From a virus: DNA of 45,166 bases. The notes beneath the pieces were generated by a model, which was not told the origin of the DNA, made no database searches, and saw only the letters and a program-made list of their open reading frames with translations. Below are positions 1-45,166 of the stretch, in pieces; position 1 is the stretch's first letter, and the number at the start of each line of letters is the position of its first letter. The position numbers and the translations under genes were made by a program. The DNA is taken from IMG/VR virus record IMGVR_UViG_3300006099_000022. The stretch is one strand, 5' to 3'.

Positions 1-105
1 CCCACATCTCGCCGACTGTGGAGCTTCCCCACATCTCGCCGACTGTGGAGCTTCCCCACATCTCGCCGACTGTGGAGCTTTCCCGCATCTCGCCGACTGT
101 GGAAG
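1..105. repeat. 27-bp tandem repeat array, unit CCCACATCTCGCCGACTGTGGAGCTTC, cut by the left window edge
   Basis: Units lie at 1-27, 28-54 and 55-81 (last base T), with a degenerate unit at 82-105. The identical unit recurs at the right window edge. There are no spacers. Confidence 0.95.
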
Positions 106-511
106 AATCAAGCAATACTTTTACATCGTTGCAAAGCTTTTTAACCTCACATCTCTTTAATCGGTAATATCCGTTATTAAGCTCGTCTATCTTCCGATCT
201 ACCAGAACATGTACCTTCCACCATTCGCACACCGCCTGCCGGAACATTTTTTCGCATTCTTCGCGATCAAACCAATCTGGAGTAATATCCTGATCTACAA
301 CAAATTTCCAGCCTTCCGGATTCTCCTCTGGACTGACCCACCACTCATCATTTTCTGGAACCAGTTCCGCCCGGACAAAAGTCTTTGTCGCATTGAGATA
401 GCTGTCCTCAATTCCCAGCTCCTCTAAAAGATCGCTATGGCTGTCGTTATCCCCGGGCGCGATCACGACTTTATTTTTGAGGATTATGCCGCTTTTAAAT
501 TGGCAAATGAT
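1..511 (-). CDS. N-terminal part of a 9-aa tandem-repeat protein; the ORF runs off the left edge and continues at the right edge
   Basis: The minus frame is open from about 560 to position 1. It reads IICQFKSGIILKNKVVIAPGDNDSHSDLLEEL...CNDVKVLLDSSTVGEMRESSTVGEMWGSSTVGEMW. No ATG is present. A GGAAGG RBS precedes ATC/ATT at 511/508, and the first GTG is at 466, so the start is uncertain. Confidence 0.6.
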   Translation of the reverse strand, partial: MICQFKSGIILKNKVVIAPGDNDSHSDLLEELGIEDSYLNATKTFVRAELVPENDEWWVSPEENPEGWKFVVDQDITPDWFDREECEKMFRQAVCEWWKVHVLVDRKIDELNNGYYRLKRCEVKKLCNDVKVLLDSSTVGEMRESSTVGEMWGSSTVGEMWGSSTVGEMW

Positions 512-546
512 AACACACCTTCCTTCTGATTTTTTGTAAGGGCCGA

Positions 547-744
547 TTATTCTTTTATGTACACAAACTTACTGTCTCTGTCATAAACCAGCGTAAGCGT
601 GTCGCCGTTGCCGTCTAGCAAAAGCCCTTCGTTTCCATTCATGGTAAGCTCGAGATGATTGCCGGTATAAAACCGCTCGGCGATCCAGCTACGAATCGCA
701 TACTCGGCGATGGTTTTGCAGCCTTTAATGATCAAATTTGTCAC
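547..744 (-). CDS. Hypothetical small early protein
   Basis: A 65-aa ORF in the leftward early operon with no recognisable motif. Confidence 0.5.
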   Translation of the reverse strand: MTNLIIKGCKTIAEYAIRSWIAERFYTGNHLELTMNGNEGLLLDGNGDTLTLVYDRDSKFVYIKE

Positions 745-819
745 CTCCTTAATTGTTTTGTGTTATAATCTCCTTACAGGCCCAACCAGACTAAGTATGC
801 AGAAAGGAGATTTACCATT

Positions 820-1083
820 ATGACAAAATTAGAACAAGAATACATTCAAAATCTTATTTCAGATTTCATCAAAAATAATAATAAAGAAATTGAATCTTTT
901 ATGATTTCTGGTTTTGATGATCTAATGAAGATTGAAGAAATCGCTCCCAAAATGATTATGCGTTCGGTTTCTCTTTCTTCACGTATAGCCGTTCAGCTTG
1001 TGATGGAAATTTTAGCTCAAGCTGGTGTTGTGGCTGTTGATGAAGAACTTCTGAAAAAGATTTCTTTAAAAGTTGTAAAGTAG
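820..1083 (+). CDS. Hypothetical protein on the opposite strand (moron-like)
   Basis: An 87-aa ORF with a GAAAGGAG RBS about 9 nt upstream. A TGTTATAAT extended -10 lies near 760-770. The gene is AT-rich. Confidence 0.55.
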   Translation: MTKLEQEYIQNLISDFIKNNNKEIESFMISGFDDLMKIEEIAPKMIMRSVSLSSRIAVQLVMEILAQAGVVAVDEELLKKISLKVVK

Positions 1084-1258
1084 ATTCTTTCGATTCAAAT
1101 TTTATGGCCAGATAAATCATAACCATTTGCTCTGACATCGCCGCAAGTTCCATCGGTGTGCAGCATTTGGACTGCTCTGCAAGTAGCTGCAACTGCTTGT
1201 GGAGCAGTTTTCTTTCCTCCTGAAAAATAGCATTCAGATCATTCTCTATCGTTCTCCC

Positions 1259-1468
1259 TCACCTCCTTTCCTGTGTTGCGCTATCTTCCAGAAAATACTC
1301 AATCGGCACCCCAAAGTATTTTGCCAACGTCGCCAGCTTGTCCGCTTTCGGCTTGCTACGGCCTGTTTTCCAGTCGGTGAAAGTGGACTTTGTGATACCT
1401 GTGTCCATGGAAACTCTGTAATCTGTTACCCCTTTTTCATTGCGAACTGCGACGTATTTTTCATACAT
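1259..1468 (-). CDS. Cro-like XRE-family HTH regulator, first gene of the leftward early operon
   Basis: The motif TGITKSTFTDWKTGRSKPKADKLATLAKYFGV is a typical XRE HTH. The gene is a paralog of the divergent gene at 1672-2046. Confidence 0.85.
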   Translation of the reverse strand: MYEKYVAVRNEKGVTDYRVSMDTGITKSTFTDWKTGRSKPKADKLATLAKYFGVPIEYFLEDSATQERR

Positions 1469-1486
1469 GAAAAAAAAATTTCCTCC

Positions 1487-1587
1487 TTTCCGAACTTTTC
1501 TATTGCATTTAGTTCGGAAATCAGTTATAATACATTTACCAGATATATTAAAACTAAAAACAAGCGGCTTGTTTTGATTTCCGAACT
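1487..1587. promoter_or_regulatory. Operator family A: TTTCCGAACT in three copies
   Basis: Copies lie at 1487-1496 (direct), 1511-1520 (inverted, making a 10-bp inverted repeat with a 14-bp spacer) and 1578-1587 (direct). Confidence 0.6.
1503..1531 (+). promoter_or_regulatory. Rightward sigma-A-type promoter for the repressor operon
   Basis: The -35 is TTGCAT (1503-1508), the spacer is 17 nt, and the -10 is TATAAT (1526-1531). An operator half-site lies in the spacer. Confidence 0.6.
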
Positions 1588-1597
1588 TTATGCATTT

Positions 1598-1626
1598 ATG
1601 ATAGCACGGATTTCAAAACTTGTCAA
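1598..1626 (-). promoter_or_regulatory. Leftward sigma-A-type promoter for the Cro-like early operon
   Basis: On the minus strand the -35 is TTGACA (1626-1621), the spacer is 17 nt, and TGC-TATCAT forms an extended -10 (1603-1598). Confidence 0.6.
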
Positions 1627-1652
1627 TGGTTTATGTACGGATTTTAAAACTT
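1606..1652. promoter_or_regulatory. Operator family B: ACGGATTTYAAAACTT in two copies
   Basis: The 16-mers lie at 1606-1621 and 1637-1652 and differ by one base. The first lies in the spacer of the leftward promoter. Confidence 0.5.
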
Positions 1653-1671
1653 TTTTTTCGAAGGAGTCATT

Positions 1672-2046
1672 ATGTACGAAATTTATTGCAAGTTAAGGGA
1701 TGAGCATGGGCTTAAAGATGCTGATATTGTTCGGGAAACCGGAATCACAAAATCTACTTTTTCGGATTGGAAAAGTGGAAGAAGCATACCAAAAGATGTA
1801 AAATTAAAAAAGATAGCTGATTTTTTTGGTGTCTCACTGGACTATTTGAGAACAGGCGAAGAAAAAGAAGGTACTCCAAAGTATTACATCAATGAAGAAA
1901 CCGCCGCAATAGCGCAAGACATCTTTGAAAACCGGGAGCTCCGTGTCCTATTTGACGCCGCCAGAGACGCAGAACCGGAGGATTTAACCGCCGTTCACAA
2001 CATGCTCCTAGCCTTAAAACGGAAGGAGAGAGGATATAGTGATTGA
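1672..2046 (+). CDS. CI/ImmR-like XRE-family repressor
   Basis: The N-terminal HTH reads TGITKSTFSDWKSGRSIPKDVKLKKIADFFGV, followed by a C-terminal extension. An AAGGAG RBS is present. The gene is divergent from the Cro-like gene. Confidence 0.85.
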   Translation: MYEIYCKLRDEHGLKDADIVRETGITKSTFSDWKSGRSIPKDVKLKKIADFFGVSLDYLRTGEEKEGTPKYYINEETAAIAQDIFENRELRVLFDAARDAEPEDLTAVHNMLLALKRKERGYSD

Positions 2047-2263
2047 TTATAATCTTCGACTTATAAAATTTCCGTCTGGAAAAGTCCATGAAGCTGTTGT
2101 CGAAAATGAAGATGGAAGCTTTACAATATTTTTAGATAAAAATGCCACCAGGGAATCACAATGGAAAAGATTTCAGCACGTCATGAAGCATTTGGCCGGA
2201 GATGATTTTTTCAAAGATGATGTGCAGGAAATAGAGCTAGAAGCACATGGAGAAACATTATGA
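2039..2263 (+). CDS. Small ImmA/IrrE-like protein with a degenerate metal motif (HVMKH instead of HExxH)
   Basis: A 74-aa ORF overlapping the repressor stop. The pattern DGSFTIFLDKN...FQHVMKHLAGDDF resembles short ImmA-type peptidases that follow XRE repressors. This call rests on recall only. Confidence 0.3.
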   Translation: MIDYNLRLIKFPSGKVHEAVVENEDGSFTIFLDKNATRESQWKRFQHVMKHLAGDDFFKDDVQEIELEAHGETL

Positions 2264-3381
2264 GTATAAAAGGGATCACACAGGAATTATTTGTCGGAAA
2301 GACAAAAGTGAGCATTTTGAACCTCATCGGAAATACTTCTACTCTTGCGTACGCTGATTTAAATAAAATTGAATATGATTTTGCCTCTAAATCAATAATT
2401 GGAAGAATGGTATTTTATAAAAAAACCAATGAAAAAATATTGTTCAAATTCAATTCAAGAGCAAATGACCAGATTTTAAAAATGATTGATTTTTTAGCAA
2501 ACAATGTTCCAGTACTTCCTGTTTTAGAAATTGGAGAAAATACAGGAGCGTCTAACAAACTTTTTAAATGCAATCAATGGGAACCTAAACAGGATATTGG
2601 AAGGTATACTAAGGAAAAGCTTAATGAAGCGAGTGAATTATCACAAATAATAAACTATACAACTGATGAAAAAGAATCTAATTTTGATAGCGTAATTCCG
2701 ACAGAATTAAGAGGAACTCTTGATATTTATTTTGAACAAGCTGCAAGATTTTTAATCAAAAAAGGAAAAGCATCTCCTACAATGCTTCAAAGAGAATATA
2801 AAATGGGATTCAATAGAGCCGCGCGAATGATTGATCAATTGGAACAATTTGGAGTTGTTGGAAAAGAGATAGGAAGATGGCCAAGAAAAATATTAATGTC
2901 TTTAGAGGAATTTGAAATTATAATAAAAGATTTTTGTAATACAGGGCAAAAACACGAAGGCAATATTAGAAATGATATATCAAATAAAGAAGAAATACAA
3001 AACAGAATTAATATGTATAATAACAAATATGACTATATGGAAGGCCATGATTTTGAATATTTCTGCGCTGACTTATTAAAACAAAATGGTTTTTCAAGTG
3101 TAGAGGTTACTTCTGGTAGTGGAGATCAAGGCATAGATATAATAGCCTGCAAAGACGGAGTGAAGTATGGAATCCAGTGTAAATGCTATTCCTCTGATAT
3201 TGGAAACAAAGCAGTGCAAGAAGCGTTTTCTGGTGCTAAATTCTATGACTGCCATGTGCCCGCAGTTTTAACCAACAGATTTTTTACAAAATCAGCAGAA
3301 GAACTTGCCAAAAAAAATAATGTTCTGTTATGGGGCAGAGGTTATTTAGATAAATTAATAGAATCAACAAATAATGTCTGA
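2260..3381 (+). CDS. Fusion protein: unknown N-terminal domain, FtsK-gamma winged-helix domain and Mrr-type PD-(D/E)xK nuclease domain
   Basis: DIYFEQAARFLIKKGKASPTMLQREYKMGFNRAARMIDQLEQFGVVG matches the FtsK gamma consensus. FEYFCADLLKQNGF...SGDQGIDIIACKDGVKYGIQCKCY matches the Mrr_cat core. The start overlaps the upstream stop as ATGA. The gene is AT-rich. Confidence 0.8.
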   Translation: MSIKGITQELFVGKTKVSILNLIGNTSTLAYADLNKIEYDFASKSIIGRMVFYKKTNEKILFKFNSRANDQILKMIDFLANNVPVLPVLEIGENTGASNKLFKCNQWEPKQDIGRYTKEKLNEASELSQIINYTTDEKESNFDSVIPTELRGTLDIYFEQAARFLIKKGKASPTMLQREYKMGFNRAARMIDQLEQFGVVGKEIGRWPRKILMSLEEFEIIIKDFCNTGQKHEGNIRNDISNKEEIQNRINMYNNKYDYMEGHDFEYFCADLLKQNGFSSVEVTSGSGDQGIDIIACKDGVKYGIQCKCYSSDIGNKAVQEAFSGAKFYDCHVPAVLTNRFFTKSAEELAKKNNVLLWGRGYLDKLIESTNNV

Positions 3382-3451
3382 CTCAGCATGTAGCCAGGAA
3401 GGCATAATCTGTTTACCGACTAATCGTCGCTGTTTAACCCTTTGAGAGAGA

Positions 3452-3705
3452 ATGGAAAACAGTTTTTACACATTAAAATATAAGACCTGTCAATGCCCTT
3501 TGTGGCCTACAAAAGTAAAAATAATAGGAAAATACAGACTTAGAGAAGATGGAACCTCATATCTGACATTGACGGAATGTGAACTTGTCAAAAACTTAAA
3601 CTTCCAAGAAAGAAGCAGGATAAAAGGCTTGAATTATTCCGATACTGCAATTATGAGAACTGCCCTTGTTTAAAGGTATTTGATGAAGAAACTAACCCTC
3701 TTTAA
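3452..3705 (+). pseudogene. Small Cys-rich ORF that appears frameshifted
   Basis: The frame from 3452 stops at 3673. A second frame is open across the A-rich run near 3600-3640 and ends ...RYCNYENCPCLKVFDEETNPL at 3705. Confidence 0.3.
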
Positions 3706-3971
3706 CTGTCCTCTGCGTTATAATAAATTCAAAGTCGATTGCCTTGTGTGCTTCCATATGGATTGACTTTGCCAACAACTTTACATATTCCATGTTAGGC
3801 GTATCCTTGTCCAGTTCGTCATGCAAATTACAGGCATCTGTGTAAAGATTCCTTATGAGGCAGACGAAAACGAAACATCCAGAAGGCCGCAAAAGAAGCT
3901 GTGCCGCATTACGCAGGCGGGAAAAGCGGCGCTTTATGAGTGGTGGATGCAAAGATATTCCATAAAAGTTC

Positions 3972-4217
3972 CTATTGCGATATCCATATTTGCAGCCATT
4001 GGAGGATACCGACAAGAACTGGCTTTAGTGATACAAGCAATAGAGATGTTATGGAAACGGCTAACGGCAAGTTAGGGTGTCTATCAATAAAGTCAACGCC
4101 GCCGGGATAACCTTTCCTTTTAAACACCTTATGGATTATGCGAAGTTCTCTTGGACTTTTGGTATTATCCCGCACTTTGCAAAGTTGCAGGTAGTCCATA
4201 TCATCATATTTATTCAT
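3972..4217 (-). CDS. Hypothetical small protein with a hydrophobic C-terminus
   Basis: A GGAGGG RBS lies 5 nt before the ATG. The C-terminal stretch SITSLLLVSLKPVLVGIL is hydrophobic. Confidence 0.45.
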   Translation of the reverse strand: MNKYDDMDYLQLCKVRDNTKSPRELRIIHKVFKRKGYPGGVDFIDRHPNLPLAVSITSLLLVSLKPVLVGILQWLQIWISQ

Positions 4218-4436
4218 AGCTCCCTCCGTTTTCTTTTTATTATACTCTGGAAGCTACAACAAATCCATATACACAAAAACGGCCCCTGCGCCAACAGGAA
4301 CCGTCTTTGATAAATCCCATGAGGGGATACAAATGAAAACTCACTGTTTTATTGTATCATCTTCGGGGCAGCCATGCAAGCAAAAATCAATTTTTGCTGG
4401 CTGTTATTTTTATACCCATTTTTAGGAGGATACACG

Positions 4437-5591
4437 ATGGCAAAAAGAAAAAAACATGCAAAACTCCCGAACGGATACGGCAGCATCCGGTATCTGGGAA
4501 AGGGACGGCGGAACCCTTACGCCGTTCATCCGCCTGCAAAGGAAAATCAGGAGACAGGCGCCTACACCTTGCCGCCGGCGCTCTGCTATGTAAATGACTG
4601 GTATGTGGGCTTCGCCGTGCTGACCGCCTATAGGGCCGGCACGTACAAGCCTGGTATGGAGCGTGATATTGAATCTCTGTCCAGTGGTCAGGATAATGAG
4701 ATCGGTGCAGTTGTACAGAAATTACTATCCGACTACAATCAAAGCATGGGACGGCAGGCGACACGGAGCGAAAAGACTTTCGCAGAAATATATCAAGATT
4801 TCTATGCGGACAAGTATGAATCCGGTAAGAAGTTTTCCGATTCCTCCAAATACGCCACCAAAGCGGCCTTTAAAAACTGCTTGTCTCTCCACGATAAACC
4901 ATTTCGCCTTTTGAAAGCGGCCGACCTGCAGAATGTCCTCGATACATGCGGATTGAAGCACGCCAGCCTTGAGCATATTAAAAATCTGCTTAATCAGATG
5001 TACCGTTACGCCGATGGACAGGGACTTTGTGATAAGCGTTACGATCAATTTATTACAATCAAAACAGATGACGACGATGAACACGGCGTACCTTTTACCG
5101 ATGAGGAGTTAAACAAGCTCTGGGAGCATGTAAAGGATCCGATCGTCGAATCAATTCTGATTCTTTGTTATTCCGGCTGGAGGATCACGGAATTCATAAA
5201 TTTAACGGTAAATTTAGAAGAAAAATATTTTTGCGGAGGTATGAAGACCGCCGCCGGAAAAAATCGGATCGTGCCGATCCACCATGCTATTTTTCCGCTC
5301 GTAAAAAGGCGTATATACCAATATAAGTGCTTGGTGGAAGAATCTCCGGTTGAATACAGAAAATGCTTTACAAAGGCCCTTACGGACCTGAACATGGCTG
5401 GTACTCCCCGGCATACACCGCATGACTGCCGACACACCTTCTCCCGATTGTGTGAAAAGTATGGTGTCAGGGAGAATGACCAAAAGCGGATGCTCGGACA
5501 TGCCTTTTCAGATGTTACCAACAAAGTATATGGACACAGAGATCTGGAGAGCCTGCGGAAAGAACTCGAGAAAATTGTGACAAATGTGTGA
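4437..5591 (+). CDS. int: Tyrosine integrase
   Basis: An AGGAGG RBS precedes the ATG at 4437. The C-terminal catalytic region reads HDCRHTF...MLGHAFSDVTNKVYGHRD, giving the R..HxxR..Y signature. Confidence 0.9.
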   Translation: MAKRKKHAKLPNGYGSIRYLGKGRRNPYAVHPPAKENQETGAYTLPPALCYVNDWYVGFAVLTAYRAGTYKPGMERDIESLSSGQDNEIGAVVQKLLSDYNQSMGRQATRSEKTFAEIYQDFYADKYESGKKFSDSSKYATKAAFKNCLSLHDKPFRLLKAADLQNVLDTCGLKHASLEHIKNLLNQMYRYADGQGLCDKRYDQFITIKTDDDDEHGVPFTDEELNKLWEHVKDPIVESILILCYSGWRITEFINLTVNLEEKYFCGGMKTAAGKNRIVPIHHAIFPLVKRRIYQYKCLVEESPVEYRKCFTKALTDLNMAGTPRHTPHDCRHTFSRLCEKYGVRENDQKRMLGHAFSDVTNKVYGHRDLESLRKELEKIVTNV

Positions 5592-5654
5592 CAAACTGTA
5601 TCGTATTTCAGAGTTTTTTTTATTACAAACAAAGCTTAAATAATATGATGTTTT

Positions 5655-5760
5655 CCTTGTAAATACGTGGTTATTACTCTTTTTACTTTTTAAACAACTG
5701 TTTTTCGATTATTAAGGTTGTCCTAATGCTGGTCAACGAGATTTTCTTTTATTTACAAGG
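5655..5760. promoter_or_regulatory. Candidate attP region with an 11-bp inverted repeat
   Basis: CCTTGTAAATA at 5655-5665 pairs with TATTTACAAGG at 5750-5760. The region lies in an AT-rich non-coding stretch directly downstream of int. Confidence 0.4.
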
Positions 5761-5826
5761 TTTTTTGGAGATCATTGTGACAATCTTGTGAAAAACCACT
5801 TCATACATATTAATATCTTCAGATGT

Positions 5827-5862
5827 GAAAAATGCCTCCCGAAGTAACATCTTTCGGGAGGC
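5827..5862 (-). terminator. Rho-independent terminator of the late operon
   Basis: A 10-bp stem GCCTCCCGAA/TTCGGGAGGC with a 9-nt loop is followed on the minus strand by ATTTTTC. Confidence 0.8.
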
Positions 5863-5878
5863 AAAATCTTTCTTATTC

Positions 5879-6682
5879 TTACACATACCACCGCTCCAGC
5901 GCGCCGGCCCCGCCTGGCTTCTCGTGCCAGCAGGCTCCTTCATACTCGCCGGATTCCTCCAGATAATACCAGTTGCCTGTACCTGTTTCCTGCCCGTTCC
6001 ACTGAATCCAGCCGGTAAGCATGTACCCCGATCGACCAAAGCAGTACCAGTGATGATTGATCTTTTTCCACGCCATCTGCGGATAGCTCCCGTCTGGCTC
6101 CCGGTACCACCAGCCATTTGCATCGTGTACCCAGCCGGCCGGCTCCTCTGCTGCGTAGTCGATATAGCAGAAGCCCTTGACCGTCGAATCATTCCACGGC
6201 CGGGTCTTGATCCTCACCTGGCCGCCGTTCCGATCAGACAGGTTTGCCGAGGTATTCCCCTCCAGGCAGTCAAACCACTGCCGGCCATCTTTCGAATATA
6301 CCCTTACCACACGGCCGGCATGAGAAAAATTAAAGATCACAACCGCCCCCAGCTTTGGTGTCGCGCTTGTCTTTCCAGCCTTTTTAAAGGCATTATACGT
6401 AGCAAAGCAGTTGTATCCGACATATGTACCGCGGGCCATATTCCAGTGCTCCAGCGCCTTTTCCACGCCAAATTCCTGCACCTCTATCCAAAATTGGAAT
6501 GTGCAGCACCACGGCTGGCCCTGGCAACCCATGAGCCCGGCGGCGTTGATATCGCGGGCATATTTTGTATAGTTTCCACTGCCTTTATTGGCTGTCTTTG
6601 AATCCAGCCCTGAAGGGCTAGCCTTTTCGACGTAATTTTCTTCCGCCAGCCCCTTTTCTATTAATCCTTGTAAGCTCCCCAT
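5879..6682 (-). CDS. Endolysin: CHAP-like amidase/peptidase domain plus C-terminal cell-wall-binding repeats
   Basis: The catalytic region contains QPWCCTFQFW (Cys) and VVIFNFSHAGRVV (His). The C-terminus carries GW..DANGWWY / GYMLTGW / NWYYL repeats typical of CW_binding_1. Confidence 0.85.
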   Translation of the reverse strand: MGSLQGLIEKGLAEENYVEKASPSGLDSKTANKGSGNYTKYARDINAAGLMGCQGQPWCCTFQFWIEVQEFGVEKALEHWNMARGTYVGYNCFATYNAFKKAGKTSATPKLGAVVIFNFSHAGRVVRVYSKDGRQWFDCLEGNTSANLSDRNGGQVRIKTRPWNDSTVKGFCYIDYAAEEPAGWVHDANGWWYREPDGSYPQMAWKKINHHWYCFGRSGYMLTGWIQWNGQETGTGNWYYLEESGEYEGACWHEKPGGAGALERWYV

Positions 6683-6686
6683 TTTT

Positions 6687-6785
6687 TTACCTCAATATAT
6701 TTTTTACAGCCGCTCTCCATCTCCGCGGAACTTCCTGTATAACCATCTTTCCCTTTTTTATTCTAAGCGCGTAAAACTCTGCCAT
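6687..6785 (-). CDS. XkdX-like small tail/lysis-region protein (32 aa, below the ORF-track cutoff)
   Basis: The translation is MAEFYALRIKKGKMVIQEVPRRWRAAVKNILR. The start overlaps the upstream stop (TAATG). Confidence 0.5.
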   Translation of the reverse strand: MAEFYALRIKKGKMVIQEVPRRWRAAVKNILR

Positions 6786-7156
6786 TACATTTCACCTCCC
6801 ACGGCCATTTCTGCCAATTCTGTAATTGCATTGTCCTGTACCTCCTGCCCCTGCTCTAAGGCGTCCAGACGCCTCTCCTCGGCGGTTTTCTCACGCAGGC
6901 TATATGTGGTCAGTACACTGCCGTCGGGCTGCACGCGGGACGTTTCCAGCGTTAAAACAAGGTCATGATAGGAGCCGATCGTCAGGCCGGATTTGTTTTC
7001 GATCTGGACTTCTGAAAGATTTTCTTCCGTGAATTGATTCCAGGTAGAGAGCATGTCCTCCTTTGACTCCGAGAGCACTTGGATACTTCCCAGGCTGGCG
7101 CCGGACTCGATCGAGATGGACTCTCCGTTTTTAAAGATTAATCTGTCTTTTTCCAT
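6785..7156 (-). CDS. Hypothetical tail-region protein
   Basis: A 123-aa ORF between the fibre genes and the lysin. An RBS lies upstream. Confidence 0.5.
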   Translation of the reverse strand: MEKDRLIFKNGESISIESGASLGSIQVLSESKEDMLSTWNQFTEENLSEVQIENKSGLTIGSYHDLVLTLETSRVQPDGSVLTTYSLREKTAEERRLDALEQGQEVQDNAITELAEMAVGGEM

Positions 7157-7186
7157 AAATTTTTTCTCCTTTTATTTTAATTTTTG

Positions 7187-7206
7187 CTGCGCTAAATAGT
7201 GATTTA
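7187..7206. repeat. Left arm of a perfect 20-bp inverted repeat (CTGCGCTAAATAGTGATTTA)
   Basis: It is the exact reverse complement of 8644-8663. Both copies are read in frame as ALNSDL. Confidence 0.95.
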
Positions 7207-7830
7207 GGCAAACGAATAACATACAACTGCACAGGATTAATCACTGAAATTACCGATTTCAACATAGCACGCACATTTGGTAGTTATCGGTCTACTCTGG
7301 TTGCGCAAATACAGTCTATTGCTAACCGTCCATCAGATTTAACGATCAACGGACATGTGCGGTTAGATGTCATGGCTCTATCCGAGGGGGCCTCTTATAT
7401 CCTGCAGCGCCTCTATTTTATGTCTACAGGCGGAGATTTTAGAATATATCACCGCGTATATCTGACTTCGTGGGGCGAGTGGAAACGGGAATTAATTAAA
7501 ACAAATTGGTCAGAGCTTACCTTGCAAAATGGTTTCATCAAAAGTGATTCGCTGTTAAAATACAAAGTTTCCGATGGTATATGTTTTTTAACAGGTTCAG
7601 TTGCACGTGATAATGTACCTGATTCTCATACAGTTATTGCAAAAGTTCCGGCCGGATCAAGACCAGAAGCAAGTATTAATTATAGGTGTGTATCATCTTT
7701 GGGATATGCAACGATCCGTATATTAGCCAATGGCGATATAACTCTTATTAAAATCGAAAAAGCAAATGGTGATGTCGTTACTACTGGAAATTTTTGGATT
7801 GATATGCTGGCATATTGGCGTATTGCCTAA
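7207..7830 (+). other. Silent alternative tail-fibre C-terminal cassette (207 codons with no start codon or RBS of its own)
   Basis: The plus frame is open from 7159 and reads through the repeat as AALNSDL-GKRITYNCTGLITEITDFNIARTF...GNFWIDMLAYWRIA. No ATG or RBS is present, and the GTG at 7357 in the ORF track is internal. Confidence 0.75.
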
Positions 7831-7845
7831 TGGCGATTTCGCAGC

Positions 7846-9009
7846 TTAATCCAGTCTGATCGCAGATATTTCCGTTTCAATCACTGTGACAGGGCCTCTG
7901 CTTAAAAACTCAAGCCATAAATTATCGGTTGTTGGCAAATATTGAAAAAATGAGTATGTAAATTGTGTGTCCATCTCATCGGGGCATTTTATAGCTGTGT
8001 AATAAGACTGCAATGCCATGTTATTATTATCATTACGCACATGTACACACACGGAATTTGGCTGTGAAAATGGGAGTTTGCCATGTGCAACTATCATGTA
8101 TTGCCCCGGCGGCACAGCGATTTTGCGTGTGCCTTGTATCCACTGATCTGCTATAGTGGTAACAGACTCAACTCCCGACCAATATTCAGCCTTGCGTGCC
8201 ATAAAGTCTTTTAAATATTTTACTTGACCAGTTGCATTGTCAATTTCTATGAATTGTAGATAGGGCTGGTTGGGTAAACAGTTCCATTGGAGTCTACGCG
8301 TTATCCCTTCTGTGACGGAGGAACGATATGCATCAACCCAAAGCCAGCCGTCATCTCCCGAATAAAGGCGCATACCATATTGCCCGCTTGGGCTTTGCGT
8401 AGCTATTATGCGCCCTTCGAATGTATCCTGGTCAAAGCCTGGGTTTGCAAGATATTTATTTGTCCATTTGCCATTGGCAGTTTTTTTGCCTACTGTAACG
8501 GCGCCATCGGCATAAAAGGAAAGCATCTGAATAGTACCATCGGGGCGATCAACAATAAATGAGGCTGTTTCTCCATTTCCTTCTTGTTCAACTTTTGTAA
8601 CAACCCTTGAATTATTGTATTGGTAATATGGAAGCTTTTTAGTTAAATCACTATTTAGCGCAGTAACCTGATCCCCGAGTGTCTTACCCATGGCAGCGTC
8701 CAGCGCTGCCACACCAGGATTTGTTGTGAGGGCGTTATTTACCAGGTCGGACTTTTTCAATGCCTGGCCCTCTAACCCTTTGATGACATCAACAGCGCTA
8801 TTCATAAGCTGCGTCACTCGCATAATAGCCTGTTCGCTTTTGTTTAAGTTGGCCGCTTCCAGATACGGCTCCTCATCATCAACATAATTTGTTGGCACAT
8901 ACTCCTCGATCTTCGCCAAAGAATCAGCCAGTGCACGTACCACAGTGTCCGAAATAGGCATCGGGGCTGCGGCGGTATCTTCTGATAATGTTGTTTTTTC
9001 TTTTTCCAT
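7846..9009 (-). CDS. Tail fibre / receptor-binding protein, currently expressed form
   Basis: A 387-aa ORF. The constant N-terminus (aa 1-122) ends in ALNSDL at the repeat, and the variable C-terminus is aa 123-387. It is the last large gene of the tail module. Confidence 0.7.
   Translation of the reverse strand: MEKEKTTLSEDTAAAPMPISDTVVRALADSLAKIEEYVPTNYVDDEEPYLEAANLNKSEQAIMRVTQLMNSAVDVIKGLEGQALKKSDLVNNALTTNPGVAALDAAMGKTLGDQVTALNSDLTKKLPYYQYNNSRVVTKVEQEGNGETASFIVDRPDGTIQMLSFYADGAVTVGKKTANGKWTNKYLANPGFDQDTFEGRIIATQSPSGQYGMRLYSGDDGWLWVDAYRSSVTEGITRRLQWNCLPNQPYLQFIEIDNATGQVKYLKDFMARKAEYWSGVESVTTIADQWIQGTRKIAVPPGQYMIVAHGKLPFSQPNSVCVHVRNDNNNMALQSYYTAIKCPDEMDTQFTYSFFQYLPTTDNLWLEFLSRGPVTVIETEISAIRLD
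8644..8663. repeat. Right arm of the 20-bp inverted repeat, inside the tail-fibre gene (codons 117-122)
   Basis: TAAATCACTATTTAGCGCAG is the reverse complement of 7187-7206. Confidence 0.95.
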
Positions 9010-9020
9010 GTCTTGCCTCC

Positions 9021-9920
9021 TTATGTAAATTCTATGGAATCTATAGTTACATAAAGCTGATCTATCTGCACTGCAATAATGAGATAAAGATATATTTCTC
9101 TGGAATATGTAGATAAATCCACTTCATTTACATAAGAATATTCTCCATTTGGATCAGCTTTCATTGTTCTGCTTGTCGAAAAAATTTTATTATTATCGTT
9201 AAGATCACTTTCTGTGTTACTTGAACTAATTGTTTGCGTGTATCCAGAAATTTTCATGCTTGCACGTTCAATCGTAGAATAATCATTTGATATTTTCCCT
9301 GAAATAGTTAATTTGTTTTTTGTGGTAATATCAATAGGAAGATTGAACATTAAGCAATATCTATTTTCTCGGGAATCTGAATTCCCCCAAAATGTCATAT
9401 CTTTTTTGCCATATTGTGGTTCATTCACGTATGAACTGTATGAAAATTTAAACGCCGTGATTCCTTGCCCTGGCGCAAACGTCCCCTTGTAATAGAACGT
9501 ATTTGGATTCGTCACAATATATCCTTCCCATGTTCCGGGCCCTACGCCGCCAACATACTCCCCCTTCTTGATATTCTCCGGCCGCAAGTTGGCAATCGGG
9601 CTTAAAATAATGTTCCCGCCCATATATTTGTCTTTCGTTTGCAGCGTAATGGTCTTGCTTGTAGGAGTTACTCTCTGCTCTCCAAGGACTGGAATCGACT
9701 GCCGCACGCTCCCTCCTGAATAAAATCCGGCCGGTATTTTATATGTCTCATTGATCGTCATGTAATGGTTTAATTCTCCCTTATCCGGGATCGTTCCCTG
9801 CTGGATTTCTTCACTGCCGCTGCCGTAAAACTTTTTAGGAGAGACAACATCTCCTGCGACCGCCGTCAACCCTTCCGTATCAATAGAGCCTCCCGACATA
9901 TTGATAAGACATTCTCCCAA
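9021..9920 (-). CDS. Tail fibre-associated protein, long paralog
   Basis: A TTG start at 9920 is supported by N-terminal alignment with the upstream paralog (GECLINMSGGSIDTEGLTA against AECLILKAGSKLDDSELSA) and by a GGGGG RBS. The paralogs share FYGSGS...INETY...NLRPE.IKKG. Confidence 0.6.
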   Translation of the reverse strand: MGECLINMSGGSIDTEGLTAVAGDVVSPKKFYGSGSEEIQQGTIPDKGELNHYMTINETYKIPAGFYSGGSVRQSIPVLGEQRVTPTSKTITLQTKDKYMGGNIILSPIANLRPENIKKGEYVGGVGPGTWEGYIVTNPNTFYYKGTFAPGQGITAFKFSYSSYVNEPQYGKKDMTFWGNSDSRENRYCLMFNLPIDITTKNKLTISGKISNDYSTIERASMKISGYTQTISSSNTESDLNDNNKIFSTSRTMKADPNGEYSYVNEVDLSTYSREIYLYLIIAVQIDQLYVTIDSIEFT

Positions 9921-9933
9921 TTTTTTCGCCCCC

Positions 9934-10344
9934 TTAATCCACAAATCCCTCAAACGTACCAGTAATATCAGATATTTTAACACCTTTCTTTATCACCTCC
10001 GGCCGCAGATTTTCTATGTTCTGTATTGTTGTATTGGAAGTCAGATATTTTCCTGTAACGGATACCGTTTCCCCACTGGCTCCCGGGTCAATCACGGGTC
10101 CTGCTTGCGTCGGGATATTTTGCGTAAACGCGTCCTCTCCGCCATGGTATCCCTCTGAAATCGCGTATGTCTCGTTGATCGCCATCTGCTTTGTAATTTT
10201 GGCGATATCTTTCATGGACCCGGTTTGCACATCATCGGAACCGGATCCGTAAAACGTCTTTCCCTGCCGCACATACCGCGGCGTGGCACTTAATTCGCTA
10301 TCATCTAATTTGCTTCCAGCTTTCAAAATCAAACACTCTGCCAT
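9934..10344 (-). CDS. Tail fibre-associated protein, short paralog
   Basis: A 136-aa ORF with an AAGGGGGAG RBS. It is homologous to the N-terminal half of 9021-9920. Confidence 0.6.
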   Translation of the reverse strand: MAECLILKAGSKLDDSELSATPRYVRQGKTFYGSGSDDVQTGSMKDIAKITKQMAINETYAISEGYHGGEDAFTQNIPTQAGPVIDPGASGETVSVTGKYLTSNTTIQNIENLRPEVIKKGVKISDITGTFEGFVD

Positions 10345-10347
10345 ACA

Positions 10348-10899
10348 TTACTCCCCCTTAATAGATACGGCAAAATTAGATGCCGGCTTTTTCTCATAAC
10401 AGTAAAATGTTATATTTCCAGCCCCTGTGACAGCCCTGTCTAAATATCCAAATGCCTTTTTCTGTGCTTTTACTGTGGCGGCAGTTGGACTGCCGGATAG
10501 GTAGAGCGCAATAATGGGCGCGTCGGCCGCCTCGATTCCTGGTACGGCCACGGTTTGCATATATGGAGATGACGAGCTCCAGCCAGAAGCAGAAAGTGTG
10601 GCGGTTTTCACTGTCTTAATAGCGGCCACAGAACTATTTACATTGGTCTGCAAATTATTAAAATTTTGGTTCATATTCTGCTGGAATTTTTCTGTTTCTG
10701 TGCGCACTTCCTCGAATCCACGCACAGTATCATTCACCGCCTTGTTGGTTATGTTGATATCGTCAGCATTAAAAATGTCTCCGATCTGCTCATAATTCGT
10801 GACATCTTCCAGGCTCACCGTTCCATTTGCATTTTCGACCATGCGATATTCCCGCAGCCCTTCGAACATATCATTTTTATAATCTTCTCTTAAGCTCAT
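10348..10899 (-). CDS. Tail/baseplate-associated protein
   Basis: A 183-aa ORF in the fibre cluster. It is translationally coupled to its neighbours. Confidence 0.5.
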   Translation of the reverse strand: MSLREDYKNDMFEGLREYRMVENANGTVSLEDVTNYEQIGDIFNADDINITNKAVNDTVRGFEEVRTETEKFQQNMNQNFNNLQTNVNSSVAAIKTVKTATLSASGWSSSSPYMQTVAVPGIEAADAPIIALYLSGSPTAATVKAQKKAFGYLDRAVTGAGNITFYCYEKKPASNFAVSIKGE

Positions 10900-11333
10900 A
10901 CTTCACTCCTGTTTCCAATCGGCCGCGTGCCAATCTTAAACGCTAGATGATGATTCCCGGGTTGTATCTTTTCAGCCAGTGTCCCGAGATCATATAAGAT
11001 TTTTTCGATCGCATTCGCCTGATAGATTGAGGTATATGTAATTTCTGCCGGCGTAACCGGCGTGCTCTCTGGTGTATAATAGGCAGCCCGCAACTTTATG
11101 ATATTTTGCCGGATACGCTCCATATCTTTCGCGGTCCGCCAGTCATTCATTTGCCAATTTAAACGATTGATGGTGGAATTGCGGTACCCCTTTTTATTAA
11201 GTAGGCGTGAAATCCAGGCAATAGCTGTTTCCACGCGGTTCAAATCCTCATAGTCGATATACGCCTTTTTTGTCAGATTATCCAAATCCGCCTGCACGCG
11301 ATCATAAATCAAACTGTCAAGAAATTCACTCAT
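10896..11333 (-). CDS. Tail/baseplate-associated protein
   Basis: A 145-aa ORF whose start and stop overlap the flanking genes. Confidence 0.5.
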   Translation of the reverse strand: MSEFLDSLIYDRVQADLDNLTKKAYIDYEDLNRVETAIAWISRLLNKKGYRNSTINRLNWQMNDWRTAKDMERIRQNIIKLRAAYYTPESTPVTPAEITYTSIYQANAIEKILYDLGTLAEKIQPGNHHLAFKIGTRPIGNRSEV

Positions 11334-13128
11334 GAATTTTTACCCTCGCTCTGATTTCCCGCGTAAAGCTGTAATCAGCGCTTTCAAGCGTCCCTACACG
11401 CTTTCCATCATATCCCGTATCCGCTTCTACTACCTGTCCGATCATCTTCCCGGCCAGTAATACATCTCCCGCTACGCTTTCCGCCTGTTGGTAGTAGGCA
11501 TATATTCGGTCAAGCGCCTGCGCAGCGTTGCCGGAGTGGATTAATGTAGCGTCTGTTACCTCTTTAATACTCTTGTTATAAGCAATGTTGGGGTTTTCTT
11601 TCAAAAGCTGATTCGTCAGGTGATTATATTTTTTCCCCAGCAGAATAACATTGTCTCCGGTTCCGGATATCAATGCATAGTTATGGCCGCTTTTAATGAT
11701 TACACCTCCCGATATCTCCAGGTCATGGTGTGGCTCTGAAAATACAATCTCTGCCATGCCGTCCAGCGTATCATTGTAAAGCTCCTCCGTCTCTTGCGTC
11801 ATCTGATAGCTATGGACGGTCAAACGTATACCCGTCACAATATCGCTATGCTCCAAAGTGAGGCCCTCAAACGTGTTGCTTTCGTCAAAGTATCCTGTGA
11901 CCTCTGTCTGCTGTGGGTAGATGGCTACATGATCTGTAAAGCTTGTATCCACGATCGCACCGATTGCAAAAGCGATCTGCTGCAGAGCATTACGTTTTGT
12001 GGTGTACGGGATATACCCATAAAGCTGCGTACCAGAATAGGACTCATCAACACTGTATCCATAGTCCTCTCCGGAAAATATGTTCTGTATTACATCAACC
12101 GCCTTTTCCCCGGTATAAACGCCACCAGGATACTCATTTCCGTCCAGAATCCCGATCGCATCGTGACTATCCATAAAATAGTCCGTAAGATTTTTCCTTG
12201 ATCCATTCTTCAAGTAAAAATTTCCCAAGAGCTCCCCGTCGAAAAACAGTCCGAGGTGCTGCTTTTTCTGCATGTCGAACGGAATATTTGATCGGGTCCT
12301 GACTGTGAACGATAACGTGTTAATGCTGATATTTTCAGATATGGAATTTATTTCCTGAAGGCAGTCAGTCCGTATCAATTCGTCATCGTGAAAATCACGA
12401 TAGATTCCATAATCAATCCGCGTGAGGAACACGGGACGAAACGGCTTTGATGTCTTTTTAAACGTGATTTCAATGCGGTCATAATGCTCCACATAATTAT
12501 TACAAAAATATCGTATATCATCTGGCTTAAAATCCATCTCCGAAAGCAATTCTGTCTCCCGGTACCATTTTACATACAGATCGGTTGCATAATCGCCAGA
12601 CAATGTATTAAAGGTCAGATAAAGCCCAACGCTCGTATACCTATTATTAAAAGTGATCGTCAGCATCGGATATTGCATTTGCCTCTCCCGCCGGCCACCT
12701 GGCGTTAAAAAGATACGTGGAGCAAGACCAGGACGTGGTACAAGGCCTTCTTTTATATAGGTGTAGGACAAATTTCCATTCTCATCTGACCATGCTTCAC
12801 TGATATAACCATATTCTTGTGGATTGTCCGGAAAATTGATATAGCTCCCGTCCAATAAGGCGAATCCCGGATAACAAAGAGCATATCCGGGATATGTTAC
12901 GTCATCGCGGCGCAGGCCCGGAAACTCCTTCAATATTTTTCGGCTCCGCGGTGCAAGACCGGGCCTGGGTACAAGCCCTTTATGTGGCACAAGGCCGGAT
13001 TTAACTGCCTGCGGATTGCTGTTTTCCTTTGCGTAGGGGGCTACATCATCATATACGATTTTCAGCCCGTCCTTTTCCTCGCTACGAACTTTCGCTTTTA
13101 GGGGAGCTATTGGCGCCTTGAAAAACAT
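11326..13128 (-). CDS. Tail-associated (Tal / baseplate hub-like) protein
   Basis: A 600-aa ORF in the position TMP-Dit-Tal. It contains a duplicated GLVPRPGLAPR motif. Confidence 0.6.
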   Translation of the reverse strand: MFFKAPIAPLKAKVRSEEKDGLKIVYDDVAPYAKENSNPQAVKSGLVPHKGLVPRPGLAPRSRKILKEFPGLRRDDVTYPGYALCYPGFALLDGSYINFPDNPQEYGYISEAWSDENGNLSYTYIKEGLVPRPGLAPRIFLTPGGRRERQMQYPMLTITFNNRYTSVGLYLTFNTLSGDYATDLYVKWYRETELLSEMDFKPDDIRYFCNNYVEHYDRIEITFKKTSKPFRPVFLTRIDYGIYRDFHDDELIRTDCLQEINSISENISINTLSFTVRTRSNIPFDMQKKQHLGLFFDGELLGNFYLKNGSRKNLTDYFMDSHDAIGILDGNEYPGGVYTGEKAVDVIQNIFSGEDYGYSVDESYSGTQLYGYIPYTTKRNALQQIAFAIGAIVDTSFTDHVAIYPQQTEVTGYFDESNTFEGLTLEHSDIVTGIRLTVHSYQMTQETEELYNDTLDGMAEIVFSEPHHDLEISGGVIIKSGHNYALISGTGDNVILLGKKYNHLTNQLLKENPNIAYNKSIKEVTDATLIHSGNAAQALDRIYAYYQQAESVAGDVLLAGKMIGQVVEADTGYDGKRVGTLESADYSFTREIRARVKIHE

Positions 13129-13536
13129 CTACGGCCTCCTTTGCGGCTTCATGGCGACAAAATTAACAGACAACCCCGACCATTTATTAATATGCCCGTC
13201 TAACGTCTCCTCCATCTTCAGAGTATCCTCCCCGTTGGTCACATACGCATTAAAAGTCAAGGTTTTTTGTGCATATGGAAATGTCATTTTGTGCGATTCC
13301 GTCGGAGCTGAAATAATCTCATAAAAGGTATCATAATCAGCTCGGTTGCTTTTATCCGGATCAATCTCGATCGTGTAATTGTAAAATGTTCCGGCAATAT
13401 CCCTGTGCATAGCGTAGGACTGCAGGCGCCCAGAATTTTCAGTATCGAGGACCTGGAAACTACGCTTTAGTGAATTTACCCATAAGCGCAGCGACACACC
13501 ATCAATTTCAAATACACCATTTCCATTTCTAGGCAT
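13129..13536 (-). CDS. Distal tail protein (Dit)-like
   Basis: A 135-aa ORF immediately after the tape measure gene. The call is positional only. Confidence 0.45.
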   Translation of the reverse strand: MPRNGNGVFEIDGVSLRLWVNSLKRSFQVLDTENSGRLQSYAMHRDIAGTFYNYTIEIDPDKSNRADYDTFYEIISAPTESHKMTFPYAQKTLTFNAYVTNGEDTLKMEETLDGHINKWSGLSVNFVAMKPQRRP

Positions 13537-16500
13537 TCTCGCTCACCAACCTTACTCCTACACGCTGTTTTTCCTGGTTATTCGCCTGATACACGGCACT
13601 CGCAAATACCTGATCCTTAACGTACATTTTGATCTCTATTGCCCGTTCATTTCCACCGCTCGCCTCTGCCATTGCTTCTTTGAGTGCTTGCTTTATGGTA
13701 GACAGCGGGGAGACAACCTCTGGCTCCTTATTATTGTCCCCGATCCCGAAATACGAGATACCGGCCCGCGGCGGCACTACGGTTCCAGTTGCTAACATAG
13801 GGGGATTATAAGGGATCGCTGCATAAGCCGCATAGGGTATAGCACGAGAGGAATGATTAAGTTTATGATTTCCGTAGTCATATCCAGATGATTTTTTATA
13901 ACTAGAGGATCCATTAAATAATTCTCCTACTGCCTTTATGGCCTCTCTGGCCGTATCAATAATACCTTCGATAAAGTCCAGTATACTTTTTCCAACTCCG
14001 TACAATACACCTAATATCATCTCGAAAATTCCCTCAAAGATAGTTTTGACTCCTTCCCAAGCCTTTCTCCAGTCGCCTGTAAATACACCTGCAATAAAAT
14101 CAATCAGCCCGCTCAAAGTATCAAAAAAACCAGTAACTACGATTGCAAGCCCTTCAAACACGTCCAGCACAATATCTCCAAACATTTCGATGATTGGGGC
14201 TGCAACAGGAAGTATATTGCCAATAATCCATTCCAAAAGCGGTTCAAGCACATCTTTCCATAATTTTTCGATGCACTCCATTGCACTTTTAAGCGCATCT
14301 ACAACCGGCCCCTCCATGATCTCCTTGAATTTTGCCCCAAGTCGTTCCAAGGCTGGCTTGATATGATTTTCATAGGCCGCAACCACCTTTTCACGCAGTT
14401 CTTCATTTGTGGCAATCAGATAAATCGAAGCTCCAATAATGCCGCCGATCGCTACCGTCGCAAGCCCTGCAGGACTTGCAATAAAAGAAAATGCACTTCC
14501 GAGCAGTCCGGTTGCGCTTGCTGCCTTGCCAGCCGCCGATCCAAACGTCCCAAGAGACTTTATAATTCCAGAAATTTTGGATACAAAGGTTATGGCCTCA
14601 AATGCTGCTAAAAATCCCGCAATAATGAGAGCGGCCGCCTGTACTTTCTCTTGATTTTGTTCGATCCAGGCGGAAAATGCATAAAGCTTTTCCGTTATTT
14701 GTTCCAGCGCCTCAATTATTTTTTCTCCAGCCCACTCCCCAAGCGGCTGCAAAAAGTTTTCCCACAGCCACAGACCCAAAGGTTGAAGCGCCACGATCAC
14801 GCTGTGCAGCGCTGTTAGGGCGGCCGCGATCAGATCGAGGGCTGCTGGGAATAGCTGTTCCAGCGCCCATTTTCCGAGCGGAAGCAAGACACTATCCAGG
14901 AGCCACAAAAGCAAATCTCCTATATCTCCAACAATGGGCCGGATCGCCGCAAGCGCCCTATCAAAGCTCATAAGCAGCGGAGAAAAGTCCAAATCAGCAG
15001 CCCAATTTTTTATGCTTTCTGATGCCGCTCGCAAAAGTCCGGTAAATTCCAGTATGATATCGCCCAGATGGCGAATAATGCTTGTCCCAGTATCCCCTGA
15101 CTTCCACGCTTTATCGAATTGTATTACCAGGTTCGCAACCGTTTGGGCCAAATTAGAGAATGTTATCAGAAGATCATCGGTGATGGCTTTTCCGTATCCT
15201 TCTGCATTCCATACTTGCATAAAAGAAGCGCCGACGTCTTTTGCAAGCGTTCTGAACGCAGAAAACATATTTTTTACAGAGTCAAAGAGTGCTGGCCCGT
15301 TTTCTACCCAAGATTCCTTCAAAGGATCAAAAAGACCCGCAAAAGTCTTTTTAATATCGTCGGCGGCAAGCTTCATCTCATTGGATACTTCCAACGTTTC
15401 GAACATCTGCGACGGCAGCAAATCCGAATCGCTCGTACTGGTATCCTTTGGAAACTGAATTTGTATCAAATCGTCAAAGGGAGCTAAGGCCTTTTTGGCT
15501 TCTTTGGCCGCATCCTTTGTGTTCTGCGCTGTGCCCTTAAGGCTTTCAGCGTAATCCTGCTGAACTTTTACCGCCCTGACAAAGGTCTCTTTTCCAGTCA
15601 GCGCTGAAAATAGCTGACTCGCCCATGTGGCCGCTTCAGAAAGCAAACTGATAAATTGTGCAAGAATAGGTGCTGCAACTTCGGCCAGAGGGGAAAAGGC
15701 GGTAGCAAACGCATTTTTTAATTGTGTCATACTGGACATCACAAGCGATAGAGCTGTATTGGTATCAGCAGAATACTGGGAAAGATTATCCATTCCTTCT
15801 TTTAAACTGCCTCGCAGTCGGTTCAGCAGGGCAAATAGGCTACGGATACCGAATACATAGGTAAAAAGTTTTTTTAAGCTTAAACCCGCCCCATGTGTTG
15901 ATTTTTTTGTGTCTTTAAATGTTCTGTTTAGCTTTCTTCCGCTTTTCTCTGCCTTTTTTTGTGAGATATCAACCCCCTTTAGGCGCTGTTGGTATTCGTT
16001 AAATTCATTTTTTATCCTGGTATAAGAGGCTCCCAAGGTCTCATTCATGTAGAGTAATTTCTGTGTTTCAGCAACGTACTTATCTGTCATAGCAGAGTAT
16101 TGCTCTGTATCTTTTCCAAGAGTGAACGCCTTTCCAGAGTTTTTCAGATCCTCCATCTCTGTTTGTGCATATGCAAGCGTGTTTGTTAGCTCATCAATAT
16201 CATATTGCATCCGCTGAAACGTACTGCTCTTAGTCCGGCCGCCTGTTTCAAGAAATCGTTCCTGTCGATTTTGCAGCGCTCTTAGTTTTATCTCTGTATC
16301 ACTAATTTGCTTCTGAATTTCTTTATATTCTTCTGTCGGAATCCGGGTTGCTCCATATTCCTCAATTTTCTTTTTGAGGTCCGCCACCTTCTGCTCCTGC
16401 GCTGCAAAGGCATTGTTGGCTTTTGCAAAAGCGGCCACCTGTTTTTGTATCGCGATCTCGGCTCCCTTTCCGAGATCATCTATTGATTCAGCCATGCGAC

Positions 16501-16588
16501 GAACAGCCGTTTCTACTTCTTTTGTGCCCGCTTGCATGCCGTCAGTTTGTATTTCTGTATCAATCAATATGCTGCCATCCGCCGGCAT
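13529..16588 (-). CDS. Tape measure protein
   Basis: A 1019-aa ORF with a coiled-coil N-terminus and a long Ala/Gly/Leu-rich hydrophobic helical core. It follows the chaperone pair. Confidence 0.9.
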   Translation of the reverse strand: MPADGSILIDTEIQTDGMQAGTKEVETAVRRMAESIDDLGKGAEIAIQKQVAAFAKANNAFAAQEQKVADLKKKIEEYGATRIPTEEYKEIQKQISDTEIKLRALQNRQERFLETGGRTKSSTFQRMQYDIDELTNTLAYAQTEMEDLKNSGKAFTLGKDTEQYSAMTDKYVAETQKLLYMNETLGASYTRIKNEFNEYQQRLKGVDISQKKAEKSGRKLNRTFKDTKKSTHGAGLSLKKLFTYVFGIRSLFALLNRLRGSLKEGMDNLSQYSADTNTALSLVMSSMTQLKNAFATAFSPLAEVAAPILAQFISLLSEAATWASQLFSALTGKETFVRAVKVQQDYAESLKGTAQNTKDAAKEAKKALAPFDDLIQIQFPKDTSTSDSDLLPSQMFETLEVSNEMKLAADDIKKTFAGLFDPLKESWVENGPALFDSVKNMFSAFRTLAKDVGASFMQVWNAEGYGKAITDDLLITFSNLAQTVANLVIQFDKAWKSGDTGTSIIRHLGDIILEFTGLLRAASESIKNWAADLDFSPLLMSFDRALAAIRPIVGDIGDLLLWLLDSVLLPLGKWALEQLFPAALDLIAAALTALHSVIVALQPLGLWLWENFLQPLGEWAGEKIIEALEQITEKLYAFSAWIEQNQEKVQAAALIIAGFLAAFEAITFVSKISGIIKSLGTFGSAAGKAASATGLLGSAFSFIASPAGLATVAIGGIIGASIYLIATNEELREKVVAAYENHIKPALERLGAKFKEIMEGPVVDALKSAMECIEKLWKDVLEPLLEWIIGNILPVAAPIIEMFGDIVLDVFEGLAIVVTGFFDTLSGLIDFIAGVFTGDWRKAWEGVKTIFEGIFEMILGVLYGVGKSILDFIEGIIDTAREAIKAVGELFNGSSSYKKSSGYDYGNHKLNHSSRAIPYAAYAAIPYNPPMLATGTVVPPRAGISYFGIGDNNKEPEVVSPLSTIKQALKEAMAEASGGNERAIEIKMYVKDQVFASAVYQANNQEKQRVGVRLVSENA

Positions 16589-16608
16589 GTCCCCACCTCA
16601 TCTCCATT

Positions 16609-17178
16609 TCACCCAAACAGCGCGTCAACCGCCTCTTGTTCCCGTTTTCTCAAATGCTTTTCTTCTTCTGATAATTTCATTTTCAGACTTACCAACTCAC
16701 GGTTTTCTTGTTCGAATTCTCGCTCCCACTTATCTAATTTTTTCCCTTTGATTCTTTTTTGCCGGATTGCCAGAACCTGCGAAAACAATCCTCCATCAAT
16801 TTCCCGGAAATATCCCATAAAAGTCCACCAATGCATGGATTTATGTGGATTTCTCGTTTCGTACCCCGCTATTTTGTTGATAGCCGGAAAGATGATTGGT
16901 GCATCCTGCTCCCAATCCATCGTCCGGGGGCCTGGTTTTGTGTTGTGTTCCTCCCCGCAGTCGATAAACCAATTTGCTTTTTTTATAGCCTCCTCCAGGT
17001 GATCGGGCGGAGGTGGAAGGAAATACAGAATTTCAACCATAACCTGCAGCTTTCCAGCCTCCGGAAGCTCCGGATCATTAAAGGCCGCTAATATGTCCAA
17101 TACCGCCCGGAAATCTGTGCGAATTCCATATTCTGTCCCACCAACCTCCAGCGTTTCCGGGAGACTCCATGCCGGCAT
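16609..17178 (-). CDS. Gp15-like tail assembly protein
   Basis: The N-terminus reads GTEYGIRTDFRAVLDIL and the C-terminus is basic. It lies directly upstream of the tape measure gene. Confidence 0.6.
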   Translation of the reverse strand: MPAWSLPETLEVGGTEYGIRTDFRAVLDILAAFNDPELPEAGKLQVMVEILYFLPPPPDHLEEAIKKANWFIDCGEEHNTKPGPRTMDWEQDAPIIFPAINKIAGYETRNPHKSMHWWTFMGYFREIDGGLFSQVLAIRQKRIKGKKLDKWEREFEQENRELVSLKMKLSEEEKHLRKREQEAVDALFG

Positions 17179-17630
17179 TATTTTGCCGGGGCTATGTAGC
17201 CGCCGGGTCCTGCTTTATATTTCGCCGTGTATTTCTCTACATGATTCTGCACTGCCTTAAGTTTTACATCACGCTTCGTTTCGATGATAATGCGGATCGC
17301 ATCAATCACATTCTCTACAAAAAACTGCCCGTTTTTTAAGATCGTGAATGGACTGGTAATAGAAAAGAAACTTTCTGATACAGGCGCATTAAACAAATAA
17401 TCCACTTGCTTTCCCATACGATCGTCCAGTTTCTTTATGTATTCGATTCCTCCATCTTCCTTGTCTTTCAGCTCCTCCTGCATTACCTCAAATGCTTTTA
17501 TCGTTTCCTCGTAGCGCTTTATGAGATCGAAATCCGAAGGAATGAATTTAAACTGTCCCAGACATTCGCCCCGCTGATTTACAATGTCAAAAATCTCGCT
17601 GCCGTCATCAATTTTAATTTGATTCCCCAT
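17178..17630 (-). CDS. Tail assembly chaperone
   Basis: A 150-aa acidic ORF between the major tail and Gp15-like genes. Its stop overlaps the next start (TAATG). Confidence 0.55.
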   Translation of the reverse strand: MGNQIKIDDGSEIFDIVNQRGECLGQFKFIPSDFDLIKRYEETIKAFEVMQEELKDKEDGGIEYIKKLDDRMGKQVDYLFNAPVSESFFSITSPFTILKNGQFFVENVIDAIRIIIETKRDVKLKAVQNHVEKYTAKYKAGPGGYIAPAK

Positions 17631-17645
17631 CGCATACCTCCATCA

Positions 17646-18152
17646 TTACTCGCTTAATGAGGCCGGGATCGTTCCCTCCTTAAACGTCGGTGTCCCATCT
17701 TCGATCGTGACATATCCTTCTTTTCTATTCCCATCAAACGTAACCGTAAATGGGATTGCAAAACCGGCCGTATCGCCGCCATAAGAAGATGCTTTGACGA
17801 CTACATCTTCGACCCACGCTTTATGATTCGTTGCGTCCGTATCCTCGACAACCACTTCAAGGATTTTCGTTTTGCAAGCGTCCCCCTTAAGCCGGTTCAT
17901 GGCAATATCCAGCAGCTTCGGATAGATTGTATCGTCAGGATTTGCGTAATACGGATCCGCTTCAATCGAGGGTTCGTATCCATTATCCTGTACCGATGTT
18001 TCATCCCAAATATTTTTTACGCTGCTTACATCTGGATTCAGCTCCACATTCATTTCTTCCATATCTTTACCGATTCTCCACCATTCCGGGCCGCCTGTGC
18101 CGCCGAAGGTGGAATCTAAAAATGTGCGATATGCACCTCTTGTTAATTTCAT
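17646..18152 (-). CDS. Major tail protein
   Basis: A 168-aa ORF in the canonical siphovirus position upstream of the chaperones. Confidence 0.7.
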   Translation of the reverse strand: MKLTRGAYRTFLDSTFGGTGGPEWWRIGKDMEEMNVELNPDVSSVKNIWDETSVQDNGYEPSIEADPYYANPDDTIYPKLLDIAMNRLKGDACKTKILEVVVEDTDATNHKAWVEDVVVKASSYGGDTAGFAIPFTVTFDGNRKEGYVTIEDGTPTFKEGTIPASLSE

Positions 18153-18164
18153 TGCATTTCTCCT

Positions 18165-18695
18165 TTACAATTGAAAATCGTTGGTATACTCCACGACTAC
18201 AGGAAGAACCCAATCCTGTACGCCGTTTGATTGGGGATCTAGGCCGTAGGAATTTTCCCTCGTAATCCGTTTGACTTCCCTTCCGTCGGATAGTTTCGGA
18301 AACTTCGACAGTCTCACATTACTTCCGTCAATCTCCACCGGCTCCTGGCAAAGCCATCGGCCTAACGTATCCAGAAAGGTTTGAATGGATAGCTTCAGCC
18401 GTTCCTTTGTGGTCGTGCTGCGATAAACCACAAAAAACGGATACTGACATTTTTGGTGAATCATATCGGTGATATCCTTTTTTTCCGAATACACCAAAGC
18501 ACCGCTATTGTCAGAAAAAATAATTCCTTCGTCTGTGTCGAGAGTTTCAAACAATATCTTCTCGTCTGGGTAAAGACCGGGATACTGATTTAAAAGCACC
18601 TTTATAGCCTCCCGAACGGTTTTATATCCCTCGTCAGCTGAAAGCACTATAGGCTGATTAGCTGCGTTTACCACCGCCCGCAACCTGCTTGACAT
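18165..18695 (-). CDS. Head-tail joining / tail completion protein
   Basis: A 176-aa ORF called by position. Confidence 0.5.
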   Translation of the reverse strand: MSSRLRAVVNAANQPIVLSADEGYKTVREAIKVLLNQYPGLYPDEKILFETLDTDEGIIFSDNSGALVYSEKKDITDMIHQKCQYPFFVVYRSTTTKERLKLSIQTFLDTLGRWLCQEPVEIDGSNVRLSKFPKLSDGREVKRITRENSYGLDPQSNGVQDWVLPVVVEYTNDFQL

Positions 18696-19164
18696 TAGCT
18701 ACCCACCCCTTTCCATCTTTTTTCTTTGCGGCATCAAACCAATGGTCCGTTACTTCTGGATTGTGTGTCTTTGTGTAACGGAGAGGCCGATTTGTCGCAA
18801 CCAGTTTTGCACCTTTGCGGTATCTAAGTACATATTCACCGCCTGGGCCAGTCGGAATCTTCATGGGGCCCTTTCCAGTCTCCTCATCTACCATAACCTT
18901 ACCCTCATACAGATACCGTCCCTGTGGCCCGAATGCCGCATATACTTGCCCACTGCCCTGTACCGCTGCGCTCGCTGCCCTTGTAGTCTGTATGAATGTT
19001 CCGTTAAGATGGGGCATAAATGGCACCATACTATTCATGACCTGCCCGTCAAGCTGATACTGCGCCTGCACAAACTGTTTCTCAAACCGGCTCATATCCA
19101 GTTTGATGGTCACGCCATTTTTAATGATGGAATACTTTTTGAAATGAATCGTCTTTTGTGCCAT
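18658..19164 (-). CDS. Head-tail joining (minor capsid family) protein
   Basis: The real start is MAQKTIHFKK at 19164, immediately after the upstream stop. Confidence 0.5.
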   Translation of the reverse strand: MAQKTIHFKKYSIIKNGVTIKLDMSRFEKQFVQAQYQLDGQVMNSMVPFMPHLNGTFIQTTRAASAAVQGSGQVYAAFGPQGRYLYEGKVMVDEETGKGPMKIPTGPGGEYVLRYRKGAKLVATNRPLRYTKTHNPEVTDHWFDAAKKKDGKGWVANVKQVAGGGKRS

Positions 19165-19165
19165 A

Positions 19166-19660
19166 CTAAGCCCCCAAAATCTCAAAATGCGGAATAACCG
19201 CATACGGACCGCCAACAGAGGTAATCCGGTACACAAAGTCATAATTCAAATTCATGTGTTCATAAAATCCACTCTCCCGTCTGTCCTGATAATCCTCGTC
19301 ATTCACTGGGCCTTGCGTCCACTCTCCGTCCCAGAAAAAGTCCCCTGGAGTGAAGGTAATCGTATCGTCCAGAAGGTCGTTTACCTGTTTCCTCCACTCT
19401 TTCGGCGGGAGCCAGGGAAGCGGTTCTCCCATGGTGTTTAACGACGGCTCTCCGGTCAGGCCGTTGACGATGACCTTCTGACCGTCCATGTCTGCATAGG
19501 CGATATGTAACTCGGCGTTGTCCTTGCTGTCCGGACCATACTTTTTCAGAATCTGGCCCTTGTCCGTGTTTAGGTCAACGCCGGTGAGGACGTGGGGATA
19601 CCAGATTGCCGCTGTGGGGGATTCATAGAGATTGAACAAGGTGATTGTTGCCCCGTACAT
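19166..19660 (-). CDS. Head-tail joining (minor capsid family) protein
   Basis: The start is MYGATITLFN at 19660. The call is positional. Confidence 0.5.
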   Translation of the reverse strand: MYGATITLFNLYESPTAAIWYPHVLTGVDLNTDKGQILKKYGPDSKDNAELHIAYADMDGQKVIVNGLTGEPSLNTMGEPLPWLPPKEWRKQVNDLLDDTITFTPGDFFWDGEWTQGPVNDEDYQDRRESGFYEHMNLNYDFVYRITSVGGPYAVIPHFEILGA

Positions 19661-19662
19661 AG

Positions 19663-19845
19663 TTACACCGCGCACCCATCACTAGGCACATAGCACCCAA
19701 ATGGGGAGTATCCTGTTACGTGGAACTGCATTTTGTGATACAATTCCAGATATTTCTCTCCGGGCAGCTGCAGCAATGTCTCGTGGAGTTTGTCCACGTC
19801 AACCCGGCACTTCTCTCCCATTTCTGCTGTAATTTCTTTTACCAT
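19663..19845 (-). CDS. Hypothetical small protein
   Basis: A 60-aa ORF packed tightly in the operon. Confidence 0.4.
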   Translation of the reverse strand: MVKEITAEMGEKCRVDVDKLHETLLQLPGEKYLELYHKMQFHVTGYSPFGCYVPSDGCAV

Positions 19846-19848
19846 GTC

Positions 19849-20106
19849 TTACCCCTTAACCTGCTTATACGCTTGGTGTACTCCGGTAGCCGCAAATCCT
19901 GATACCACACCCACCGCCGCCGCCGTGATGATGTCGTTGGCGGGGAAGTCCGGCATAATCCTCATGCCTACAACGCCCAGAGCGCCGCCTAAAACGCCGC
20001 AAATGACCGGGAGCCATTTGTTATCAATGGCCGTGGCTTTTGCTCCCTGTGCGGCCAGGAAACAGAGAACGGTGATAGCCGCTATTCCTGTGATTCCAAA
20101 ATCCAT
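19849..20106 (-). CDS. Holin-like three-TM membrane protein (phi LC3-type holin pattern)
   Basis: Three hydrophobic segments are present, with NKWLPVICGVLGGALGVVG in the middle one and a charged tail HQAYKQVKG. Confidence 0.5.
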   Translation of the reverse strand: MDFGITGIAAITVLCFLAAQGAKATAIDNKWLPVICGVLGGALGVVGMRIMPDFPANDIITAAAVGVVSGFAATGVHQAYKQVKG

Positions 20107-20123
20107 AATTTTTCCTTTCCGAA

Positions 20124-20444
20124 TCAGAGAAGCTCTAATTCTGTAAATACTTTAAAAATTTTCGGGGATTGCGCCGCCAACCAGTCAACAAGCTGTTCAT
20201 TCTGTGAATATCCTTCAAGGCCGCTTTCATCGAAGAATGCATGAAAAATCTCGTGCCGCCCGACCTCATTGAACCGTAGCGCCCTCTCGTAGTCTGTTGC
20301 CTCGCTGTCCAGCATGTCGGCTTTCGGTCGGAGCGAGATTTCATGAAGATACCGTCTTTCAGCCCCGTCCCTTTCAGTGCGGTGCATTTCATCATCAATC
20401 GTGATGTGATATTTTGCGCCTAAGATGTCAACCGATTCCTGCAT
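20124..20444 (-). CDS. Small HExxH-motif protein (putative zinc metallopeptidase-like)
   Basis: A 106-aa ORF containing GRHEIFHAFFDE. Confidence 0.4.
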   Translation of the reverse strand: MQESVDILGAKYHITIDDEMHRTERDGAERRYLHEISLRPKADMLDSEATDYERALRFNEVGRHEIFHAFFDESGLEGYSQNEQLVDWLAAQSPKIFKVFTELELL

Positions 20445-20928
20445 GCAGCAGATTCACCCCCCTATCATCAGCCACCCCGGACAGATACGGTCTTGCTGTT
20501 TCTACCAACAGTTTATTGGTTGCCCCGGCATCCCCCGCCGCCGCATACACCGCCGACCATTCCTTAGCGCTTCCGGCCAGTTCGGACGGAGAAGCGTAGG
20601 AAATAGACTCGGAGCCGGAATTTCTGGACGTGATAACGCCGGTTGTGCCGGCCATGACACCCACTTGTGTGGACGTTCCGGAGGCGGCAGACAAGGCCTG
20701 CTGTTCTGCAAGTCCTATCTGATACAATGCCTCTGACACGGCACACACGGCCTTCTGTACCTTTGCGGCGGCCCGCTCATTTGCCGGCAGTCCGTCCACA
20801 AGCCGGTCAAAGGTTATGGTGTCTATAAAGTCGCTGGCACGTTCGGAGAGGCGTGGGAAGTCGGCCTCTGGTATCATGCTGCCGTAGTACCGTTCTTTGT
20901 AAAACTCATAATCCGTGTAGGCCATCAC
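20428..20928 (-). CDS. Head-tail connector (gp6-like) protein
   Basis: The N-terminus reads YTDYEFYKERYYGSMIPEADFPRLSERASDFIDTITF, typical of this family. It lies just downstream of the capsid gene. Confidence 0.65.
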   Translation of the reverse strand: MMAYTDYEFYKERYYGSMIPEADFPRLSERASDFIDTITFDRLVDGLPANERAAAKVQKAVCAVSEALYQIGLAEQQALSAASGTSTQVGVMAGTTGVITSRNSGSESISYASPSELAGSAKEWSAVYAAAGDAGATNKLLVETARPYLSGVADDRGVNLLHAGIG

Positions 20929-20995
20929 TCCACCGCCTTCCGTCTTGTCCTCTTTACTTTTGTCCCGCTGTCACCAGAGGACAGCGCAGCGGGGG

Positions 20996-21901
20996 TTATT
21001 CCCCCAGAGAGGCACCGGAGGCAGCGCTGATCTTGATGTTGGCGATTGCGTCAATGAACTCCGCAAACAGCTTCATTCCCATGAGTGCGTGAGTATCTCC
21101 GCTGACACGGCCATATACGCCTTCCTTGTGGATTCCGATCAGATTGGTTTCACCGTTGCCTGTGGTATAGCTTAATCCCAGTTCTTCAAAATCTGCGTCT
21201 CCGGGGTCAATGTAGTAGAGAACGATGTTATCTGCCGGAATTGCCAGGACGGTGCCCTCCGGGATTTCAGACGAGATGACAACCGTAGTAGCTCCAAGAA
21301 AATTCTTGAAGTATTCGATTCCATTCTGCGTCTGAATGGTAATCTCTGCCGCTCCCAGATATTTGCCAACGTCAATCGTATTTACAAACACAACGATATT
21401 GGTATAATCCCGGCGCATTTTCTTAAATTTGTCCTTTACCAGAGTGACCGCCATAGACACGGCCATCTGGAAAGTTGCATAGGAGCCGGTCAGGGTCCCG
21501 GTCTGTGCAAAGGTATAGAACCGGTCAAGGACCTTGTTCTGAAGCTCCACAAGAAAGGCATCATCCGTTTTCTGTACAGCAATCGGAGCGCCATACTTCG
21601 CCACGGCCTCTGCCGTCACCCTCTTACGGAATTTTTCAAGCTCCAAATCCTCGTAAGCTACAGGAGTAACGGTCGCCTGGGATAACGGAACCTCATCACC
21701 TTCCGGTACGTTTCCGTCCTGCAATTCCACAGTTGCCTTGCTGGAAACCAGCTTTGTTCCGGGCTGTTTTCTGATTGGACGCATGATTCCCATAATTTCC
21801 CGGAGTGCGTCCCAATTCTGTTCAAACCGGGTAATAAAATCAACTTCCTTCGCCTCAAGTTTAATTTGGGCTGTGGTAGTTGTATTTTCAATTACTGCCA
21901 T
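20996..21901 (-). CDS. Major capsid protein
   Basis: A 301-aa ORF directly downstream of the scaffold gene. Confidence 0.8.
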   Translation of the reverse strand: MAVIENTTTTAQIKLEAKEVDFITRFEQNWDALREIMGIMRPIRKQPGTKLVSSKATVELQDGNVPEGDEVPLSQATVTPVAYEDLELEKFRKRVTAEAVAKYGAPIAVQKTDDAFLVELQNKVLDRFYTFAQTGTLTGSYATFQMAVSMAVTLVKDKFKKMRRDYTNIVVFVNTIDVGKYLGAAEITIQTQNGIEYFKNFLGATTVVISSEIPEGTVLAIPADNIVLYYIDPGDADFEELGLSYTTGNGETNLIGIHKEGVYGRVSGDTHALMGMKLFAEFIDAIANIKISAASGASLGE

Positions 21902-21907
21902 AATTTG

Positions 21908-22546
21908 TTATCCTTTCCTGAATAATGAGATATTCTCGGCAATCTTGGCCTGCCTCTCTGACGGGTCCTTAATCGCCATAATATCTGCCTTTGTCATGCT
22001 TCCGGGCGGTGTCTGCTGCCCTCTCGGAGCCGTAAACCTCGCCGCGTTCTGCTGCGCCTGCTGCTGTGCTTCGTCCACAAATGCAGAGGCGTCCTTTTCT
22101 TTCATTTGGGAGATCAGGTCATTCAGTCCTAAGATTTTGCCGTCCTTTAGCTTCAGTCCGGCATCCTTGATATCTGCCATGACGGCCTTTTTGGCCGCCT
22201 CGCTGGAAAACTTCACGCTATCCAGGGCCATTTTTAGAGCGTCCGCAAAGTCCCTCTCATAGAGTTTTGCGTCCCGGTCCTTCTCGGCGTCCTCGGCCTT
22301 CTTTTTGTACTCTGCAAGTTGTGCCTGTACCTGTGCTGGGTTGATTCCCTCAAAGCCCTTTAAGGTTTCCTCTGCGGCCTCGGCCTTTTCTTTCCAGGTA
22401 TCCCGGTCAGATTCCAATTTAGAAATCGCCTTGTTGTGTTCGGCGGTGTTTTTGTAGTGCTCTGACAGGGCCTTCTTGACGTCCGCCTGTTTGTCTGCGG
22501 GAATCTCAATCCCAAATGCTTTCAAGGTATCAATAAGTTTCTGCAT
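21908..22546 (-). CDS. Scaffolding protein
   Basis: A 212-aa ORF that is highly charged (K/E/A-rich) and coiled-coil. It lies upstream of the capsid gene. Confidence 0.75.
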   Translation of the reverse strand: MQKLIDTLKAFGIEIPADKQADVKKALSEHYKNTAEHNKAISKLESDRDTWKEKAEAAEETLKGFEGINPAQVQAQLAEYKKKAEDAEKDRDAKLYERDFADALKMALDSVKFSSEAAKKAVMADIKDAGLKLKDGKILGLNDLISQMKEKDASAFVDEAQQQAQQNAARFTAPRGQQTPPGSMTKADIMAIKDPSERQAKIAENISLFRKG

Positions 22547-22622
22547 AGTTATCCTCCTGGTCGTGTTTATTGACCTGCCGCCGCAGGTATGGATTAAGCC
22601 GGATTGACCTCCGGCGGGGTAG

Positions 22623-22736
22623 TTGGCAAGGTTGGAATCGAACCAACATATTAGGCATACTATAGCCGCGGAGATTTGCGCTCCTTTTCGTTTCGGTTGG
22701 CTCCCTACTCCGGCTCTACCATTAAGCTACTCGCCA
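22623..22736 (-). tRNA. tRNA-like gene of atypical length (about 113 nt); possibly a class II Leu(CAA)-like tRNA with an extra insertion of about 27 nt
   Basis: The acceptor stem is TGGCGAG/CTTGCCA. The D-arm is GCTT-AATGGTA-GAGC. The T-arm is a perfect GTTGG-TTCGATT-CCAAC. The only 5-7-5 hairpin in between is (A)GGAG-CGCAAAT-CTCC(G), which has G rather than U at position 33. Confidence 0.45.
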
Positions 22737-22905
22737 TCATGAAATGCCTATATTTTGCGATTTTCGCTTAGATTGTCACGTCGTTTGTGCCGCTTACACT
22801 GTCGCTTCCAGTAGCCGTTCTCACACAAATGCAGTTTTCAGCGAACATTTTTATTCTTTGTGGGGAGTCTGCCACGCCCACATCAGCCGGGAGCGAACCG
22901 GCAAC

Positions 22906-22961
22906 TGACACACAGACGGAATTGAACCGCATTTTAAACCTTCCGCTAAGGCTGTGTGTCA
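22906..22961 (-). ncRNA. tRNA-like minihelix lacking an anticodon arm
   Basis: A 10-bp closing stem TGACACACAG/CTGTGTGTCA encloses the hairpin CCTT-AGCGG-AAGG and a T-arm-like GCGG-TTCAATT-CCGT. Confidence 0.35.
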
Positions 22962-23048
22962 CTAAGAAAGAAGGTCAGAATATAGAAAAAGCCAGGCACG
23001 CCGCATTTCTGTGGTATGTCTGGCTCTGCGTCAAGCGTCTGGCTCTAC

Positions 23049-23228
23049 TTATATTTTTAATTCAGGCGCATCAGAAAGACGCGCTTCCCCTTTTTTAAAA
23101 TCCATTACAAAGTTATTTTTACAGATCGGGCAGAACACCGGAAATCTTACTGCAACGGTATCCGATCTGATTTTCGTTCGGGTTTTATTGTGGCAGATTG
23201 GGCAATATACCCAGTTGTCTTTTACCAT
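23049..23228 (-). CDS. Cysteine-rich KTR-domain protein (59 aa, below the ORF-track cutoff)
   Basis: The translation is MVKDNWVYCPICHNKTRTKIRSDTVAVRFPVFCPICKNNFVMDF.... An AAGGAG RBS is present. The CPxC..KTR...FP.FCP.CK pattern is characteristic of the family. Confidence 0.7.
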   Translation of the reverse strand: MVKDNWVYCPICHNKTRTKIRSDTVAVRFPVFCPICKNNFVMDFKKGEARLSDAPELKI

Positions 23229-23431
23229 ATCATTCTCCTTTTAAAAGCATTGATACCGCAGGAAGCGCTTCACATTTGTTCCTGTCTATGTTTACATTCA
23301 GTGCCGTTTGGTCTTGCCTTATGCCGCGCCTAATTCTCAATGCTTTGTGCAATTATATTTTATCATAAATTAAAGAATAAAGTGGTGACACATATAAGGC
23401 CAAAGCGGCAGGTTTCCCCGCCGCCCTTTCA

Positions 23432-24028
23432 TCACATCATATTTCGTAATTTGTCCACATACCGCTTAATGGTCTCCCGTTCCTCCCTGCAGTCTGCATC
23501 TTTTGACATTTCTCCTAACTCCTGTGTCAACATTTCCATGTGATCCTCAAGTGCCTCAATCATACGCTTTTTGCAGTCCTCTGTTTTTCCACCGGATCGG
23601 TATGACTGTTTATCAGACATATAATCATCATAAGGATCCCGGCCGTCCGCACGGCTGTAGTGTCCTCTCACATAATGCTGACCGCGATTCGCATACGAAG
23701 AATTCTGGCCGTAGTCCTGCATCATGCGGCCATTTGCACGGCTATATCGATCGCGGCCGTCCCGGCGCTCACTGTAGTTTCCGCCCTCATTAGAATATCC
23801 ACGTTCGCTGTAACCGCCCTGCATCTCATCAAGAACAGCGTCATAATATTCACACTTCTTATCCCAGTACTTCATGTTTTCCAGATCCTTCATGATGTCG
23901 ATGATTTTAAAAAGGCTATCCAGGCCTCCAGTCGTCAATTCGGATCGCTCCGCTTTGTCCAGAATCTTTCCGGTCTCGATTTCAAGGCGCTCACAAAGTC
24001 TTTCTTTTTCTCTTTCCTTCATTCCCAA
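23432..24028 (-). CDS. Hypothetical protein with a central Y/R/G/S-rich low-complexity region
   Basis: An ORF of about 198 aa. A TTG at 24028 lies 8 nt after GGAGG; an ATG at 24022 is the alternative start. Confidence 0.55.
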   Translation of the reverse strand: MGMKEREKERLCERLEIETGKILDKAERSELTTGGLDSLFKIIDIMKDLENMKYWDKKCEYYDAVLDEMQGGYSERGYSNEGGNYSERRDGRDRYSRANGRMMQDYGQNSSYANRGQHYVRGHYSRADGRDPYDDYMSDKQSYRSGGKTEDCKKRMIEALEDHMEMLTQELGEMSKDADCREERETIKRYVDKLRNMM

Positions 24029-24041
24029 GTCCCGCACCTCC

Positions 24042-24464
24042 TTATGCTACCCGGACAGCCATAATGTTTGCGTTATCGACGCTTACAGCCGCTGTTCCGG
24101 TATTCTGGACAGTTATGGTCTGGCAGCACGCGCCGCCGCAACAGCTCCGTGGCACATCTGCATAGTGCTGCGTGGAAACATTAAAAAATGCGTCTGTTGC
24201 TCCCGGAGTTGCACGCATAATGGATCCATACATAGCCTCTCCCTGCAGTGCGAGTCCAAGAGAAACCTCTCCCGCCGTCCCTCCGGCCGGTACTGCGATA
24301 TTCCCGGAGAAGGTCACAAGATATCTTCCAGGCTGGGTAAGGACTACCTGCCCACTTCCGTCTCTCCACTGTTCTGCACAACCGCTTTTCACGGCCTTGT
24401 TGTTAAAAAGCACGTCCTGTCCAGGCGCTACGGTCTGGATCGTTCCAGTCAATTCAATCATCAT
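24042..24464 (-). CDS. BclA-C-terminal / C1q-TNF-like jelly-roll domain protein
   Basis: A 140-aa ORF. The pattern LTQPGRYLVTFSGNI...VSLGLALQGE...TVQNTG...V.NANI recalls exosporium BclA-type C-terminal domains. This call rests on recall only. Confidence 0.4.
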   Translation of the reverse strand: MMIELTGTIQTVAPGQDVLFNNKAVKSGCAEQWRDGSGQVVLTQPGRYLVTFSGNIAVPAGGTAGEVSLGLALQGEAMYGSIMRATPGATDAFFNVSTQHYADVPRSCCGGACCQTITVQNTGTAAVSVDNANIMAVRVA

Positions 24465-24579
24465 TTTCTCCTCTCATATCGCAAAAAGACAGGCCGCACG
24501 AAGCAAACCTGCCTTCCTGCGTAATAACGACTATCCGCCGAACATTCCCGTTATGGGAAAGATACTCCGATATGAAATT

Positions 24580-25383
24580 TTAGCACCCACAGGGGGCACA
24601 GGCGTTTCCGCAACCGTTACCCCACACTCCATTAAACTGACCACATCCATTTGTCGGGAATGTCACAGGAGTGTTGGGCTGCACTACAACCGCATTGACC
24701 GGGTAGTCTCTGCCAAGTCTACGGATAAGTTCTGCGGTCTGGGCTTCCTGGCTGGCAGCAAAAACAGCATTCTGCGCCGCCTGGCTTGCCTGCAACTGCA
24801 ACGCCTGAATCTGGGCCGCCTGCTCTGCAATCTTCTCGTTCTTTGCATCAATCTTTTCCTGACACAGATAATCAAGAATAGACCGGAACCCGTTGTTCTG
24901 ATTATCAATAACGTCACGAGTGTGCATGCTCATTTGATTTGTAATGTCGCATGTACTCTTTGCCATTTCGTACCGCACATCCTGGATAGATGCTCGAATA
25001 TCGCAACAGCACTGTGCAAGCTGTGCGCCAAGGTTAGAGATCAGCAACTGCATATTGCTAAACCCGCCATTGACCGCGTTTGTCAGTGCATATGTAGCGT
25101 CACAGATACCCTGCTGAATTGCATTGATGCCGCTCTGCAGATTGTTCATGGCGAAGCCATCATTGATGTCGGCGCGGGTTGCGTATCCCTGGAATCCAGG
25201 ATTATTTGCACCGCCTCCGCCGTAACCGCCGAAGCCTCCATTTCCCCAACCGCAGAAAGCGAAAAGAAACAGGATAATTAAAAACCACGCGCCATCGCCG
25301 CCCCAGCCGAAGCCTCCGCCATTATTGCCGGTGTTTGCAGGCTGAACAGGCATAGTCATAGGTATTCCACCCGAATCCATCAT
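24580..25383 (-). CDS. Gly-rich membrane-anchored coiled-coil protein with a Cys-rich C-terminus
   Basis: GGFGWGG repeats flank the TM segment WFLIILFLFAFCGW. A Q/A-rich coiled coil follows. The C-terminus reads CGNACAPCGC. Confidence 0.6.
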   Translation of the reverse strand: MMDSGGIPMTMPVQPANTGNNGGGFGWGGDGAWFLIILFLFAFCGWGNGGFGGYGGGGANNPGFQGYATRADINDGFAMNNLQSGINAIQQGICDATYALTNAVNGGFSNMQLLISNLGAQLAQCCCDIRASIQDVRYEMAKSTCDITNQMSMHTRDVIDNQNNGFRSILDYLCQEKIDAKNEKIAEQAAQIQALQLQASQAAQNAVFAASQEAQTAELIRRLGRDYPVNAVVVQPNTPVTFPTNGCGQFNGVWGNGCGNACAPCGC

Positions 25384-25433
25384 AATTACCTCCGAAAAAT
25401 TTTATTTATACTAAATCTGCGCAGATTTTTGTA

Positions 25434-25676
25434 TCATTTACCATTTGACCCGGGGAATTTTCCCAGGAGCTGCCGAAACTGTGTTGCCTGTCCTTGCAGG
25501 ACATTGTACTGTTCCTGGGTCATTTGACCAGAATTAAGCAGTTTTTGTACTTCCTCCTGCGGATTTCCCTTGAATCCGTTTGCAAATTCTATAAACTGCT
25601 GAATCATGCGGAACGGCCCCCCTGCGCCCGCATTTCCTATATTGGCGCCCATTGCCTGAAAAATAGGATTACTCAT
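25434..25676 (-). CDS. Hypothetical small protein
   Basis: The start MSNPIFQAMG is preceded by a GGGAGGAG RBS. The ORF is 80 aa. Confidence 0.55.
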   Translation of the reverse strand: MSNPIFQAMGANIGNAGAGGPFRMIQQFIEFANGFKGNPQEEVQKLLNSGQMTQEQYNVLQGQATQFRQLLGKFPGSNGK

Positions 25677-26223
25677 TAGCATCTCCTCCCTTAACTCTTG
25701 ATTTATTTGTTGCCGCCGCTGGCTTTCTGGTATCCTCGGGAACCAAAGTAGAAGCATGAAAGCTGTCCAACTTGTTCATTATCTCTGCGTATTTGTCCTG
25801 TAAAGCGTCATATTCTTTCCGAGTGACATATTTATTGTCTAAGTCTTCCGGAATGCTCTGCGCGGCTCGTGGCGCCCCCTGCGGCATATTCTGTTGAGCA
25901 TTTCTTTCTTTATAATCAAATATCCTTAATGGAAGCGGCATACCAGAGCTATCCGTTGATTTTAGGTAAAAAACTTGGCTCTCACTGTCCATCAGAAGAA
26001 CCGTCGTGTTCGGCGCTACCAGGTAAGAACGTGCTGCTGCCTCCCCCTGCACCCATAAAAGCCCTTGATTAGTCTGGGGAGGATGTGCTGCCTGTTGTAT
26101 TTGTGGCAATTGGTATTGCTGTGCCTGTAACTGCGCCAAACGATCCATAGGAGGTTGTACCTGCGGCATGGCTGTCTGATAATATTGACTATAATAATTG
26201 GGATTTACAAAAGGCTGCGGCAT
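25669..26223 (-). CDS. Hypothetical protein with a Q/P-rich N-terminus
   Basis: The start MPQPFVNPNYY is preceded by a GGAGGAG RBS. The ORF is 184 aa. Confidence 0.55.
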   Translation of the reverse strand: MPQPFVNPNYYSQYYQTAMPQVQPPMDRLAQLQAQQYQLPQIQQAAHPPQTNQGLLWVQGEAAARSYLVAPNTTVLLMDSESQVFYLKSTDSSGMPLPLRIFDYKERNAQQNMPQGAPRAAQSIPEDLDNKYVTRKEYDALQDKYAEIMNKLDSFHASTLVPEDTRKPAAATNKSRVKGGDANE

Positions 26224-26317
26224 ATCTGCTCCTCCATTCTTTTTTCTGTCTATATTTTCGCATAAAAATAAGGCGCATACCATTTCAGATATGCGCCAGA
26301 ATAATCTCTCTAAAGTG

Positions 26318-26518
26318 TCACAAAACTCTCAATATTTTTCTTTTCATATTTTTATTGATCCGGTTCACCGTGGAAAGGCTGCAATTCATGCGTTCCGAGC
26401 ATTCTTCCAATGGAACCTCTTTATTTCTCAAATCAAACAAACATTCCTCTCGCGGTGTCAGATTTGCGTTTCTCTTAATATATTCTATCTCTGCACCGAC
26501 AAAATCAGGTATTCTCAA
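26318..26518 (-). CDS. Small sigma-70 region-4-like / LuxR-type HTH regulator
   Basis: The HTH pattern is LTPREECLFDLRNKEVPLEECSERMNCSLSTVNRINKNMKRKI. Confidence 0.4.
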   Translation of the reverse strand: MRIPDFVGAEIEYIKRNANLTPREECLFDLRNKEVPLEECSERMNCSLSTVNRINKNMKRKILRVL

Positions 26519-26538
26519 TCAAGCACCTCTATTTCTGC

Positions 26539-26865
26539 TTAATTCTGGTCCCCTTTGATTTCTTCTTGCTGGATTTCTTGCGTTTCCGCGCTGCTACTTT
26601 CGCCATTAAAAATTCCTCCTGCATTGTCTCCGCCGACATAATTGGCGTTTCCATCGCCCGCTCCGCTGTCAACAACCACAGTATCAAACTGGCTCCATTG
26701 ATATATATGATATATGTTAGTTGCGGCCAGGAGCACCACTAAAATAGCGATAAGGATCCACTGCAGTTTGATTACCGCTTTCACTTCGTGCAAAAGCTCT
26801 GACGCTAAATTCTCATGCTGCTCGGCAATTTTTTCTTCTAGCTCATCCATCTCAAAATCCTCCAT
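26539..26865 (-). CDS. Single-pass membrane protein
   Basis: The TM segment WILIAILVVLLAATNIY is flanked by acidic ends. Confidence 0.5.
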   Translation of the reverse strand: MEDFEMDELEEKIAEQHENLASELLHEVKAVIKLQWILIAILVVLLAATNIYHIYQWSQFDTVVVDSGAGDGNANYVGGDNAGGIFNGESSSAETQEIQQEEIKGDQN

Positions 26866-27160
26866 TCAACAAATATCCAACAACCGCGCCAATAATGGCA
26901 GCTATTGCAGATGTTACTGCGCTGTTCCAGTTCCTTCCTGGCGCGGCCTTTAATTCTTCCAGCACTTTACTCATTTCTTCGATCTTCCGCATGATATTAT
27001 TATACTTTTCATCGGTGCGGGCTTCAAAATTTTCAAGCTGGCCAAAGCGCTTATAAAACTCTCCATGCTGGATACTGTTACGCTCCATGTCCTTTTCCAG
27101 CTCGGCGACGCGCTGTTCCAACATACAATGTTCACATGTCATATTCTTACCGCCTATCAT
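26852..27160 (-). CDS. XhlA-like protein (coiled coil plus C-terminal TM)
   Basis: The architecture is CEHC...VAELEKDMERN...coiled coil...VTSAIAAIIGAVVGYLL. The start is either 27160 or 27142. Confidence 0.4.
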   Translation of the reverse strand: MIGGKNMTCEHCMLEQRVAELEKDMERNSIQHGEFYKRFGQLENFEARTDEKYNNIMRKIEEMSKVLEELKAAPGRNWNSAVTSAIAAIIGAVVGYLLNGGF

Positions 27161-27161
27161 A

Positions 27162-27530
27162 TCAAATTTTTTCCCAATAGTAAATAGGGATTTCTCCGCC
27201 GCTATCCCAGGAATCATAATATATTCCGTCCACCGCCGTGACTACATGGCCATCGCAGCCCAAAACATATACGCCTATTGGATGGTCCTTACAGAATTCT
27301 TCGATTGTGTACTTTCTTTCCGGGAGGCGCCTTGCAAATCCACGCCGCTCCAAATATTCTCCCCAAATATGATTTGCAGAGGGCATGTCGGCCCCCATAA
27401 AGCCGTAGAGGGATAGGCCAACATACACATATTCCCAATCTTTGTCTATGGCCTTGCAGATAGCCCGGACAGGGCAATCCCCGGTTCGGCTGTGGTGGGG
27501 GTTGGGGTTGTAGGGTTGCCATCTACTCAT
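27162..27530 (-). CDS. Conserved Cys/His protein, possibly papain-fold peptidase-like
   Basis: A 122-aa ORF containing GDCPVRAICKA, GCDGHVVTAVDG and YDSWDSG. The function is not established. Confidence 0.35.
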   Translation of the reverse strand: MSRWQPYNPNPHHSRTGDCPVRAICKAIDKDWEYVYVGLSLYGFMGADMPSANHIWGEYLERRGFARRLPERKYTIEEFCKDHPIGVYVLGCDGHVVTAVDGIYYDSWDSGGEIPIYYWEKI

Positions 27531-27660
27531 GTTTCTTACACTCCTTACATACCCACGCCAAAATAATCATCAATATGATAAAAGTAAACGGATGTGTAAA
27601 ACTTGCGACCAAAATCGCTAACATACAAAAATCAATTATGCCTAATATCACTGTTATCAT
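27520..27660 (-). CDS. Small two-TM holin-like peptide (46 aa, below the ORF-track cutoff)
   Basis: The translation is MITVILGIIDFCMLAILVASFTHPFTFIILMIILAWVCKECKKHE. The start overlaps the gp7-like stop as ATGA. Confidence 0.45.
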
Positions 27661-28922
27661 TTCTTCTCCTTCTCATACCGTCTCGCCGCCCCTACTGCTT
27701 TCGCCGCCTCTTTCCGGCTCCACCGCGCAATCTGCAGCCTCTCCGGCTGTGTCCTTAAATCATTGTCCCGGCAGAAATCGTTATACTCCTTATTTTGCTT
27801 ATTTAGCAGATGGGATTTTCGGTCAAGGTCTTGCTGGAGGGAGAATTTCAGGTTATCGTCCTGACACTTGTCTACGGCCTCCTGCATACCCATGACCTCC
27901 CGTTTGGTTTTCCTGATTCGCCGTTCCAAAGCCCTTTGGCGCTGCTCTAACTTCTCTACCCGCACATTATCGGCGGTCTGTATGTCCTTATATGGGTTGT
28001 CCCTCGGGTCTCCTGTGCCACTCCCGAAGCTATGCCGGCAGTTCCAACCACTCAGGCCTTCCCCCGTCCCATATCCGGTCACAGAGAACGGCGGGAAGCG
28101 TTTATCTCTTCCGGTACGGCTGTAATACTGCCCTTGCCACCACAAATGATTGCCCGGGTTTTGTCCGCCGTCTCCCGTTCTGGCCCCGATATGGGCAGAG
28201 ACAAGGATAATATCCCAGTCCATTTCCTCCATGCGTGTCATCGCGATGTCTCCGGCAGCCTGCCCCACACCAGTCCTCACAACCATAGCAGTCGCTGCCT
28301 CTATGGTCATTTTCCTGCCACTTGGATACCGCACATACACACCTTCTGTCACTATGCTTTCAAGCGCCTCTCTGACCGCCTGATTATAGGCTACAGCGCC
28401 GCTTGAGACCTTATGGTATGCCATATCGCACTCATTGATAAAAAGCCGCTGTGCGGCCTCTGCGGTGGTTCTGGTATAGTTTTGCCATTCACCTAGTGTG
28501 GCATTGTAGTTGCGCTCCATGAGCCTGACCAGGTGAGGGGACTCCCATAGGGGGATCGGGGAAAGGCCAGCCGCCTCATAAATTGCATGATCATAGGCCA
28601 GTGCTTTGATTCCGGCGTCCTGCATAGCTGCCATAATCTCTTTCTGCTGCAACTTTGTATATTGGGAGAGCTCTTTGGTGATGTCCTCCAGAAGATATCC
28701 AGCGTCTTGCAATATCTGAATACGCCAACGATCGGAAGAAGTCAAGAGGTATTTGTCACCACGGCCCAAACGAATCATCATGCGGTCTATGATCTGTCTG
28801 ATTATGTACTCGTGAATCTGGGAGGCGATCTGCTCGCTACCTTCTGCGATTTTGGAGAGATAATCAGGATTCAGCATTAACAGCAGCTCCTCGCAAGCCA
28901 AGTATGGCGTGTCATTTTCCAT
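27657..28922 (-). CDS. Head morphogenesis protein, SPP1 gp7 / Mu F-like
   Basis: A 421-aa ORF with GNHLWWQGQYY...GWNCRHSF. It lies downstream of the portal gene. Confidence 0.8.
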   Translation of the reverse strand: MENDTPYLACEELLLMLNPDYLSKIAEGSEQIASQIHEYIIRQIIDRMMIRLGRGDKYLLTSSDRWRIQILQDAGYLLEDITKELSQYTKLQQKEIMAAMQDAGIKALAYDHAIYEAAGLSPIPLWESPHLVRLMERNYNATLGEWQNYTRTTAEAAQRLFINECDMAYHKVSSGAVAYNQAVREALESIVTEGVYVRYPSGRKMTIEAATAMVVRTGVGQAAGDIAMTRMEEMDWDIILVSAHIGARTGDGGQNPGNHLWWQGQYYSRTGRDKRFPPFSVTGYGTGEGLSGWNCRHSFGSGTGDPRDNPYKDIQTADNVRVEKLEQRQRALERRIRKTKREVMGMQEAVDKCQDDNLKFSLQQDLDRKSHLLNKQNKEYNDFCRDNDLRTQPERLQIARWSRKEAAKAVGAARRYEKEKK

Positions 28923-29227
28923 AGTTTACACATTTGCAAACCAGTACATTTGCTTAAAATTTTTACAAACTTATAGCGTATTGATACCGGATAATTGTAA
29001 ACATCTCTTATGGTTTCAATGAACATTTTCACACTATCCACAGCATCGATAAATTTTTCAGCTAATATGCTCCATGCTTTCGATATCTTATCACCAATTT
29101 TATTTATGCACTCCAACACATTTTCGATGTGCTTTTTTGCATTATAAAGAGTTCTCTTGAACTCAATGATTGACATTCCTTTGGATTCAATCACTTCTCT
29201 ATGCTTTTCTTCAAGACAAATAATCAC
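28877..29227 (-). CDS. Hypothetical protein (AT-rich insert between the portal and gp7-like genes)
   Basis: A GTG start lies 6 nt after AAGGAGG. The ORF is 116 aa and overlaps the gp7-like start by 46 nt. Confidence 0.45.
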   Translation of the reverse strand: MIICLEEKHREVIESKGMSIIEFKRTLYNAKKHIENVLECINKIGDKISKAWSILAEKFIDAVDSVKMFIETIRDVYNYPVSIRYKFVKILSKCTGLQMCKLWKMTRHTWLARSCC

Positions 29228-29228
29228 A

Positions 29229-30677
29229 CTATTCCTCCTTAAAAAATTCAGATTCTTCCTTCAGCTGTGCTTCTTCCACTAATTTTTTAGCTTCCTGCTC
29301 TGTCATTCCTTCAAATTTTACAAAATAAAGCCACGCCGGCATTTTATTCTGTATGGTGTAATTCCACCAGTTCGCTCGATCCTCCTCCCGATTATACAGG
29401 ATATCGCCAAAATTAAAATTAGTCTGTTCTTTCAGTCCGGTTCCGTCCTCTGTCTCCCACATCTCCGCCGGTATGGTTGTGTAAAGGTCCGCCATGACGT
29501 TAAGCCCATACATCAAATTTTGCAGGCAATCCCGCAAAGCGTCACGGATATTTTTGATCGTCTGTATGGTCTCTTGGTCATCAGCCTCAACCTGTGTGGC
29601 CGTCATTATGCCAGTTTTCTCGTCCAACACAAAAAAGCCTTGAGAAAATCCGCACTTTGTGGATATCATAGCCAGTATGGAGTTAATGTCTTTGATTCTC
29701 TGTTCGGTCAGGAGAGTGGATACATGCTCATGGATACTGTTATCTGCATCAACGCCTACCCCCATCTCTACGCCTTTAACCCAACGTGGCAACTGTGTAC
29801 GCCGCTGATCCGCGTATTTGATAGTGGATTGAGGAAGAAATGTCATGTGCTTGCTGTCCCAAACCTCTCCAGACTTCCGGCCCCACGCCACATCCAGATC
29901 CTTTAATTCTTTGATCGCGTTGTGCCAGATAGGGACTCCCAGAGGGCTTGAGCGATCTATCCGGTTTGGCGTCGGATTCTTGAAGTAAGCAAAGAGCGGA
30001 TGGTCTATATTTTCCAATGCCACATCTGGCTCTATACCCGCCCACTCCCGCACTTCAGATAGCTTACAGATGTCTCCTGGACTGTTGTAAAGGGTATTGA
30101 TCCCCCTTTTTTTATAACAGTAGTTGGTGATCCGATAAATGCGCCGTTCTTCTCCGTTCTCACCTGCCATATCTTCAAACCGGTGCCATTCCAATCGGGT
30201 ATATGTCCAGTCCTTGCGCTGAACCTGACTCTGGAATACGCAGCCTAGGATATTTCCGTTGCTGTCTGTTTCCGTTGGAGCAAAGTTCCCTGGCTCTATG
30301 TAATCCACATTCTTACCGTTTGGCTTAAACATGAGGCCGCAGTTTCCAATAGCCTCTGACACCTTATCATTTATTACCTGGAGGATATAATCAGCCTGCT
30401 TTTGCAGATACTTCCCGCGTGGAGTGTCCGGCAACTCAATGCCAAGATCCAGCGTAACCAGCTTTGCGGTCACGTCGTCGATAAATCCGGCAAAGTTTAT
30501 GCTTTCAATATCGTCTTCCACATCTTCCCAGGATGGGCGGCCGCTGGTGATGTCGTAGAACCTGCCGATATATGACTCCATTGTGTCAGATAGAAGGATA
30601 TCGGCGCCAAACCGCTCCTTGATCTCTCTTTTAAACAATTTGTTCCACACCGCCTTTATCCATGTAATCAGTCCCAT
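29229..30677 (-). CDS. Portal protein
   Basis: A 482-aa ORF downstream of TerL with an acidic C-terminus. Confidence 0.8.
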   Translation of the reverse strand: MGLITWIKAVWNKLFKREIKERFGADILLSDTMESYIGRFYDITSGRPSWEDVEDDIESINFAGFIDDVTAKLVTLDLGIELPDTPRGKYLQKQADYILQVINDKVSEAIGNCGLMFKPNGKNVDYIEPGNFAPTETDSNGNILGCVFQSQVQRKDWTYTRLEWHRFEDMAGENGEERRIYRITNYCYKKRGINTLYNSPGDICKLSEVREWAGIEPDVALENIDHPLFAYFKNPTPNRIDRSSPLGVPIWHNAIKELKDLDVAWGRKSGEVWDSKHMTFLPQSTIKYADQRRTQLPRWVKGVEMGVGVDADNSIHEHVSTLLTEQRIKDINSILAMISTKCGFSQGFFVLDEKTGIMTATQVEADDQETIQTIKNIRDALRDCLQNLMYGLNVMADLYTTIPAEMWETEDGTGLKEQTNFNFGDILYNREEDRANWWNYTIQNKMPAWLYFVKFEGMTEQEAKKLVEEAQLKEESEFFKEE

Positions 30678-30687
30678 TTAATCACCA

Positions 30688-30903
30688 TTAACAATATCTG
30701 TCTTTCATGTTATGTAATAAACAATATGTCCTGTCATTCCAACGCTTTACAGCGATTTCTTTTGTATCATACCATTCTCTCACGCAATCAGCGGTGAAGT
30801 TTCCTTGAATTACATGGTACTTTCCATCTCTTTTTGCAATCTTTGGTTTGCCGCCGTAAAGCGGATTTAGGGTAATATCTAACTTTTTCATCAATACATC
30901 CAC
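30688..30903 (-). CDS. Hypothetical small protein
   Basis: A 71-aa ORF between the TerL and portal genes. Confidence 0.45.
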   Translation of the reverse strand: MDVLMKKLDITLNPLYGGKPKIAKRDGKYHVIQGNFTADCVREWYDTKEIAVKRWNDRTYCLLHNMKDRYC

Positions 30904-32270
30904 CTCAACCGTCTCCGCAGGAACGTATAGCAGTAATACCGTATATCGTCCATTGCGTGGTCATTTTCCTTAATCACGGCGTCTTCTTCATTGTCCTCAT
31001 CCCAACAGTACAGGCCAAACTCATTGATACTATTCTCGCAGCTTTCATGTATCTGAATCATTCCTTTATTCAGGAATGTGGTTACTACTCTGATTCCGTC
31101 TAAAACGTCATTGTCCGCAGCCTTTACCACATACTTGGCATATTTCTTTATGACTTCGATAAAGGAAGCGGCAGACGGGTCTACAATAATAAATTCTACC
31201 TGCCTGTCTCCTATCATTTCGTCCATCATTTTATAATAGGCTTCATCGTCAACCCGCTTCCCTTTCTCTCGGCTGTCATAGTATATCTCCTGCTCCCTTA
31301 TGGACTTTCTCCCGTCAAACGCCCAGAGACCGCAGGAGAACGGGTTTGCCGTTCCGTAGTCCACAGATACGATGTACTCATGTGGCCTTTTCATGCGTTC
31401 CTTGGTGACGTGCTTCTCCTCATCAAACATGGAGTAGACAAGGCCCTCAGCAACACACCAAATCCCCTCTATGTATCGTTTAAAAAATACGCCCACATAC
31501 ATACCACGGTAGCGGGCTTTTATCTTCTCGGAAAGAGAAAGATTATCGTCCATCGTGAAATGGAGATAGAGGATATTTTTCAGCGTCTCCCCTTCGCTTG
31601 TTCTCCTTGCTGATTCTTCTTTTCCGAGAAACCCGGTGGACTTATCAATCCACTTGACTTTGAACCAATGCCGCGGGTTATCCGGGTTGCAGTTAAACCA
31701 GAACTTGGAACCGTCCACCGAACACCGCCCGGTTGCCTGATTTACGAAGGACTCTGGCATAAGGGCTACTTCATCAAAGAACATTCCTGCCAGAGTGATG
31801 CCCTGTATTAAGTCCTGGGAGCGTTCGTCTTTTCCGCCGAATATGTAAAAATAGTTTGTTACTCCGCCTTTGCTGACGATCAGAAGATTGTCTGATCTAT
31901 GATCCTTAACATCAAACTTCCGACTCCGCAACATCAGTTTCAGCCAGAAAAGCACGTTCCGTCGGAAAGAGCCGATGGTCTTCCCGGCCATACCAAAGTT
32001 CTGCTGATTGAAGGTACTCATGGCCCACAGGACATAGGACAGGGACATGGAGAGCGTCTTTCCACTTCGGATTGCTCCGTCTGCTATGATACCATCCATA
32101 TCCTTGACCAGACTTTCAGGGCACCACCATGTGAGGACCTTTTTCTGTTTGATGGAGAAGGGCTGGAAAACAAACCCCTGCTTCTTTGCCTTTTCCTTCA
32201 TGACGGCGGCGCGCTTCATAATGCCTTTGCGGATATTCTCTATCCGCTGTTCAATGTTGTTCAGGCTCAT
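30891..32270 (-). CDS. terL: Terminase large subunit
   Basis: A 459-aa ORF with Walker A DGAIRSGKT and a C-terminal nuclease-type region. Confidence 0.9.
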   Translation of the reverse strand: MSLNNIEQRIENIRKGIMKRAAVMKEKAKKQGFVFQPFSIKQKKVLTWWCPESLVKDMDGIIADGAIRSGKTLSMSLSYVLWAMSTFNQQNFGMAGKTIGSFRRNVLFWLKLMLRSRKFDVKDHRSDNLLIVSKGGVTNYFYIFGGKDERSQDLIQGITLAGMFFDEVALMPESFVNQATGRCSVDGSKFWFNCNPDNPRHWFKVKWIDKSTGFLGKEESARRTSEGETLKNILYLHFTMDDNLSLSEKIKARYRGMYVGVFFKRYIEGIWCVAEGLVYSMFDEEKHVTKERMKRPHEYIVSVDYGTANPFSCGLWAFDGRKSIREQEIYYDSREKGKRVDDEAYYKMMDEMIGDRQVEFIIVDPSAASFIEVIKKYAKYVVKAADNDVLDGIRVVTTFLNKGMIQIHESCENSINEFGLYCWDEDNEEDAVIKENDHAMDDIRYYCYTFLRRRLRWMY

Positions 32271-32757
32271 TCCATACCTCTCGCGCAGAGGCGTTCAAAG
32301 CGTCAAGGAAGTTGTCTTCTGCATCTTCTTCTGACGCACTGTCCTTCATCTGACTTTCAATTTTTAGAAGTTCGATTTCCAGCTTCTTTTCCTTCAGCCC
32401 GCTTTCTGCCGGTTGGGTCACAAATTTGTCAATCACGATTCCCATAGCCGTGGCGATTTGCTGTATCGGCGTCTTTTTCAGCTTTTCTGGATCCAATAAC
32501 GCCTCCAAATACCTGTTTATGATTACTTTTGCCTGCTCTTTTCTGGACTCCATATATTCCAACATTTCGGCGGTATTTTGCTCTTTTTTTTGTGCGCATT
32601 GCTGCGCAACCTGCGCATTTTCATTGCATATTTTTTTTACAGTGTTATCTGATATTCCAAATTTTCTTGCTGTTGCTCGGTAGCTCCCAGACTCCACATA
32701 ATCAGCTATTATCATTTTTTTCTGTCCATCTGTAAGTCTAGCAGCCACTTTCACCAC
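32251..32757 (-). CDS. terS: Terminase small subunit
   Basis: A 168-aa ORF with N-terminal HTH SYRATARKFGISDNTVKK. It overlaps the TerL start. Confidence 0.75.
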   Translation of the reverse strand: MVKVAARLTDGQKKMIIADYVESGSYRATARKFGISDNTVKKICNENAQVAQQCAQKKEQNTAEMLEYMESRKEQAKVIINRYLEALLDPEKLKKTPIQQIATAMGIVIDKFVTQPAESGLKEKKLEIELLKIESQMKDSASEEDAEDNFLDALNASAREVWNEPEQH

Positions 32758-32787
32758 CTCTCAATTCCAAATATCAGGATGCACGTT

Positions 32788-32827
32788 TCTCCGTCCCAAC
32801 TATATTTTATCATGGTCGGGGCGGAGA
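32788..32827. promoter_or_regulatory. Long imperfect hairpin / inverted repeat upstream of terS
   Basis: TCTCCGTCCCAAC (32788-32800) pairs with GTCGGGGCGGAGA (32815-32827) at 12 of 13 positions. The 14-nt loop contains TGATAAAAT on the minus strand. Confidence 0.45.
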
Positions 32828-32858
32828 AGTGGTGACACATTTTAGTGATTTCCTATTT

Positions 32859-33158
32859 TCATTTTTCCTGCCATATCCCTAGAATTTTAAGCAAGCGATA
32901 AAATCCTGCCATCGCTTTTCTTTGATAAGCATAAAAGTCCGCTTTTGTTGTAGGTATGTATTCTTTTTTTGATAATGCGTCATATCCTTTTCCAGTTGTC
33001 AAACTGCCATATACATATTTTTCAATTCCAGGCGCAGATGATACTATCGCATGCCATAGCAATTCTTTATATTCCGGATCTTTGCAATATGCCTTAAGCC
33101 TCCCTATATCTTCCATAGGCACTCCATGATCTGTCATTTTTTTCTGCCGATTTCTCAA
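32859..33158 (-). CDS. Hypothetical protein upstream of the terminase genes
   Basis: An ORF of about 99 aa. A TTG at 33158 lies 8 nt after GGAG. The start is uncertain (33167, 33158 or 33137). Confidence 0.45.
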   Translation of the reverse strand: MRNRQKKMTDHGVPMEDIGRLKAYCKDPEYKELLWHAIVSSAPGIEKYVYGSLTTGKGYDALSKKEYIPTTKADFYAYQRKAMAGFYRLLKILGIWQEK

Positions 33159-33169
33159 TCTTATCACTC

Positions 33170-34186
33170 CTATGCAACCCTGCGCCGAATGTTTCGTAAT
33201 GTCTCGGGCGTGGATTGTGCATAATATTGTGCTGTCGTTGCCGGATTTGCATGCCCCATAATTTCTTGTATGCTTCCAAGGTCCGCGCCGGCATTTCTTA
33301 ATTGCATTCCTAACGTTTTCCTAAGCTTATGCGGGTATACGCGGCACTCAATCCCAGCTCTTTTTCCTATAGATTTCAAAAGGCTCCTGATCCCGCAGGT
33401 ATGCATCTGACCATAGGGGGCGCGACTCTGTGGGAACATATATGGGCTTGCTGTTTTTCTTCCCTGCAAATATTCACGCAGGTAATATCTCGAATCTTCG
33501 TCAAGATACAATGTACGATAGCAATCGCTTTTCTCGCTCAAAATGACTATGTCCCCAGTGTTCCATTCTATTTGATCCACCTTGATTTCGATCAGTTCAC
33601 CAACCCTTGCTCCGGTGCTGCGCAAAACCTCTATCAAAGCACGCTCTCTTACATTTTTACAGGCGTCTCGTAAACGGATGATTTCTTCTTTTTGAAAATA
33701 ATCAATTGGCTTTCTTACCATTTTCATCGGATCAATGCTCTCCACTGGATTATCAGCGATCAGTCTGGATTTCCTTAGCCACGCGAAAAAAGCAGATAAG
33801 AACCGGCGTTCATTATTGTATGTAGAAGGCTGTATTTTCTTTTCCCCCTTGTTTTCATACCAGGAAAGATAATTGGATATATCAAATTCAGTCATGGATA
33901 CAAGCGGCTTATGAATAAATGTGAGCAATTTTTTTATGGATAAAAGATAGGCGGCCTTTGTATTATCTTTTATTTTCTTTTTGATAGTAAAAAGCTGTAT
34001 GACATAGCGATTCTTTAAATCTATATCATCTTCCTGGACAGCAGGGAGTGTCGGTATGAGCTGTATGCTGATCGGGAGCATTTCTTTGATTAAAACCTGC
34101 TCTAAAATCTGCAGAGAATCCTTTTCTATGTACATAGACATCTTTACGATTACATTGTTTAAAAAATCTCTTTTTACGGTCTCCAT
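33170..34186 (-). CDS. Second tyrosine recombinase (XerC/D-like)
   Basis: A 338-aa ORF with STGARVGEL (Arg), HKLRKT (HxxR) and GHANPATTAQYY (His..Tyr). The gene is AT-rich. Confidence 0.85.
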   Translation of the reverse strand: METVKRDFLNNVIVKMSMYIEKDSLQILEQVLIKEMLPISIQLIPTLPAVQEDDIDLKNRYVIQLFTIKKKIKDNTKAAYLLSIKKLLTFIHKPLVSMTEFDISNYLSWYENKGEKKIQPSTYNNERRFLSAFFAWLRKSRLIADNPVESIDPMKMVRKPIDYFQKEEIIRLRDACKNVRERALIEVLRSTGARVGELIEIKVDQIEWNTGDIVILSEKSDCYRTLYLDEDSRYYLREYLQGRKTASPYMFPQSRAPYGQMHTCGIRSLLKSIGKRAGIECRVYPHKLRKTLGMQLRNAGADLGSIQEIMGHANPATTAQYYAQSTPETLRNIRRRVA

Positions 34187-34204
34187 ATTCTCTCCTTTCG
34201 CTAT

Positions 34205-34243
34205 TGCTTAAGAATTCAGAATATGCTATACTGTTCTTAAGCA
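34205..34243. promoter_or_regulatory. 10-bp inverted repeat directly upstream of the recombinase gene
   Basis: TGCTTAAGAA (34205-34214) pairs with TTCTTAAGCA (34234-34243) across a 19-bp spacer. Confidence 0.5.
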
Positions 34244-34247
34244 GTTA

Positions 34248-34284
34248 ATGCGGCGACATCATTTTGACGAGTGGGTCGCCGCAT
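34248..34284. other. 10-bp-stem hairpin
   Basis: The stem is ATGCGGCGAC/GTCGCCGCAT with a 17-nt loop. No clear U-run follows on the minus strand. Confidence 0.35.
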
Positions 34285-34289
34285 ATTAT

Positions 34290-34541
34290 TTAAATATCAA
34301 TTACTAAATGAAATGGATCAATTGTTTCGGCAGTCCATAAAAATTTACCGGCCGGTTCAACTTTATCTCCATCATCATCAATGATTTGGAATTCTGGGCG
34401 TTCCGCCATAAGCGTTCCTTTTTCAATGCAGCAGATACTCCCTGGAATAATTCTAAATCTACATGAGCGATCATTGATCCGTTTGACCATTACTGCGGCC
34501 CGTTTTTCTTCAATAGGATATATATTCTTTTCTATTTTCAA
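34290..34541 (-). CDS. Hypothetical protein
   Basis: An 83-aa ORF. Confidence 0.45.
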   Translation of the reverse strand: MKIEKNIYPIEEKRAAVMVKRINDRSCRFRIIPGSICCIEKGTLMAERPEFQIIDDDGDKVEPAGKFLWTAETIDPFHLVIDI

Positions 34542-34568
34542 TTTTCTCCTTTCTCTCTGTGAATTTCC

Positions 34569-34769
34569 CTACCAATAACGCGGACGCTCAACCTTAACCT
34601 CCGCTATATCTGCTGACGGGATAGCCGTCTCATTATCCCACTCATCTATTATTACGACAAAGCCTTCTTCGTATCGAATCCCCTTCGTATAACTTCCCCC
34701 TGCCCTCCCCTCATGCCTGAATTCTCTTGTTGACCCGTCTTTCATTTTTACATAAATGTTTCTTGCCAC
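34569..34769 (-). CDS. Hypothetical protein
   Basis: A 66-aa ORF. Confidence 0.45.
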   Translation of the reverse strand: MARNIYVKMKDGSTREFRHEGRAGGSYTKGIRYEEGFVVIIDEWDNETAIPSADIAEVKVERPRYW

Positions 34770-34790
34770 CTTTTCCTTCTCCTCTCTGTT

Positions 34791-35417
34791 TCATATTTCT
34801 GTGCAGAATCCGGCCCACTGCTCTGCCATTGCCTTTGCAATGCCGGGAAATGTCTTTGACCGGATCTTCGGATCCCTCTCTTTCCTTCCCGGGAATCGCC
34901 TGTAATTTCCGTGCGCATCCTTACCGCCGCCATTTATATAGGGTTCATAATCCGACATGATTTCCGTTGCAAAGAGCGGAGGCAGGCCCTTCAGCCACAG
35001 GCACGTCCGTTTACTGTATGCATGTCCGAAATCATAGGGCTGAATCACCTGGTCACAAGGCGGCAGCCCGATCAACTTCATCGGTGTGGGATTTTCAATC
35101 GCAATTCGGGGGCAATCCGCATTATAAAACTGCATGAAAAACGCTTTTGCCTCCATCGCTTTCTGGTAACGTTCTGCCACAATCTCCCCGTTTACTCTCA
35201 TTCTTACGGCGCCGGCTCTGGTCATATATGTACAGGGCGGGAAGGCAATCAGCATATCCCATTTTATTTTCAGCAGCGGCGTCACGTCCTGCTGCAAATG
35301 CCATTCCGGATGGCCGCCGGAACAGGGCTCTATGTCACAGGAGTACGCCTCATGTCCCAGTCTGCGCAGCTCCTTCGTTACCGCCTGGGATTCCTCACAT
35401 GCCACGAGTACCCGCAT
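34791..35417 (-). CDS. C5-cytosine DNA methyltransferase-like protein (short form)
   Basis: The start MRVLVACEESQ is preceded by a GAGGAG RBS. The motifs are FPPCTY (a PC motif) and IAIENP (an ENV-like motif). No obvious target-recognition domain is seen. Confidence 0.55.
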   Translation of the reverse strand: MRVLVACEESQAVTKELRRLGHEAYSCDIEPCSGGHPEWHLQQDVTPLLKIKWDMLIAFPPCTYMTRAGAVRMRVNGEIVAERYQKAMEAKAFFMQFYNADCPRIAIENPTPMKLIGLPPCDQVIQPYDFGHAYSKRTCLWLKGLPPLFATEIMSDYEPYINGGGKDAHGNYRRFPGRKERDPKIRSKTFPGIAKAMAEQWAGFCTEI

Positions 35418-35418
35418 C

Positions 35419-35568
35419 TTACTCCTCACACTCAACTACGCCGAAATGATACCCGCACGCATCACACAGGGCTGTTCCGTCGCTGTAGTATCTCGTGATC
35501 TCTGCTCCGCATTTCGGGCAGTAGGAAATGTCATCATTCTCTGTTATTCCGCTTATGAATCCGTACAT
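35419..35568 (-). CDS. Zinc-ribbon small protein (49 aa, below the ORF-track cutoff)
   Basis: The translation is MYGFISGITENDDISYCPKCGAEITRYYSDGTALCDACGYHFGVVECEE. Confidence 0.5.
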   Translation of the reverse strand: MYGFISGITENDDISYCPKCGAEITRYYSDGTALCDACGYHFGVVECEE

Positions 35569-35593
35569 GGTGTACCTCTGTTTAAATTCCTAC

Positions 35594-35977
35594 TTATGGT
35601 TTCGTCTCTACTGTGACCGGAAACTCTGCATGGAAGAACATCTTGTAATGATATGGGTCCGTATGCGTTCCGGTGATGTCCTCTACTACGTACATTGTGT
35701 ATTCATTCAGGTAAATATAATTCTTTTTATACTCATTTGGCCCTGTCTTCACCGTACAGACCAATTCTCCGGCGGAATCATTTGAAATTGACATGTACCC
35801 CTCCGCCTCCAGAACCACCATATCCGTTCTGGCATTGTATACCGTAATCCGCCTCTCACACTCAAAATAATCGGCCTGTTGAGAAATGTTTGCATTTACC
35901 TTGTCCGCCTCGCTGCAGCCTCCCATAAAGACGGTGATGCATACCATCAGTAAAAATAGTTTGATTTTCTTTTTCAT
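35594..35977 (-). CDS. Lipoprotein
   Basis: The signal peptide MKKKIKLFLLMVCITVFMGGC carries the lipobox FMGGC. Confidence 0.75.
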   Translation of the reverse strand: MKKKIKLFLLMVCITVFMGGCSEADKVNANISQQADYFECERRITVYNARTDMVVLEAEGYMSISNDSAGELVCTVKTGPNEYKKNYIYLNEYTMYVVEDITGTHTDPYHYKMFFHAEFPVTVETKP

Positions 35978-36027
35978 TTCTTTATCCTTTCTCGATTTGC
36001 TACATTTACTTATTGCCTATTTGATAC

Positions 36028-36435
36028 TCATAATTCTTTCAATGCGGCTTCGGCTTCTTCCTGTGTTGCAAACCATTTCTTTCCAAAATCTGCAATATCC
36101 ATATCAATTTTAAGAAACTCATATTCTTTCATTTTGCTCGAAAGCCTTGCATATATTCCGTCTGTGTAAATTACAAAGCTGTCAACACAAAAAGTAAGGA
36201 TTTTGCCAAAGGAAAAAGAATGCACTGTATCCCCCACCGCACAGGGAAGTTTCGGCAGTTTTCCTTGTTCCTCTAAGTCCTCGTATTCTGCCAGCTTGAA
36301 CAGCGCTTTTCTTATGTCTTCGCAATCGGCTTTTCCGCAACCTGTGCAGAAATTACTACAACTTATTCCGTTTCCCCTACTATCAACCGAAACATGATTT
36401 TTTCCGTCATATGTATATCTTTTTGTTAGCCTATC
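36028..36435 (-). CDS. Hypothetical Cys-containing protein
   Basis: The start MDRLTKRY overlaps the radical-SAM stop by 8 nt. It contains a CSNFCTGCGKADC cluster. Confidence 0.5.
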   Translation of the reverse strand, partial: DRLTKRYTYDGKNHVSVDSRGNGISCSNFCTGCGKADCEDIRKALFKLAEYEDLEEQGKLPKLPCAVGDTVHSFSFGKILTFCVDSFVIYTDGIYARLSSKMKEYEFLKIDMDIADFGKKWFATQEEAEAALKEL

Positions 36436-37354
36436 CATAGTTCTCCTTCCTCCGGCAATACTCCCTCCACGTCTCCGACCGGTAACTCCCGCCATATATG
36501 TACCGCTGGGCAAACTCCTGCTGCTTTGCATTCGGCCGGATCCCCAACCGGTCATTCCGCTCGGCCTGCGCGTACAGATTGATCGTCTTATACCCTTTCA
36601 GCGCCTCCACCCGCTCCGCTGCATCTTCCAGGTCCGTTGTTACAAGCAGGTATATAAAAATCCGATATGGTTTAATCCCCCGCTTCATCAGCAGCTCTAT
36701 GGTACGCCTGACCGGTTCGATCTGTCCTTTCTGGTCGCAGCTAAAACGGATAAACCGGATCCATTTCAACCTTGCAAGCAGGTCCGCCACGCTCCCGTCT
36801 ACCAGCCGCGCGTCCATTCCCTGATTCAGGTCGATTTTATATCCAGCGCCGGCCAGGCTCTCCAACTGCGCAAGCCCAAAATCGGACGCCAGTATGTTGT
36901 TATCCATCAGCACTAACTTATTCGTGTCTGGCCGCACTACCTGCTGCCAGGTCCTGTACGGTCGTATCCCTCCTTCCTTTTCCGGTACGATGCACCATCT
37001 GCAATGATTCGGGCAGCCCCTTGTAAGATACCCAACCGCATAATCACACTCCGGATAGAGGCTGTAATCCGGATACATGGCGTCAATCTCCGGAGCGAGC
37101 TCCTGGTTTATCGGCAGATCCCGATAACCTGTCCCGCCCCGGATTGCCCCCTCCGGAAGATAGGGATCGGTGGGCGTAAAATCAAACACCTTGCTGCTGT
37201 AGACCCGGTCATAGTGATACAATGGATTCCACCATTCCACCGTATCCCCCGCTGCCTTGTGCCACGCCGACAGTTTCATGAGTGCCAGGTTCGGGAATGT
37301 TTTATTTTTAAAATAATCCTTTTCTGCGTCGTGCAGTCCAATCTTCATCGTCAC
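36431..37354 (-). CDS. Radical SAM enzyme of unknown specificity
   Basis: A 307-aa ORF with CPNHCRWC (the CxxxCxxC motif). The start overlaps the Dam stop as ATGA. Confidence 0.8.
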   Translation of the reverse strand: MTMKIGLHDAEKDYFKNKTFPNLALMKLSAWHKAAGDTVEWWNPLYHYDRVYSSKVFDFTPTDPYLPEGAIRGGTGYRDLPINQELAPEIDAMYPDYSLYPECDYAVGYLTRGCPNHCRWCIVPEKEGGIRPYRTWQQVVRPDTNKLVLMDNNILASDFGLAQLESLAGAGYKIDLNQGMDARLVDGSVADLLARLKWIRFIRFSCDQKGQIEPVRRTIELLMKRGIKPYRIFIYLLVTTDLEDAAERVEALKGYKTINLYAQAERNDRLGIRPNAKQQEFAQRYIYGGSYRSETWREYCRRKENYG

Positions 37355-38136
37355 TTAAATAGGCTCATCTGCCCTACCGGCTCAAAATTCATCCACAGTA
37401 TCTCCTGCTTTTTGGTCCCTGAATGCGTATAACAGCCCACTTCCTCCCGATGCCAGCCCCGCAGCCGCTCCCTGTACATCTCGCTCTCATATCCGGACAA
37501 TACCACCGGCCCGCGGTGCGACAACAGCACGTCCAACAGCTCCTCGTGATCCCGATCGGTCATTTCAAACGCATACTGCTTTCCGTGCCTCGTCCCCAGC
37601 AGGTATGGCGGATCGGCGTAAATCAGGACATTCGGGTAATTAAACCGCCCAATCAGTTCCACCGCAGTCCGGTTCTCGATCTGGACACCGCGGAGCCGTT
37701 CTGCTGCCTCCACGATCCTCCCCGGCAGAGTGCTCCAGTTCCACGAAGCATACGAGCGCTCCCTTCCCTGCACGTCGTTCTTCCAGCCTACTTTCTCCCC
37801 GTTTGTCCGGTATCCGTGTCCCATATTCAGACGGATAAAGAAATTCACGGCCCGCTCCAGGCTGTCCTCCGGCTCCGCCGCAAAAGCGGCCTCATACACC
37901 TCCCTTGCATACGGCGTATAATAGATTTCATGGGCCAGTCTTTCCGGATCCTTTTTGATCCATTCGAACAGGTTCACCACATTCCCGTCCAGATCGTTCA
38001 CCGTCTCGATGCGGGAGCGCGGCTTGTTAAACAATACCGCCCCGCTCCCGAAGAACGGCTCCAGATAGCTGTGGTGCTCGGGAAAACGGCTGATAATCCA
38101 GTCTGCAAGGCTCCATTTGCTCCCCGGATACCGCAT
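37351..38136 (-). CDS. dam: N6-adenine DNA methyltransferase (Dam / D12 class)
   Basis: The motifs are MRYPGSKW...EPFFGSGAV (SAM binding) and DPPY (catalytic). The start at 38136 is coupled to the upstream stop as TGATG. Confidence 0.85.
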   Translation of the reverse strand: MRYPGSKWSLADWIISRFPEHHSYLEPFFGSGAVLFNKPRSRIETVNDLDGNVVNLFEWIKKDPERLAHEIYYTPYAREVYEAAFAAEPEDSLERAVNFFIRLNMGHGYRTNGEKVGWKNDVQGRERSYASWNWSTLPGRIVEAAERLRGVQIENRTAVELIGRFNYPNVLIYADPPYLLGTRHGKQYAFEMTDRDHEELLDVLLSHRGPVVLSGYESEMYRERLRGWHREEVGCYTHSGTKKQEILWMNFEPVGQMSLFK

Positions 38137-38354
38137 CAGCGCATGCATGCCTTCCGCCTCCCCCGGCTGCACCCGTCCTCCGGCCGCAGATCCAGTACAT
38201 CAAGCCCGGCCGTGGACCGGCACCAATAAATTCCCGTCGTCTCCTCGCAGGCCAGGTATTCACACTCCCGGCACTGCACAATCTCCTGACGCCTTTCCAG
38301 CAGTTTTGCTATCCTTCTCGCATACGCCGCCAGGCGCTTTCTCATTCCCTGCAT
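38136..38354 (-). CDS. Hypothetical Cys-containing small protein
   Basis: The start MQGMRKRL lies 5 nt after GGAGAG. It contains CRECEYLACEE...WC. Confidence 0.45.
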   Translation of the reverse strand: MQGMRKRLAAYARRIAKLLERRQEIVQCRECEYLACEETTGIYWCRSTAGLDVLDLRPEDGCSRGRRKACMR

Positions 38355-38490
38355 CTTGTCTCTCCTTTCCATTCCCCGGCACACACGCGAAATGGACATG
38401 CCGCTCTTTGCTTCCCCGCGTCCGGATCCGCACATGCGCCCCCGTAATCTCCCGGCCACAGATGCTGCAGAGATAAAATCCTCCGCTCAT
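38260..38490 (-). CDS. Hypothetical small zinc-finger-like protein
   Basis: The N-terminus reads MSGGFYLCSICGREITGAHVRIRTRGSKERHVHFAC. The start overlaps the upstream stop as ATGA. The 3-prime third overlaps the next ORF in another frame. Confidence 0.4.
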   Translation of the reverse strand: MSGGFYLCSICGREITGAHVRIRTRGSKERHVHFACVPGNGKERQDAGNEKAPGGVCEKDSKTAGKASGDCAVPGV

Positions 38491-38783
38491 GACGCCTCCT
38501 CCTGCTGCCTCTGTTTCTCTTTCTCGATCTCTGCGGTCAGCAGCTCCACCCAGCCGATCGTCTCCTGCACACCGCCCGGCAGACGGATCACGGCAAAGCA
38601 GGGATACTTTGCAACGACCGTTCCGACCCGCTCTACCCCATTCCGCCGCGTCATGGGCGATCCTACGTCACAGGCCTTTAACGTCCTGCATACAATCTTG
38701 TCCCCGATCTGCACGCGCTTACGCATACGCTCCACATCTTCCTGGGTAATCCCTTGCTTTGAGTCAGGCCTTCCTGCTTTCAC
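38487..38783 (-). CDS. Veg-like small protein
   Basis: A GTG start at 38783 follows GGAGGGGAG. The stretch ERVGTVVAKYPCFAVIRLPGGVQETIGWVELLTAEIE resembles the Veg / DUF1021 pattern. This call rests on recall only. Confidence 0.3.
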   Translation of the reverse strand: MKAGRPDSKQGITQEDVERMRKRVQIGDKIVCRTLKACDVGSPMTRRNGVERVGTVVAKYPCFAVIRLPGGVQETIGWVELLTAEIEKEKQRQQEEAS

Positions 38784-39561
38784 CTGGCTCCCCTCCTTTC
38801 GACCGCTGCCGGATATGTTCATACACGGCGCTCTCGTAGTCGTTTGTGCGCTCCTCAAAGTTCTTGAACCGGTTCTGGCTCTTTCCCTTCCGGGCGCCCG
38901 GCCGCTCTGTCTCCGCTTCGTCGTCCTTAAGCGGGAACACGTCCTTCCAGCGCCTCCGGATCGACTGCTCTAAGATCGCCGTTTTCACTGCCGTGTCTCC
39001 CGGCGCCAGCTCCTCCAGCCGCTTAAAGAGCATTTCCAGGCTCGCACTCGTAAGCGGCTTCCCCAGCTGCTCCATGCTCGCTATGTACCTCTCAAGCGTA
39101 TCCTGCGGGATCGCTTCGGCCGGTTTTGGGGCGCACTTTTCTGGTATTGCGTTAGCAATACTCTTTTCTGTCTTAGTCTTTTGTCTTAGTCTATCTATGT
39201 CTGCACTTTGTACTGTACTTTGTACTTCTTTTGAACCTCCCTTTGTACTGTCGTTTGTACCCTCTTTTGTACTGTATTTTGTTGGGTACAAAATACAGTA
39301 CCGGGTACATTCCCCCCTCTTTTTTGAGGGGATAAAGTCGATCAGGCCGAGCTGCTTTAACTCCGACCTCGCGTTCATAAACGCCTTCTCACTCACATTC
39401 ATCATGCTGCTGATGCTTACGTTGGTCCTAGAGAACCAGTCCGACCAACTAGATTTGTTGTTTATCATCAGTAAGGTATGATAAAGCAACTGTCCGTTAT
39501 TGGAAACCCGGCTGCACTGTACTCTTTCGTAAAATGCATTCAGCAACTCCAGATAGCTCAT
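38764..39561 (-). CDS. Replication initiation / replisome-organizer protein (DnaD-like)
   Basis: The N-terminus has a winged-helix-like region and the C-terminus reads ...RRRWKDVFPL. The linker coding region contains iterons. Confidence 0.55.
   Translation of the reverse strand: MSYLELLNAFYERVQCSRVSNNGQLLYHTLLMINNKSSWSDWFSRTNVSISSMMNVSEKAFMNARSELKQLGLIDFIPSKKRGECTRYCILYPTKYSTKEGTNDSTKGGSKEVQSTVQSADIDRLRQKTKTEKSIANAIPEKCAPKPAEAIPQDTLERYIASMEQLGKPLTSASLEMLFKRLEELAPGDTAVKTAILEQSIRRRWKDVFPLKDDEAETERPGARKGKSQNRFKNFEERTNDYESAVYEHIRQRSKGGEPGESRKA
39207..39301. repeat. Iteron cluster plus 14-bp-stem inverted repeat inside the replication gene (candidate origin)
   Basis: TTTGTAC occurs at 39207, 39219, 39242, 39254 and 39266, giving spacings of 12, 23, 12 and 12 bp. 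GTACTGTATTTTGT (39269-39282) pairs with ACAAAATACAGTAC (39288-39301). Confidence 0.6.
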
Positions 39562-39635
39562 GCAGGCCCTCACCTGCCTTTCTGTTTAGCCCCTCCCTGC
39601 CCGCGTGACAGGAAGGGGCGTGTCGGTTTCCGGCA

Positions 39636-40364
39636 TTATGAGATCACGGTATACTGCTTAAGCTCCTTCAGGTTCTCCTGCAGATACTCCTTGATCGAAC
39701 GCATGGCTTCATTCTTCCAGGCGCCTCCATCTGCCTCAAAGATGGCGCACTCCACACGACGGCCTTCCCCCTGACGCATCCGGAACACAAATGCGCTTTC
39801 CGGCTGCTTGACTTCGACGAAAGTACGGAATGGCTGCAGCGTCACCGGGTTCGGCACCACCGCGTTCTCCACGGAGGCAACCCCCACTTTCACCGTGGCC
39901 TTCTGCGTCACACCGTCGTCCCCGTATTGAGTGATGGACTCGTCCTTGACTGTGCCGGCGAATTTCAATAAGAGGGCCCGGTCATTATTCTCTTTGAATT
40001 TGGACAGCAGCGCGATCACAAAGCTCTCCTGCTCCAAATACCTGCCGTATGCAAACTCCGGCACCAGGGCTTTTACCACCACCAGGCGCTCCCGCTTCCG
40101 GTCGTCGTCCAATTTCGATACCAGGCGGACCTCCGTCGGGGAAACCACCTGCACCAGCATCTGATCCGCCATTGTGTCAATCCCGGCTTTCAGATAGTCC
40201 ACCAGGCTCGTGAGCGTGTTCATCTCAATGGCGTCCGCCCGCAGCTTATAATCCACCCGTTTTATGTCCCGGTCCACATAGGTATCACCGTTGATCTTCA
40301 GAGTCTCCGCCTTTCTAAGGCCTACTACATACTGTAACGCATCTTTCGTCATATCCATTCTCAT
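39636..40364 (-). CDS. Hypothetical conserved early protein
   Basis: A 242-aa ORF in the recombination/replication module. Confidence 0.5.
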   Translation of the reverse strand: MRMDMTKDALQYVVGLRKAETLKINGDTYVDRDIKRVDYKLRADAIEMNTLTSLVDYLKAGIDTMADQMLVQVVSPTEVRLVSKLDDDRKRERLVVVKALVPEFAYGRYLEQESFVIALLSKFKENNDRALLLKFAGTVKDESITQYGDDGVTQKATVKVGVASVENAVVPNPVTLQPFRTFVEVKQPESAFVFRMRQGEGRRVECAIFEADGGAWKNEAMRSIKEYLQENLKELKQYTVIS

Positions 40365-40378
40365 TTTCCTCCTTGTTT

Positions 40379-40807
40379 TTATGCTTCTTTGGCTGCCCGG
40401 AAATCGACTACGTTCCCGGCCTCTTTGATCTCTCCCGTTTCCGCATCGACGGTCCGCCCGTCAATCGTCAGCTCCGAGGGGTTGTCCGGGTTCTGCTTAA
40501 ACTCCATCTGCCCCTTTAGCTGCCCTCCGTACTCCTGCGCGTAGACCTCGCCGGTACGCAGATCCCGGCCGATTGCCATGCGCGTCGCAATCGGCTTGAC
40601 CGGCGCCGTCTTCGTCTCCACGGATACGTTTACCGCAGCGTCGTCCCGCTCCTCCGTCTGCTCAAAGGTCAGCTTAATCGTGATCGCGCGCTTGTTCTTC
40701 CATGGCGTGTTGGGGTCCTGCATGTTGGAGATGACCGTTTCCATGGCGCGGTCAAATTTCTCCTGCAAGGCGCCACCTGTCAGCTCCTGTAACGATACTT
40801 TTTCCAT
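40379..40807 (-). CDS. Hypothetical early protein
   Basis: The start is MEKVSLQELTGG at 40807. Confidence 0.5.
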   Translation of the reverse strand: MEKVSLQELTGGALQEKFDRAMETVISNMQDPNTPWKNKRAITIKLTFEQTEERDDAAVNVSVETKTAPVKPIATRMAIGRDLRTGEVYAQEYGGQLKGQMEFKQNPDNPSELTIDGRTVDAETGEIKEAGNVVDFRAAKEA

Positions 40808-40895
40808 TCTGTTTCCTTTCCGAACCGGCCTGACAGCCGGCCTCTCTGTTGTCTTCAATGGCTCTGTTGTGACATATCAATCCACCATTGAGGGG

Positions 40896-41198
40896 TTATA
40901 AATAAGACTTGCCAAATTCTTTTATGAAATCTTCCCGGCTCCCAACGTTCTGCTCGTAATATTCCTGGCATTTCCGCTTTAAAAAACCGTCGATCTGTTT
41001 GTTCTCCGGTGTCGGGTTGAACCAAACTCCATTCGGATGGAGGTCGCGCCGGAGGGGGATCACAAATCCGTACCGCTCCGATCGGTTCCGGTTATGGCCC
41101 CCGAATATGTGATGGCGTTCGATGCAGGGACTCCCGGTAAAATAGCAGCGATCCATGTCTTCGGTAAAAATGCTCCATACTTTTTTCAGATTCCCCAC
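40896..41198 (-). CDS. Hypothetical protein with an HNH-like CxxxG...ERHHIFGG motif
   Basis: A 100-aa ORF containing CYFTGSPCIERHHIFGGHNRNRSERYG...LHPNG. Confidence 0.35.
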   Translation of the reverse strand: MGNLKKVWSIFTEDMDRCYFTGSPCIERHHIFGGHNRNRSERYGFVIPLRRDLHPNGVWFNPTPENKQIDGFLKRKCQEYYEQNVGSREDFIKEFGKSYL

Positions 41199-41707
41199 TC
41201 CCTTTGCATACGCTCAAGCTCCGCCGGCGGCAGCGTCTCAATCTCCATCTCCTTACACTCTTTTAGGAGCCCGTCAATAAAGACAGACATCTCTTTCGTG
41301 TCAAATGTACTGCTTCCAAAATAGCACTGCAGCTGCACTCCCCTCCTTCCGTTTACGATGATGGGACCGAGATTTTTTACGGTCCTCCATTCTGCCATGA
41401 TCCGCTCTACTACTTCCGGCCGCACGATGATGTGGGTAAACACGCCGCTGTATCGCTCAAGCATGAGTAGATACACACTCCATTTATCGCTTCCTACCAC
41501 TTCCGCGATCTTCTGCATTAATACCCATGCATATGCATTCGCGTCCAGGCTCCGGCGATTTCTGTGGATTTTGGCAGAAATAGTTAACGGCTTGTTTTTA
41601 AGCTTGTCGATCGTCCTGGTAAGGTCTTCATTGATCTCAAAGGTGATCTCCCATTTCTTTGTCAGCCAATTCCGAGAGATACTTTTAAGCGCTCCTGTAC
41701 ACTCCAT
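41186..41707 (-). CDS. NinB/Orf-like recombination mediator
   Basis: NRRSLDANAYAWVLMQKIAE resembles the RSLDQN...LWA core of lambda NinB. Confidence 0.45.
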   Translation of the reverse strand: MECTGALKSISRNWLTKKWEITFEINEDLTRTIDKLKNKPLTISAKIHRNRRSLDANAYAWVLMQKIAEVVGSDKWSVYLLMLERYSGVFTHIIVRPEVVERIMAEWRTVKNLGPIIVNGRRGVQLQCYFGSSTFDTKEMSVFIDGLLKECKEMEIETLPPAELERMQREWGI

Positions 41708-41712
41708 CTATT

Positions 41713-42558
41713 TCACCTCTCCGGTGTACTCCAGGGGAGTCCCGGATCCTCCTCATCGGGAGGTACAGTCCCGGGATACGGCCCCTTGTCCGGCTTTGCC
41801 TTGAAAATCTCCATTGCATTTTTAAACTGTGCAATGGTAAGCTCGTGAATGTCCGATACCTTGTAATTCTTTAATAAACTGTTCAGCCCGATCCCAGTTC
41901 GCTTCATCTCCATGTACAGTGTGTTGATATGGACGGAATCGACACGCACCTGATTGGGATCGGTCTCAAATTGGGCGGCTGGTCCGGGCTGTCCGGCGCT
42001 GCCCTCTGCGGTCCCCTTACCCATACAATAGACCGTCCTTTTCGCTTCGTTCCCGATCAACAGCCGATTAATTGCGTTCTCGCTGTCATATCCGATCTCC
42101 TGGACATGAAAGCGTTCGTAGCAGGTATATTTTTTCTTTCCGCGATCGTCTAGGGCTTTTATCCTGCATGCGTCTTTGGAAATCCAGATGAAGGGGGCGG
42201 TGTACAACTCGCGCCCAATCCCCCAGTTGAAGCAAGCCCTTTTAAAGCTGTCCGAAGCCTGTCCCTTTTCTTTTTCTGTATAGCTCTCGGTCCCTACGTC
42301 CTGTTTAGATACCCATTCCCCCGTCTCCGGGTTCCGGATCGACACGGTACAATAGAGCCGGTCCCCGATGAGCTGATGGGAGCGGGACCAGTTATAGGGC
42401 CCCACGCTCTCATCTAAAAGGTTTTGATCGACCCGGGCGTTTTTATATAAAAGGAGCGAGATGCCGCTCTCCTTTACCATGTTGATCCGGCATTCGATCT
42501 CGTTTGCCTTCAACAGGCGGAAGTTAAACGGCTGCCTGTCCTTCTGGTTCTCCTCCAT
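41713..42558 (-). CDS. Rad52/Sak-type single-strand annealing protein
   Basis: The signature is KGQASDSFKRACFNWGIGRELY. Confidence 0.65.
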   Translation of the reverse strand: MEENQKDRQPFNFRLLKANEIECRINMVKESGISLLLYKNARVDQNLLDESVGPYNWSRSHQLIGDRLYCTVSIRNPETGEWVSKQDVGTESYTEKEKGQASDSFKRACFNWGIGRELYTAPFIWISKDACRIKALDDRGKKKYTCYERFHVQEIGYDSENAINRLLIGNEAKRTVYCMGKGTAEGSAGQPGPAAQFETDPNQVRVDSVHINTLYMEMKRTGIGLNSLLKNYKVSDIHELTIAQFKNAMEIFKAKPDKGPYPGTVPPDEEDPGLPWSTPER

Positions 42559-43159
42559 CGTCGGCTCCTTTCCCCTCTATCACGCGGGACGCCCACATAT
42601 CTGCCATATGTAAGAGCAGATACAGCGGGGTCTCCTTCCCCTGGATCTCATACTTAAACGGCCCATACATGCCATTGTGCATCAGGATCGCCCAGTTCTC
42701 ATCTTCTGCCAAATGGATATACCGATTTAAAATCTGGATCGAACGGATTTCATGATCTATGTATAAAAGCTCCGGATTCCCTATATATGGCTTGCTCGTG
42801 GATTGATACGGTTCTGGATTCGGATTGGCCTTCGTCGCCCGCCCTTTTAGCATGTTTGGGATATATCCGGGCTTGCCAAACTGCCCGGCTTTCCCCAGGT
42901 CATGAAGCAATGCGCAGATGGCAACGCTTTCGGCCGGTATCTCCGGATAAAGCATGGTACGCAGCCTCTCTGCGAGGCAGAATACATTCAGGCTATGCTC
43001 TGCAAGCCCTCCCTCATATGCAAGGTGATACTGCGTTGAGCAAGGAGATGTATAAAATCCATAATCGGACATGAATTTCAACAGCTTCTCCATTCCCTCC
43101 CTGCCTGTTTTTAACAGTATTTCCTCGATTTGTTTCCTCACTTCCTGAACATCTTTCAT
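42524..43159 (-). CDS. HD-domain phosphohydrolase
   Basis: The motifs are EHSLNV and ALLHDLGK. Confidence 0.75.
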   Translation of the reverse strand: MKDVQEVRKQIEEILLKTGREGMEKLLKFMSDYGFYTSPCSTQYHLAYEGGLAEHSLNVFCLAERLRTMLYPEIPAESVAICALLHDLGKAGQFGKPGYIPNMLKGRATKANPNPEPYQSTSKPYIGNPELLYIDHEIRSIQILNRYIHLAEDENWAILMHNGMYGPFKYEIQGKETPLYLLLHMADMWASRVIEGKGADDGGEPEGQAAV

Positions 43160-43339
43160 TCAGACAGCCTCCTCTACGTTTATTTTATATTGGTCCGGGT
43201 CCCACACGCCAACAGGCTCCTGCATACGCTTTCGATGGGAAATCCGTATTTCAGCCCTCTCCCTGCATTCTTCACACAGACGGCCCTCTCCTGGATCCAG
43301 GAAGCAGCCACACAGATCGCAAAGATACGGATGCTTCAT
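43160..43339 (-). CDS. Small CxxC-CxxC zinc-ribbon protein (59 aa, below the ORF-track cutoff)
   Basis: The translation begins MKHPYLCDLCGCFLDPGEGRLCEECRERAEIR.... The start and stop are coupled to the neighbouring genes (ATGA and TGAATG). Confidence 0.5.
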   Translation of the reverse strand: MKHPYLCDLCGCFLDPGEGRLCEECRERAEIRISHRKRMQEPVGVWDPDQYKINVEEAV

Positions 43340-43650
43340 TTCTCTTTTTCTCCCTTCCTGGCAGGAAGCAGGCTATCCAGATAGTCTATCGCTCTTTGTG
43401 CACGCTTGCTTCCCGCCAGTTTTTTGTAGGGAATATCCTCATATAAGGAATAATCGGATATATCATCGAGCGGCCCTTCTACCACTCTTAGCTCTATGCT
43501 TGAATATCCGGATATCTCAAAGCTTGCATAGAAAGAAGTCTGCTCCTTCACGTCCATGATCTTATCCATCAAAAGATGCAGCCTATCTCTGCAATCCTGC
43601 ATCTCTTTCTTTTCTAAAATTTCTGAAGTTTCATTCGATTTCATTTGCAT
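43336..43650 (-). CDS. Hypothetical protein
   Basis: A 104-aa ORF with a GGAGAATG RBS region. Confidence 0.5.
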   Translation of the reverse strand: MQMKSNETSEILEKKEMQDCRDRLHLLMDKIMDVKEQTSFYASFEISGYSSIELRVVEGPLDDISDYSLYEDIPYKKLAGSKRAQRAIDYLDSLLPARKGEKEK

Positions 43651-43745
43651 TCTCCATTTCCCCCATGTATAATGAGTGTGTGATTTGATTTTTTATTAAG
43701 GGATTCTCCGAAGCGGCGGCCACCGCTTCCCAGAGTCCCTTTCTG

Positions 43746-43916
43746 TTAAAATGCCACGCCAGCCAAAGCCAGCCCCAGCCCAAATCCGATCCCGGCCAGG
43801 CCGCTCACGAACAGGATCAATACGATGTCGCAGATCATGTCCCGCCGCAGGTAAATCCACCGGCGTACGCCTTTGTGCCTTGCGCGTTTGACGCGCTCCA
43901 CTCCTTCGTTCTGCAT
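43746..43916 (-). CDS. Small membrane protein (56 aa, below the ORF-track cutoff)
   Basis: The translation is MQNEGVERVKRARHKGVRRWIYLRRDMICDIVLILFVSGLAGIGFGLGLALAGVAF. A GGAGGTGAGAGG RBS is present. Confidence 0.5.
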   Translation of the reverse strand: MQNEGVERVKRARHKGVRRWIYLRRDMICDIVLILFVSGLAGIGFGLGLALAGVAF

Positions 43917-43921
43917 TCCTC

Positions 43922-44128
43922 TCACCTCCCGATTTCTTTATTTAACAAGGCCCGGTAAACCCGGAACTCCCATCGGCTTGTCCCGTTCTTCTCCGGCGGG
44001 ATCGCCTTCCCGATCGGAAGCGTCCCCCGCTTCATGCGGAACCGCACCATATGCGGGGCCATTCCGAGAATTTCGGCCGCTTCGTTTACGCTGACGCGTT
44101 CTTTCTCCATTTTCCTCCCCCTTTCCAT
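43922..44128 (-). CDS. Excisionase-like / MerR-type HTH DNA-binding protein
   Basis: The HTH reads VSVNEAAEILGMAPHMVRFRMKRGTLP. The start is either 44128 or 44110. Confidence 0.55.
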   Translation of the reverse strand: MERGRKMEKERVSVNEAAEILGMAPHMVRFRMKRGTLPIGKAIPPEKNGTSRWEFRVYRALLNKEIGR

Positions 44129-44129
44129 T

Positions 44130-44357
44130 TCAGGTCACTGTGCTCAAATAAAATAAATATCCGAAAAATCCAAAGCCGCAAAGCATTCCGATTATGGCAA
44201 CAAGGTAATTAAGCAGCAGTGTGAGGCGCTCTAATTCGTATTTGCGATCCTGCTCATGCCGTTGCAGCCTGGCCGCTTTTAAAAATTTATCCTTGTCGTT
44301 TTCTGTTTCCTCCATCGACTGGATAACGCTGTTAAAAGTTCTTTCTTCCTTCTTCAT
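44130..44357 (-). CDS. Small C-terminally membrane-anchored protein
   Basis: The start MKKEERTF lies 8 nt after GGAGG. The TM segment is LLLNYLVAIIGMLCGFGFFGYLFYL. Confidence 0.5.
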   Translation of the reverse strand: MKKEERTFNSVIQSMEETENDKDKFLKAARLQRHEQDRKYELERLTLLLNYLVAIIGMLCGFGFFGYLFYLSTVT

Positions 44358-44389
44358 GCAAATTTCCTCCAAATTTCTCAAACAAATGT

Positions 44390-44418
44390 TTGCTTTTTTG
44401 CAGGAAACATGCTATAAT
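44390..44418 (+). promoter_or_regulatory. Near-consensus sigma-A promoter on the plus strand
   Basis: The -35 is TTGCTT (44390-44395), the spacer is 17 nt and ends in TGC, and the -10 is TATAAT (44413-44418). Confidence 0.65.
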
Positions 44419-44424
44419 GATCCT

Positions 44425-44496
44425 GCAATCAGCTACTATGCTTAGTTGACTGCCAGGCCTCGGAGCGTCACAGCGCTGTCGGGGCCTTATTTTTTC
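44425..44496 (+). ncRNA. Predicted plus-strand sRNA of about 72 nt, antisense to the early operon
   Basis: It runs from the promoter above to the hairpin GGCCTCGGAGCG-TCACAG-CGCTGTCGGGGCC (44456-44486), which is followed by TTATTTTTTCTTT. No plus-strand ORF with an RBS lies in it. Confidence 0.5.
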
Positions 44497-44585
44497 TTTG
44501 TGAACCAGACTGCGAATGCAATGAGTCCAACAATGCCTAATATGCAACCCACTACAAAGCCGCAGGTAAATGGCGATATGTACAT
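44487..44585 (-). CDS. 32-aa hydrophobic peptide with a KKK tail
   Basis: The translation is MYISPFTCGFVVGCILGIVGLIAFAVWFTKKK. An AAGGAGGAG RBS lies 7 nt upstream. The stop abuts the sRNA terminator hairpin. Confidence 0.5.
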   Translation of the reverse strand: MYISPFTCGFVVGCILGIVGLIAFAVWFTKKK

Positions 44586-44613
44586 GGCTTTTCTCCTCCT
44601 TATCCCGATCTTT

Positions 44614-44967
44614 TTAGTTCATAGTCCTCTCGTTCCCTCTGTCCACCGCAGACAAATACGCAAGCTCCAAAATCCGGCACATAGTCGCTTTGCGCTCCGC
44701 AACAATCTTCAGACAGCCCATACAATGTGCTTTGCGCCCATTGATGTACTTCATAACAGGATCCCCGGCCGATAATTCCAGTCCAGACAGCCTAACAAGG
44801 TTCGTGGCGGCCTCCATAATATCCTTTTCATGAATTATCTCATCTTCCCGCTCTCTTAGATCGGCAAGCTTCTGTTCGAAATACTCTCTTAGCATTTGCT
44901 TTTCGGCCGCCATCTGCTGCTGCGTCATGCCCGCCTTCTGGCGGGCCTCTTTTAGATTCTTCCTCAA
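44614..44967 (-). CDS. Hypothetical early protein
   Basis: A 117-aa ORF with the HTH-like fragment LKEARQKAGMTQQQMA at the N-terminus. Confidence 0.5.
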   Translation of the reverse strand: MRKNLKEARQKAGMTQQQMAAEKQMLREYFEQKLADLREREDEIIHEKDIMEAATNLVRLSGLELSAGDPVMKYINGRKAHCMGCLKIVAERKATMCRILELAYLSAVDRGNERTMN

Positions 44968-45166
44968 TCATGGCCTCCTTCCTGCGTTTCGTTTTCGGCC
45001 GGTTTATGCACTACCAATTCAAAGTTCCCTTCGTTTGATATCAGAATTTTTATATTTGGGTAATTCCTAAAATCCCTTACCGTGGAGCTTCCCCACATCT
45101 CGCCGACTGTGGAGCTTCCCCACATCTCGCCGACTGTGGAGCTTCCCCACATCTCGCCGACTGTGG
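44964..45166 (-). CDS. C-terminal part of the same 9-aa repeat protein (SSTVGEMWG repeats followed by a unique 38-aa tail)
   Basis: The frame is open from the right edge, giving ...STVGEMWGSSTVGEMWGSSTVRDFRNYPNIKILISNEGNFELVVHKPAENETQEGGHD. Its frame matches the left-edge ORF when the arrays are overlapped. The stop overlaps the next start as ATGA. Confidence 0.7.
   Translation of the reverse strand, partial: TVGEMWGSSTVGEMWGSSTVGEMWGSSTVRDFRNYPNIKILISNEGNFELVVHKPAENETQEGGHD
45080..45166. repeat. Same 27-bp tandem repeat array, cut by the right window edge
   Basis: A degenerate partial unit lies at 45080-45091, perfect units at 45092-45118 and 45119-45145, and a 21-nt partial unit at 45146-45166 that is identical to positions 1-21. 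Confidence 0.95.

Follow-up and report, generated by a model that had tools for sequence, protein, structure and literature searches.

The stretch between the Cys-rich KTR gene and the capsid scaffolding gene of a 45-kb temperate phage or prophage from the gut is a row of conserved RNA elements ahead of the scaffold gene. The window, that is, the whole 45,166-nucleotide stretch of viral DNA analyzed here, carries its genes on the minus strand, to which all feature coordinates below refer. In the order of transcription, the elements are a terminator-like hairpin of the KTR gene, a RAGATH-21-like RNA (element b, 22907 to 22960), a 140-nt structured RNA motif (motif c, 22763 to 22902), an over-long, 114-nt tRNA-like gene (element a, 22623 to 22736), and the leader of the scaffold mRNA (22547 to 22622). 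Since each of (a), (b), and (c) has homologues elsewhere, they are not chance features. The best explanation, to which we give about even chances, is that the row is a cluster of RNA genes cut from the late transcript by host tRNA-processing enzymes, within which element (a) acts through its central module and does not decode.

The upstream flank (23049 to 23228) encodes a 59-aa protein with a match to Pfam PF14205 (Cys_rich_KTR, E 2.3e-18), and the downstream flank (21908 to 22546) encodes a capsid scaffolding protein (Pfam PF06810, E 2.6e-21). Public data contain 2789 relatives of the scaffold protein, and its encoding loci number more than 575 in IMG/VR and 13 in bacterial genomes, mostly of Lachnospiraceae; an identical protein occurs on 11 contigs, and the nearest phage relatives reside in Lachnospiraceae genomes. 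An earlier note on this DNA had described the stretch between the two genes as ORF-free and given over to RNA rather than protein. This description appears sound, as the only ORFs overlapping the stretch are of 31 to 64 aa on the minus strand, together with a single plus-strand ORF of 103 aa, and RNA structure is kept there in relatives. Just past the KTR gene, a long hairpin (AGCCAGAC...GCCUGGC) followed by a U run (22986 to 23026) reads as a terminator, and a homologous stretch is present in the related loci L087, L088, and L090. A simple terminator scan did not call this hairpin because its loop is too long.

Element (b) comprises a 10-bp outer stem, the sequence CCUUA, and a terminal hairpin (GCGG-UUCAAUU-CCGU), and cmscan aligned it end to end with positions 1 to 76 of the RAGATH-21 model (RF03097). 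It scored 15 bits with E 1.7 when 106 nt were searched, and the gathering score of the model is 70.3. The outer stem, CCUUA junction, terminal hairpin, and genomic position are common to RAGATH-21 and element (b), whereas the inner hairpin of the model and a small 3-bp hairpin are missing from (b). In L084, L087, L088, and L093, the scaffold gene is preceded by a true RAGATH-21 copy (77 to 83 bits), in the same relative place as (b) and behind the same terminator-like hairpin and U run, while L001 carries a copy of (b) that is 88% identical. Judging from these alignments, element (b) is best described as a degenerate RAGATH-21-like RNA and not as a member of the family. The 10-bp stem around GCGG-UUCAAUU-CCGU, which had been taken for an acceptor/T minihelix, is indeed present at 22907 to 22960, but its supposed T arm corresponds to the terminal hairpin of RAGATH-21. 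At a 70 to 80% threshold, ARAGORN joined (b) and (c) into one degenerate tRNA, a call that was rejected for the homologies of the two parts to RAGATH-21 and motif (c), respectively.

Motif (c) is a well-supported candidate for a new RNA class without an Rfam match. Its invariant 14-mer GUGACAAUCUAAGC occurs in more than 115 IMG/VR stretches among the matches listed, from which 43 distinct full copies were extracted and 28 were aligned for RNAalifold. The alignment revealed an architecture of three helices, namely, P1 (22886 to 22902), P2 (22877 to 22882 with 22859 to 22864), and a long-range P3 (22840 to 22845 with 22763 to 22768) that encloses a variable domain, with the near-invariant junctions GAAUGACAAUG, GCUGAAAACUGC, and GUGACAAUCUAAGC; copies range from 100 to 176 nt. 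Overall, 98.3% of cells were paired and 12 of 19 pairs showed two-sided compensatory changes, values that none of 500 shuffles reached, and slid controls paired only 31 to 44%. No Rfam family matched the window copy or the L084 copy at threshold. Motif (c) tends to lie near tRNA genes: among 42 copies with enough flank, a canonical tRNA ends 5 to 9 nt upstream in 23 and a tRNA starts 9 to 12 nt downstream in 9. Homologous sequence follows RAGATH-21 or a tRNA in L084, L087, and L093, and in some copies a ribosome-binding site and an ORF come after the motif.

The hairpin GCCGG-UUCGCUC-CCGGC and the stem UGUGGG/CCCACA reported previously for (c) are both present, the hairpin at 22886 to 22902, one base off the position first given, and the stem as helix P2. 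The accompanying suggestion that this hairpin is the T arm of a decayed tRNA did not survive comparison, as the hairpin is P1 of a separate motif; the P1 loop is usually UAGCG or UCGCU, so the T-loop appearance of UUCGCUC in the window is not conserved. Two other readings of (c) were discarded. A hammerhead ribozyme suggested by CUGAUG misfits the core, many copies have ACACUG or ACAAUG there, and no Rfam ribozyme was matched; a promoter suggested by GUGACA...CAAAAU is at odds with the flanking P3, which covaries at the RNA level. Motif (c), if true, has in its strong covariation and invariant junctions the usual marks of a ribozyme or of a ligand- or protein-binding RNA. RAGATH motifs tie such genomic neighborhoods to self-cleaving ribozymes, and motif (c) sits in one of them. 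GOLLD and ROOL are large phage-associated RNAs that often adjoin tRNAs (PMC5737381); they resemble motif (c) as phage-borne structured RNAs beside tRNA genes but are much larger than its 100 to 176 nt, in which three helices surround invariant junctions.

Element (a) escapes default annotation. Default ARAGORN called zero tRNAs across the whole 45-kb window, and Rfam at gathering thresholds gave no matches over the same length, missing (a) probably due to speed filters. A sensitive Infernal search of 1 kb matched RF00005 at exactly 22623 to 22736 (41.3 bits, E 3.9e-7, model positions 1 to 71), above the gathering threshold of 29 bits. In this alignment the acceptor stem, D arm, and T arm fit, and a 61-nt block lies where an 18-nt anticodon arm is expected. 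The earlier note had placed an over-long tRNA-like gene with intact acceptor, D, and T arms at these same coordinates and had seen an extra segment of ∼27 nt before an anticodon-like hairpin with the loop CGCAAAT; both observations are borne out. The further remark that the extra segment resembles the 5' end of the gene holds for the window copy, where a likeness to GUAGAGCCGGAG is visible, but relatives do not preserve it. None of the tools reports an ordinary tRNA here, nor does a shift in coordinates or an indel explain the gene.

The gene has a 7-bp acceptor stem, a D arm, and a T arm with a GUUCGAUU-type loop (GUUGG-UUCGAUU-CCAAC, 22631 to 22647), and all pairs in the window copy are standard. 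Its anticodon domain holds a 27-nt purine-rich insert (GGGAGCC...GGAGCG, 22679 to 22705, boundaries from ARAGORN -i), an anticodon-like hairpin (GGAG-CGCAAAU-CUCC, 22670 to 22684), and an extra, variable-arm-like hairpin (GGC-UAUAGUAU-GCC, 22654 to 22667) whose three pairs are all invariant in the family described below. The CUCC(G) strand can pair with GGAG at the end of the insert, giving the inner hairpin with the loop CGCAAAU, or with the alternative partner CGGAG at 22708 to 22712 beside the D arm, giving an outer stem around a 34-nt loop; the two cloverleaf variants are ∼1 kcal/mol apart (−26.7 versus −25.7). Folded without constraints, the window copy does not adopt a cloverleaf at minimum energy, and its z-score versus shuffles is only −1.38. 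A 5-bp anticodon stem after position 26 closed by a 7-nt loop with U33 and a purine at 37 is not found in (a). The loop reads CGCAAAU (G33) as it stands and UACAAAU (A33) after removal of the 27 nt, and no obtainable 7-nt loop of the window copy has U33, including those after any 27-nt excision. Because no loop reading has U33, element (a) as it stands probably decodes no codons.

The main rival to the processed-RNA reading starts from the same anatomy and holds that (a) is a decoding tRNA broken by a mini-intron of 25 to 27 nt, which host proteins would remove; we consider this possible but rather doubtful. After excision, the stem CGGAG/CUCCG with a 7-nt loop would give a Leu (CAA) tRNA or, in a shifted register, a Cys tRNA (U33-GCA-A37). 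ARAGORN in intron mode does report a complete tRNA-Leu(caa) of 88 nt plus 27 inserted nt that follow position 31; its 5-bp anticodon stem is perfect and its extra arm is long. The outer stem moreover tolerates an A-to-G change in L098 as a G-U pair, it is the stem picked by RNAalifold, and with the tRNA arms enforced its fold lies within ∼1 kcal/mol of the unconstrained one. If the cut falls one base later, the same loop UGCAAAU results in all members of the family, whose loop in the shifted register is Cys-like. The discriminator base U73 belongs to tRNA-Cys identity, and 6 of the 9 family variants have U73. The window copy, however, has C at the U33 position and A73, which break the Cys register there, and this register needs a U-U pair besides. 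The lack of any 27-nt excision with a U33 loop also counts against splicing, as do the size of the insert, which is far below that of self-splicing group I introns and matched no intron family, and its lack, by inspection, of a bulge-helix-bulge and of a hairpin. In addition, enzymes for RNA repair or splicing, be it an RNA ligase, a kinase, or a splicing endonuclease, were not among the Pfam matches of 30 non-structural ORFs of the phage, and IMG/VR had no match to the pattern tried for an allele that lacks the insert.

Known intron classes were likewise considered and rejected. Group I introns in the anticodon loops of bacterial tRNAs span ∼200 nt or more and contain a P1-P9 catalytic core, while the insert of (a) has 27 nt and no intron family was matched at E values up to 10. 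Archaeal and eukaryal tRNA introns that are spliced by proteins are marked by a bulge-helix-bulge at the exon-intron junctions or by their location at position 37/38; in (a), both junctions are, by inspection, purine-rich and non-complementary, and the insert lies at 31/32-33.

Element (a) belongs to a discrete family derived from tRNAs. A BLAST search of the related loci revealed a copy in L007 with 90% identity, which sits elsewhere, 2.5 kb upstream of the scaffold gene of that locus. Exact patterns from the insert and the 5' half of the window copy had zero matches in IMG/VR; the window copy is the most divergent member, and degenerate patterns were needed. With these, the family was collected from 7 IMG/VR stretches and 4 metagenome contigs. 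Including the window, it comprises 12 copies with 9 distinct sequences, all on phage or metagenome contigs. Every member is 114 to 115 nt long and the insert is present in 12 of 12 copies (the window and 11 loci). A covariance model (R1) built from the 9 sequences scored 11 sites at 138 to 149 bits and the window at 137.8 bits, with ordinary tRNAs at no more than 42 bits. The family was not found in 151 sampled genomes of the taxonomic family to which L088's genome belongs (model R1) or in 401 sampled genomes searched with a 3-mismatch pattern, both of which are samples and not proof of absence. The insert measures 27 to 28 nt in all 9 variants; its 3' half (AAACGAAAAGGAG) is invariant, and variation falls at 5 of the first 10 to 12 positions. 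The 9 variants occur in at least 4 different flanking contexts, some of them beside unrelated genes. For instance, the family gene lies 0.9 to 1 kb upstream of a PF06810 scaffold gene in L102 and L104, with a tmRNA gene in between in L102, while in L007 the homologue is followed downstream by another, compound tRNA-like gene and a gene for an HNH/NUMOD4 endonuclease.

On the cloverleaf, 99.1% of cells in the family alignment are paired and all stems are intact in all copies. The comparison of relatives called for earlier did yield compensatory changes, namely, four two-sided pair changes, split evenly between the acceptor and T stems. All four lie on one branch, setting the window apart from the rest, and may stem from one recombination swap between tRNA frames, without selection on pairing. 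The central region of (a) is better conserved than the acceptor and T arms, and the arms of the window copy have diverged from the family more than its center has. The family has little depth, with a mean column identity of 95%, and the insert may thus look conserved simply because it spread recently. A decayed phage tRNA, as proposed previously, is unlikely, given that insert length and most of the sequence are kept in 9 variants across at least 4 contexts.

A related reading, in which (a) is a non-functional by-product of tRNA-cassette recombination, either a chimera or a decaying tRNA, that its site tolerates, must be weighed against these data. The C at the U33 position and the different discriminator base of the window copy speak for it, as do a fold no more stable than that of shuffled sequence and, in L007, the HNH homing endonuclease gene adjoining the tRNA-like genes. 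A decaying gene, however, would be expected to gather indels and stem mismatches, whereas the insert has the same length in 9 variants with at least 4 flanking contexts, the stems are intact in all copies, and the family is sharply separated from ordinary tRNAs. We therefore regard such a by-product as unlikely, even with the recombination evident at the site itself (see below).

To place (a) in its genomic setting, the corresponding site in relatives was compared. Element (a) occupies a hypervariable tRNA slot: in relatives a tRNA gene ends 74 to 78 nt before the scaffold start codon, and in the window (a) ends ∼76 nt before it. The slot held 56 distinct sequences from 82 loci, of which ARAGORN called 45 as canonical tRNAs and 2 in intron mode only, leaving 9 uncalled. 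Ten anticodons were represented, namely, Asn-GUU, Cys-GCA, Gln-CUG, Gln-UUG, Ile-UAU, Leu-UAA, Met-CAU, Thr-UGU, Tyr-GUA, and Val-UAC. The normal cargo of the slot is thus a decoder (45/56 canonical), which speaks for a decoding role of (a) after splicing and adds to the case for a mini-intron. The by-product reading also draws on the slot, a recombination hot spot whose many aberrant occupants include the 9 uncalled sequences and lengths of 67 to 92 nt. Several occupants share one common frame (UGGAAUGUAGCUCAGUGGUAGAGC ... GCAGGUUCGAUUCCUGCC) with differing anticodon arms, and the over-long family uses a close variant of this frame. Two different tRNA frames also share a second non-standard module, in which a stem that covaries encloses the 15-nt loop GAUAGCUAAUCACUC; one of these frames is in L224, where the T arm of the slot's tRNA-like gene is identical to that of (a) in the window. 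Judged by sequence, this pattern fits an exchange of central modules between tRNA frames by recombination at conserved D-loop and T-loop sequences.

An intact T arm is present in 56 of 56 slot occupants at a constant 75 to 78 nt from the start codon, and CCA is encoded in none of the 56. In Firmicutes, a tRNA without encoded CCA typically has its 3' end cut by RNase Z. Between the slot and the start codon, the leader (22547 to 22622), which includes a ribosome-binding site, is ∼81% identical across relatives. It contains two hairpins (GCCGG...CCGGC and CCUGC-GGCGG-CAGG), the first stem of which covaries among loci (GCCAG/CUGGC, GCCCG/CGGGC, and GGCAG/CUGCC). The fixed distance of the T arm whatever the anticodon domain, the conserved leader, and the presence of other structured RNAs at the same position in other phages (GP20-b and RAGATH-21; PMC10690425) would all suit a tRNA shape that serves purely in cis as a cutting signal, parting the scaffold-capsid mRNA from upstream RNA, with the content of the anticodon domain being irrelevant. 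Such a role is improbable, however, considering that the same over-long gene also lies 0.9 to 2.5 kb from scaffold genes and beside unrelated genes, and that its central module is better conserved than its arms, unlike what is expected for an irrelevant domain.

In the processed-RNA reading that we prefer, host RNase P and RNase Z would recognize the acceptor/T-arm half of (a) and excise the RNA from the late transcript; the same cuts would free the neighboring motif (c) and give the scaffold-capsid mRNA its 5' end. Once free, (a) would act through its central module, made up of the purine-rich 27-nt insert and its GGAG repeats together with the hairpin GGAG-YGCAAAU-CUCC and the extra arm, for example, as a tRNA-scaffolded binder or decoy with no ordinary decoding. 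The processing part is consistent with the T arm kept in every slot occupant, the lack of encoded CCA, and the position of motif (c) near tRNAs; the part assigned to the module is consistent with the conservation of the central module, the T arm shared with L224, and the occurrence of the second module in two frames. Against the whole stand the shallow family, the compensatory changes on one branch, the non-cloverleaf minimum-energy fold, and the 45 of 56 slot occupants that are canonical tRNAs with real anticodons. A bolder version is tentative at most: in phages of this group, the tRNA shape may be a carrier on which conserved non-anticodon modules (the 27-nt GGAG-rich insert and the 15-nt loop) are shown on interchangeable tRNA frames, while RNase P and RNase Z of the host would set free the adjacent tRNA-flanked motif (c), or (a) may contain a new, protein-dependent bacterial tRNA intron. 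Either mechanism, if true, would be one not yet described for bacteria or their phages.

Among known systems, the tRNA genes of Lak megaphages contain small "enigmatic" introns (Devoto et al. 2019, PMC6784885), a precedent that supports the mini-intron reading. Like (a), these genes are missed by bacterial tRNA finders, and the insert in their anticodon region is short, conserved, and outside every Rfam intron class. In the Lak genes, the insert boundaries came from alignments of alleles that have the insert with alleles that lack it (PMC6784885), whereas for (a) there were 0 insert-less matches in IMG/VR. The insert of (a) also differs in lying 5' of the anticodon-like triplet, in being purine-rich and unstructured, and in leaving no U33, and (a) resides in a 45-kb temperate phage with a Firmicute host. 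The tRNA cluster of phage T4 yields co-transcribed small stable RNAs, is associated with Seg homing endonucleases, and exemplifies the tRNA "punctuation" of transcripts. It is similar in combining tRNAs with other stable RNAs in one array, from which tRNA-processing enzymes would free them, with a homing endonuclease near, as in L007. The present system differs in being a slot of one or two genes within the head-morphogenesis module of a temperate phage, with occupants swapped among relatives. Lastly, PMC10690425, with its 8,495 candidate RNAs, reports that such RNAs frequently occur immediately ahead of GP20 genes, among them GP20-a and GP20-b (Weinberg et al. 2017, via PMC10690425), and that many phage RNAs look like tRNAs. 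As in the window, these two place a structured RNA just ahead of a PF06810 (GP20) gene. The relative L088 carries GP20-b at the same position, but neither GP20-a nor GP20-b (RF03003) matched the window between 22300 and 23300 at E values up to 10, and the leader of the window is a different conserved sequence.

If these readings hold, at least three conserved RNA elements lie where default tRNA finders and Rfam report nothing, indicating that phage annotation misses such genes. Moreover, a slot with ten anticodons and with tRNA-shaped genes that have non-standard anticodon domains, in otherwise similar gut phages, constitutes a natural swap experiment. It is thus suited to the question of why temperate phages carry one or two tRNAs, be it for codon supply, counter-defense, or transcript processing.

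Two minor observations concern coding signals in the stretch. A mini-tmRNA or short-ORF reading of the insert was rejected, as (a) has no G3:U70 (pair 3:70 is G-C in all copies) and no coding signature; by our own reading, the open frame GCN AAC ... UAG in (a) has 1 synonymous and 4 non-synonymous variable sites. With 12.2 bits and E 9.2, a likeness to the frameshift site of dnaX was taken as chance.

In the comparison loci L003-L082, a tRNA slot lies ~74 to 190 nt upstream of the start codon of the scaffold gene (PF06810), with its equivalent at 22623-22736 in the window, and the tRNAs occupying this one fixed position in otherwise similar gut phages carry ten different anticodons. Several non-canonical tRNA-shaped genes are housed in the same slot of these loci, and the position looks like a swappable tRNA cassette.

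Among the non-canonical occupants, a tRNA-like gene of ~70 nt (GUGGAAC...GUUCCGC), found at the slot position of L017, L018, L022, L040, L046, L048, and L053, keeps its acceptor and T arm intact, with one 6-bp palindromic stem (CUAUAG) replacing the D and anticodon arms; it receives no ARAGORN call. A second slot-gene family (L007:2842-2924, L224, and L092:2843-2924) bears, on an ordinary tRNA frame, a covarying 5-bp stem enclosing a conserved 15-nt loop, GAUAGCUAAUCACUC, and this loop was found in two different tRNA frames. A compound tRNA-like gene of 106 nt (L007:546-651; also in L097 and L103) has a single acceptor stem, inside which lie a pair of T-arm-like hairpins and a UUGGGAGCACG segment in duplicate; in L007 it is directly followed by an HNH/NUMOD4 homing-endonuclease gene (686-1200). 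In the phage contig L102, a full-length tmRNA (8772-9078; 92.5 bits) separates the over-long tRNA-like gene from the scaffold gene.

The insert of the over-long tRNA-like gene in the window (22674-22709, minus strand) resembles the Escherichia coli dnaX frameshift signal (AGGGAGC AACC..AAA..AAAAG), a likeness at chance level in Rfam (12.2 bits, E 9.2). Regarding enzymes conceivably acting on RNA ends, the sole match among 30 non-structural ORFs of the phage was one in the early region that encodes an HD phosphohydrolase domain (42524-43159, minus strand), and neither an RNA ligase nor a kinase was found among them.

The scaffold-gene leader (22547-22622, minus strand) shows high conservation, with covariation in its first hairpin among relatives, and it matched neither GP20-a nor GP20-b, candidate RNAs known upstream of such scaffold genes. 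Immediately upstream of the RAGATH-21(-like) RNA lies a pyrimidine tract (22962-22980, minus strand), CCUUC in the window and CCUCC in its equivalents in L001, L084, L087, L088, and L093. The tract is complementary to GGAGG of the RAGATH-21(-like) motif (GAAGG in the window), which suggests that the two may pair in addition to the known helices or that the RNA may fold in an alternative way. Directly downstream of motif (c), the 140-nt structured RNA, six loci (L113, L123, L155, L182, L200, and L201) carry a conserved RNA of ~95 nt, whose interior is not tRNA-like. After its 7-bp terminal stem (GCGGCAU/AUGCCGC) come A and CCA, in the fashion of a tRNA 3' end.

What the first reader, a model, noticed from the sequence alone, without database searches (positions are those of the whole stretch)
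34791..38136. Early-operon DNA-modification cluster: Dam, radical SAM and a C5-MTase-like gene
A coupled gene string encodes, in order, a Dam-type N6-adenine methyltransferase (DPPY), a 307-aa radical SAM enzyme (CPNHCRWC) and a Cys-cluster protein. A lipoprotein, a zinc ribbon and a short C5-cytosine-MTase-like protein (FPPC, IENP) with no evident target-recognition domain follow. Start and stop codons overlap between Dam, the radical SAM gene and the next ORF. A radical SAM gene embedded between two DNA methyltransferase-type genes in a phage early operon suggests a DNA hypermodification or anti-restriction function beyond simple methylation. Its N-terminal 110 aa (FPNLALMKLSAWHKAAGDTVEW) is not a domain I can assign.
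Basis: partly seen in the sequence, partly recalled or inferred. Interest (0 to 1): 0.65.

Follow-up and report, generated by a model that had tools for sequence, protein, structure and literature searches.

The report
Phage accessory genes with orphan radical-SAM enzyme
A mouse-gut prophage carries, side by side but not as one pathway, a Dam methylase, a minimal cytosine-methylase-like protein and a radical SAM enzyme; that enzyme belongs to a very large, uncharacterised family of mobile elements that usually sits next to DNA-modification genes.

Summary
Dam is a genuine D12-class N6-adenine methyltransferase. The 208-aa "C5-like" protein has no Pfam hit, but its predicted fold matches only C5 DNA methyltransferases. 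It belongs to PHROG 757, found from P-SSP7 to Pf inoviruses.

The radical SAM protein has an invariant CX3CX2C motif. It belongs to PHROG 9298 (at least 8,000 90%-identity clusters; 835 50%-identity clusters at E<=1e-30), which nobody has characterised. It is not QueE, NrdG, viperin or SPL. Its N-terminal 100 aa has no sequence match but is predicted to be a flavodoxin/Rossmann-like half-domain. The overall architecture resembles cobalamin-dependent radical SAM methylases (TokK, CysS) and methylthiotransferases. It lacks the auxiliary-cluster cysteines and the TRAM domain.

The three genes are not a conserved pathway. Among 64 related genome loci, the Dam homologue co-occurs in 8 and the C5-like homologue in 3. 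However, genes directly flanking the radical SAM gene are enriched for DNA methyltransferases of three unrelated classes, PAPS-reductase-like proteins and Mom (28/118 at ±1). Four genes away the only listed case is one C5 methylase (1/104).

Best reading: a mosaic counter-restriction segment. The radical SAM enzyme is a stand-alone module, probably directed at nucleic acid. Its function is unproven.

The parts
37351..38148 (-). Orphan Dam-family (D12 class, alpha) N6-adenine DNA methyltransferase, 265 aa from the ATG (ORF extends to a GTG at 38172); DPPY motif
   Evidence: PF02086 E 2.4e-22, 80 bits vs cut-off 22; PHROG 56 E 2.4e-70; PADLOC MTase_II PDLC03244 E 6e-85; E. coli Dam 2g1p E 4e-7 and DpnM 2dpm. 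TIGR00571 scores 58 bits, below its cut-off of 115, so GATC specificity is not established.
36431..37348 (-). Stand-alone radical SAM enzyme (305 aa from the conserved ATG; 307 aa from the GTG at 37354). N-terminal flavodoxin/Rossmann-like half-domain (about residues 1-100), GGTGY loop, CX3CX2C at C114/C118/C121, partial TIM barrel
   Evidence: PHROG 9298 E 2e-73; PF04055 23.8 bits, below GA 29.5, but hit in 34/35 family members; the three Cys are invariant in 94 sequences; AF2 pLDDT 78; Foldseek TokK TMq 0.58, CysS 0.53, SuiB E 1.4e-3; viral MtaB-like MTTase TMq 0.58, E 2.5e-6.
36028..36438 (-). 136-aa protein with N-terminal C-x3-C-x2-C-x4-C motif and a KLAEYEDLEEQG linker; its start overlaps the radical SAM stop by 8 nt; function unknown
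   Evidence: No Pfam, PHROG, NCBIfam or PADLOC hit. Homologue near the radical SAM gene in only 2/64 loci. Phage hits cover either the C-terminal or the N-terminal half only. Contigs from other runs break or skip 162-167 nt inside it.
35594..35977 (-). Predicted lipoprotein (signal peptide plus FMGGC lipobox), Phage_VG64 family
   Evidence: PF25682 E 6e-41; PHROG 478 E 3.5e-36, labelled 'RDF', which sits oddly with a lipoprotein signal; sequence read.
35419..35568 (-). 49-aa zinc-ribbon protein (CPKC...CDAC)
   Evidence: PF13240 E 9e-6.
34791..35417 (-). Minimal C5-DNA-methyltransferase-fold protein, 208 aa. Motif IV PPCT, motif VI ENP; no FxGxG motif I (ACEES instead); no target-recognition domain
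   Evidence: PHROG 757 'DNA methyltransferase' E 1.5e-56. No Pfam, NCBIfam or PDB sequence hit. AF2 pLDDT 79. The top 37 Foldseek PDB hits are all C5 methyltransferases: DNMT1 E 6.6e-5, DNMT3B, DIM2, M.HaeIII 9.9e-4, DNMT2. 161 phage records hold a homologue.
38764..39573 (-). Context: replication initiator (O-like/DnaD-like), the upstream boundary of the accessory segment
   Evidence: PHROG 19658, 678 and 186.
33170..34186 (-). Context: XerC/D-like tyrosine recombinase between the accessory genes and the terminase (30891-32270), the downstream boundary
   Evidence: PF00589 E 3e-33 and PF13495; terminase PHROG 2; same arrangement in a Lacrimispora prophage.

Best explanation
The string is the accessory segment that temperate phages keep between the replication and packaging modules. 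It is a mosaic of individually exchangeable genes, not one pathway. Three of the genes are SAM-using enzymes or enzyme-like proteins that act on their own. (1) An orphan Dam-family methyltransferase makes m6A on phage DNA; the family is shown, the target sequence is inferred. (2) A minimal C5-methyltransferase-fold protein of PHROG 757 keeps the catalytic Pro-Cys and ENx motifs but has no recognition domain; the fold is shown, activity is inferred. (3) A single-cluster radical SAM enzyme of PHROG 9298 reductively cleaves SAM at its CX3CX2C [4Fe-4S] cluster. Its N-terminal flavodoxin-like half-domain is used to hold a cofactor (possibly a corrinoid) or the substrate. The family is carried by phages of bacteria and archaea and by conjugative elements of anaerobes. 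Its gene lies directly beside DNA methyltransferases of any class, PAPS-reductase-like proteins or Mom. The most likely job is therefore a self-contained modification of the element's own nucleic acid, or of a nucleotide precursor, that helps it escape host restriction. This last step is inference (about 0.35-0.4 on its own). The mosaic, non-pathway nature of the string is what the data show.
For: Family assignments. The radical SAM cluster motif is invariant in 94 and in 35 sequences. Family size and spread: more than 8,000 90%-clusters; 835 50%-clusters at E<=1e-30; phages of Clostridium tetani, Bacteroides, Phocaeicola, Oscillospiraceae, Methanomassiliicoccales and Marinitoga; conjugative-element neighbours such as T4SS coupling protein, TraG, RepA_N, DUF6017 and topoisomerase. 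Mosaicism: the radical SAM protein is 50-79% identical to the window's in 64 genome loci (50 distinct 90% clusters among the 61 analysed), while no neighbour cluster is shared by more than 9 loci. Dam is present in 8/64 and C5-like in 3/64; 2/80 and 1/80 in viral contigs. Neighbour enrichment: of 118 proteins at ±1, 9 are C5, 6 N6_N4 and 3 D12 methylases, 8 PAPS_reduct and 2 Mom. Of 104 proteins at ±4, 1 is a C5 methylase. Fisher p = 6e-5 for methylases. In an independent, more divergent viral set, C5 methylase is again the commonest flanking family (7), with 3 other methylases and 3 PAPS_reduct among 133 proteins. Architecture: Foldseek matches to TokK, CysS and a viral MTTase; MiaB and RimO are the best PDB sequence matches around RGCxxxCxxCxVPxxxG. 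The C5-like family occurs alone in Pf inoviruses, Microviridae and P-SSP7.
Against: There is no direct evidence for any substrate. Neighbour counts use a crude ORF caller; the Pfam tables list only the 25 commonest families; loci are phylogenetically related, so the p-values are optimistic. Most loci (over half) have no modification gene next to the radical SAM gene, for example the Lacrimispora prophage with a 79%-identical protein. Flanking genes also include anti-signalling proteins (Sequestin, Tad3), so the shared theme may be counter-defence in general rather than DNA chemistry. Foldseek E-values to PDB are weak (>=1e-3), and the cluster loop of the model has low confidence. No B12-binding Pfam hit was found.
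Confidence: 0.55

Rival explanations
1. One reading: Dam, the radical SAM enzyme and the C5-like protein form one DNA hypermodification pathway in which the radical SAM enzyme elaborates a base that the methyltransferases have marked.
For: The genes are co-directional and translationally coupled. All three use SAM or have a SAM-enzyme fold. The best whole-chain structural analogues, TokK and CysS, are cobalamin-dependent radical SAM methylases. Methyltransferases are the commonest flanking genes.
Against: The partners are not conserved: Dam in 8/64 and C5-like in 3/64 genome loci, 2/80 and 1/80 in viral loci. Flanking methylases come from three unrelated classes that make different products. 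Many loci have no methylase nearby. Three unrelated genes separate the radical SAM gene from the C5-like gene here.
Confidence: 0.07
2. The radical SAM enzyme acts on something other than DNA: a host tRNA, rRNA, protein, defence-signalling nucleotide or metabolite. It would serve host takeover or counter-defence, and its position beside methylases would only reflect a shared counter-defence gene neighbourhood.
For: The closest sequence and fold relatives (MiaB, RimO, MtaB, TokK, CysS, SuiB) act on tRNA, proteins, peptides or small molecules. Sequestin and Tad3 anti-signalling genes also occur next to it. Only SPL and M6 gp53 are known DNA-directed radical SAM enzymes (PMC8989533).
Against: Flanking genes are most often DNA-modification enzymes, and the enrichment falls off sharply within four genes. 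One family member appears fused to a ParB-like DNA-binding/nuclease domain (P0362), though this could be a read-through artefact.
Confidence: 0.28
3. The radical SAM gene is a prophage-borne defence or lysogenic-conversion gene that benefits the host.
For: Prophages often carry defence genes. This one has an Mrr-like nuclease gene next to its integrase.
Against: No PADLOC model matches. The gene lies inside the co-directional lytic early/middle string, coupled to Dam, not in the moron positions near the integrase, repressor or lysis genes. It also occurs in non-integrating and conjugative contexts.
Confidence: 0.07
4. The radical SAM protein is a divergent copy of a known enzyme: QueE, the NrdG activase, viperin, spore photoproduct lyase, or a MiaB/RimO methylthiotransferase.
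For: There are weak profile hits around the cluster motif to MiaB and RimO (E 0.009-0.02) and to SPL (E 0.6); PF20903 SPL scores E 0.096 in 2 of 35 members.
Against: No NCBIfam or Pfam model for these enzymes is matched. There are no conserved N-terminal cysteines for an auxiliary cluster and no TRAM domain. No NrdD or 7-deazaguanine genes were seen among the window proteins scanned. QueE and NrdG rank low in the fold search.
Confidence: 0.03

Closest known systems
Cobalamin-dependent (class B) radical SAM methylases, e.g. TokK (PDB 7kdy) and CysS (PDB 9n1d)
   Same: An N-terminal Rossmann/flavodoxin-like domain is followed by a radical SAM partial TIM barrel. These are the best whole-chain fold matches (TMq 0.58 and 0.53). 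A corrinoid-binding protein (1y80) also appears among the hits.
   Different: The window protein is half the size (305 vs about 630-660 aa). Its N-terminal domain is only about 100 aa. It has no C-terminal domain and no PF02310 hit in any of 35 members. Foldseek E-values are >=0.014. Cobalamin binding is untested.
Methylthiotransferases MiaB, RimO and MtaB (PDB 7mjz, 4jc0; a Megaviridae MtaB-like model)
   Same: They share the signature RGCxxxCxxCxVPxxxG and are the best PDB sequence hits (E 0.009-0.02). They have the same two-domain front end (viral MTTase TMq 0.58, E 2.5e-6).
   Different: The window family has no three-cysteine auxiliary-cluster motif in the N-terminal domain and no TRAM domain, so methylthiolation chemistry is not expected.
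Phage M6 gp53, an SPL-like radical SAM isomerase of thymidine hypermodification (PMC8989533)
   Same: It is a phage-encoded radical SAM enzyme that acts on DNA to evade restriction.
   Different: gp53 is SPL-like and works within a conserved cluster (5-hmdU synthesis, 5-HMUDK kinase, aGPT-Pplase, PLP decarboxylase). None of these was found here, and the window protein's similarity to SPL is marginal.
C5 DNA methyltransferases (PF00145; DNMT3, M.HaeIII) and the phage family PHROG 757 (P-SSP7 gp12, Pf 'dcm')
   Same: The predicted fold matches only C5 methyltransferases. The catalytic Pro-Cys (motif IV) and ENx (motif VI) are invariant, as are acidic residues at the motif II/III positions.
   Different: There is no PF00145 hit. 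Motif I FxGxG is replaced by an invariant ACE-x-S. There is no target-recognition domain, and the protein is 208 aa vs 327 aa or more. No experimental evidence of activity was found in the literature searched.
Orphan phage Dam methyltransferases (E. coli Dam, DpnM, T4 Dam type)
   Same: D12-class fold, DPPY motif, orphan (no cognate nuclease nearby).
   Different: It scores below the TIGR00571 and PRK10904 cut-offs, so GATC specificity cannot be assumed.

Membership tests
Radical SAM superfamily | CX3CX2C motif binding the [4Fe-4S] cluster | tested here: met
   C114, C118 and C121 are invariant in 94 sequences and in 35 divergent ones.
Radical SAM superfamily | Match to PF04055 above the gathering score | tested here: inconclusive
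   23.8 bits vs cut-off 29.5 for the window protein. 34/35 members hit at E<1, best 2.3e-6. Some relatives carry a precomputed PF04055 assignment.
Radical SAM superfamily | Partial TIM-barrel core fold | tested here: met
   AF2 model with pLDDT 78. Foldseek probability 0.95-1.00 to SuiB, LAM, TokK, CysS, LipA, NifB, HydG and BlsE.
Class B cobalamin-dependent radical SAM methylases | N-terminal cobalamin-binding domain (PF02310) | tested here: not met
   No PF02310 hit in 35 members at E<=1. The N-terminal profile finds nothing relevant in PDB. Only fold-level resemblance exists.
Class B cobalamin-dependent radical SAM methylases | Binds cobalamin; produces SAH as well as 5'-deoxyadenosine | not testable with these tools
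   Needs purified protein.
Methylthiotransferases (MiaB/RimO/MtaB) | Three conserved Cys in the N-terminal UPF0004 domain for the auxiliary cluster | tested here: not met
   There is no conserved Cys before residue 103 in the alignments.
Methylthiotransferases (MiaB/RimO/MtaB) | C-terminal TRAM domain | tested here: not met
   No Pfam hit, and the protein ends about 185 aa after the cluster motif.
QueE / NrdG / viperin / SPL | Match to the family's Pfam or NCBIfam model | tested here: not met
   Only TIGR04013 at E 0.006, over 32 residues. SPL PF20903 scores E 0.096 in 2/35 members.
D12-class (Dam) N6-adenine DNA methyltransferases | PF02086 above cut-off and the DPPY catalytic motif | tested here: met
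   80.3 bits vs cut-off 22; IYADPPY read; E. coli Dam E 4e-7.
D12-class (Dam) N6-adenine DNA methyltransferases | GATC specificity (equivalog level) | tested here: not met
   TIGR00571 58 bits vs 114.85; NF008152 32 bits vs 441. GATC O/E is 0.97 in the window, which is uninformative.
C5 cytosine DNA methyltransferases (PF00145) | Match to PF00145 | tested here: not met
   No hit at E<=0.01. A family profile finds no PDB methyltransferase.
C5 cytosine DNA methyltransferases (PF00145) | Catalytic motif IV (Pro-Cys) and motif VI (ENV) | tested here: met
   PPCT and ENP are invariant in 16 divergent sequences.
C5 cytosine DNA methyltransferases (PF00145) | Motif I FxGxG SAM-binding loop | tested here: not met
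   It is replaced by an invariant A-C-E-x-S.
C5 cytosine DNA methyltransferases (PF00145) | Target-recognition domain between motifs VIII and IX | tested here: not met
   The protein is 208 aa in all, and the model shows a single domain.
C5 cytosine DNA methyltransferases (PF00145) | Catalytic-domain fold | tested here: met
   The top 37 Foldseek PDB hits are all C5 methyltransferases, E down to 6.6e-5, probability about 1.0.
PHROG 9298 / PHROG 757 | Full-length match to the family profile | tested here: met
   E 2.1e-73 over residues 3-262; E 1.5e-56 over residues 3-210.

The most novel reading that the evidence does not exclude
PHROG 9298 enzymes are a new class of DNA-directed radical SAM enzymes, possibly corrinoid-dependent C-methylases. 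They would install a non-canonical mark on the DNA of phages and conjugative elements of anaerobes, for example by extending or adding carbon substituents that ordinary methyltransferases cannot make. This would give broad, sequence-independent protection from restriction.
Probability: 0.1. Interest if true: 0.85.

Novelty: new member of a known kind. Interest (0 to 1): 0.45.

Why it matters
The only radical SAM enzymes known to act on DNA are spore photoproduct lyase and phage M6 gp53 (as stated in PMC8989533). The family seen here is far more abundant. It comprises thousands of sequence clusters in gut Clostridia, Bacteroidales, C. difficile and C. botulinum prophages, archaeal viruses and conjugative elements, yet it has no assigned function. 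Its tight, class-independent association with DNA-modification genes makes it a concrete candidate for an undiscovered modification or counter-restriction chemistry. Cultured lysogens are available for testing. The minimal C5-methyltransferase-fold family (PHROG 757) is widely annotated as a methylase, but no experimental support turned up in the searches run here. It lacks both the canonical SAM loop and a recognition domain, so it also deserves a direct test.

Tried and rejected
- Single-sequence and profile searches of the radical SAM protein, its N-terminal domain and the C5-like protein against PDB sequences gave nothing significant beyond the cluster motif.
- NCBIfam and PADLOC gave no informative hit for the radical SAM, Cys-rich, lipoprotein or C5-like proteins.
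- A megablast of 15 kb of the window against phage genomes found no match.
- A search for a conserved partner gene by BLAST clustering of ±5 neighbours found none shared by more than 9 of 61 loci.
- Regex motif detection of methylases under-counted relative to Pfam and was not used for the statistics.
- Long 'fusion' proteins from the representative library were examined as Rosetta-stone evidence. Most are chimeras with an ABC transporter, VirD4/TraG or topoisomerase, or read-throughs into the next gene. Only P0362 (radical SAM plus a ParB-like domain) is a possible true fusion, and it could not be verified.
- Laying contigs from public runs showed even, low coverage and no expression contrast. 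These runs are kept as assembled contigs only, so no modification signal can be read.
- Tetranucleotide palindrome statistics do not reveal Dam's target.
- Nine literature searches found no paper characterising either family (papers read).

Full report
**What is in the window.** In transcription order they are:
- Dam, 37351-38148. The likely start is an ATG behind a GGAGG; the mechanical ORF reaches a GTG at 38172.
- A radical SAM protein, 36431-37348.
- A 136-aa protein with a C-x3-C-x2-C-x4-C motif, 36028-36438.
- A lipoprotein, 35594-35977.
- A 49-aa zinc ribbon, 35419-35568.
- A 208-aa C5-methylase-like protein, 34791-35417.

The radical SAM stop and the next start overlap by 8 nt (ATGGATAG). 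Dam's TGA is either overlapped by the GTG (GTGA) or followed after 2 nt by the conserved ATG. The zinc-ribbon stop and the C5-like ATG are 1 nt apart.

The string lies downstream of Erf-like, NinB-like and replication-initiator genes. It lies upstream of a XerC/D-like recombinase, a small HTH protein and the large terminase. An integrase, an Mrr-like nuclease gene and a choline-binding lysin lie at the left end. The element is a temperate tailed phage. Public runs that hold the sequence are mouse-gut metagenomes. Terminator-like sites in the region are no more frequent than in shuffles, so one transcription unit is plausible but not shown.

**Dam.** The protein passes PF02086 (80 bits against a cut-off of 22). 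It matches PHROG 56 and a PADLOC type II methyltransferase model at E 6e-85. It aligns with E. coli Dam and DpnM and has DPPY. It stays below the equivalog cut-offs, so its target sequence is open. GATC is neither avoided nor enriched in the window (O/E 0.97). No nuclease partner is adjacent, so it is an orphan phage methylase.

**The C5-like protein.**
- No Pfam, NCBIfam or PADLOC model and no PDB sequence matches it, even with a family profile. It fits PHROG 757 'DNA methyltransferase' end to end (E 1.5e-56).
- The family is very large: 8,000 candidates were scored, all at E<=0.001. It is present in 161 phage records, among them Prochlorococcus phage P-SSP7 gp12, Pelagibacter, Cellulophaga, Vibrio and Arthrobacter phages, a Methanosarcina virus, Pf inoviruses (there called dcm) and a Microviridae genome.
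- An alignment of 16 divergent members keeps PPCT (motif IV), ENP (motif VI) and acidic residues at the motif II and III positions. The glycine-rich motif I is replaced by an invariant A-C-E-x-S. There is no room for a recognition domain.
- An AlphaFold model (pLDDT 79, pTM 0.78) finds only C5 DNA methyltransferases at the top of the PDB: DNMT1 at E 6.6e-5, DNMT3A/B, DIM2, M.HaeIII and DNMT2.
Membership in PF00145 and methyltransferase activity are not established. The papers I could search only repeat the annotation.

**The radical SAM protein: identity.** It scores below the Pfam gathering threshold (23.8 against 29.5 bits). However, C114, C118 and C121 are invariant in 94 and in 35 aligned sequences, and 34 of 35 members touch PF04055. 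It matches PHROG 9298 at E 2e-73.

The family is huge and anonymous.
- Two searches each saturated at 8,000 candidates; 7,994 and 8,000 of these scored E<=0.001. Every name on record is just 'radical SAM protein'.
- A profile search of 1.8 billion representatives gives 835 50%-identity clusters at E<=1e-30 and 4,490 at E<=1e-3.
- Members occur in Lachnospiraceae, Oscillospiraceae, Clostridium tetani, C. botulinum and C. difficile, in Bacteroides and Phocaeicola phages, in Methanomassiliicoccales viruses and in a Marinitoga virus.

The protein is not QueE, NrdG, viperin or SPL. No NCBIfam or Pfam model for these fires. They rank low in fold searches.

**The radical SAM protein: architecture.**
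- The best PDB sequence matches, restricted to RGCxxxCxxCxVPxxxG, are MiaB and RimO (E 0.009-0.02).
- The AlphaFold model (pLDDT 78, with the cluster loop at low confidence as expected without the metal) gives its best whole-chain superpositions on the cobalamin-dependent methylases TokK (TMq 0.58) and CysS (0.53). Its best E-value is on SuiB (1.4e-3). Among viral models the best named match is an MtaB-like methylthiotransferase (TMq 0.58, E 2.5e-6).
They are confidently predicted (pLDDT 80-97) as a four-stranded flavodoxin/Rossmann-like half-domain. This sits where class B enzymes bind cobalamin and methylthiotransferases bind their auxiliary cluster.
- There are no conserved N-terminal cysteines and no TRAM domain, so it is not a methylthiotransferase. 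There is no PF02310 hit, so class B membership is unproven.

**Is it a cluster?** I fetched 64 genome loci that encode relatives 50-79% identical to the window protein.
- By tblastn, homologues of the window's Dam occur within 8 kb in 8 of them. The C5-like homologue occurs in 3, and the Cys protein and the zinc ribbon in 2 each.
- BLAST clustering of the five genes on each side found no neighbour family shared by more than 9 of the 61 loci where the radical SAM ORF could be called. Those 61 loci hold 50 distinct radical SAM clusters at 90% identity.
- In 80 viral contigs with more distant relatives, Dam occurs in 2 and C5-like in 1.
- A Lacrimispora prophage with a 79%-identical enzyme has no methylase nearby. 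It has the same recombinase-terminase layout and a Sequestin gene two genes downstream.
- Contigs from other runs break or carry a 162-167-nt difference inside the Cys-protein gene just after the radical SAM gene, as expected at a mosaic joint.

**What the neighbours do say.** I scanned the immediately flanking proteins against Pfam.
- Of 118 proteins at positions -1 and +1, 9 are C5 methylases, 6 N6_N4 methylases, 3 D12 methylases, 8 PAPS-reductase-like proteins and 2 Mom-family proteins. Representatives were confirmed.
- Of 104 proteins at positions -4 and +4, one is a C5 methylase and no other modification family appears among those listed. Fisher's test gives p = 6e-5 for methylases, or 1e-3 if two unlisted singletons are assumed.
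- In the independent viral set, C5 methylase is again the commonest flanking family: 7 of 133, plus one each of D12, Dam (PF05869) and N6_N4, 3 PAPS-reductase-like proteins and one Tad3.
- Some loci are conjugative elements rather than phages, with coupling protein, TraG, RepA_N, DUF6017, topoisomerase or an M23/lysozyme protein nearby.

Caveats apply. My ORF caller is crude, the Pfam summary lists only the top 25 families, and the loci are not phylogenetically independent.

Even so, the pattern is clear. The gene keeps company with DNA-modifying enzymes of unrelated classes, in mobile elements of anaerobic bacteria and archaea. That argues for a shared purpose, protecting incoming or replicating element DNA from restriction, rather than a shared pathway.

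**Most likely mechanism.**
- Shown: one [4Fe-4S]/SAM site; an MTTase/class-B-like two-domain architecture; a stand-alone gene; restriction to mobile elements; a neighbourhood of modification genes.
- Inferred: the enzyme generates a 5'-deoxyadenosyl radical and uses it, perhaps with a corrinoid held by the N-terminal half-domain, to modify the element's DNA or a nucleotide precursor, independently of Dam and the C5-like protein. I give this DNA-directed reading about 0.35-0.4.
- The main rival, at about 0.3, is a non-DNA target (tRNA, protein, or a signalling or metabolic small molecule) used for takeover or counter-defence. That is what every close structural relative does, and it would fit the occasional Sequestin or Tad3 neighbours.
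- A defence or moron role is unlikely: there is no PADLOC hit and the gene sits in the lytic string. Identity with a known enzyme is very unlikely.

**Comparison with the known, and verdict.** The only DNA-directed radical SAM enzymes I could document are SPL and M6 gp53, which works inside a conserved 5-hmdU-based cluster (PMC8989533). Nothing of that cluster is present among the proteins scanned. Each gene here belongs to a family that is already catalogued, so the window is a new member of known kinds. What is open is the function of two very abundant families.

I rate the finding moderately interesting (0.45). The proposed cluster dissolves. What remains is a well-defined, testable candidate for new phage nucleic-acid chemistry, and cultured lysogens are available.

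Noticed in passing
window 2260-3381 (+) and 4374-5591 (+): A protein with an FtsK-gamma DNA-binding domain and an Mrr-type restriction-endonuclease domain lies next to the prophage integrase. It may be a prophage-borne type IV (modification-dependent) restriction gene, or it may be host flank.
   Followed up: no
window 33170-34186 (-): A second tyrosine recombinase (XerC/D-like, PF00589 plus PF13495) sits between the accessory genes and the terminase. The same placement occurs in a Lacrimispora prophage (L160) and homologues occur in 5/64 loci, so it is probably not the integrase.
   Followed up: partly
window 36028-36438 (-), especially 36060-36294: Contigs from other metagenome runs break here, or skip 162-167 nt (36060 to 36223/36228). 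Phage homologues match only one half of this Cys-rich protein. It looks like a recombination joint inside the gene that follows the radical SAM gene.
   Followed up: partly
P0362 (812 aa; from the representative library): A radical SAM family member continues into a Cys-rich stretch and a ParB-like domain (IIAGHHRFEAAKRL). If genuine, this fusion would point to DNA as the substrate. It may be a read-through of adjacent genes. Other long 'fusions' (P0367, P0383, P0435, P0446, P0457) look like chimeras.
   Followed up: partly
L160 9222-9503; L161, L162 (Lacrimispora-type prophages); one viral locus: Known anti-signalling genes occur beside the radical SAM gene: Sequestin (PF21825) two to three genes downstream, and Tad3 immediately adjacent. 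The region is a general counter-defence hot spot.
   Followed up: no
window 35594-35977 (-): The lipoprotein belongs to PF25682 (Phage_VG64). Its PHROG (478) is labelled 'recombination directionality factor', which is hard to reconcile with a signal peptide and lipobox. This is a possible mis-annotation in the library, and a superinfection-exclusion role is more plausible.
   Followed up: no
whole window: CTAG (O/E 0.43) and CGCG (O/E 0.60) are under-represented relative to a second-order Markov expectation. GATC, GGCC and CCGG are not.
   Followed up: no
L002 (Phocaeicola phage PV4-TP1), several L0xx loci: PAPS-reductase-like (PP-loop) genes are the second most frequent direct neighbour of the radical SAM gene: 8/118 in genome loci and 3/133 in viral loci. 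The function of these phage proteins is also unknown.
   Followed up: partly
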